A DNA stretch of 64,000 nucleotides from Squalus acanthias (taxonomy: Eukaryota): positions 48,980,001 through 49,044,000 of the forward strand of contig CM059430.1 in the NCBI GenBank assembly GCA_030390025.1. Reading direction: 5' to 3'. Below the pieces are notes generated by a model that made no database searches, was not told the origin of the DNA, and saw only the letters and a program-made list of their open reading frames with translations. Shown here piece by piece: positions 1 to 64,000 of the stretch (position 1 is the stretch's first letter; each line of letters opens with the position of its first letter). The position numbers and the translations under genes are program-made.

Positions 1-11396: not shown

Positions 11397-13112
11397 ATGG
11401 TGTTTAAGGATTCGCTACAGCCTTTAAAAGGAAACTTGACAAGTTCCCGAGTGAAGATGAGACTTCCAGTAAATTGAGAGTTTGCTGGGATTATGGGGCT
11501 ACAGCATTTTCTTGGAACTTTGCTTGATTGGCGTAGGAATTTGGAGAGGAAATTTCCAGTGTTTTTCCTAACTTTGCTGCAGTTTTTTTGCCTCCCCCAG
11601 GAGATTGTGTGGTTCGGAGGTAGATCATCAGTGTATGTAGTCAGACTGTGTCTGGATGAGGTTGGCTTAATAGGCTTGGTGACCTTTTCTCACCCTTTTA
11701 GTATAATAGGTTTCATTGGTTATTGGTGGCAGCTTGATCCTGATTTGATGGAATATTTTGTTTGTGATTTGTTTTTAGGCTCTTCCAGGAAGCTCGGTGA
11801 ATCAGAAACTGTCTTGATTAGCTGTGACTCAGGGTGTCAGAGGAGGTATTAAACACTTCACTATATGAATCCTCATACTTTTCCCCCCACTAAAAGGCCT
11901 TTTTGACTCCTACTTACTGAATGATACAGAGTCTGGGCTCTCATGTATAATTCAAAGTAGAGTCCACTTAAAAGGGGACACTCACTATGTTAGAATAAGT
12001 ATAAATGTTAATGATCAACACTCTATTCAACACAGTATTTCCTGTGTAGCTGACCGTATATGTGGACAAGATCATAGACCCAGCATCCCACCCTCTCTGC
12101 TAATATGGACAATGCACAGCAAACCCACCAACTTGCGAAGCTCTCAATCTCATGGCCTATAAATAGAATGATTCTCTTAATGCCCAACATAAAAGCAACA
12201 ATCTTTGATGCTTCCAAAACATATAATAGGATGTGGCTGTAACAAAAGTGCAGCACCTTTGTCCAAGATTTAGCTTGGTATTGGCTTCTTTAATTCTGGC
12301 ACAGTATGTATAGGATTATAACTTAGCTTCATTCGCTAAAATCATGTTACAGCCATTGTTGCAGCAATTATTTGAAAAGAAAGACTTGTATTTATATAGC
12401 GCCTTTCATGACCTCAGGACGTCCCAAAGCACTTTACAGCCAAACAAGTACTTTTTACTGATGACAGGCATTCTGTATGATTTGTTCAAATATATGTTTG
12501 ATTGGCAGCTCTTTTTGAATTTTACAGTTATTTCAATTCTGCTTGGTCCCGGTCACCATTTCGAAGCTATTCATTAGTTTGCCTTTTTCAAATCAACGAG
12601 TCTATCTGGAAACTCTGAGGAGAGTTAGTGAAGTCAGATAACTTCCATAGTTGGTGAAAAAAGGAAAAATAACCAGTATGTAATAAAAGTGCATATATCA
12701 TAATTTAGCAGAGGAGTTGTGAAATATTTATTATTTCTATTATACAAGGAGTTAGCAAAACTTAAGTACTGTAAAATTGCTATTTTGATACTACTACTAT
12801 TTGCTTTTTTTAAAACTGGTTAATAAGCTTATTTGGCAGTTAAAGCCCAAGACAAAATCTGGTGTATTGTTATTTTACTTTCCGAGGCAATAGCTGAACT
12901 AATCAGAAAAGGCTCGTTGCATGTTAGCTGGTTAATGCTACAAATTTTAATTGGCTATCAGGGCAAATAAAAACACTCTTTGGGACATAGGGTACTAAGG
13001 CTCATCTATAAGACTAGTCTGAAACATCAAAGCTGAACATTTCTATAGTTTAAAAGGGTAAACAAACCACAAACATGTGCAAGTGGCATCCCAAATTATT
13101 GAAAAGGGGTAA

Positions 13113-13272
13113 CATAGAAACATAGGAACAGGGGTAGTCCATTCAGCCCCTCGAGTCTATTCCCCCATTCTATTAGATCATGGTTGATCTGTCCCTCAGC
13201 TTCATTTTCCCACTTTGCTCCATATTCCTTGATATTCTTACCTAACAAAAATCTATTGATCTCAGTCTCGAA
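13113..13272 (-). mobile_element. Short CR1 3' end
   Basis: Reverse complement FETEINRFLLGKNIKEYG...aatggactacccctgttcctatgtttctatg. Confidence 0.8.
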
Positions 13273-14048
13273 AGGTGCCAGCCTCCAAATTAAAGAAAGG
13301 CACATAGAGTGAGAGAAAGAAAGCCCAGAGAAATGAAACAAACGGTCGCACCCCCCAGTGCTGCTATAGCTGAAATCAAGTTACTCAGCACAGATCAGGG
13401 ATCAAACCTGGGACCTTTTGGATCTGTATGGTCAATGCATTATGTTTAGCACTAAACCAATCAAGATTGACCAAAATTGAGATGTCTTTATTAATAAGAC
13501 TGGAAATCTCAGCTCCTGTGTGGTCCAGTGGTTAAATTCACCAAGTACTATGGTTCTGAACCATATTGATCTGTAAGGTCCCAGGTTCAATGACACTTTG
13601 ATCTATTTATTAATAAGATCATAAATATTTTGTCGAAATGTGATTATTTCACAACTTCAGTGGGAACGCACAGTACGAGTAAGGAATGAGGAGCAGTAAG
13701 TGTAGCTGAGGAGCAGAAAAGGTCAAGCTCCGGGTCTCCCTCAGATGTTGAGGTCCTGGATTGGTGCCATCCAGGACTTGGGTACAAAGTGCTATTGGCC
13801 TCTGAGTACCATCAAGTGATTTGAGAGTGTGTAAAGCACCCTGCAAACATGATATGTAAATGGAAAAGTCACCACTACCCATATCTGTGCAGTGTTGTTT
13901 GAGTGATGCTAACTTTTCAAACATTTTTGACTTAGCGACCCATATGGCCCTCTAGGGGAATTTCTTCCCCTCAGAGACTGAACTCTAAGAAGCTGACCGC
14001 AAAAAGACTGAGATACTAAAATAGTAAAAAAAGTTCACTAAAGACAGT

Positions 14049-14762
14049 GGGGGAAAAATTCGGTTGCTTTGCGCCTCCCGTTAGCGCCCTCTTAGGGCGC
14101 TAACGGGGGGCGCAAAGCAACTAGCGCCCGGGCGCGGCGTCGCAAACGCCTCCCGCAAAATTCAGCGGGAAGTTAGCGGCGGTGGTAACCGTTAGCGCCC
14201 CATGGCGCTGCGCCGCCGGCGATGATGTCATCGTCGTGTGCAGCGCCCCGCTCGTGATCTTCGGTAGCGCCCCCTGACTTACCGCTGGACGCTATGTCCG
14301 ACGGGGTCAGGGGAGCCTACCTGGGGCGCTGCTAATTAAAGGCGAGGTGCCGGGCGCCATTTTTGTTGCTGGCCGCCTGCTAGCACCTGCCCCCGTTGCC
14401 GTCCCCGGCCTCCTGAGCAGCCCCCGCGCGGAGTGCCAGCTGCGCTCCGTGAACCCGGCACTTCTTTTGACTGACGGGCTCTTTTGCCAGCACTCCGATC
14501 CCTGGTGGCTCAGCTGGGCCCCGGCTAGGCCCCTCCCCTTTAAGAGGAAGAAGGCCTGCAGTACCGCGGCGTGACGTGGCGCTGCGGCACGTAGCGCCAC
14601 GATATTCCCTCGCAGCGCCTCAAGAGGGAGGTGGGGCGCTTCCAGTAGTGCCCCGCTTCCCTCTTGGGGTGCTACCCATGGATTTCGGCCGTGGGGGGGC
14701 GCTAAAAGTAGCGCCCCAGCGAAGTTAGCACCCCAAAGGGGGCGCGACTCAACTTTTCCCCC
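14049..14762. mobile_element. Non-autonomous Harbinger (MITE, 714 bp) related to the 1990-6094 element
   Basis: Left end GGGGGAAAAATTCGGTTGCTTTGCGCCTCCCGTTAGCGCC aligns with 1990 onward for ~250 bp; right end GGGGCGCGACTCAACTTTTCCCCC matches 6071-6094; flanks AGT/ATT. Confidence 0.92.
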
Positions 14763-17469
14763 ATTGGAATTGATATCTATCAATGTAAAACACAATGGAA
14801 ACTACCATCAAATGAATTGACGAAAACATTAACAATTTAATGAAACAAACTAACACTTACTTGTTACTCACCAATCCGCTCCCTCTGCAGCAGCAACATC
14901 ACTTTTGAATTTCTTTAGTGTTCCACATTCAGCTCGGACTGACTTTGAGTTGCTATCAGGCTCGCTCTCACTGACTCTCGACCGCCGGTTCTCCCATTTT
15001 TATCTGTGGGCCTCTTGCACGGTTTACCCTCAAGCTCGCTTTCTGCTCTCCCAGTTGCAAATTTTTTGTTTTACTGTTGTTTTAAGATTATTGATAGTAA
15101 TTTAAGAGACCTGCCATACGTGCTTTTTACACATAATGCTACTCTTGCACAATGCACATTGTACAATTTGACCAATCAGATACAGGTAGCTTGTAGAAGC
15201 TGTTGGCAGTTTGCACTGTTCTTTGGTTTCCCAGGATGGGGCCTCCTCTTTGCTTACTCTGCCCCCCAGGGGTCTATTTTTATGTGCTATGATCCCTTCG
15301 CAGCTCAGAAATCTGTGCCTGCTAGTTGCCTCTGACCACAACCTTGTTGTTTTCTCACCTACTTTGCAACAATCAGCAGAAACGAAAGTTTGAAGGAAAG
15401 ACAATCACATTAAAAATAATGATAGCAACTTGGGGAGTTTAAAGTGGTTACATAGAAGCTTATAACTATTTTTTAAACTGTGAATTGTTAAAACCAATTA
15501 AGATTTTAAGTATTCTTTTTTTTCCCAAAATAAAGAGAGCTTGTTCAAAGTGCAATCCCCAAATGATATAGCCACTTAAACACCACCAGAAAGCAACTTA
15601 CTGCTTGCTGTACTGGACTTATTAAAGTGGGGAAAGTCATTGACAATAGTTGCCCACTGCTGACAGTAGTCCAACTGGGGATGAGATTACAAGGAATTTC
15701 TCCTGCATTTGCCTGCGAGTACATTAATGTTTCTAGACTGGGGTTTCAGACTTTTCAGCTCTTCTGTAGCGTTTGGATCTGAATTGTTTAGCTTGGGGGA
15801 GGGTGTAATTTTTGCCTTTTCAGTTAGATGCATCAGCTTCAAGTAGGAGAAAGCCATACCTTTGCCATGCTAGGACCTAGAAGAATATCTATGGAAACTC
15901 CTAGAAGGTAAGTGTGTTAGGTCCAAATCAATAGCTGAGGCTTCTCTTTAATTCGATGTAACACAATTTGTCAGTATAAAGGGATCTTTGCACACATCCA
16001 AAAGAAGTGTAGGACCATGCCTTCTCCACCAGAACCCCTCCAGCATTTTGCTGTCACCTCATGATTCCATCTGTGCACAGGGAAAGGTTGTGTATGTGCA
16101 AAGTTACCTGTGCTTTCAATCCATTCCAAATGAAGACACATCAGTTCAATTCTCAAACAGATTGGTCAGAGTTCTTTCAGGTCACATTGAACCTTTTATT
16201 CCTTTATTTATATTTTTTGGAATAAAATTGGAAGCATAAGAAATCAAACACATTATAATAAAAGTATTTATTAGACTGCATCACTGGAATGTATTAAATA
16301 TCACTGCAGTAGCTGAAATGGACATGCACATGGAAACCTGAATTGAAAAAAAATCAAATTGAAGAAAACTATCTGTCATACAATGATATGTGTTTATTTT
16401 GCAGCAGTTTCATTGCATAAATAATACACTTCATTGATTTGTGGACCTGACCGAACTTGCAACATTCTCGTTCAGTTATGATTCATAGATTGATTTTAAT
16501 ACATCTTGTATCACACTGCCACTTCTATTTTTAATTAACCCAATTGTGCTGTCAATAGGAACTTTAGAATGAAACACAAGGGAGAATTATTCATATTCTG
16601 TAAAAATAGTTAATAGGAACTGTATCTCTTTGCACTGGGTTATTTTACAGACTAACTGTTACATACAAAAAGCAATTGTGATAGATCGACTTAATTCAAT
16701 TGGTACAACTTATCTTATAATACAAAAGAACATGTCAAGAATCACCATATCAGTGTGTCATCTTATTTGACTGAAACAAAATGGCTTCTAACTGTCCTCC
16801 CACATTTCTAACCTCTTAGTCCAGGTGAAAGACCTCACAGCTTTCCCTTTTAAAAAAAAAACCTGACTGCCGTCACAGCCTTAGCTGGACCTGAATGCCT
16901 GTGCTTCTGTCTCTTTTTTTTAATCTTCATCAGTTCAGGCCTGCTACACTTCCACCCGCTGACTCCCCGCGACCAGCGACTTTGCAACACAATAGGTCTG
17001 CGGTATTTATCGAAAGAGATAAGATATTCAATTGCTTATTGTTTTCAATCTTTGGGGAAAAACAACTTCTATTAGCGTATAAACCACCTTGCACCTTGGT
17101 GTTCTTGCTTTAAAAACCCAACATTAAAAGTAATTCTTTTCCAAAATCCTTTCTGCGGTAAAATGGCCAAAAAATAATCCTGAAATGTGACACTGATATA
17201 TTGAAATTTTTAAAAGCATATGTTCAACACACACAAATTATAAAGTTACACTAAGTACTTTGAGGTACTGCGACTCTGTAAGCACAAATCCTTGGGGTTT
17301 TGTACTGTCATTGTCAATGTTTTTACTTTCTCAACTTGCACTGAAAGTACTGAAAAGGGAAGGGTTGAGTCATGCTTTATTAGACTTTCCTTTGTTGAGG
17401 AAATGACGTGAGCAGTCACAATATTAACACTAAGTAGATGTATCTGTGACAGAAGAAATTTGTCTTGTA

Positions 17470-17712
17470 TAATGGCGGCTGTGCCTTCAGCTGCCAAGGA
17501 CCTAAGCTCTGGAATTCCCTCCCTAAACCTCTCCGCCTCTCTTTCCTCCTTTAAGACGCTTCTTAAAACCTACCTCTCTGACCAAGCTAATGCCCTAATA
17601 TCTTCTTATGTGGCTCGGTGTCAAATTATGATGGATAACACTCCTGTGAAGCACCTTGGGACTTTTTACTACATTAAAGGCGCTATATAACTACAAGTTG
17701 TTGTTGTCGTTA
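17470..17712 (+). mobile_element. L2 LINE 3' end
   Basis: gccttcagctgccaaggacctaagctctggaattccctccctaaacc...gtgaagcaccttgggac...aaaggcgctatataactacaagttgttgttg. Confidence 0.8.
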
Positions 17713-18684
17713 TTTCTATTCATAAAGGACATTATATTTTTAATATTTCTTTAAAGAATCTTGATTCTGTGCTTACTGCTTAGACTGAGCCAGTTGTAAT
17801 ATGCTCATCTGTGGCTCATAGTAAATAGGATAACTTTGAATTCCTTTTCTTCTCTGATGTTTTTAATTACATTTGAGGAATGTATACATGGTCACAGACT
17901 AGAAAGCTTTCTTGCCTTATTGTTCACAAGTTGTTACCACAGTTGGGTTGGCGCCAATGATCTGTTTGATCTAGCAATGAATCAGTTAAGGCAAGATGGA
18001 CTTTCATGCCCTCCCTGTCCAAAAATATGTAATTGCCCAAAAACGTGATTACCAGGCTGTGGGAGAAAACAAGAGCTAATCATTTGTGATGGGATGTTTG
18101 CCTCATCAGGGGGTCTTGCAAGCAAGGCTCTTACAGCTTGTTTTGAAAGGGGATTGATTGGTGGAAGCAGAGTTCTGGGAATCTAACCTGATGCTTTTGA
18201 ACCCCACTTTGAGTCACAGCAGCATTAAACTGTGAAAGATACATTTTCATATTGCTCTGTCTTTCTTCAGAGTGGGTTCAACTGTTGCCCACATCTAGCC
18301 GCTTTAGCGGATTTTGCTTTGCCAAGCCATTGAGAAGTGGGGGCTAATGTGGACATTCTATCAATACCTGATTTGGGGTATACATTTTGTACCTTTCCAA
18401 CCCAAGAAATATATAAAGTAAGGACTTTGTGACTTTTTAAAATTTGTTTTGGAACAGATATGTAAGTTTAAGTAAAACTTCTTAATTTAGAGAAATCTGC
18501 TGTTTTTGTTGTTCCTTCTACTAATTTTATTTCTTAATAAACTTGATTTGTAGTTTGTAGTTCAAGATATCTAGTCAGTTAGAGATTTATTCACTCTATC
18601 AAAGTGACCAGAGAGTACAATTGGTCTCATACCGTTTTCAGTACTTCTACTTTGTGCATAAATTCATGATTTCATTCACTCTTG

Positions 18685-19255
18685 CAGTGTCAGCCTTGCC
18701 TCAGTTGTAGCACTTTCACCCCTGAGCCAGAAGGTTGTGGGTTCAAGACCCAATCCAGACACTTGAACACATAATCTCGGCTGAAACTTCAGTGCAGCAC
18801 TGTCAGAGGTACCATCTTTTGAATGAGTTGTTAAACCACGACTGCCTGTTCGGGTGGATGTAAAAGATCCCATGGCACTATTGGAAGAAGAGCAGGGGAG
18901 TTCTCCTGGTGTCCTGATCAACATTTGTACAAATTGACTGCTGCTTTTGTCTACATTACAACAGTGACTACTCTTCAACAGAGGTCATGATGTGGAGATG
19001 CCGGCGTTGGACTGGGGTGGACAAAAATGAGAAGTCGCACAACACCAGGTTATAGTCCAACAGATTTATTTAATTTTACTTAATTTATTTAATTTATTTA
19101 ATTTAATTTAAAATTAAATAAATCTGTTGGACTATAACCTGGTGTTGTGCGACTTCTCATTTTTACTCTTCAACAGTAATTCATTAACTGTGAAGTATTT
19201 TGAGACTTGCTGGTTCATGTAAGGCACTGTATAAATGTAAGTTCCTTCTTTTCTT
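18685..19255 (+). mobile_element. Deu-domain SINE interrupted by a Penelope-derived hairpin
   Basis: tRNA-like head gtgtcagccttgcctcagttgtagcact...gggttcaagacc, Deu core, tail gtaaggcactgtataaatgtaagttccttc. Confidence 0.78.
18982..19164. mobile_element. Penelope-like inverted terminal fragment forming a perfect 56-bp hairpin, 12-bp TSD
   Basis: Arms 19023-19078 and 19109-19164 are exact reverse complements; direct repeat ACTCTTCAACAG at 18970-18981 and 19165-19176; arm ctgttggactataacctggtgttgtg is shared with 31496-31521. Confidence 0.85.
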
Positions 19256-20076
19256 TATAAGAAACGTGGGCTTGCCTGTGGCAATGGTCCTTTGTGCTGG
19301 GTACAAAAAAACATATCTGGCAAGCATCCCAATTGTAACACTATCTATTAAGTCTAAGAATCACCACAGAATATTTAATGGAGTTGACACTACAGGAGCC
19401 CAGTTCTTATCCAAATGATGAAGTGGCATTAATGGTGACTATGCAGAAATCCACAACTAACCAGGCTATGAGTGTGAAAACAAGCAAGAAAAAAGGCTGA
19501 AGCAATACTCTTTTAAAATTGTAAAACAAATATCTGAGTTGACAAACTATAATTCAAACCAATGAATTGACATTCACCGTCTTCTAAAAAGATGAAAACT
19601 GTAAACTTAGCAAGAAAGACAAATTAAGTAAAACTAATCAATATACAGCTGGTTATTCATGAACTTTTATAAAGTGCCCTTTTTAGCTCCAATGGGAGAA
19701 TTTTGCAGACACTTGTCCAGAGGGCCCTAAGTTCAATTCACAACCTTGACTACTAGCTGACTGTTCTCAAGTTTCACCCAGGTCACAAAAATTAAATGCC
19801 TTGTAATGCAAGAGTGCTCCATTGGTGAGAGGAAAGAAGAATCATTAGGGACACCTATTCTGCCTCACTAACTATGTCTTCTGTATTCTAGGTTTCAAAT
19901 GGCAATACTATTGAAAAGCCAATAGCCAACCTGTGCTCTCCTTAATGCTGGAAGGTAAAATTAGATAATATTTTAATAAATGTACTTATGGTTATAAAGA
20001 ATATCTTCTTACCTAACTCCATCATGTGGGTACTTTCTAATTAAAGAACTTCATTAACTTCCAAATAACAACTTTT

Positions 20077-23000
20077 TAGCATAGTGGTTATGTTACTGGA
20101 CTAGTAATCCAGAGGCCTGGACTAATGATCTGGAGACGTGAGTTCAAATCCCACCACGGCAGCTGGGGGATTTAAATTCAGTTAATTCATTAAATAAATC
20201 TGGAATAAAAAGCTAGCATCAGTAATGGTGACCATGAAACTACTGGATTGTCGTAAAAACCCATCTGGTTCACTGCTGTCCTTACCCGGTCTGGCCTATA
20301 TGTGACTCCATACCCACAGCAATGTGATTGACTCTTAACTGCCCTCTGAAATGGCCTAGCAAGTCACTCAGTTCTATCGAACGAAAAACAATATTAAGAA
20401 TGAAACCGGATGGACCACCCGGCATCGACCTAGGCACCAGATTCAGACACGACAAAGGCACATCCAACCCAGTCAACCTTGCAATGTCCTCATCTGGGGA
20501 CTTGTTCCAAAATTGGAAGAGCTGTCCTACAGACTAGTCAAGCAACAGCCTGACATAATCATACTCACAGAATCATACCTTTCAGCCAACGTCCCAGATT
20601 CCCCCATCACCATCCCTGGGTATGTCCTGTCCCACCAGCAGGACAGACTCACCAGAGGTGGCGGCAGTGTGGTATACAGTCGGGAGGGAGTGGCCCTGGG
20701 AGTCCTCAACATTGACTCTGGTCCCCATGAAGTCTCATGGCATCAAGTCAAATATGGGCAAGGAAACCTCCTGCTGATTACCACCTACCACCCTGTCTCA
20801 GCTGATGAAACAGTACTCCGCCATGTTGAACACCACTTGGAAGAAGCACTGAGGGTAGCAAGGGCACTGAATGTACTCTGGGTAGGGGACTTCAATGTCC
20901 ATCACCAAGAGTGGCTCGGTAGCACCATTACTGACTGGGCTGGCCGAGTCCTGAAAGACATAGCTGCCAGACTGGGCCTGCGGCACATGGTGAGAGAACC
21001 AATACGAGGGAAAAACCTACTTGACCTCATCCTCACCAATCTACCTGTCGCAGATGCATCTGTCTCTCCATGACAGTATTGGTAGGAGTGTCCACCACAC
21101 AGTACTTGTGGAGACGAAGACCTGTCTTCACACTGAGGACACTCTCCATCGTGTTGTGTGGTACTACCACCATGCTAAATGGGATAGATTCAGAACAGAT
21201 CTAGCAGCTCAAAACTGGGCATGCATGGGCGCTGTGGGCCATCAGCAGCAGCAGAATTGTATTCCACCACAATCTAACCTCATGGTCCGGCATATTCCTC
21301 ACTCTACCATTACCATCAAGCCAGGGGACCAACCCTGGTTCAATAAGGAGTGTAGAAGAGCATGACAGGAGCAGCTCCAGGCGTACCTAAAAATGAGGTG
21401 CCAACCAGGTGAAGCTACAACACATGCATGCTAAACAGTGGAAGCAGCATGCTATAGACCGAGCTAAGCGATCCCACAACCAACGGATCAGATCAAAGCT
21501 CTGCAGTCCTGCCACATTCAGTACGAATCTTGGTGGACAATTAAACAACTAACGGGAGGAGGAGGCTGCATGAACATCCCCATCCTTCAGCCAGAAGTGC
21601 CGGGTGGATGATCTATCTTGGCCTCCTCCTGGGGTCCCCACCATCACAGAAGCCAGTCTTCAGCCAATTTGATTCATTCCACATGATATCAAGAAACGGC
21701 TGAGCCCACTAGATACAGCAAAGGCTATGGGCCCCGACAACATCCCGGCTGTAGTGCTGAAGACTTGTGCTCCAGAACTAGCCACGCTATTCCAGTATAG
21801 CTACAACACTGGCATCTACATGACAAAGTGGAAAATTGCCCAGGTATGTCCTGTCCACAAAAAGCAAGACAAATTCAATCCGGCCAATTAAGGCGGCATC
21901 AGTCTAGTCACAATCATCAGCAAAGTGAAGGATTGTGTCGTCGACAGTGCTATCAAGTGGCATTCACTCACCAGTAACTTGCTCACCGATGCTCAGTTTT
22001 GGGTTCCGCCAGGACCACTCGGCTCCAGACCTCATTATAGCCTTGTCCAAACATGGACAAAAGAGCTGAATTCCAGAGGTGAGGTGAGAGTGACTGCCCT
22101 TGACATCAAGGCAGCATTTAACCGAGATGGCATCAAGGAACCCTAGTAAAATTGAAGTCAATGGGATACAGGGGGAAAATTCTCCACTGGCTGGAGTCAT
22201 ACCTAGCACAAAGGAAGATGGTTGTGGTTGTTGGAGGCCAATCATCTCAGCACCAGGACATCACTGCAGGAGTTCCTCAGGTCAGTGTCCTAGGCCCAAC
22301 CATCTTCAGCTGCTTCTTCATGACCTTCCCTCTATCATGAGGTCAGAAGTGGGGATGTTCCCTGATGATTGCACAATGTTCAATTCCGTTCACAACTCCT
22401 CAGATGATGAAGCAGTCCGTGCCCACATGCAGCAAGACCTGGACAACATTCAGGCTTGGGCTGATAAGTGGCAGGTAACATTCACACCACACAACTGCCA
22501 GGCACTGACCATCTCCTCTTAACATTCAATTGCAATACCATCATCGAATCGCCCACCATCAACATCCTGGGGGTCACCATTGACCAGAAACTTAACTGGA
22601 CCAGCCACATAAATACTGTGGCTACAAGAGCAGGTCAGAGACTGGGTATTCTGTGGCAAGTGACTCACCTCCTGACTCCCCAAAGCCTTTCCACCACCTA
22701 CAAAGCACAAACCAGGAGTGTGATGGAATACTCTCCACTTGCCTGGATGAGTGCAGCTCCAACAACAATCAAGAAGCTTGACACCATCCAGGACAAAGCA
22801 GCCCACTTGACTGCCACTCTATCCACCACCTTAAACATTCACTCCCTCCACCACAAGCACACCGTGTCTGCAGTGTGTACCATCTACATGATACGCTGCA
22901 GCAACTTGCCAATGCTTCTTCAACAGCACCTCCCAACCCGCGACTTCTACCACCACTTGGAAATATATCGCTATTCCTTCATTGTCACTGGGTCAAAATC

Positions 23001-23160
23001 CTGGAACTCCCTCCCTAGCAGCACTATGGGAGTACCTTCACCACATGGACTGCAGCAGTTCAAGAAGGTGGCTCACTACCACCTTCTCAAGGGCAACTAG
23101 GGATAGGCAATAAATGCTGGCCATGCCAGCGACGCCCAGATCTCGTAAATTAATTTTTAA
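20077..23160 (+). mobile_element. Near full-length single-ORF APE-RT LINE (CR1 group, Zenon-like) with tRNA-derived 5' head; ORF decayed
   Basis: A box TAGCATAGTGG 20077-20087, B box GTTCAAATCC 20142-20151; EN motifs PDIIILTES, RGGG, GDFNVHH, LDL; RT motifs GPDNIP, LDIKAAF, GVPQ, F(P)DD; 3' end ggcaataaatgctggcc..gccagcgacgccca. Confidence 0.9.
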
Positions 23161-24009
23161 AAAGCCTAAAAATGTATTTTTCAAGTAAAAAGATCATTGC
23201 TCGTATTTCTGTTTCCTTATTATTCTGTTGCATTTTAAAAATAAATATTAAATAGCACTAATATGCTGTCAAAGTGGAGTCCTATTTTATGCATTGTTAG
23301 GACAGACAAAAAAGTTGCAGATGGATCTGTTAGAGGGCTGAGTACGTAACTGCAAAGAACTCACAACATGAGTTGACTGCACAGTGGGTACCACTCACGA
23401 GTCAGAGGTTTTATAAGAATTGGGGTGCTGCAGTACATAATGGTCACATAGTGTGAAAGTGGAAGTCTCTTCTTGTCTTTAGTTTGTACCTGGCGATACC
23501 TGAATTTGAATAGACTGAGATCTACATTGAATAAAATGATTCTTTTACAGTGAAAAAATCCTGTTATTGCGATTCACCCACAATCATAATTCATTTCTTT
23601 AACTTATAATACTTGTTACTTTGATGAGCAGAAACTAGACACTTCAATGAGTCCATTCATTCATGCAATGTTTTCATAAGTGAGGTTGCACTTCATTGGA
23701 ACGTGAAATATTTACATAGAAAAATATTTTCTTTACAATATTCAGGCAGATTAATATTTCTCAAAACTGGTAATATTTCTAAATCAGCAGCATAGTTTGT
23801 TATTGATATGGAAGAGAATGTGATACAAAGGAGAGACTTTGCTGTTTGCTGACTATTCACCTGATAGTATCTTGGTTGTATTTTGTCTTTCATACTATAG
23901 ATTATTTTCCGTACTTTATATGGCGTGTGTTGGCCTGGTATGACCACCGATGAAACTGAGAGCCGGGGACATGGGAACTCTCGGCTTTGGGAATCTCTGC
24001 CCTCTCTTA

Positions 24010-25278
24010 GGCTGCTGTGTGCCTGGCCTAATTTCTAGCTCTGCCGTCGCACACCTCCATGTTTGAATCCCTCCAATCAGGTTTCCGTCCCTGCCACAGT
24101 ACCACAAACGACATCCTATGCAACTGTGACCATGGTAACCTATCCCTCCTCATCCTTCTCGACCCGTCTGCAGCCTTTGACATGGTTGACCACACCATCC
24201 TCCTCCAAAGCCTCTCCACCGTCATCAAGCTGCATGGGACTGCACTCTCCTGGTTCCATTGCTATCTATCCAGTCGTAGCCAGAGAATTATCTGCAATGG
24301 CTTTTCTTCCCGCTCCCGCACCGTTACCTCTGAAGTCCCCCAAGGATCTATCCTTGGCCTCCTTCTATTTCACATCTACCTGCTGCCCCTCAGCGACATT
24401 ATCCGAAAACATACCATCAGGTTCCACATGTACGCTGGCAACATCCAGCTCTACCTCACCACCGACCTCTCTCAACCATGCCATTGTCCCTGATTTTTCA
24501 CACTGCTTGTCCGACATCCAGTACAGGATGAGCAGAAAATTCCTCCAAGTAAATATTGGGAAGACCGAAGCCATTGTCTTTGGTCCCCACCACGAACTCT
24601 GTTCCCGAGCCACGGACTCCATTCCTCGCAACTGTCTGAGGCTGAACCAGACCGTTCGCAACCTTGGTGTCGTGTTTGACCATGATGAGCTTCCGACCAC
24701 ATATCCGCGCCATCACCAAGACCGCCTACTTCCACCTTCGTAATATCGCTCATCTCCACCCCTGCCTCAGCTCATCTGCTGCTGAAACCCTCATCCATGC
24801 TTTAGTTACCACTAGACTTGACAATTCCAACTCTCCTGGCTGGCCTCGCACCTTCCATAGACTTGAGCTCATCAAAAACTCTGTTGTCCATATACTAGCT
24901 TGCACCAAATCCCATTCACCCATTACCCCTGTGCTCACTGACCTACATTGGCTCCCGTTCTGACACCTCGATTTAAAAATTCTCATCCTTGTTTTCAAAT
25001 CTCTCCATGGCCTTGTCCCTCACTATTTCTGTAACTTACAACTCTCTGAGATCGCTGCGCTTCTCCAATTCTGGCCTCTTGCACATTCCCAATTTGAATG
25101 GCTCCTCCATTGCCTTCAGCTACTTTAAGACGCTCCTTAAAACATACCTCTTGGTCACCTGTCCTACTATCTCCTTATATGGCTCGGCATCAAATGTTTG
25201 TTTGATAATGCTCCTGTGAAGTGCCTTCGGACATTTTACTATGTTAAAGGTACTATATAAATGCAAGTTGTTGTTGTT
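24010..25278 (+). mobile_element. L2 LINE, 3' half (RT), degenerate
   Basis: FESLQSGFRPCHST, LLDPSAAFDMVDH, VPQGSILG, AETLIHALVTTRLD, ITPVLTDLHWLP; tail ggtactatataaatgcaagttgttgttg. Confidence 0.92.
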
Positions 25279-26389
25279 AAAATGGAATTGTGTTTAAGCT
25301 GATCTGTTCCTTTACAACCAGGAAGTATTTGGACATTCTGAGGTCATGAAAGGCTCTGCATAAATGCCAGTCTTTCTTTTCATACTGCAGGTTTTATTGC
25401 CTCATCCCAGTTTTTTTTGGCAGATGTCAGCACTCGAACTCAGGAGCAAAGGGCTGCACGTGGACCAAAATTGTGTTATTTAGTCAGCATAGATTGTGTA
25501 TGAATAATAAAGTCTAAAGGAGGTAATATTTATTTATTTAGCATTACAGCTACACAAATACATTTTGAAACTATTTTAGGCTGTTTGTTTCTTATTACTA
25601 CAGAAAGATTTTTGCCACACAATTTTGTTCCCACCTCTCCTGAATGGGCTGACTTCTGCTGAGCGACTTAAAGGTGCCCGTTGTCCTTCAGTAACTTGCT
25701 GAAGTGCTCATTCTTCATCCTTCACGCTAGACGGTAATCTATTCAAACAAGAAGCCATTCAGCAACCAAGGGCAATCCTATTCCACAGCTGGAATCCCTT
25801 TATGTATATTAACCCAGTATAAACCAGGTGTCAAACTTCAACTTGCCTGATTCAATACTTTAGGCAGTGCAGTTACCTACTGAGGCATCAAAGGATGCCA
25901 TAGGAAAACATCTATGGGAATTTTTTTTGGTAAGAGACTTAGCCAAGGCCTCAAATACTGAATACTGTAATTGGACACACACTGGGTTAACAGGAGCAGC
26001 TCTGAATTAAAGTTAGATGAACTGGGCCACAATTGTGATTTTTTAAAAATTTGACTAAAGTTAATTCAGAGCTAATTAATTAAAAATGGGAAAATAAAAA
26101 AGCACAACGGAAGTTTAAGATAAAATGCCCTCTATACACAATCAGACGTCAAGAATGGATATTTAGATGAGCTACCAGAGAGGCCTATTACTATCAACTA
26201 TGAAACCCTATCCCCAGCTTGAATTGCTGGATTCAGAATAGGTGGGGGTAAGAGAAACACAAAGGGGTAGATTAGAGGAGAAAATATAAAAATAGTTCGA
26301 CAATACATCACTGCAAATATCTATCTTCTTCGCTGAAACCTCGAAAAATACATCTATTGTCATTTTAACACCTCCACCACCCAATTTGT

Positions 26390-27420
26390 CTGGACTTTCG
26401 AGCAACCGATCCCAAACACGTGGGCTCACGTTAGCGCATTGTATTGTGGGTGTTGTAGTTACCTCGCTCTCCCGCTTGAAACTCTGTTTTTTTGGGTGAA
26501 CTACAAGTCCCGCTGTGCGGCGCGCCGCTTCACTCCGCGAGCATGCGCTGTGCCGCAGCGGCCGAGGGTGCCTCCTCCCCCCCCTCGCAGGGGCTGGGAG
26601 GGGCCTGGTGCCGTTCGTCGCCATACTGCGATCCGCCGGAGTTGGGGCGCTGGGTAAGTTTTTTTTTCAGTGGCCCGTCAGGCGTGTGATGGTCAGGGTC
26701 TGAATCACGGGGGTCTGTATGAGAGCCGAGCGGGCGGTTTATTGGGCGGGCCGCGCACATGACACAATGCGATGTGGTGTGAGGAGGCCGAGGTGCCTCT
26801 CACTTAGGGGGTCGGGCCTGGCTTGGCCAAGGGGGGCGGGAGGGGGGGTGCAGAGAGAGAGATATTTTTAGGTTGAATGATGGCGGCCTTGGCCTCGGCT
26901 GCGAGCGGGGGGACGGCTGTCTGCACTTGCGTTGATCTGGCTCCAGGATCGGCTGCGTCGAGTTGATAGCGGGCGCTGGGCGGGCGAGTAGAGCGGCCAC
27001 AAGCCTGGTGCCTGCGGGCGTCGCTTTGCCGGCGGTAATGACGCTGCGCTTTTGGACGTTAACTTTGAATTGTTTTAAAAATAAACGGGCGAACGTGAGC
27101 GAGCAAAGCCGCACGCGCGCGCAGCCCGTCACCTGTGAGGTGTTCGCTCTCCCCTTGTTCTCTACCAACAGCCTGCTGAAACCTCGGGACACTTCAGCCC
27201 CGAATCTCAAGCTGCCACACCCCCCTGTGTCCTATCGCAATACCGCCTTTTCTTTTGTGTTTAGCAGGAGCCGGTTCATTTTCTCTTTCTCTTTCTCCTC
27301 CCCCCCCGTGTAGTAGCGGCGCGGCGAGTTGGTGGCCGCACATTGACCCGCTTCTAATTCACGAGTACTTTACTGAGCCCGAAAGGACTTGGCGCCGCTG
27401 CGTTTAAAAACAATTACATT
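26390..27420. promoter_or_regulatory. NUTF2: CpG island / NUTF2 promoter
   Basis: Sharp GC/CpG rise in non-repeat DNA; ACTACAAGTCCCGCTGTGCGGCGCG (26500) matches the ZNF143/THAP11-type ACTACAnnTCCC motif; NRF1-like GAGCATGCGC (26539); YY1-like CGCCAT (~26619) and ATGGCGGC (~26880); GC boxes. Confidence 0.85.
26560..26653 (+). other. NUTF2: Putative non-coding exon 1 of NUTF2 (5' boundary approximate)
   Basis: Strong donor TGG|GTAAGT at 26654 inside the CpG island; vertebrate NUTF2 starts translation in exon 2. Confidence 0.65.
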
Positions 27421-28912
27421 TCAGAATCCTGTGCTGCTCTAACGCAAACCAAATAGGAGCCTGCTGCCTTTGTAGGAGAGTTTCGGTTTCCTTCTGTTAC
27501 TGTGATGCCCAAGAAGCGGTCATTCATTCTGCAGCGGGCCGCCGATCTATTTTTCACTTTCCCATGTCGAATCATCCATCGCGCTTCTGCTTTTTAAAAA
27601 AAAGTAAATCAAATGCACTACACTGCCTTTAGTAGTTTTTGCACGCCATGTATTTTCCCAGTTGGCAACACTTCACCGGGAGTCTGCAGTAGACTTGCAA
27701 TAAAAGATCCATGTTTGAATTTCTGTAGTTGCACCTCCCCCTTGATCTTATTCGGGAGTTTAATGCCACTCAACGTAATATCCGTGAGTTTTTTTGAGGG
27801 TTGGGTTTGATGTCTGTCATTACGTATCAGAGAGGAGATCCCCTTCAACCAATACACATGAACCTTTTCCAGAGTACAACTTATTTACTGCAGTAATTAT
27901 TTATTTATTTTGATCTTATTAAGGAACCTTTGATGAAATATGTTGAAAAATGATTTACCACTTTGTACAAGTAGCTGAATGAAGAGACTGTTGTATTTAT
28001 GATCACCCAAATTGTACAATTTTCCCCAGTACTGCAATCTTGTTGCATTTTGTTAGTGTTCATAAGATAAATGAAAATGACTGGTCATTTAATCGAATTC
28101 CTTTTGTAGGTCCCCAGCTGCTTTGTCTTGACAGCCTCACTTAATTTTGTACCATCAGCAAACTTGACCAGTTAGCATTAGGTTTTTGTCTTGATTCAAT
28201 CATTTGAAATTTAAAAGTGTTCCCTCTCCCTGTCATCTGTTTGTTGAATAATGATATTGCACACTAGTAGGAAAATGGATGTCATGAGTATACTATGTGT
28301 AGAAATAACAAACAGAAAGGGATTTGAATTTTGTCTGTCCCATGCTGGAAGACCTTTGCAAGTGTTAATCACTCCATGTAAAGTTGTTTGACATCTGTCA
28401 TACATTTTACTTTCACCAATTTTGACCTTTGACCCCCTTGTTCTAGTATCTAGCTGGATCAAATTCCTCACTGGAAGGTTAACTAGTACTGTGGGGGAGG
28501 GTTTAAACTAATTTGGCAAGGGGATGGGCACGAGGATGAAACATTAGAGAGGAGAAACAAGGCACACAGAGGACTGGGAGAGGCAAATAACAGTAGATTC
28601 AAGAATAGTTAAGAAATAGGAGGTATCAGACAGGGGGCAAATGCAAAGAGTTTGGAGGGTATGCACGGAGCGTGGTAAGTAAAGTTATTGAGCTGCAGGC
28701 GCAAGTCGCCACATGGGACGATGACATAATGGCAATAACAGAGACCTGGCTCAAAGAAGGGGAGGATTGGGAACTTAATATTTCTGGCTACAAGGTATTC
28801 AGGAAAAACAGGGAAGGAACAAAAGGAAGGGAGGGGGGTGGCAGTATTGATCAAAGAAACTATTATAGCACCGGAGAGGGATGATGCAGTTGAGGGGCCA
28901 AAGACAGAGTCT

Positions 28913-30358
28913 TTTTTTAATTAGTTCATGGGATCTGGGCGTCGCTGGCAAGGCCAGTATTTATTGCCCATCTCTAATTGCCCTTGAGAAGGTGGTGGTG
29001 AGCCGCCGCCTTCAACCGCTGCAGTCCATGTGGTGGGAGGTACTCTCACAGTGCTGTTAGGGAGGGAGTTCCAGGATTTTGACCCAGCGACGATGAAGGA
29101 ACGGCGATATACTTCCAAGTCAGGATGGTGTATGACTTGGAGGTGGTGGTGTTTCCCATGCGCCTGCTGCCCTTGTCCTTCTAGGTGGTAGAGGTCGCAG
29201 GTTGGGAGGTACTGTTGAAGAAGCCTTGGCGAGTTGCTGCAGTGCATCTTGTAGATGGTATACACTGCAGCCACGGTAAGCCGGTGGTGGAGGGAGTGAA
29301 TGTTTAAGGTGGTGGATGGGGTGCCAATCAAGCTGGTTGCTTTGTCCTGGATGGTGTCGAGCTTCTTGAGTGTTGTTGGAGCTGCACTCATCCAGGCAAG
29401 TGGAGAGTATTTCATCACACTCCTTACTTGTGCCTGGATGGTGGAAAGACTTTGGGGAGTCAAGAAGTGAGACACTCGCCGTAGAATACCTAGCCTCTGA
29501 ACTGCTCTTGTTGCCACAGTATTTATGTGGCTGGTCAATGGTGACCCCCCCCCCCCCCCCCCCAGGATGTTGATGGTGGAGGATCCAGCGATGGTAATGC
29601 CGTTGAATGTCAAGGGGTGGTGGTTAGACTCTCGCTTGTTGGAGATAGTCATTGCCTGGCACTTGTGTGACACGAATGTTACCTGCCACTTATCAGCCCA
29701 AGCCTGAATGTCGTCCAGGTCTTGTTGCATGCGGGCATGGACTGCTTCATTATCTGAGGAGTTGCGAATGGCACTGAACACTGTGCAGTCATCAGCGAAC
29801 ATCCCCATTTTTGACCTTGTGATGGAGGGAAGGTCATGAATGAAGCAGCTGAAGCTGGTTGGGACTAGGACACTGCCCTGAGGAACTCCTGCAGCGATGT
29901 CCTGGGGCTGTGATGATTAACCACCACAACCATCTTCCTTTGTGCTAGGTATGGCCCCAGCCAGTGGAGAGTTTGCCCCCAATTCCCATTGACTTCAGTT
30001 TTACTAGGGCTCCTTGATGCCACACTCTGTCAAATGCTGCCTTGATGTCTGGGGCAGTCACTCTCACCTCACCTCTGGAATTCAGTTCCTTCATCCATGT
30101 TTGGACCAAGGTTGTAATGAGGTCTGGAGCCGAGTGGTCCTGGCGGAACCCAAACTGGGCATCAGTGAGCAGGTTATTAGTGAGTAAGTGCCGCTTGATA
30201 GCGCTGTCGACAGCACCTTCCATCACTTTGCTGATGATTGAGAGTAGACTGATGGGGTGATAATTGGCCGGATTGGATTTGTCCTGCTTTTTGTGGACAG
30301 GACATGGCAGTTTTCCACATTGTCGAATAGATGCCAGTGTTGTAGCTGTACTGGAACA
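28913..30358 (-). mobile_element. 5'-truncated copy of the tRNA-headed Zenon-like LINE family, nested in CR1
   Basis: ORFs 28921-29808 (FADDCTVF) and 29945-30226 (DIKAAFDRVWHQG) closely match the 20077 and 44257 copies; A-rich tail at 28912-28922. Confidence 0.92.
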
Positions 30359-31431
30359 GCTATTTGGTTAGTATTAAGGAACAATATTATGCTTACTGGG
30401 TGTATACTATTGGCCACCAAATAGTGGGAAGGAGATAGAGGAGCAATTACAGAAAGATGCAAGAACTACAGAGTAGTGATAATGGGGGATTTTAATTATC
30501 CTAATATAGACTGGGATAGTAACTGTATAAAGGGCAAAGAAGGGGAGGAATTCCTGAAATGTGTACAAGACAATCAGTGTGTTTCCAGCTCAACGAGGAA
30601 GGAAGCAGTGCTGGATCTCGTTCTGGGGAATGAAGTGGAGCATGTTTTAGTGGGAGAGCATTTGGGGAACAGTGATCATAATACCATCAAAGATAAGGAG
30701 ACCAAAACTGTAAACAGTACTCCAGGCAATAATCTGGGACAAAATTAATTGACATTTAGAAAAGTATGGGCTAAAAAATGAAAGTCAGCACGGATTTGTT
30801 AAAGGCAAATCGTGTTTGACTAACTTGATCGAGTTCTTTAAAGTAATGGAGTGGGTTGATGAGGATCGTGTGGTTGATGTGTTTCTGGACTTTCAAAAGG
30901 TGTTTGACAACGTACCAGATAATAGACTTGTTAGCAAAATTAAAGCCCGTGGGATTAAAGGGACAGTGGCAGCATGGATACAAAATTGGCTTGGGGACAG
31001 AAAGCAGAGAGTAGTGGTGAACGGTTGTTTTTCAGATGGAGTGAGATATACAGTGGTGTTCCCCAGGGGTTGGTATTGGGACCACTGCACTTTTTGAGAT
31101 ATATTAATGACCTGGACTTGGGTATACAGGGCATAATTTCAAAGTTTGCAAATGATATGAAACTCGATAAATGATATGAAACTCGATAATGTAGTAAACA
31201 ATGAGGAGGATTGTAACAACTTCAGGAGGACATGGACAGACTAGTGAAATGGGAAAACACATGACAGATGAAATTTAACGCAGAGCAGTGTGAAGTGATA
31301 CCTTTTGGTAGGAAGAATGAGGAGAGGCAATATAAACTAAATGGTACAAGCTTAAAGGGGGTGCAGGAACAGAGTGACCTTGGGGTGTATGTACACAAAT
31401 CTTTGAAGGTGGCAGGACAAGTTGAGAAGGA

Positions 31432-31537
31432 TGTTTATTGCATGCATCAGGTGACGAAGGAGCAGCGCTCCGAAAGCTTGTGATTTCAAATAAAGCTGTT
31501 GGACTATAACCTGGTGTTGTGTGACTTCTCACTTTTG
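31432..31537 (+). mobile_element. Penelope-like terminal fragment with degenerate hammerhead core, at a CR1 deletion junction
   Basis: gTGACGA-aggagcagcgctcc-GAAAGCTT-gtga then aataaagctgttggactataacctggtgttgtg; CR1 coding jumps from GQVEK to LFSLEQRR across it. Confidence 0.7.
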
Positions 31538-32545
31538 TTCTCCTTAGAGCAGAGAAGGTTAAGGGGAGATTTGATAGAGGTATTCAAAAACATGAAGGGT
31601 TTTGATAGAATAAATAAGGAGAAATTGTTTCCAGTGGCAGAAGGGTCGGTAACCAGAGGACACAGATTTAAGGTGATTAGCAAAAGAACCAGAGGTGACA
31701 TGGGGAAACATATTTTTACGCAGTGAGTGGTTGTGATCTGGAATGCACTGCCTGGAAGGGTGGTGGAAGTAGATTCAATAGTAAAAATCAAAAGAGAATT
31801 GGTTAAATACTTGGAAGAGAAAAAGATTACAGGGCTAAGGGAAAAAATTTACAGGGCTATGCGGAAAGAGCAGGGGAGTGGGATTAATTGGCTAGCTCTA
31901 CCAAAGAGATGGCACAGGCACGATGGGCTGAATGGCCTCCTTCTGTGCTGTATGATTCTATGATCAAGGCATACCTTGAAGTAGTACCCTAGGGTTCAGT
32001 GCTGGGCTGTTGCTGTGCTGATCTACATTAATGACTTATAGAATTATTATAGAGTGGTTGCAAATTATATTAAATTGGGACAGGGGGGAATTTTGAGGCA
32101 CGCAAAGCACCCAGGGGTCGATAAAAGGAATTGGATAAAATCTGAAATGTAATTCAGTAGGTAAGTGCATAATCCATACTCTTAGGAAAAATGGATGTTG
32201 CAACCATATATTTATGTAGAAATAGCTGAAGGCCAAACAGAAATTGTGTAAATTTAGCATTTAACTTCAGATGATTGTAGCAATTGTGAACTAAGGGATT
32301 GGACCACTTAATTATATTGGTAGGTCAGTTGAGTATGAGAACAAAGATGTCCTGAATTTTGTATGCCCTGGCCAGACTTTTAATGTCTTGTTTACTTCTA
32401 TAAGATCCCATCTCAGTTGCCCCCTTTCAAGTCTAAAGAGCCCCAATTTCTCCAATCTTTTCTCGTAACTGAATCCTTTGACGCTCATCATCAGCCGCAT
32501 GGCTTTTCTCTGCACCAGCTCCATTGTTTGAATGTTTTCCATCTA

Positions 32546-32970
32546 CAGGAAACTTTCGTTTATCCGGCACCCAAATATCCGGAATTCTCGCTTAACCGGC
32601 AAAAATCATCCTCTGAAAACTCCTCTCAAATAACCGGCAATGTTGCCGAGTCGCAGTCGAGTCTCCGCGAACGCCGAGTGCTCCGAAAAATCCTCTCAAA
32701 TAACCGGCAATGTTGCCGATCCCGAGTCCGAGTCAGAGTCCGCGAAAGCCGATTTAGTCAGTAAGGGTACTTTTCAAAAGTGCCACTATTCGGCCTCCTG
32801 GCGCTGTTGCAAGTCCGAAACATTGCAGTAGCATGAGTAGATTCTCCCGTGCTGCTTGGAGTCTCTTTGTTAAAAATAGCCTCGGTAGATATAACTCTCT
32901 GTTATCCGGTACTTTCGATAAACCGGCACCACGCCGGTCCCGTCGATGCCGGATAAACGAAAGTTTCCTG
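32546..32970. mobile_element. Tc1/mariner-pogo type MITE (425 bp), copy 1, inserted in an old CR1
   Basis: 24-bp TIR CAGGAAACTTTCGTTTATCCGGCA, TA TSD at 32544-32545 and 32971-32972; internal duplicated ctctcaaataaccggcaatgttgccga. Confidence 0.93.
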
Positions 32971-33344
32971 TATCATGGTGACCCAATCTGAACATAAGTC
33001 AGTGCACCCTGTCCAGGGCATTGTACTATTATTGCATGACCTGTTTCATTTTATACTAAACCACCCTAGCAATCATTCTATTCACTTCATTTATTGCTGT
33101 TTCACAGTCATTCGAATTGCTATGTTTACTATCTCTACCAGATCCTTTTTTGTTCTGTCTTTAGCTATTTCTACATAGTATGTATCTGTGCCATACATTT
33201 TTCCTACTAGTGTGCAGTATCTTGCACTTGCCTATTGAATCTGCCACCGACTTATCCCATTACAGATTTTATCCATCTCCTTCTGTGTAGGTCTTTAGCT
33301 GTCTTGCCAACCCCCTTGGCCTGTTTGCATTGTGTTTCTGTGCG

Positions 33345-33768
33345 TGTCAGCCGTAGCTCAGTGGGTAGCACTCTCACCTCTGAGTCAGTAGGTTGTGGGT
33401 TCAAGTTCCACCCCAGAGACCTGAGTGCACACTCTGCAGTACTAAGGGAGTGCAGTATTGTTAAGAGGTGCCAACTTTCAGAGGAGACGTTAAACCGAGG
33501 TTCCGTCTGTCCTCATAAAAGATGTGGACGTAAAAGATCCCATGGCACTATTTCGAAGAAGAGCATGGGAGTTCTCCCTGGTGTCCTGGCCAATATTTAT
33601 CCTTCAACGAACATTACTAAAATTATCATGTTGCTGTGTGTGGGACCTTGCTGTGTGCAAATTGGCTGCCATGATTCCTACATTACAACAGTGACGACAC
33701 TTCAGAAGTACTTCATTGGCTGGAAAGTGCTTTGGGACGTCCTGAGGTCATGAAATAAAGTCTTTCTA
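33345..33768 (+). mobile_element. Full-length Deu-domain tRNA-headed SINE
   Basis: A box gtagctcagtgggtagc, B box gggttcaagttcc, Deu core, tail gctttgggacgtcctgaggtcatgaaa. Confidence 0.82.
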
Positions 33769-34904
33769 AGTTATGAATGTAGGTTAGAAATCGTAGGGGC
33801 CTCCGCATCGCATTCTGGGGTAGCTCCCCCACTCCCCAAACAATTTCCCGCAGCTATCTTCCCGTCACTCAATTTCTTAATAACACCCAGGTTTTACAAT
33901 GATTTCCCGCTGCATTCAGATTCAGTAATAAGCCTTTCATGTTGAACTTTTTTAAAAAATAGACGACTTTCTGGTAATCTTAAGTATACCACGTGATATG
34001 ATTTCCATTGTCTATTTGGAGTTTCACTTTCTCAGAGTCAAGCTTTGCCAGGTAGGATCTTTCCTCCGCAAAGCATTGATAGTTATATTATTTTCATGCA
34101 AGTACTGATCAGGTTTGCTCCAAATAATCAGTTCCGTTATTTTATCAGGTATTGATGTTAGACTGATAGATTTGGAGTGGCCTGGATTAGATTTCTCCTA
34201 TTTCTTGAATATGGATACTGAATTAGCTTGTTTCCAATCCAGTGGTGGTATCTCCTCAAATTCATTGACTGTGCTGAAGCTTTTAAAAATTTAAATGATG
34301 TGCAATTCCCCATGAAAGTATAACCACTTCACATTTTTCAACATTTTTTTAAATTCTCCTGTTTTGTATTCTTTCTTGGTTACTTTCCAAGAAACTGAAA
34401 GTTGCAAATTTTCTCCCACAGTTTTTAAATCAAATACAAATCCTTACTGAAAGTATAGAGCCGGTGGGTGTGGGGCGACTCTCCTTAAATATCCTCCCTT
34501 TACCCAATGTCATTTGAAGAGCTGGTTCAATGGCCAATGCAGGCCTAGCAATACTATGCTCGATCTTTACATGTGAACCTAGCAGTGTGTTGCTCGGCTA
34601 TTTTACCATGATGAACATCACAACCAAGCATGATAGTGTCTTGATCTGACATCTGCACTTGTGGTTTTTCTAGTAGGAATCATTGGATAGTGATCATGAA
34701 TGGGAACCTTGACAGATCTCTATCCTGGGGAATTGCACTGTTCTAGTGGCTCAGATGGGGGCGATTAGAAGAAGCTTTTTCATGCAACTGTCGGAATTTG
34801 GTATGCTTTCCACATGAACTGATTGTGGCTAAACTGATTACATCATTCAGAAAGGTACTGGTTAATAAAGAATGTAAAAGCTTATGAGAATAAGGCAGGA
34901 AAAT

Positions 34905-35241
34905 GGACCTCTATGGCCTAGCCCCTCCCTATCTCTGGCTCTGCCCTCCTCCAATTCTGGCCTATTGCACATCTCCTATTTCCATCGCTCCTCCATTGGC
35001 AGCCTTGCCTTCAGCTGCCCAGGCCCCAATCTCTGGAATTCCCTCCCTAAACCTCTCCGCCTGTCTACCTCGCTCTCCTCCTTTAAGTCGCTCCTTTAAA
35101 AACTACCTCTGACCAAGCTTTTGGTATCATGCCCTAATATCTCTTTTATATGGCTCGGTGTCAAATTCTGTCTGATAACGCTCTTGAGAGGTCTTGAGAC
35201 GTTTTACTACGTCAAAGGCGCTATATAAATGCAAGTTGTTT
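34905..35241 (+). mobile_element. L2 LINE 3' end
   Basis: LYGLAPPYL..., gccttcagctgcccaggccccaatctctggaattccctccc, tail aaaggcgctatataaatgcaagttgtt. Confidence 0.85.
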
Positions 35242-37170
35242 AAGATCTGTGCCCAACAGGCGGCTAAATTCATCATGGGCAAGAATGGCTGAATGCCCTC
35301 TCTTGTATTAAAATTGTTTCTATGTAACTCAGACCAGGAATTGAACCTGACACCCTGCTGATCTATGCACTTTATCTCCACTGAACCACTTAGGAACAAA
35401 CAACCTATCTCTCTCCAAAGAGTCTTCACATTGAAATTTTCAAGGATCAAGAGTAACACTGAACTTTTAGGCAAAGACAGACCATTAATGCCCTTTACAC
35501 CAGCATTTCTTGCATGGTATATATGCTTGCAATGTTATAAAGGTTCTTTGAAAATCCCAGGAGAACTGCTGAAACTGGGGATGTTTTGGCTGTAAGAACT
35601 GTATTGATGCTTAGACAGGGCTTTGGTTCAGCGGCACAGTAACAATGTGTTGGCTCTCGGATGCTTCACAATCCAATTTAGGTCATGGTGTGCATCAGAC
35701 TGTTTATACCTATCAAATGGTTTGAGTCTGGTCCCTTGAGGATGGTGGATGATGTGCTAATAGGTATAACTTGTGTGGCAATATGGTGGGTACTCCAAGT
35801 TCTTCCAAACTAAGAGCAGTATTACACAAGCATAAGTGATGCAGCATGTATACCTGTTATTTCAAGTCTTCGAAGGAGCTGGTGTGCAAATTGGATCGGC
35901 CAGTGTAACTTGGCTGGCACTGGAAGCAGCATTATTCATTCAAACTGTCAGATTAGGTATAATAGGGATATTAACAGACAGTGAAAGTGGCAGTCCAACT
36001 GCTCCATTGGGCTAGTGATTCTGTTTCAACATTAAATTCGTTGTTGTCATGCACAGGAAGCTTTGTGCACAGGATTCTCAGACCATAGTTTACAAGTGTC
36101 TGTAGGAAAAAAATACAACACAGCAAGCCTAGTTTATTTTATATCTATGGATTAGTCGTATTTTTCTTTAGACTACTGATGTGCGTGAGTCACCACTGCC
36201 TCACGATTCCATAGCTCTCAAGTAATAAGCTCCAGGTTCACGCAGAGGATCTGAAGCTGAAAGTTCTTTGAAGATTAATTCAGGCTTTGTTGTACGTACA
36301 GGTATATTAGTCTGATTGATTATTGTCCTGCTGTGATTTTGGTTTGCCCATTTCTGATCTTGCATCGTCCTATTGTTGCTAATGAGAATGTGAGCCGTTC
36401 ATGGGTATCAGATAATGCATAAGTGTGTGTTTTCCATCCTTCCTTGAGTCTCCTCGGGAGGACCCTATTCTTCCTTTGCTGTTTTATATATTTTTTTCCC
36501 CCTGTTAATTATCCAATTTTCCAGTCTCTACTCTTCATTTTCTTAATTTATTTTTCTTTAATTTGTTAGAGCTCTTAATGTTTGCTGCTTAGTTTGCATT
36601 TTTTCTCCACTTGTGATTTTCACAAACTGAGTTTTGCACAGACTAGTAGCAATAAGCACTGTGATGCTTTTTTGATTAGCGTAGCAATTTTCTCCATGCT
36701 ACCATTGATAATATGGAGCTCATACTGCATCTGGTTAGCCAGGATTAGGGGATGAGAAGTTCACTCAGCAAAGAGCTGAACAAAAGGTAGCTGTGGATAT
36801 TTGTGACGTATGGGACTTTGACAGAGCAGATCAAGGCTATAACTGGAGGATGCCAGCAACCTATTTGTTCTGTATACCAAATGAAATGCAGATATCCTAA
36901 CACTTGGAAGGAAGTTGAGACATGTTCATTTCATTTGATGCTAATTATATGCACTAAAGGAAGAGTATCTCTACAGTATTCAGTGCTGCAATGTCTGTCA
37001 ATCTCGATCTTTCACTCTAGTTATAACTTGCTGAGAAATGCATTCATCGCTAATTAAGCCTGGTGACGTCTCATCTGCATGGATAGAATTTGGCATGGTG
37101 AAATTGTCGCAGAAAGTAACTGCTGTGATATTTGTTCATTGGAATTTTGGAAGCTATTCAGTACTACATG

Positions 37171-37350
37171 TAGGGTTGGCAACTCTGGTTGGAGGTATTC
37201 CTGGGGGTTTTATCATGTGACGTCTAATCACGTGGCATCTGATCACATGAAAATTGTCCGTAGTTTGTAAATATTCTTGCAATTACCTTATAAAAGTTTG
37301 GACCCCTGTAGTTGAGTATCTTTGCTCATGGTTGGCATTTGGCAACCCTA
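37171..37350. mobile_element. Possible hAT-type MITE
   Basis: TAGGGTTGGCAA at 37171 and TTGGCAACCCTA ending at 37350; no clean 8-bp TSD; a related degenerate end at ~38010-38055. Confidence 0.45.
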
Positions 37351-51093: not shown

Positions 51094-51864
51094 GGGCCAT
51101 AATTTGCTGTAGCAGGGCAACGAATGGCATCCTGCATTAGTTCGTTTAATCGCATGATATTTTGCGCTGTAAGTTGCTGAAAGTGCGAGCTGATGATAAT
51201 GCAGTGAAGAAAATCGGGCATGTGGTACCTGAGTGAACAGGGAAAGCAACTGCGCATTTCCTTACTAAACAGATTGAAGGATTGTGAAATTAACAGTGCA
51301 AGGACTGAGAAGGAAATGTAATTTAGAGTGGGTGAATTCAATGCCAAATCAGGCACAGAAAGAGAAATAACGAGAAGGAAAGAAAGATTGGATTAAGAGA
51401 GAGAGAAAAAAGAGACAAAGGAAAAGTTTAAAAAAAAAAGTATTTTAAATTTGACATTTTGAAAATCTCCAACAACAATTAACACCTGCAGGAATGAGAC
51501 TCCACACTTATAATAGTTAATTTTCAGTGCTAGGGGTTGTTTGGCAGTAATTAACACTTACCACGTTGGTAAAAGGGTACCTAAGCTGAAATGGACAAGA
51601 CTTCACTTTCTGTGACGAGTTTAGTTTGTATCTACCGCGCAAATACAGCAACCTTGCGCTATTCAATGCATTTCAATGAGGAGCCAGACAGCGAGATTCC
51701 GTATTCACGAAGCTCATGCTGGAGCGGCGCATCTCGCACAGCAGCTTTTGGATTTTGGTGTTTAACCTCGCATCTGCCCTCGCCTGAATTTGCTGTAGCA
51801 TTTGTGCATAAATAATGGGGAGCGCCATTAGCCTCACCATTATTTTGACAGCACATTATGGCCC
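51094..51864. mobile_element. Non-autonomous DNA transposon, Harbinger-like ends (771 bp)
   Basis: TIR GGGCCATAATTTGCTGT vs GGGCCATAATGTGCTGT (16/17); flanks AAA/AAT. Confidence 0.8.
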
Positions 51865-53554
51865 AATTATATAAATAGAATTCATAGACGGAAAACTGGT
51901 TCTTTAGGGCAATCATTTAGTCTAATACATTGAAAACAGAACATATCACAAAGTTGCTTAACTACTGGGCATTTGGAGCTTCAGGCAGTTTGGTTCTCTT
52001 GTACTGTTTAAATATCCAATAGTAGCTTCCAAACCTGAAGAGCAAACAATAGAATTTGTACTGTGAATAATGAGCTGTGTAAGTTTTTTTTAGGGTAGGC
52101 CCACCATACAGGCAAGTTTTAGAGCAGAGTAAAAGGTAACTGAGCATCATTTACGTTCAGTGATTTATAGGTTGCTGTCAGGATTCGAGATTTTTGACTC
52201 TTTGACCTAGGAGGAATTTCGGGTACTTTATGTTGAGATGTTGATATTAAAGTTAATTCAGCTCACAAGGGATTACATCCACTTTCTGAAATTTCAAATT
52301 AGTTCCACTTGAAGCATATTTTTCTTGCATATCACATCAACTTGAGGCAATGAAGTTCATTTAACACATTCCAGAGAGAAAAAGGAGTGTTGGAAGGGCT
52401 TCATTCATACAAACCTCACGGGGGGAGGGAGGTGGAGGAAATGTTCTAGCTGCCAGGACAGCCCACACCTAGTTGATTTGACTAGCAGCTTAACTGGCCA
52501 ATCCTGAATAAGGGCAGTTGGAGGAAGGTCAGAGGTCAAATCTATGGCTTCCTGTCTAGCTGGAACAAACTGACAAGACAGTTTACAGTAATCTGCAATA
52601 GAAGTCAGGCACAGAGAGTGAGAATGCATCTTAAGTTTAGTGCCAACTAGTTTGAGAATTGCTAGTCGGAAGTGTGAATTTAGCCCGCTAGTGGATAATG
52701 TGGCATGCTTTGTTTTTCTATGTCATGAGCATTATGAAATAGATTCAAATTCACTAAACATTATTCTGTTTGCTCAGTGTCTAGTTTACACAATGAGGCA
52801 GTTCATTACTGCAACTCCCCCCCCCCCCCCCCCGTTACGCTATTCTATGTCTAGACATTGGGAGTTAAACTCTTGATCGGAGGAGTCACTGGCTTGACAT
52901 CACTAGAATACCCGATGATGCTGAACTTGAGAATATCTAGTGCCTAAAATTTGTAACAGCGAATTTGTTTTTTTAACTGAAAAAATAATTCTGCGCAAAA
53001 TGATTGTTTTGTTTGCTTAGAAGCAATTTATTACTGACATTTTAAAGCAATAAGGGCAAATTCTTGTCCCCTTATATGGTCCACATTAACTTAACTTTCT
53101 TTTCCGTCTTCCTCAGTTGAGGGCCTGTTCTGTAGACTTCAGAAGAGATGCATTTCAATCAAACAGAAGTGAGGGTAATATGATGTGCTAATGGGGGAAC
53201 TCTTGAGGAATGTGCCCAAGCTCTGTGAAGATCCCCAATGCCTGATGTGCATCAGCAGAGTATGTCAGTTTCAATTCCACTTGTTTGATACGTATCTCTT
53301 CTTGGCTGTACAGAGAAGCCCTTCAACTATAATTTATCTGAAAAGAAAGGAAGATGTTTAATAATGAAAATAAAATGTCTGCATAAGTCTTGAGATGTCT
53401 TAGAAGAACATCATATCATTTTAAAAAGGAAAGAAAAGGCATTTTTCTTTTAGAAGTTTATTCCTGTGTAGCTGGCCTTTATCTTTTTAGGTTTCTAAAG
53501 CCATGCACTGAAGTATCACATTTTGTTACACTCCACAATCACATTTTGTTACTT

Positions 53555-54281
53555 GGGTGATAATGACGGAGAAACTGTCAGTGTTCACTGTCATTACCCC
53601 TCTGATACTGACCATAACTTCAAGATTTAGTGTATGTGCCGATAAATGCGGAAATCCTGAAGTTGCGGTCAGTCATTCCCTGCTCCGCCACAGGTTGCGC
53701 TGTGGAACTCCCCAGAGCCGGCAATCAATTCTAATCACTTGAACTGACGAAAACTTCCCCTTTTACGTTGGAATAGCTGTTAAAAACCCTCTAATACATT
53801 AAGCCTTGTTGAAAGAGGTGAAACTGGGTTTTTAATGACTTACTGACTGCTGAATAACCGTTCTGGCACTGAAAAACTTTATATTTGTGGAATTTCAAAT
53901 TTTTCCATTAATATGATTACGAATTAGACTGTTTTAATATTTTTTTAAAGTTTGATATTTCAGCTTCCAGCTTAATCCTATGTGTATGTCCCAATCTTTA
54001 CTTCGCTCACTGTAAAATTTATTAAACATAAATTATAATCTATGTATTTTACTTCCTGGTTTGCTGTCTGTGAGAATTCCACAATGTGATTGGCTGCTTA
54101 GCCAGCTTGATGACATCACTGTTGCTGGACGCTGGTGATTCGCTTGATTTCACCCCAGATTCAAACTAAGGTCGGGAGAGCTGAAATTGATGCCACAGAG
54201 ACCGCTAGATCTTTGTAGGCAGCTTTCTTTAAGGTCAGCAGCGATTGCCTTCGCTTCGCCACTGACTGCAAATTCCGGGCT
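53555..54281. mobile_element. Probable old non-autonomous DNA transposon (one recognisable end)
   Basis: Hairpin gggtgataatgac...gtcattacccc at the left, right end gactgcaaattccgggc; same GC-end/AT-centre layout as the other MITEs. Confidence 0.4.
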
Positions 54282-54375
54282 GAAGTGTTCCTGGTGTACA
54301 GTGAGCCATGAAGTTTTCTCAGCCAGTAAAATTGGAGTTGCTCTTCTCAATAGGTTTCTCTTTATTTAAACACAG

Positions 54376-54474
54376 GGCCTTCCATTTCGAAAAATACAGC
54401 ACAGCATAACTGCACAAGACCACCAACCCACCCCAGATAGTTGCATCCTGAGTATGGTAGTAGGACAACTTCAG
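54376..54474 (+). CDS. NUTF2: NUTF2 coding exon 3
   Basis: [33 protein letters not shown]; cacag| acceptor, CAG|GTAAGA donor; 99 nt. Confidence 0.97.
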
Positions 54475-57400
54475 GTAAGAGAGTTTCTGTTAATGGTCTT
54501 GAATTTTATTCAAACCTTTAAACTCACATTGGTTTCAATGATCCTGCAATGTTTAGTCTGATATTTATATCCATTTCCTGTTATGCAAAGAGAATAGTAT
54601 CTAAACCATTTTTTAAAAAAATGTTTGCGTTCACTTGTACAGATGCACAGTAAGAAATTCAAACAACTTTTCTGAAAATGTCCAGAAACAGCAGGAAGAT
54701 AGGAAAGCATAATAAAACCTTTAAAGTTGGAGTGTTCTGCATCCAACCTTTGGGTTAAATTCAATAAATAACTAATGGAAATTCACTATTGCTAATTGTT
54801 AGTAAGTCATTGCAATAATCTTTTAAAAAAAAAAACTTTTAAAATTCTCTTACTATGAGTTCTTGGTTGCTGATGGGCAGCCTGCTTCAAGCCTCTGCCA
54901 CTGCCATTCTGGAACTCTCTGCTTTCTCTTTCTCACTTTGGGGAAACCGAACTTAATGAAATGTGACATTCTGTAGATTAGCATTTAGTGCACCAACAAA
55001 TTTCAATAATCTATCAAAAGTCCAGTATAAGATCACTACTCGTGTTACAGCCCTTATTCATGTAACAGATGCTGCATATTCCTGCACAAGCAAGAAAATG
55101 TGGTGTTTAGAAGGGACGGAAATGGTGTGTATAAAGTTAACTTCAGTTATGCTCCATAATTGGATATGGAGGTGTTTTGAAAAAATTGAATAACTAAAGG
55201 AGTTGCTGACTTTCTGTATGTGTAAAGGGATTGGTAGCCATGAGTACTATAATGGACCTGTACTAATACAATATGTCATGAAGTGGTGGAACTGCTTTTG
55301 CCAGAATCCCCACTTGGCAGGTTCTCGTTTTTTTTTGAGTATTGGGAGTTGGGGAGAAGAATAAGATGCTGCTCCTGAAGTCATTTATACTGGGACCAGT
55401 GAGATGGAATGCAAAGGTCTTTCGTGGCCTGGTGCATTCCTCTGTTCCATTCATGTTGTGCCCTTGGCAGAGGCCCTTGAACAGTTGTCTGCTTGCTGTC
55501 TATTTTCAAAATATAATGAGAACTACAGTAAAAAGGACAGTGTAGAAGAGCGTACCTTACAAAAGGCTTAAAAATGAACTGTGGGATGACAGATACTGTG
55601 AAATGTGCATCAAACATAACCGTATCAAGCTGGGGAAGAACACTCCACTGTAATTGGAAATAAGGTCCCAGAAAGGACTGAACTGAAAAAAAAAAATCAT
55701 AAATGAATCCAACTGGGTAAAGTAAGAAAGGATAGACAGATAAATTTAACTTTCACAAGAGCCTGTCACTTAATAGATCAGAACAAGTACCTGCCACTGA
55801 ATCAGAAATGACCCAACCTAATATCCCAGGAGAGGGAATCAAACCTGTAGGAAGGAAAGAGGGGAAGAGTAAAAGGAAAATGTTGTAGCTGGAGTAACAG
55901 AGGAACAAAGCACGGAATGCTTTACATCTGAGGAAGCCTGTCTTCGCAAGTGAGTATTGCATGGTGTCGGAGATCTAAGGGGAGGGGAAGAGGAAAGTAG
56001 TCAGTAGGTGTGTGTGTGAGTGTGTGGATTTGAGGAATTGGTGGTAGTGGCTATTTTCAGTGCAATAGCATGAATAGAATGATTCGGCGTAAACTAAGGG
56101 CGAGTTAGAAAATACTGCCATCTTCCCTGACTAGGGTTAGCTATTTGTTTTCTTCTATTTATCCGTCTATATTTTTTTGATGGTAAATGAATAATTTAAG
56201 AGTCTAGGTACAAGACTGTAGCAAAATGTAATTTGATATCAAATAAATGTTCAGTACTTCAGCTGTACAATCCGCAACATCTGATTAACCAAGGAGATGC
56301 ATTGTGAGCAGTGTTCTGGTTTGATGCAGGTAAATTCTGCTCAACATAATTTGTTTTAATAGTACATAGAAATTGTTTACTTGTGTCATTAAAATTTTGT
56401 GTTCAATTATCTTTATGTAATTGCTATGTCACTCAAGGTCAGTTAACAGTTACATATTGGAAATAGTTTTGATTGTACCATGTATGATTAGCTTGTGCAC
56501 ATTGCCAATAAAGTGTTTGATCCCTACATTTTCTGATCTGGTTACTGTAGCTCTTTAAGTCACCTCGAAGAATCCAATGGAAATGGACTGAGTTGGTGCG
56601 TTGTTTCTGAAATAGTTTGATGTTCGCCATTTCCTCGAGTAAAATAAAAAGTAAACCATACAGTTCAAGCAGTTTCTTTTTGGGTCACTTTTGTAATGAG
56701 AATTTCTTTTCATTTTGGTATATTTTTACATTTTATGTGAAGTAATGTCAGGTTTTATGCCATAGTCTTCTGAGGCCAGATGCTGTCATTTGAACTCAGC
56801 ATGTACATAATCATAAACATTTTAGAACAGGAGCCATTCCGAGTGATTGATGCCTGTGCCTTTCAACTGGCGCAATCTACCCTAATCCTTTTTTCCCTGC
56901 CCTTTCCCTCTATCCTTCTACATTCTTCCTTTTCAAATACTTACTCAATTCTACCTTTTTAATGACGTTTCAGCCTCCGTCTCAATAGATGTTCATGGTA
57001 AAGCGTTCATGCTAAAGCATCCACGCTTAATAATCCACTGTGTGAAAAAAGTTCCAACTTCCTTCCCTCCTATTGTAATAATACTGAGTCCATGTCCCCT
57101 TGTTATTGAATTCCTGACCTGTAGATACAATCTTTCACTGTTTACTCTCAAACATTTCATAATCATAGAAATCGTATGAAACCTGTTAGATCCTCTTATC
57201 CATTTCTAGTTGTAAAACAAGCCCCAACTTTTCGAGCCTTTCTTCATAACTATAATCTCTCATTCCTGGAATCATTCTTGTGAATCTTCACTACTCTTTC
57301 CATGGCACTAATGTCCTTCCTATAATGGGATGCCCAGAACTGCACACGATAATCCAACTATGGCTTAACTAATGTCTTGTACAAATTTAATATCACTTCC

Positions 57401-58104
57401 TTGCTTTTATATTCAATGCACCTATGTAAAAAAAAAAACCCACAGAATTCCTTTTGCCTTTTTATGTTTTCTATGTGCATTACCTCCTTTTTAAAAATCT
57501 GCATCTACATCAGTAAATTTCTCTTTTCTTGCACTCTGTTGTGTATTTGCATAGATTGAATGAAGTTACCCCACTTTGACTTAATGTTTGTGGTAGGTCA
57601 GCCACACACCTGAAATGTTATTCTAATTTTGCCTTGTGCTTGTTTACCTCCACAGGCAAATTAGTTAACTTTCTTTGTTAATTGAAGCAGCTGCAATTGG
57701 GGAAGATGGCATATAGTCCGGGTGCAGAGTGAGAGAATTGGCCAAGTACAGCGGGGGCAATTCATTCTTGACTTCCATGCTAGTTTTTTATTGTGTGCAT
57801 GTGGTAGCTCATCTTTGGATCATTTGTACCAATTTAGTGTGGATATATTGGTCAAAATGTACTGAATCTCAGGTCAGATTTTGGGGTCAGCTAGACCTTC
57901 AAAACCATGTTTAGTATCGTCAAACTGGTCATGTGAGGGTTTTACACTTCCTTATTTGTTTCTGCTTTAGATTATTGTTAATACTACTTTCAAAATATAT
58001 TTTGGTGCTTACAGAAGGCAAAATCATAAACATGTTAGTTTTTGTAAAATACAGGAATATGAAATCAAACTTGGTAACCATTTGTTATTTCATCTTTTGC
58101 TCAG

Positions 58105-58215
58105 GCAGATGACGACCAAGTTATAGGCTTCCAACAAACATTTTTGTTGAAATGTCTTAGTGATACCTGGGTGTGTACCAATGAGGTCTTCAGGCTAGCA
58201 CTTCACAACTTTTAA
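58105..58215 (+). CDS. NUTF2: NUTF2 last coding exon (protein 126 aa in total)
   Basis: [39 protein letters not shown]; ttttgctcag| acceptor. Confidence 0.96.
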
Positions 58216-58610
58216 TAAATGAACAGCTCTTTTTCCTCAGTTTGTCTTTCCTCCTCCCCAGTAAGCATTACCTTTTGCAGTTTTGCACGTGTGTGGCCTT
58301 TGCAGGAAATTGCAGCATGTTCTTGCTGTAAGTCCATGTGGGTTTTGCTTGTCTTGAATGTTGCACTGAATTTAATAGATTGCCCCAATTTTGTGAATAT
58401 AACTGAATATAATTCGCACCTACAATGTGCAAAACATAAACCTTAGGATGTGTACACCCTGTGCCAATTTAATGCCATTGCACCAGCACAATTCCTTCCA
58501 GTTCAGCTAACTTGCAAGTGCTTGTTTGTATGGTTGCTGACTGTGTGTTAGCTGTTTATTGCTAATTAGACTGGGCCATTCATTTTGCAGTAAACTAAAC
58601 CTTGATCTTG

Positions 58611-58616
58611 AATAAA
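58611..58616 (+). terminator. NUTF2: Probable NUTF2 polyadenylation signal
   Basis: AATAAA ~400 nt after the stop, followed by a T-rich downstream element ggttttttctgg at ~58644. Confidence 0.65.
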
Positions 58617-58769
58617 CTGCTATAGGTATACTATACAGTACTAGGTTTTTTCTGGCAGGTGGGGAGACTTTGCAGGCATGCAGTGTTTTGATATTAATCA
58701 TGTATATTAATTTTTTTAAGAATCCAATTGTCGACCAACCTAAAATAATTAACTAGTTTACCTGCAACA

Positions 58770-59843
58770 CCCTGGAGTTTCCTCCTTGGGCGCAACCCAA
58801 AATTGTGCCCACTTTGGCGATGTCAAGTTACACCCATGTATTCTCCAAATCTCATTAGAATATGCTCAAACTTAAAATGAGTGTAAATAGGCATAAATCA
58901 GTGTTGGCAACCACACCAGTATATTTCTGAGTCTTAAAATTAAAAGTTTCAACTCATTCAACCATCATTCATGCACATCATTTATATCATCAGTCACAGC
59001 ATTTATAAGAACATGCAATTGGAAGCTTTTCATTTTTTAATGTGATTTATGCTTTGTCATAAAGATGCATTAAAAGAAAATACAGAGTAGGTCTCGGTGA
59101 GGGTACAATTTATTTTAAAAAACGCTCAAAAAATTGTTTTTCTTACCGCGTGTGAAAATCTGGGCACAATGTTGAGACCACTCCCCAAACAAGCGCAGTT
59201 GGAGGATACTCATATTTGTGGCGGGAGCGTGGCCAGTTTTGTGGACGGAGATTTGTTCGGATGGAAGGTTTGATGGACGGGCGTAAAAGACCGAGGAGAC
59301 TTGGGTGTATTGTACAGGAAACTTTCGTTTATCCGGCATCGACGGGACCGGCGTGGTGCCGGTTTATCGAAAGTACCGGATAACAGAGAGTTATATCTAC
59401 CGAGGCTATTTTTAACAAAGAGACTCCAAGCAGCACGGGAGAATCTATTCAAGCTACTGCAATGTTTCGGACTTGCGACAGTGCCAGGAGGCCGAGTAGT
59501 GGCACTTTTGAAAAGTACCCCTACTGACTAAATCGGCGTTCGCGGACTCGGGATCGGCAACATTGCCGGTTATTTGAGAGTATTTTTCGGAGCACTCGGC
59601 GTTCGCGGAGACTCGACTGCGACTCGGCAACATTGCCGGTTATTTGAGAGGAGTTTTCGGAGGCTGATTTTTGCCGGTTAAGCGAGAATTCCGGATATTT
59701 GGGTGCCGGATAAACGAAAGTTTCCTGTAGTTACACGCATATCCCACTTGTGCCCAAAATTCCACGATCTTTTAAGCCACGTAATTGGTTTGCCCCTAGA
59801 TTATTTGTGTATCTGGGTGCGAATGTGGAGGAAACACCAGGCC
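58770..59843. mobile_element. Old non-autonomous DNA transposon hosting the Tc1/pogo MITE
   Basis: Inverted ends CCTGGAGTTTCCTCC (58771) and GGAGGAAACACCAGG (59841). Confidence 0.6.
59315..59727. mobile_element. Tc1/mariner-pogo type MITE (413 bp), copy 2, inverted relative to copy 1
   Basis: Same 24-bp TIR, TA TSD (59313-59314, 59728-59729); near-identical reverse complement of 32546-32970. Confidence 0.93.
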
Positions 59844-61375
59844 AGTGGATAAAATTCCTACTCTATTAGCTTTGTCGGTTCATACTTTCTATACTCAGCT
59901 GTTCGCGGTAGAATTTTTTGTCAGCCGTAGAAACCATTACAACAACAACTTGTATTTATATAGCGCCTTTAACGTAGTAAAACATCCCAAGGCGCTTCAC
60001 AGAAGTATTATAAGACAAAAACATTTGACATTTTTAAAAAATTACCCATTTGTAAACATTGTAAAAGCATTAACTATGAAAATGAAACATAATATCAAAC
60101 AGCAATTTGCAGTGTCAGCAGCAGTTCTATCTTGACAGAATGGATACCAGTTGTTACAAAACTTAAAATATGTATAGAAGACAATGACCTTGTAGTAATG
60201 GTGTTAGCTTCATAACCAAATGGTCATGTGTATTTCAGGACTGTCCAGTTCTCAGAATTCATCTGTTTTTCTTCTCGATTATCACTCCTCGACTCCTCAA
60301 ATTATCTGGGGTAGAGTTTCCATGGTTGCCAGGTGTCGTCCAGTAACATACCTAAGGGGCCGCTATTCATGTACGAGCCTTGAAAGTGAATTAGGTGACT
60401 CTGACCAAGGAGGCCATTGCAGCAGAACATGATCTTGTCCACCTATGTGTACTTTCAGTAGGGGTAGCTGCATGGTGATCAAGTGAAAGCCTTGGTTGAT
60501 TTTCCCTCTACTGACCTAGGAGGGCTGAAGCCATTTGTGGAGCTCCTATGCCTCAAATCAACCAACTCAGCATAGATCGGGATCCTTCCAGCTGCTCACC
60601 AGCTAAAATTGCTGAGTAGTCGGACTGCAGCTGTTCTGGCTTTTAAGAGTTCTTGAGCAGGCTAAGAGGTGAAACATTTGAAAAATTAAAGCATTATGCT
60701 TCTGGGAGGAAAAACTGACCGGGTTGAGAGTTCTCACTAAACAGATTCCAGCCCAGTGGCCCTTTTAAGAAATGCTAACAGATTTTTTTAAAACAGAACT
60801 GTAATCATATGATTGTCAAATTTAATTATATATTTTTATTAGGAAAATATCTGTCTAGGGTAATGGTATCACACTGTAGTGTGTGATTTCTTATGTTTCT
60901 GAAATTGGGGAAATTGCTATGCTGTGCAAACAAGGGGAGGTGTTTCACTGGTTGTGACTATTTCCTGGTATGTTACGGGGGTGGGGGAAATAGAGAACTG
61001 AGCACTCTGATCATTTCAGGAGCCTCTCAGCAACCAGCTCATGAACAGCATATGGAGAATGATGCATGGTGACCTAAAAGAGAGGACGCACAGGATAAAT
61101 GAACATTGGTTTACTGGTGTGTCACAAGTTCCTCTGTATCTACTATACATAAAATCTCCTGGTTAGAAGTAATTTAGCAGCTGATAATTTGTGATTCCCT
61201 ACAGTGACATTAAGTTCTATTCTTGTGGTCATGAATGGGTTGAGCAGTGGTAGTTGTGAAGGAATTTTTACCTTTATTGATGCTCAGATCTTATTTTCTG
61301 TTGAATGAATCCTCCCCATTCTTTATATCACTGTGGGAGAAGCCAGACACACTATCTAATATCCTAGGTGCAGTA

Positions 61376-61572
61376 TGCAGAAGAGCAGTGAAGTTCTCCT
61401 GGTGTCCTTGCCAAATTTTCCCTCAACCAACATCAATTTAAAAAAAAAAGATTATCTAGTCATCTTATTGCTGTTTGTGGGACTTTGCTATGGACACGTT
61501 TCCCTGCATTTCAAATACTTCATTGGCTATGAAGCACTTTGGGATATCCTGAGGTTGTGAAAGGCACCATAC
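61376..61572 (+). mobile_element. Decayed Deu-domain SINE 3' half
   Basis: gaagagcagtgaagttctcctggtgtccttgccaa...tacttcattggctatgaagcactttgggatatcctgaggttgtgaaaggc. Confidence 0.7.
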
Positions 61573-62479
61573 ACAACAACTTCTTCCTCCTCCTTAGTGT
61601 CTCAAATGGAAGAAGGGGGAAAAAACCATCAAATTTGTTGAGAAAGGTTATGAAGAAGGGCCAATAAAATTACCTCAAGTACAAAAAATGTGATCTGGCT
61701 ACCTTCTATTGCACTACATTTTATTATTATGGCATATCAGTAAGTTCAGTATTTAAATTTTAATTTTTGGTAGTTCATCTGTGATATTTTACCTCTGGAA
61801 AGCTACAAAGAAAGAACGAACTTCAGAGAGAGTTAACAGAGGTTCCTGGGAGCAAAATGAAGGCATTTCTCCAAAGCCGCGTTGGCCAACCTCAGATGAT
61901 TGCGGGGGGTCACGACCCCCATTGAGTTGCCAATTCCAACAATACACACACAATATGAGACCCATCCATATGCAAAAGCAAGATCCAGTACACACAAAAA
62001 GAGATGGCAATGGACAAAAAAGGAATCCCCATATTCTAAAAAGTGAGACAGCACCACGCTCATACAATCAAGGCCCCTATATACAAAAATTCCTGATTCC
62101 CCCTGCACAAAAAAAATTAATGCCTCTTCGGTCATCCTTCCACATTTTACTATCCATACTGCCCCTATCTTCCTGTTCCCCAAAAGTTTGAAGACTTGAA
62201 AACTTCAGCTTTTTAAATTTCCCAGACTTAGAGAGGTAAAGGTTGATTCCTGATTGGGACAAAAGTACAGCTCCCTAATTGGCACCAATCAGAGAGCAGA
62301 TTTTTCAAGTGCTGAAGCTGAACAGAATTTGGAATAAGCTTTGCGCACAAAAAACTAAGGAACTGGTGTGGGTTGATAGGCCAGGTAAACCAGATTTGGC
62401 CTGTGGACTGTGTCTTCAACATCCCTATCGTAGCTTGTGCCTTTCCCCTTGTAGATTGACTTATCCTGCGCACTCCTAA

Positions 62480-63640
62480 CCATTTTCCCAACCCTCCACG
62501 AATTACACTCTCATCGGATACATTACACCTATCGCCTGTGTGCTTTGAGCTCCACTATGTTGGACATCCTGGAGCGATGTATGTTGGACATCTCGGGGAG
62601 TTAAGGATTAATAATCGAACAACTTTCTCATGGAGCAACAGGTTTTCCAATATAAACAGGATGGTATTAAAGTATCATGAGGGGAAAGCATAGCCTGTCT
62701 TCTGATGTGTAAAGTGCTTCTGCAAAGAAATACATGACAGTAATGGCGTCAGGCATGGGTGATTAAAGTGTACATTTAGAGGCTAGGGTGATAAAACGGA
62801 GGTATTTATTAGCGATAGTATAGAAAGATAACAGCTTATAAAGCCTATTCAAATGGTTTAAGGACAGTTACGTCAGGACGTCTTGTTTAGGGGAAGTAAC
62901 TTTGAGATAAACAACTACAAATGTTTACATGAATAGACTATCTTCAAAGGATTTGAGAATAGATACGTCATGCAGTCTTATCTGACATTTTCTTTTGATG
63001 TAGGCAAAATATGGTGTATAAAGGAGCATGGTTTTCAGCATTTCTTTGGAGGGCTCGAAGATACTGAAACGGGAAAGCCACTATGTACAGTTAGGCTGAT
63101 CACCTGTACAGTGTATCAATAAAGTCTGTTCCATATACTACACTACGAAGTGTCTCGTGCTTACTCGAAACGTGTTGTGAACCAGAGGAGGAAGGAAGTT
63201 GACTGCTAACACACTAGCTCCCTGTGCCCCAGTGAATTAACTTTGCGATCCTTGTTCTCGGTTTCACATCTCTTCATGGCCTCTACCCACCCTTCTTTAT
63301 GGATCTGCTCCAGCCATATGTCCTTGCATGCATCCTCTGCTCCTGTGACATTTGGTTACTCAATGATCCTGCAACCTCCACTACCCCACTGGTGGCCATA
63401 TTTTTAGTCACCATGTCCCTGCCCTGGAACACCCTCCCTGGGGCCCTCCATCTTGTCACTTCTCTACTCACTTTTAGAAACCTCTTGAAATCCTTTCTCT
63501 TCAATCATGTCTTCAGTCTCTCCCACTCCCCCAGTCTTTTCTATTTTTTGCTTTTTCTCTCCTGTATGGTGCACACAGGTTTTCTCCACTTTAAATGCCT
63601 TGAGAGTTTTGTTCCTGTATGCAATGAGCTTTGTAAGATT
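62480..63640 (+). mobile_element. Old L2 3' fragment split by the solo LTR
   Basis: cattacacct..gtgctttgagctccacta|gctccctgtg...gatccttgttctcggtttcacatctcttcatggcctc resembles HITPVL..LHWLPV..ILVLVF.SLHGL. Confidence 0.65.
62558..63211 (+). mobile_element. Solo LTR (654 bp) of an LTR retrotransposon/ERV, inserted in an old L2
   Basis: TGTTGG...CTAACA termini, exact 5-bp TSD CACTA (62553-62557, 63212-63216), TATA-like gtataaagg ~63017, AATAAA 63118-63123. Confidence 0.9.
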
Positions 63641-64000
63641 GTAAGTTTCATTTTAATGGTTGATGCTAGAAATTCATAAATAAATGGGCTTTAATTGCAT
63701 TTTTGACCAAATCTCTACTAGGCGATACCTGCCCCCCAATCAGGAATTGTAGCTGTATTGGGATCTTGAAGTCCAGGTTTCTTTCGATTTGAATTCCTGT
63801 TTATTGTGAACTATTATGTGTTGTCAAAACTGACGTTTGAAGGATGGAAGATTTTGTGGTGGTGTCTTTGCCCTTCCCTTTTGTGTGACTCTCATCTCTG
63901 AGCGGGCAGGAAATTGCATCATAAAAGTGTCCATTTTTGGTAAAAGATGGCAATTGACTGGTAACCTCATTTGACTGTGCAGGTGGCTAGCATGGGACAT

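What the first reader, a model, noticed from the sequence alone, without database searches (positions are those of the whole stretch)
20077..23160. tRNA-Thr-headed, ORF1-less LINE whose sense strand avoids Pol III terminators: candidate Pol III-transcribed autonomous retrotransposon
Seen: the element starts with a Pol III type-2 promoter layout (A box TAGCATAGTGG, B box GTTCAAATCC) and an anticodon arm CTGGA-CTAGTAA-TCCAG (20096-20112) with the tRNA-Thr(AGT) loop, plus a partial repeat of that arm. A ~400-nt leader then runs into a single APE-RT frame with no ORF1. The leader is part of the family because the 44257 copy shares it. By eye the 3-kb sense strand has one internal TTTT (21997-22000), and it is a copy-specific extra T (the other two copies read cagtttggg). 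The 44257 copy has one T5 (45624) and the 1.4-kb 28913 copy has none; two copies end in a T4-5 run before the A tail. Established: T4+ terminates vertebrate Pol III, tRNA heads define SINEs, and LINEs normally use Pol II. Inference: the family may be an autonomous SINE-LINE hybrid transcribed by Pol III. I cannot tell whether it has been described.
Basis: partly seen in the sequence, partly recalled or inferred. Interest (0 to 1): 0.82.

Follow-up and report, generated by a model that had tools for sequence, protein, structure and literature searches.

The report
Shark Zenon LINE with tRNA head
This is a decayed copy of a published shark-and-ray jumping gene (Zenon) whose full-length copies begin with the tRNA-like promoter boxes normally seen on short non-coding repeats and whose single protein frame has no AUG start, so it is likely copied by RNA polymerase III and would then be translated without a cap, which no experiment has yet tested.

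Summary
Full-length copies across the genome start about 8 nt before 20077. The family is the elasmobranch Zenon LINE (CR1 group) of Stuart et al. 2026 (PMC13343379). Lack of ORF1 and the A tail are known Zenon traits, so they are not new. The tRNA-like head stands in that paper's consensus rows for five sharks and rays, but 'tRNA' has 0 hits in its text and the readable part of its supplement. Added here: the 973-codon frame has no in-frame ATG before the endonuclease. The frame and its Arg-rich N-terminal extension evolved under purifying selection. The leader carries one compensatory base pair. It ends in an anticodon-like hairpin that could pair with the first conserved codon, like a dicistrovirus IRES. 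The abundant short forms look like repeated internal deletions of the LINE. No internal T4 is shared among copies, but the statistic is modest (codon nulls P 0.05-0.12), and CR1 is partly depleted too. Pol III transcription is inferred, about 55% likely. This scan noted the same family at least eight times before on other pieces of this genome.

The parts
20077..20152 (+). tRNA-like head: A box 20077-20087, anticodon-like arm 20096-20112, second arm 20117-20133, B box 20142-20151; the first ~8 nt of the family's 5' end are missing in this copy
   Evidence: the same head opens the seven published elasmobranch Zenon rows (first 400 letters, by eye)
20153..20382 (+). Non-coding leader body, shared with the short (SINE-like) forms; this copy has a ~20-nt deletion
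20264..20312 (+). Predicted long-range helix (20264-20268 with 20308-20312) holding a compensatory pair between subfamilies; one base of the 3' arm is mutated in this copy
   Evidence: T-A in 78 young copies, A-T in 33 old copies; pair counts and folds
20346..20371 (+). Predicted hairpin with a 7-nt anticodon-like loop; its middle triplet (20358-20360) is complementary to an in-frame GCT codon about 25 nt downstream, which this copy has lost
   Evidence: stem pairs mostly 70-100% kept, one pair is A.C in the young subfamily; the loop-codon pairs show no compensatory change, so they are unproven
20383..23100 (+). Single APE endonuclease + reverse transcriptase frame with an Arg-rich N-terminal extension, broken in this copy; 973 codons stop-to-stop at family level, first in-frame ATG 244 codons after the N-I-W motif
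23101..23163 (+). Short 3' UTR with a stable stem-loop and A-rich tail, kept by the short forms
   Evidence: (z -2.4 to -3.6 in three copies)
44257..47290 (+). Second copy, 5'-truncated inside the leader
28913..30360 (-). Third copy, 3' 1.4 kb only

Best explanation
This is the elasmobranch Zenon LINE, an autonomous one-gene retrotransposon that carries a tRNA-like head with A and B boxes as its own 5' end, is likely transcribed from that head by RNA polymerase III as one 3.3-kb RNA, and is predicted to be translated without a cap from a non-AUG start set by the structured leader. The protein would then reverse-transcribe its own RNA from the 3' stem-loop. Copies that lose the middle but keep head, leader and tail would spread as the SINE-like short forms. 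Shown: head fixed to the frame, purifying selection, no in-frame ATG, no shared internal T4, many deletion junctions. Inferred: the polymerase, the lack of a cap, the translation start.
For: Head integral: of 29 copies picked by the endonuclease protein, 8 start within the first 4 nt and the other 21 are truncated at scattered points from 35 to 413; of 29 picked by the leader/ORF junction, 12 start at position 1. An older subfamily also has head plus frame. All 7 elasmobranch Zenon rows (5 species) in PMC13343379 Table S2 open with the head. The A box is kept in all five species and the B box is canonical in three, while the sequence between the boxes has diverged. The 3 hagfish and coelacanth rows lack the head and show T4+ runs in their first 400 letters (by eye). 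Autonomy: old versus young column majorities give 34 synonymous and 22 non-synonymous differences in 536 codons, pN/pS 0.20, P 3e-9. Non-AUG start: no in-frame ATG between the upstream stop and codon 244 after N-I-W. The N-terminal extension is synonymous-biased in the main frame (9 versus 8, P 0.028) but not in the frame of the nearby ATG (1 versus 16). T runs: 0 T4+ and 7 T3 in 3,286 majority columns against 4.0 and 16.2 expected, and 0 T4+ in old, middle and young groups. Where T would make a run of 3 or more, T is chosen 5 of 42 times against 181 of 481 otherwise, P 6e-4. CR1 in the same genome has 88 T4+ in 55,485 nt and at least two T5+ in 25 of 25 copies, against 34 in 114,290 nt here. 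Precedent for IRES-like translation of uncapped LINE RNA: R2 and L1Tc (PMC6765202, passages).
Against: There is no direct transcription evidence. T4 absence alone is borderline: P 0.12 with the family's own codon usage and 0.046 with Phe set like other C/T-ending codons. Eight single-copy codon shuffles gave P 0.07-0.70. The three subfamilies differ by only about 4%, so they count nearly as one sample. CR1 shows the same run avoidance more weakly (16 of 34 versus 88 of 133, P 0.048), A runs show the same direction, and C4 and G4 runs are also below dinucleotide expectation. The leader folds no better than shuffles (z -0.24; -1.0, -2.0, 0.0) and matches no Rfam IRES or ribozyme. The loop-codon pairing has no compensatory change and was noticed after the fact. 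Most copies have no terminal T run (9 of 37 do), and an AATAAA lies near the tail. SINE-type Pol III transcripts are 100-700 nt (PMC10886601, passages), and 3.3 kb is far longer. One stop appears in the old-group majority of the N-terminal extension, probably CpG decay.
Confidence: 0.55

Rival explanations
1. The LINE is a Pol II transcript. The head came from a SINE and is kept for another reason, such as TFIIIC binding or repeated exchange with Pol III SINEs, while a Pol II promoter lies in or near the leader.
For: Non-LTR retrotransposons are described as Pol II-transcribed (PMC10886601). T4 statistics are borderline. An AATAAA lies near the tail and there is no built-in terminator. Headless Zenons are also ORF1-less.
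Against: A and B boxes are kept across five species while the sequence between them diverges (by eye). The 5' end piles up 8 nt before the A box, as in SINE heads. A capped RNA would meet only out-of-frame or stop-followed ATGs before the endonuclease.
Confidence: 0.27
2. The RNA is cut out of read-through host transcripts by a self-cleaving or RNase P-type step at the tRNA-like head, as ribozymes do for R2 and L1Tc, and is then translated without a cap.
For: The 5' end is sharp, there is no AUG, and R2 and L1Tc work this way.
Against: No Rfam ribozyme match. By inspection the 5' and 3' ends of the head cannot form an acceptor stem, so it is a poor RNase P substrate. It is the promoter boxes that are kept.
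Confidence: 0.13
3. The long form is not a unit: a headless LINE inserted next to or into SINE copies, by chance or by site preference.
For: Only one of the three window copies has the head. Clear target-site duplications were found around only 2 long copies.
Against: Truncation points run continuously through leader and head. Truncated copies keep the tail without any SINE 5' part. Duplications of 19 and 18 nt enclose whole head-to-tail copies (L065, L071). Five species share the arrangement.
Confidence: 0.03

Closest known systems
Elasmobranch Zenon LINEs (SquAca_Zenon-1/-2/-3, CarCar, RhiTyp, ScyCan, HypSab rows of Stuart et al. 2026, PMC13343379; abstract, sections 13 and 43, passages, and the first 400 letters of supplement rows seen)
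   Same: Same family. By eye the first 400 letters of the SquAca_Zenon-1 row match the young copies almost letter for letter, and its 3,314 characters fit the 3,316 core columns. No ORF1, A tail.
   Different: The paper does not mention the head, Pol III, the missing AUG or the short forms as far as searched ('tRNA': 0 hits in text and readable supplement).
Lepidopteran Zenon and its internal-deletion partner Persaeus (PMC6740152; parts 2 and 3 of 5 read)
   Same: A 3.1-3.7 kb Zenon with abundant short forms made by repeated internal deletion.
   Different: Persaeus has no tRNA, 5S or 7SL homology and no Pol III promoter; here both long and short forms carry A and B boxes.
tRNA-derived SINEs (SINE2) with LINE-derived tails, including shark HE1 and SacSINE1 (PMC3747384 passages; PMC5499810 parts 1-2 of 6)
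   Same: tRNA-like head, conserved body, tail shared with a LINE.
   Different: Here head and body are also the LINE's own 5' end. The published partners of HE1 and SacSINE1 are HER1 and L2-2_CM/CR1-4_DR-like, not Zenon. I did not see their sequences.
RTE-1_DAn and relatives (one sentence in Kojima 2018, PMC5786205; parts 2-3 of 5 read)
   Same: A LINE reported to contain a tRNA-like sequence.
   Different: RTE clade; the sentence gives no position, promoter role or polymerase.
R2 and L1Tc with HDV-like ribozyme/IRES (PMC6765202, passages) and the dicistrovirus IGR IRES domain PKI (PMC3517527, passages)
   Same: Uncapped RNA translated without an AUG; an anticodon-like stem-loop joined by a variable linker to a codon-like element sets the frame.
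   Different: No Rfam match to either; the pseudoknot here is only predicted.

Membership tests
Zenon (CR1 group) | No ORF1; single APE-RT frame | tested here: met
   one 973-codon frame after a 330-nt leader with stops
Zenon (CR1 group) | Poly-A tail (unique among CR1-group elements per PMC13343379) | tested here: met
   tails listed
Zenon (CR1 group) | Sequence identity to published elasmobranch Zenon consensus | tested here: met
   by eye, first 400 letters only
Zenon (CR1 group) | RT groups with named Zenon references | tested here: inconclusive
   P0001 lies outside the branch holding this genome's CR1, among unnamed relatives; no labelled Zenon protein was available
tRNA-derived SINE (SINE2) | tRNA-like head with A and B boxes | tested here: met
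   column counts
tRNA-derived SINE (SINE2) | Short and non-coding | tested here: not met
   the long form codes; only the 360-530 nt short forms meet it
tRNA-derived SINE (SINE2) | Transcribed by RNA polymerase III | not testable with these tools
   needs 5'-end chemistry, inhibitor tests or ChIP
tRNA-Thr(AGT) as parent of the head | Clear similarity to a tRNA-Thr(AGT) gene of the same genome | tested here: inconclusive
   gene L317 has the same 7-nt loop, but stems and acceptor differ by inspection; the loop varies in ray and whale shark rows
Short internally deleted element (Persaeus type), for the short forms | 5' and 3' ends of the partner LINE joined by internal deletion | tested here: met
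   at least 10 different junctions among 16 short copies
Short internally deleted element (Persaeus type), for the short forms | No Pol III promoter | tested here: not met
   A and B boxes present
Dicistrovirus IGR IRES | Anticodon-codon mimic pseudoknot at a non-AUG start | tested here: inconclusive
   geometry fits and pairs are possible in most copies, but there is no covariation in the loop-codon pairs
Dicistrovirus IGR IRES | Match to the Rfam model of the whole IRES | tested here: not met
   no IRES family up to E 10
HDV-like ribozyme-headed LINE | Ribozyme fold at the 5' end | tested here: not met
   no Rfam ribozyme match

The most novel reading that the evidence does not exclude
[quoted passage not shown] It has kept this design since the common ancestor of sharks and rays while shedding SINEs by internal deletion, which reverses the usual story of how SINEs arise.
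Probability: 0.25. Interest if true: 0.9.

Novelty: new variant of a known kind. Interest (0 to 1): 0.62.

Why it matters
Textbook division: LINEs code and use Pol II, SINEs do not code and use Pol III. A natural, long-lived, high-copy coding element made by Pol III would break that division. It would give a vertebrate-genome example of a long Pol III messenger and possibly of a virus-like IRES. It also offers a one-step route to new SINEs: delete the middle of a LINE that already has the promoter. Kroutter et al. (PMC2666806, abstract seen) found that Pol III transcripts retrotranspose without ORF1p, which fits an ORF1-less element. Every step can be tested with standard reporter and 5'-end assays.

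Tried and rejected
Expression: no RNA holder listed on record; 17 holders were only guessed to be RNA, and all 6 runs laid were contigs. They cannot show start, strand or level and are no evidence either way; two contigs from two other organisms bridge leader and frame. Target-site duplications: a lax search found 11 of 32 against 8 of 32 in the control, so only L065, L071 and perhaps L021 count. Distant relatives with a head: none among 80 metagenome loci; no leader match, and 4 low-score ARAGORN hits all lie inside coding matches. In 60 of the 61 ORFs of at least 400 aa there are 5 or more T4+ runs, but most are T-rich, so they are a poor control. A 19-nt leader motif found 0 matches in viral and in prokaryotic contigs. 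MetaSINE as the body: no likeness by eye in part 1 of 4 of the supplement. Rfam: nothing for head or leader or for the L156 leader. My D-arm pair list was mis-registered and gives no result. Five of the six double-change helices were set aside as likely chance. The Rfam tRNA scan was not followed up. Literature: of 9 searches, none listed a paper describing a Pol III-transcribed autonomous LINE.

Full report
Observation. This copy is decayed: about 8% from the column majority, with its frame in four pieces. Pfam finds the endonuclease in the first piece and the RT in the 28913 copy. The 44257 copy begins inside the leader, so the window shows the head only once.

Is the head part of the element? 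The genome is 3.7 Gb, and the head query gave 3,722 first-look candidates, which is not a copy number. Of the 29 other best loci, 11 run on into the frame, 1 enters it and then jumps to the 3' part, 15 are short forms and 2 are interrupted. Two searches that did not use the head gave the reverse test. Of 29 copies picked by the endonuclease protein, 8 start within the first 4 nt and the rest are cut at scattered points up to 413. Of 29 picked by the leader/frame junction, 12 start at position 1. The true 5' end is about 8 nt upstream of the A box. Two copies carry 19- and 18-nt duplications around the whole unit, but such duplications are otherwise no more frequent than in a control. An older subfamily has the same head joined to the frame.

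What family is it? A protein annotated in the shark Heptranchias matches at 86% over a quarter of the query; other relatives are 24-50% identical and unnamed, apart from a few short higher-identity fragments. The tree keeps it apart from this genome's canonical CR1 but has no named references. Stuart et al. [quoted passage not shown] The first 400 letters of their consensus rows settle the identity by eye. All 7 elasmobranch rows, from 5 species, begin with this head and leader, and the 3 hagfish and coelacanth rows do not. The word tRNA has 0 hits in the text and in the readable supplement. So the family, the lack of ORF1 and the A tail are known, and the head is printed but, as far as I could search, not remarked on.

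Autonomy and start of translation. At column-majority level there is one frame of 973 codons. Old versus young subfamilies differ by 34 synonymous and 22 non-synonymous changes in the 536 codons compared, pN/pS 0.20 (the comparison stops where the reference copy shifts frame). No in-frame ATG lies before the endonuclease; the first is 244 codons after the N-I-W motif. A nearby ATG is out of frame and is ATA in older copies. The roughly 40 codons upstream of N-I-W change synonymously in the main frame (9 versus 8, P 0.028) and not in the ATG frame (1 versus 16). By eye the five published rows keep the frame from a GCT codon onward; just upstream there is a stop in the middle and young subfamilies and a one-base shift in the whale shark row. 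Translation therefore most likely starts at or just after that codon without an AUG (inference).

Leader structure. Among 158 distinct copies, two positions 72 nt apart switch together, T-A in 78 young and A-T in 33 old copies, inside a 5-pair helix that extends by 4 more pairs. Five other double changes found by the same scan were set aside as likely chance. The leader ends in a 9-pair hairpin with a 7-nt loop whose middle triplet is complementary to the GCT codon 12 nt past the stem. This is the layout of the PKI domain of dicistrovirus IRESs (PMC3517527). These loop-codon pairs show no compensatory change, the idea was formed after seeing the data, the leader is not unusually stable, and Rfam gives no IRES match. 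It is a lead, not a result.

T runs. In 37 copies (114,290 nt) there are 34 internal T4+ runs against 76 expected from dinucleotide and 163 from mononucleotide shuffles. 18 of 37 copies have none, and only one site recurs, in 4 of 35. Column majorities hold 0 T4+ and 7 T3 against 4.0 and 16.2 expected. Codon-aware nulls give P 0.12 and 0.046 for T4+, and 0.019 and 0.001 for T3+. CR1 copies hold 1.6 T4+ per kb and at least two T5+ each, but CR1 also avoids runs to a lesser degree, and so do other bases. The signal fits Pol III but does not prove it, because the copies descend from nearly one master sequence.

Short forms. Sixteen short copies show at least 10 different junctions, joining roughly the first 300-375 nt (one at 522) to the last 70-145 nt (one about 340). 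They keep head, leader and 3' stem-loop and drop the frame. This parallels Persaeus, derived repeatedly from lepidopteran Zenon, except that Persaeus has no Pol III promoter.

Mechanism and verdict. Most likely, an ancestral Zenon gained a tRNA-derived Pol III promoter before sharks and rays split. It has since been transcribed by Pol III and translated cap-independently, with SINE-like deletion products riding on the same promoter (confidence 0.55). Pol II transcription with a retained head (0.27) and processing from read-through RNA (0.13) remain open; chance adjacency is refuted. This scan noted the family at least eight times before, and no note held the words Zenon, IRES, pseudoknot and non-AUG together. 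New variant of a known kind; interest 0.62.

Noticed in passing
window 2362-3504 (+) and 5155-5907 (-): DDE_Tnp_4 transposase and Myb/SANT-like frames facing each other, the layout of a PIF/Harbinger DNA transposon (family name recalled).
   Followed up: no
window 19001-19188: Near-perfect inverted repeat with an AT-rich centre that scores against plant miRNA models by shape only, all below gathering score; probably a small foldback element.
   Followed up: no
window 156-974: Canonical CR1 RT fragment; 472,982 first-look candidates in the genome; used as the T-run control.
   Followed up: yes
window about 43900-44256 and 47291-47600: The 44257 Zenon copy seems to sit inside another repeat on the minus strand, CR1-like by recall.
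   Followed up: no
window 8277-8516, 24056-24406, 30717-31423, 50140-50380: Further distant RT-like fragments.
   Followed up: no
tails of L070, L112, L113 and leader of old copies such as L243, L261: T/A boundaries in A-rich tracts vary strongly between copies, with up to T10 in place of A, which suggests a post-insertion instability that can fake terminators.
   Followed up: partly
L156 389-482: A headless relative from a metagenome has a twice-repeated 5' motif that by eye resembles a stretch in the hagfish Zenon-2 row; no Rfam match. It may be the 5' signal of headless Zenons.
   Followed up: partly
L316 about 1500-1535: A still older head variant with a canonical B box and tRNA-like spacing.
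   Followed up: no
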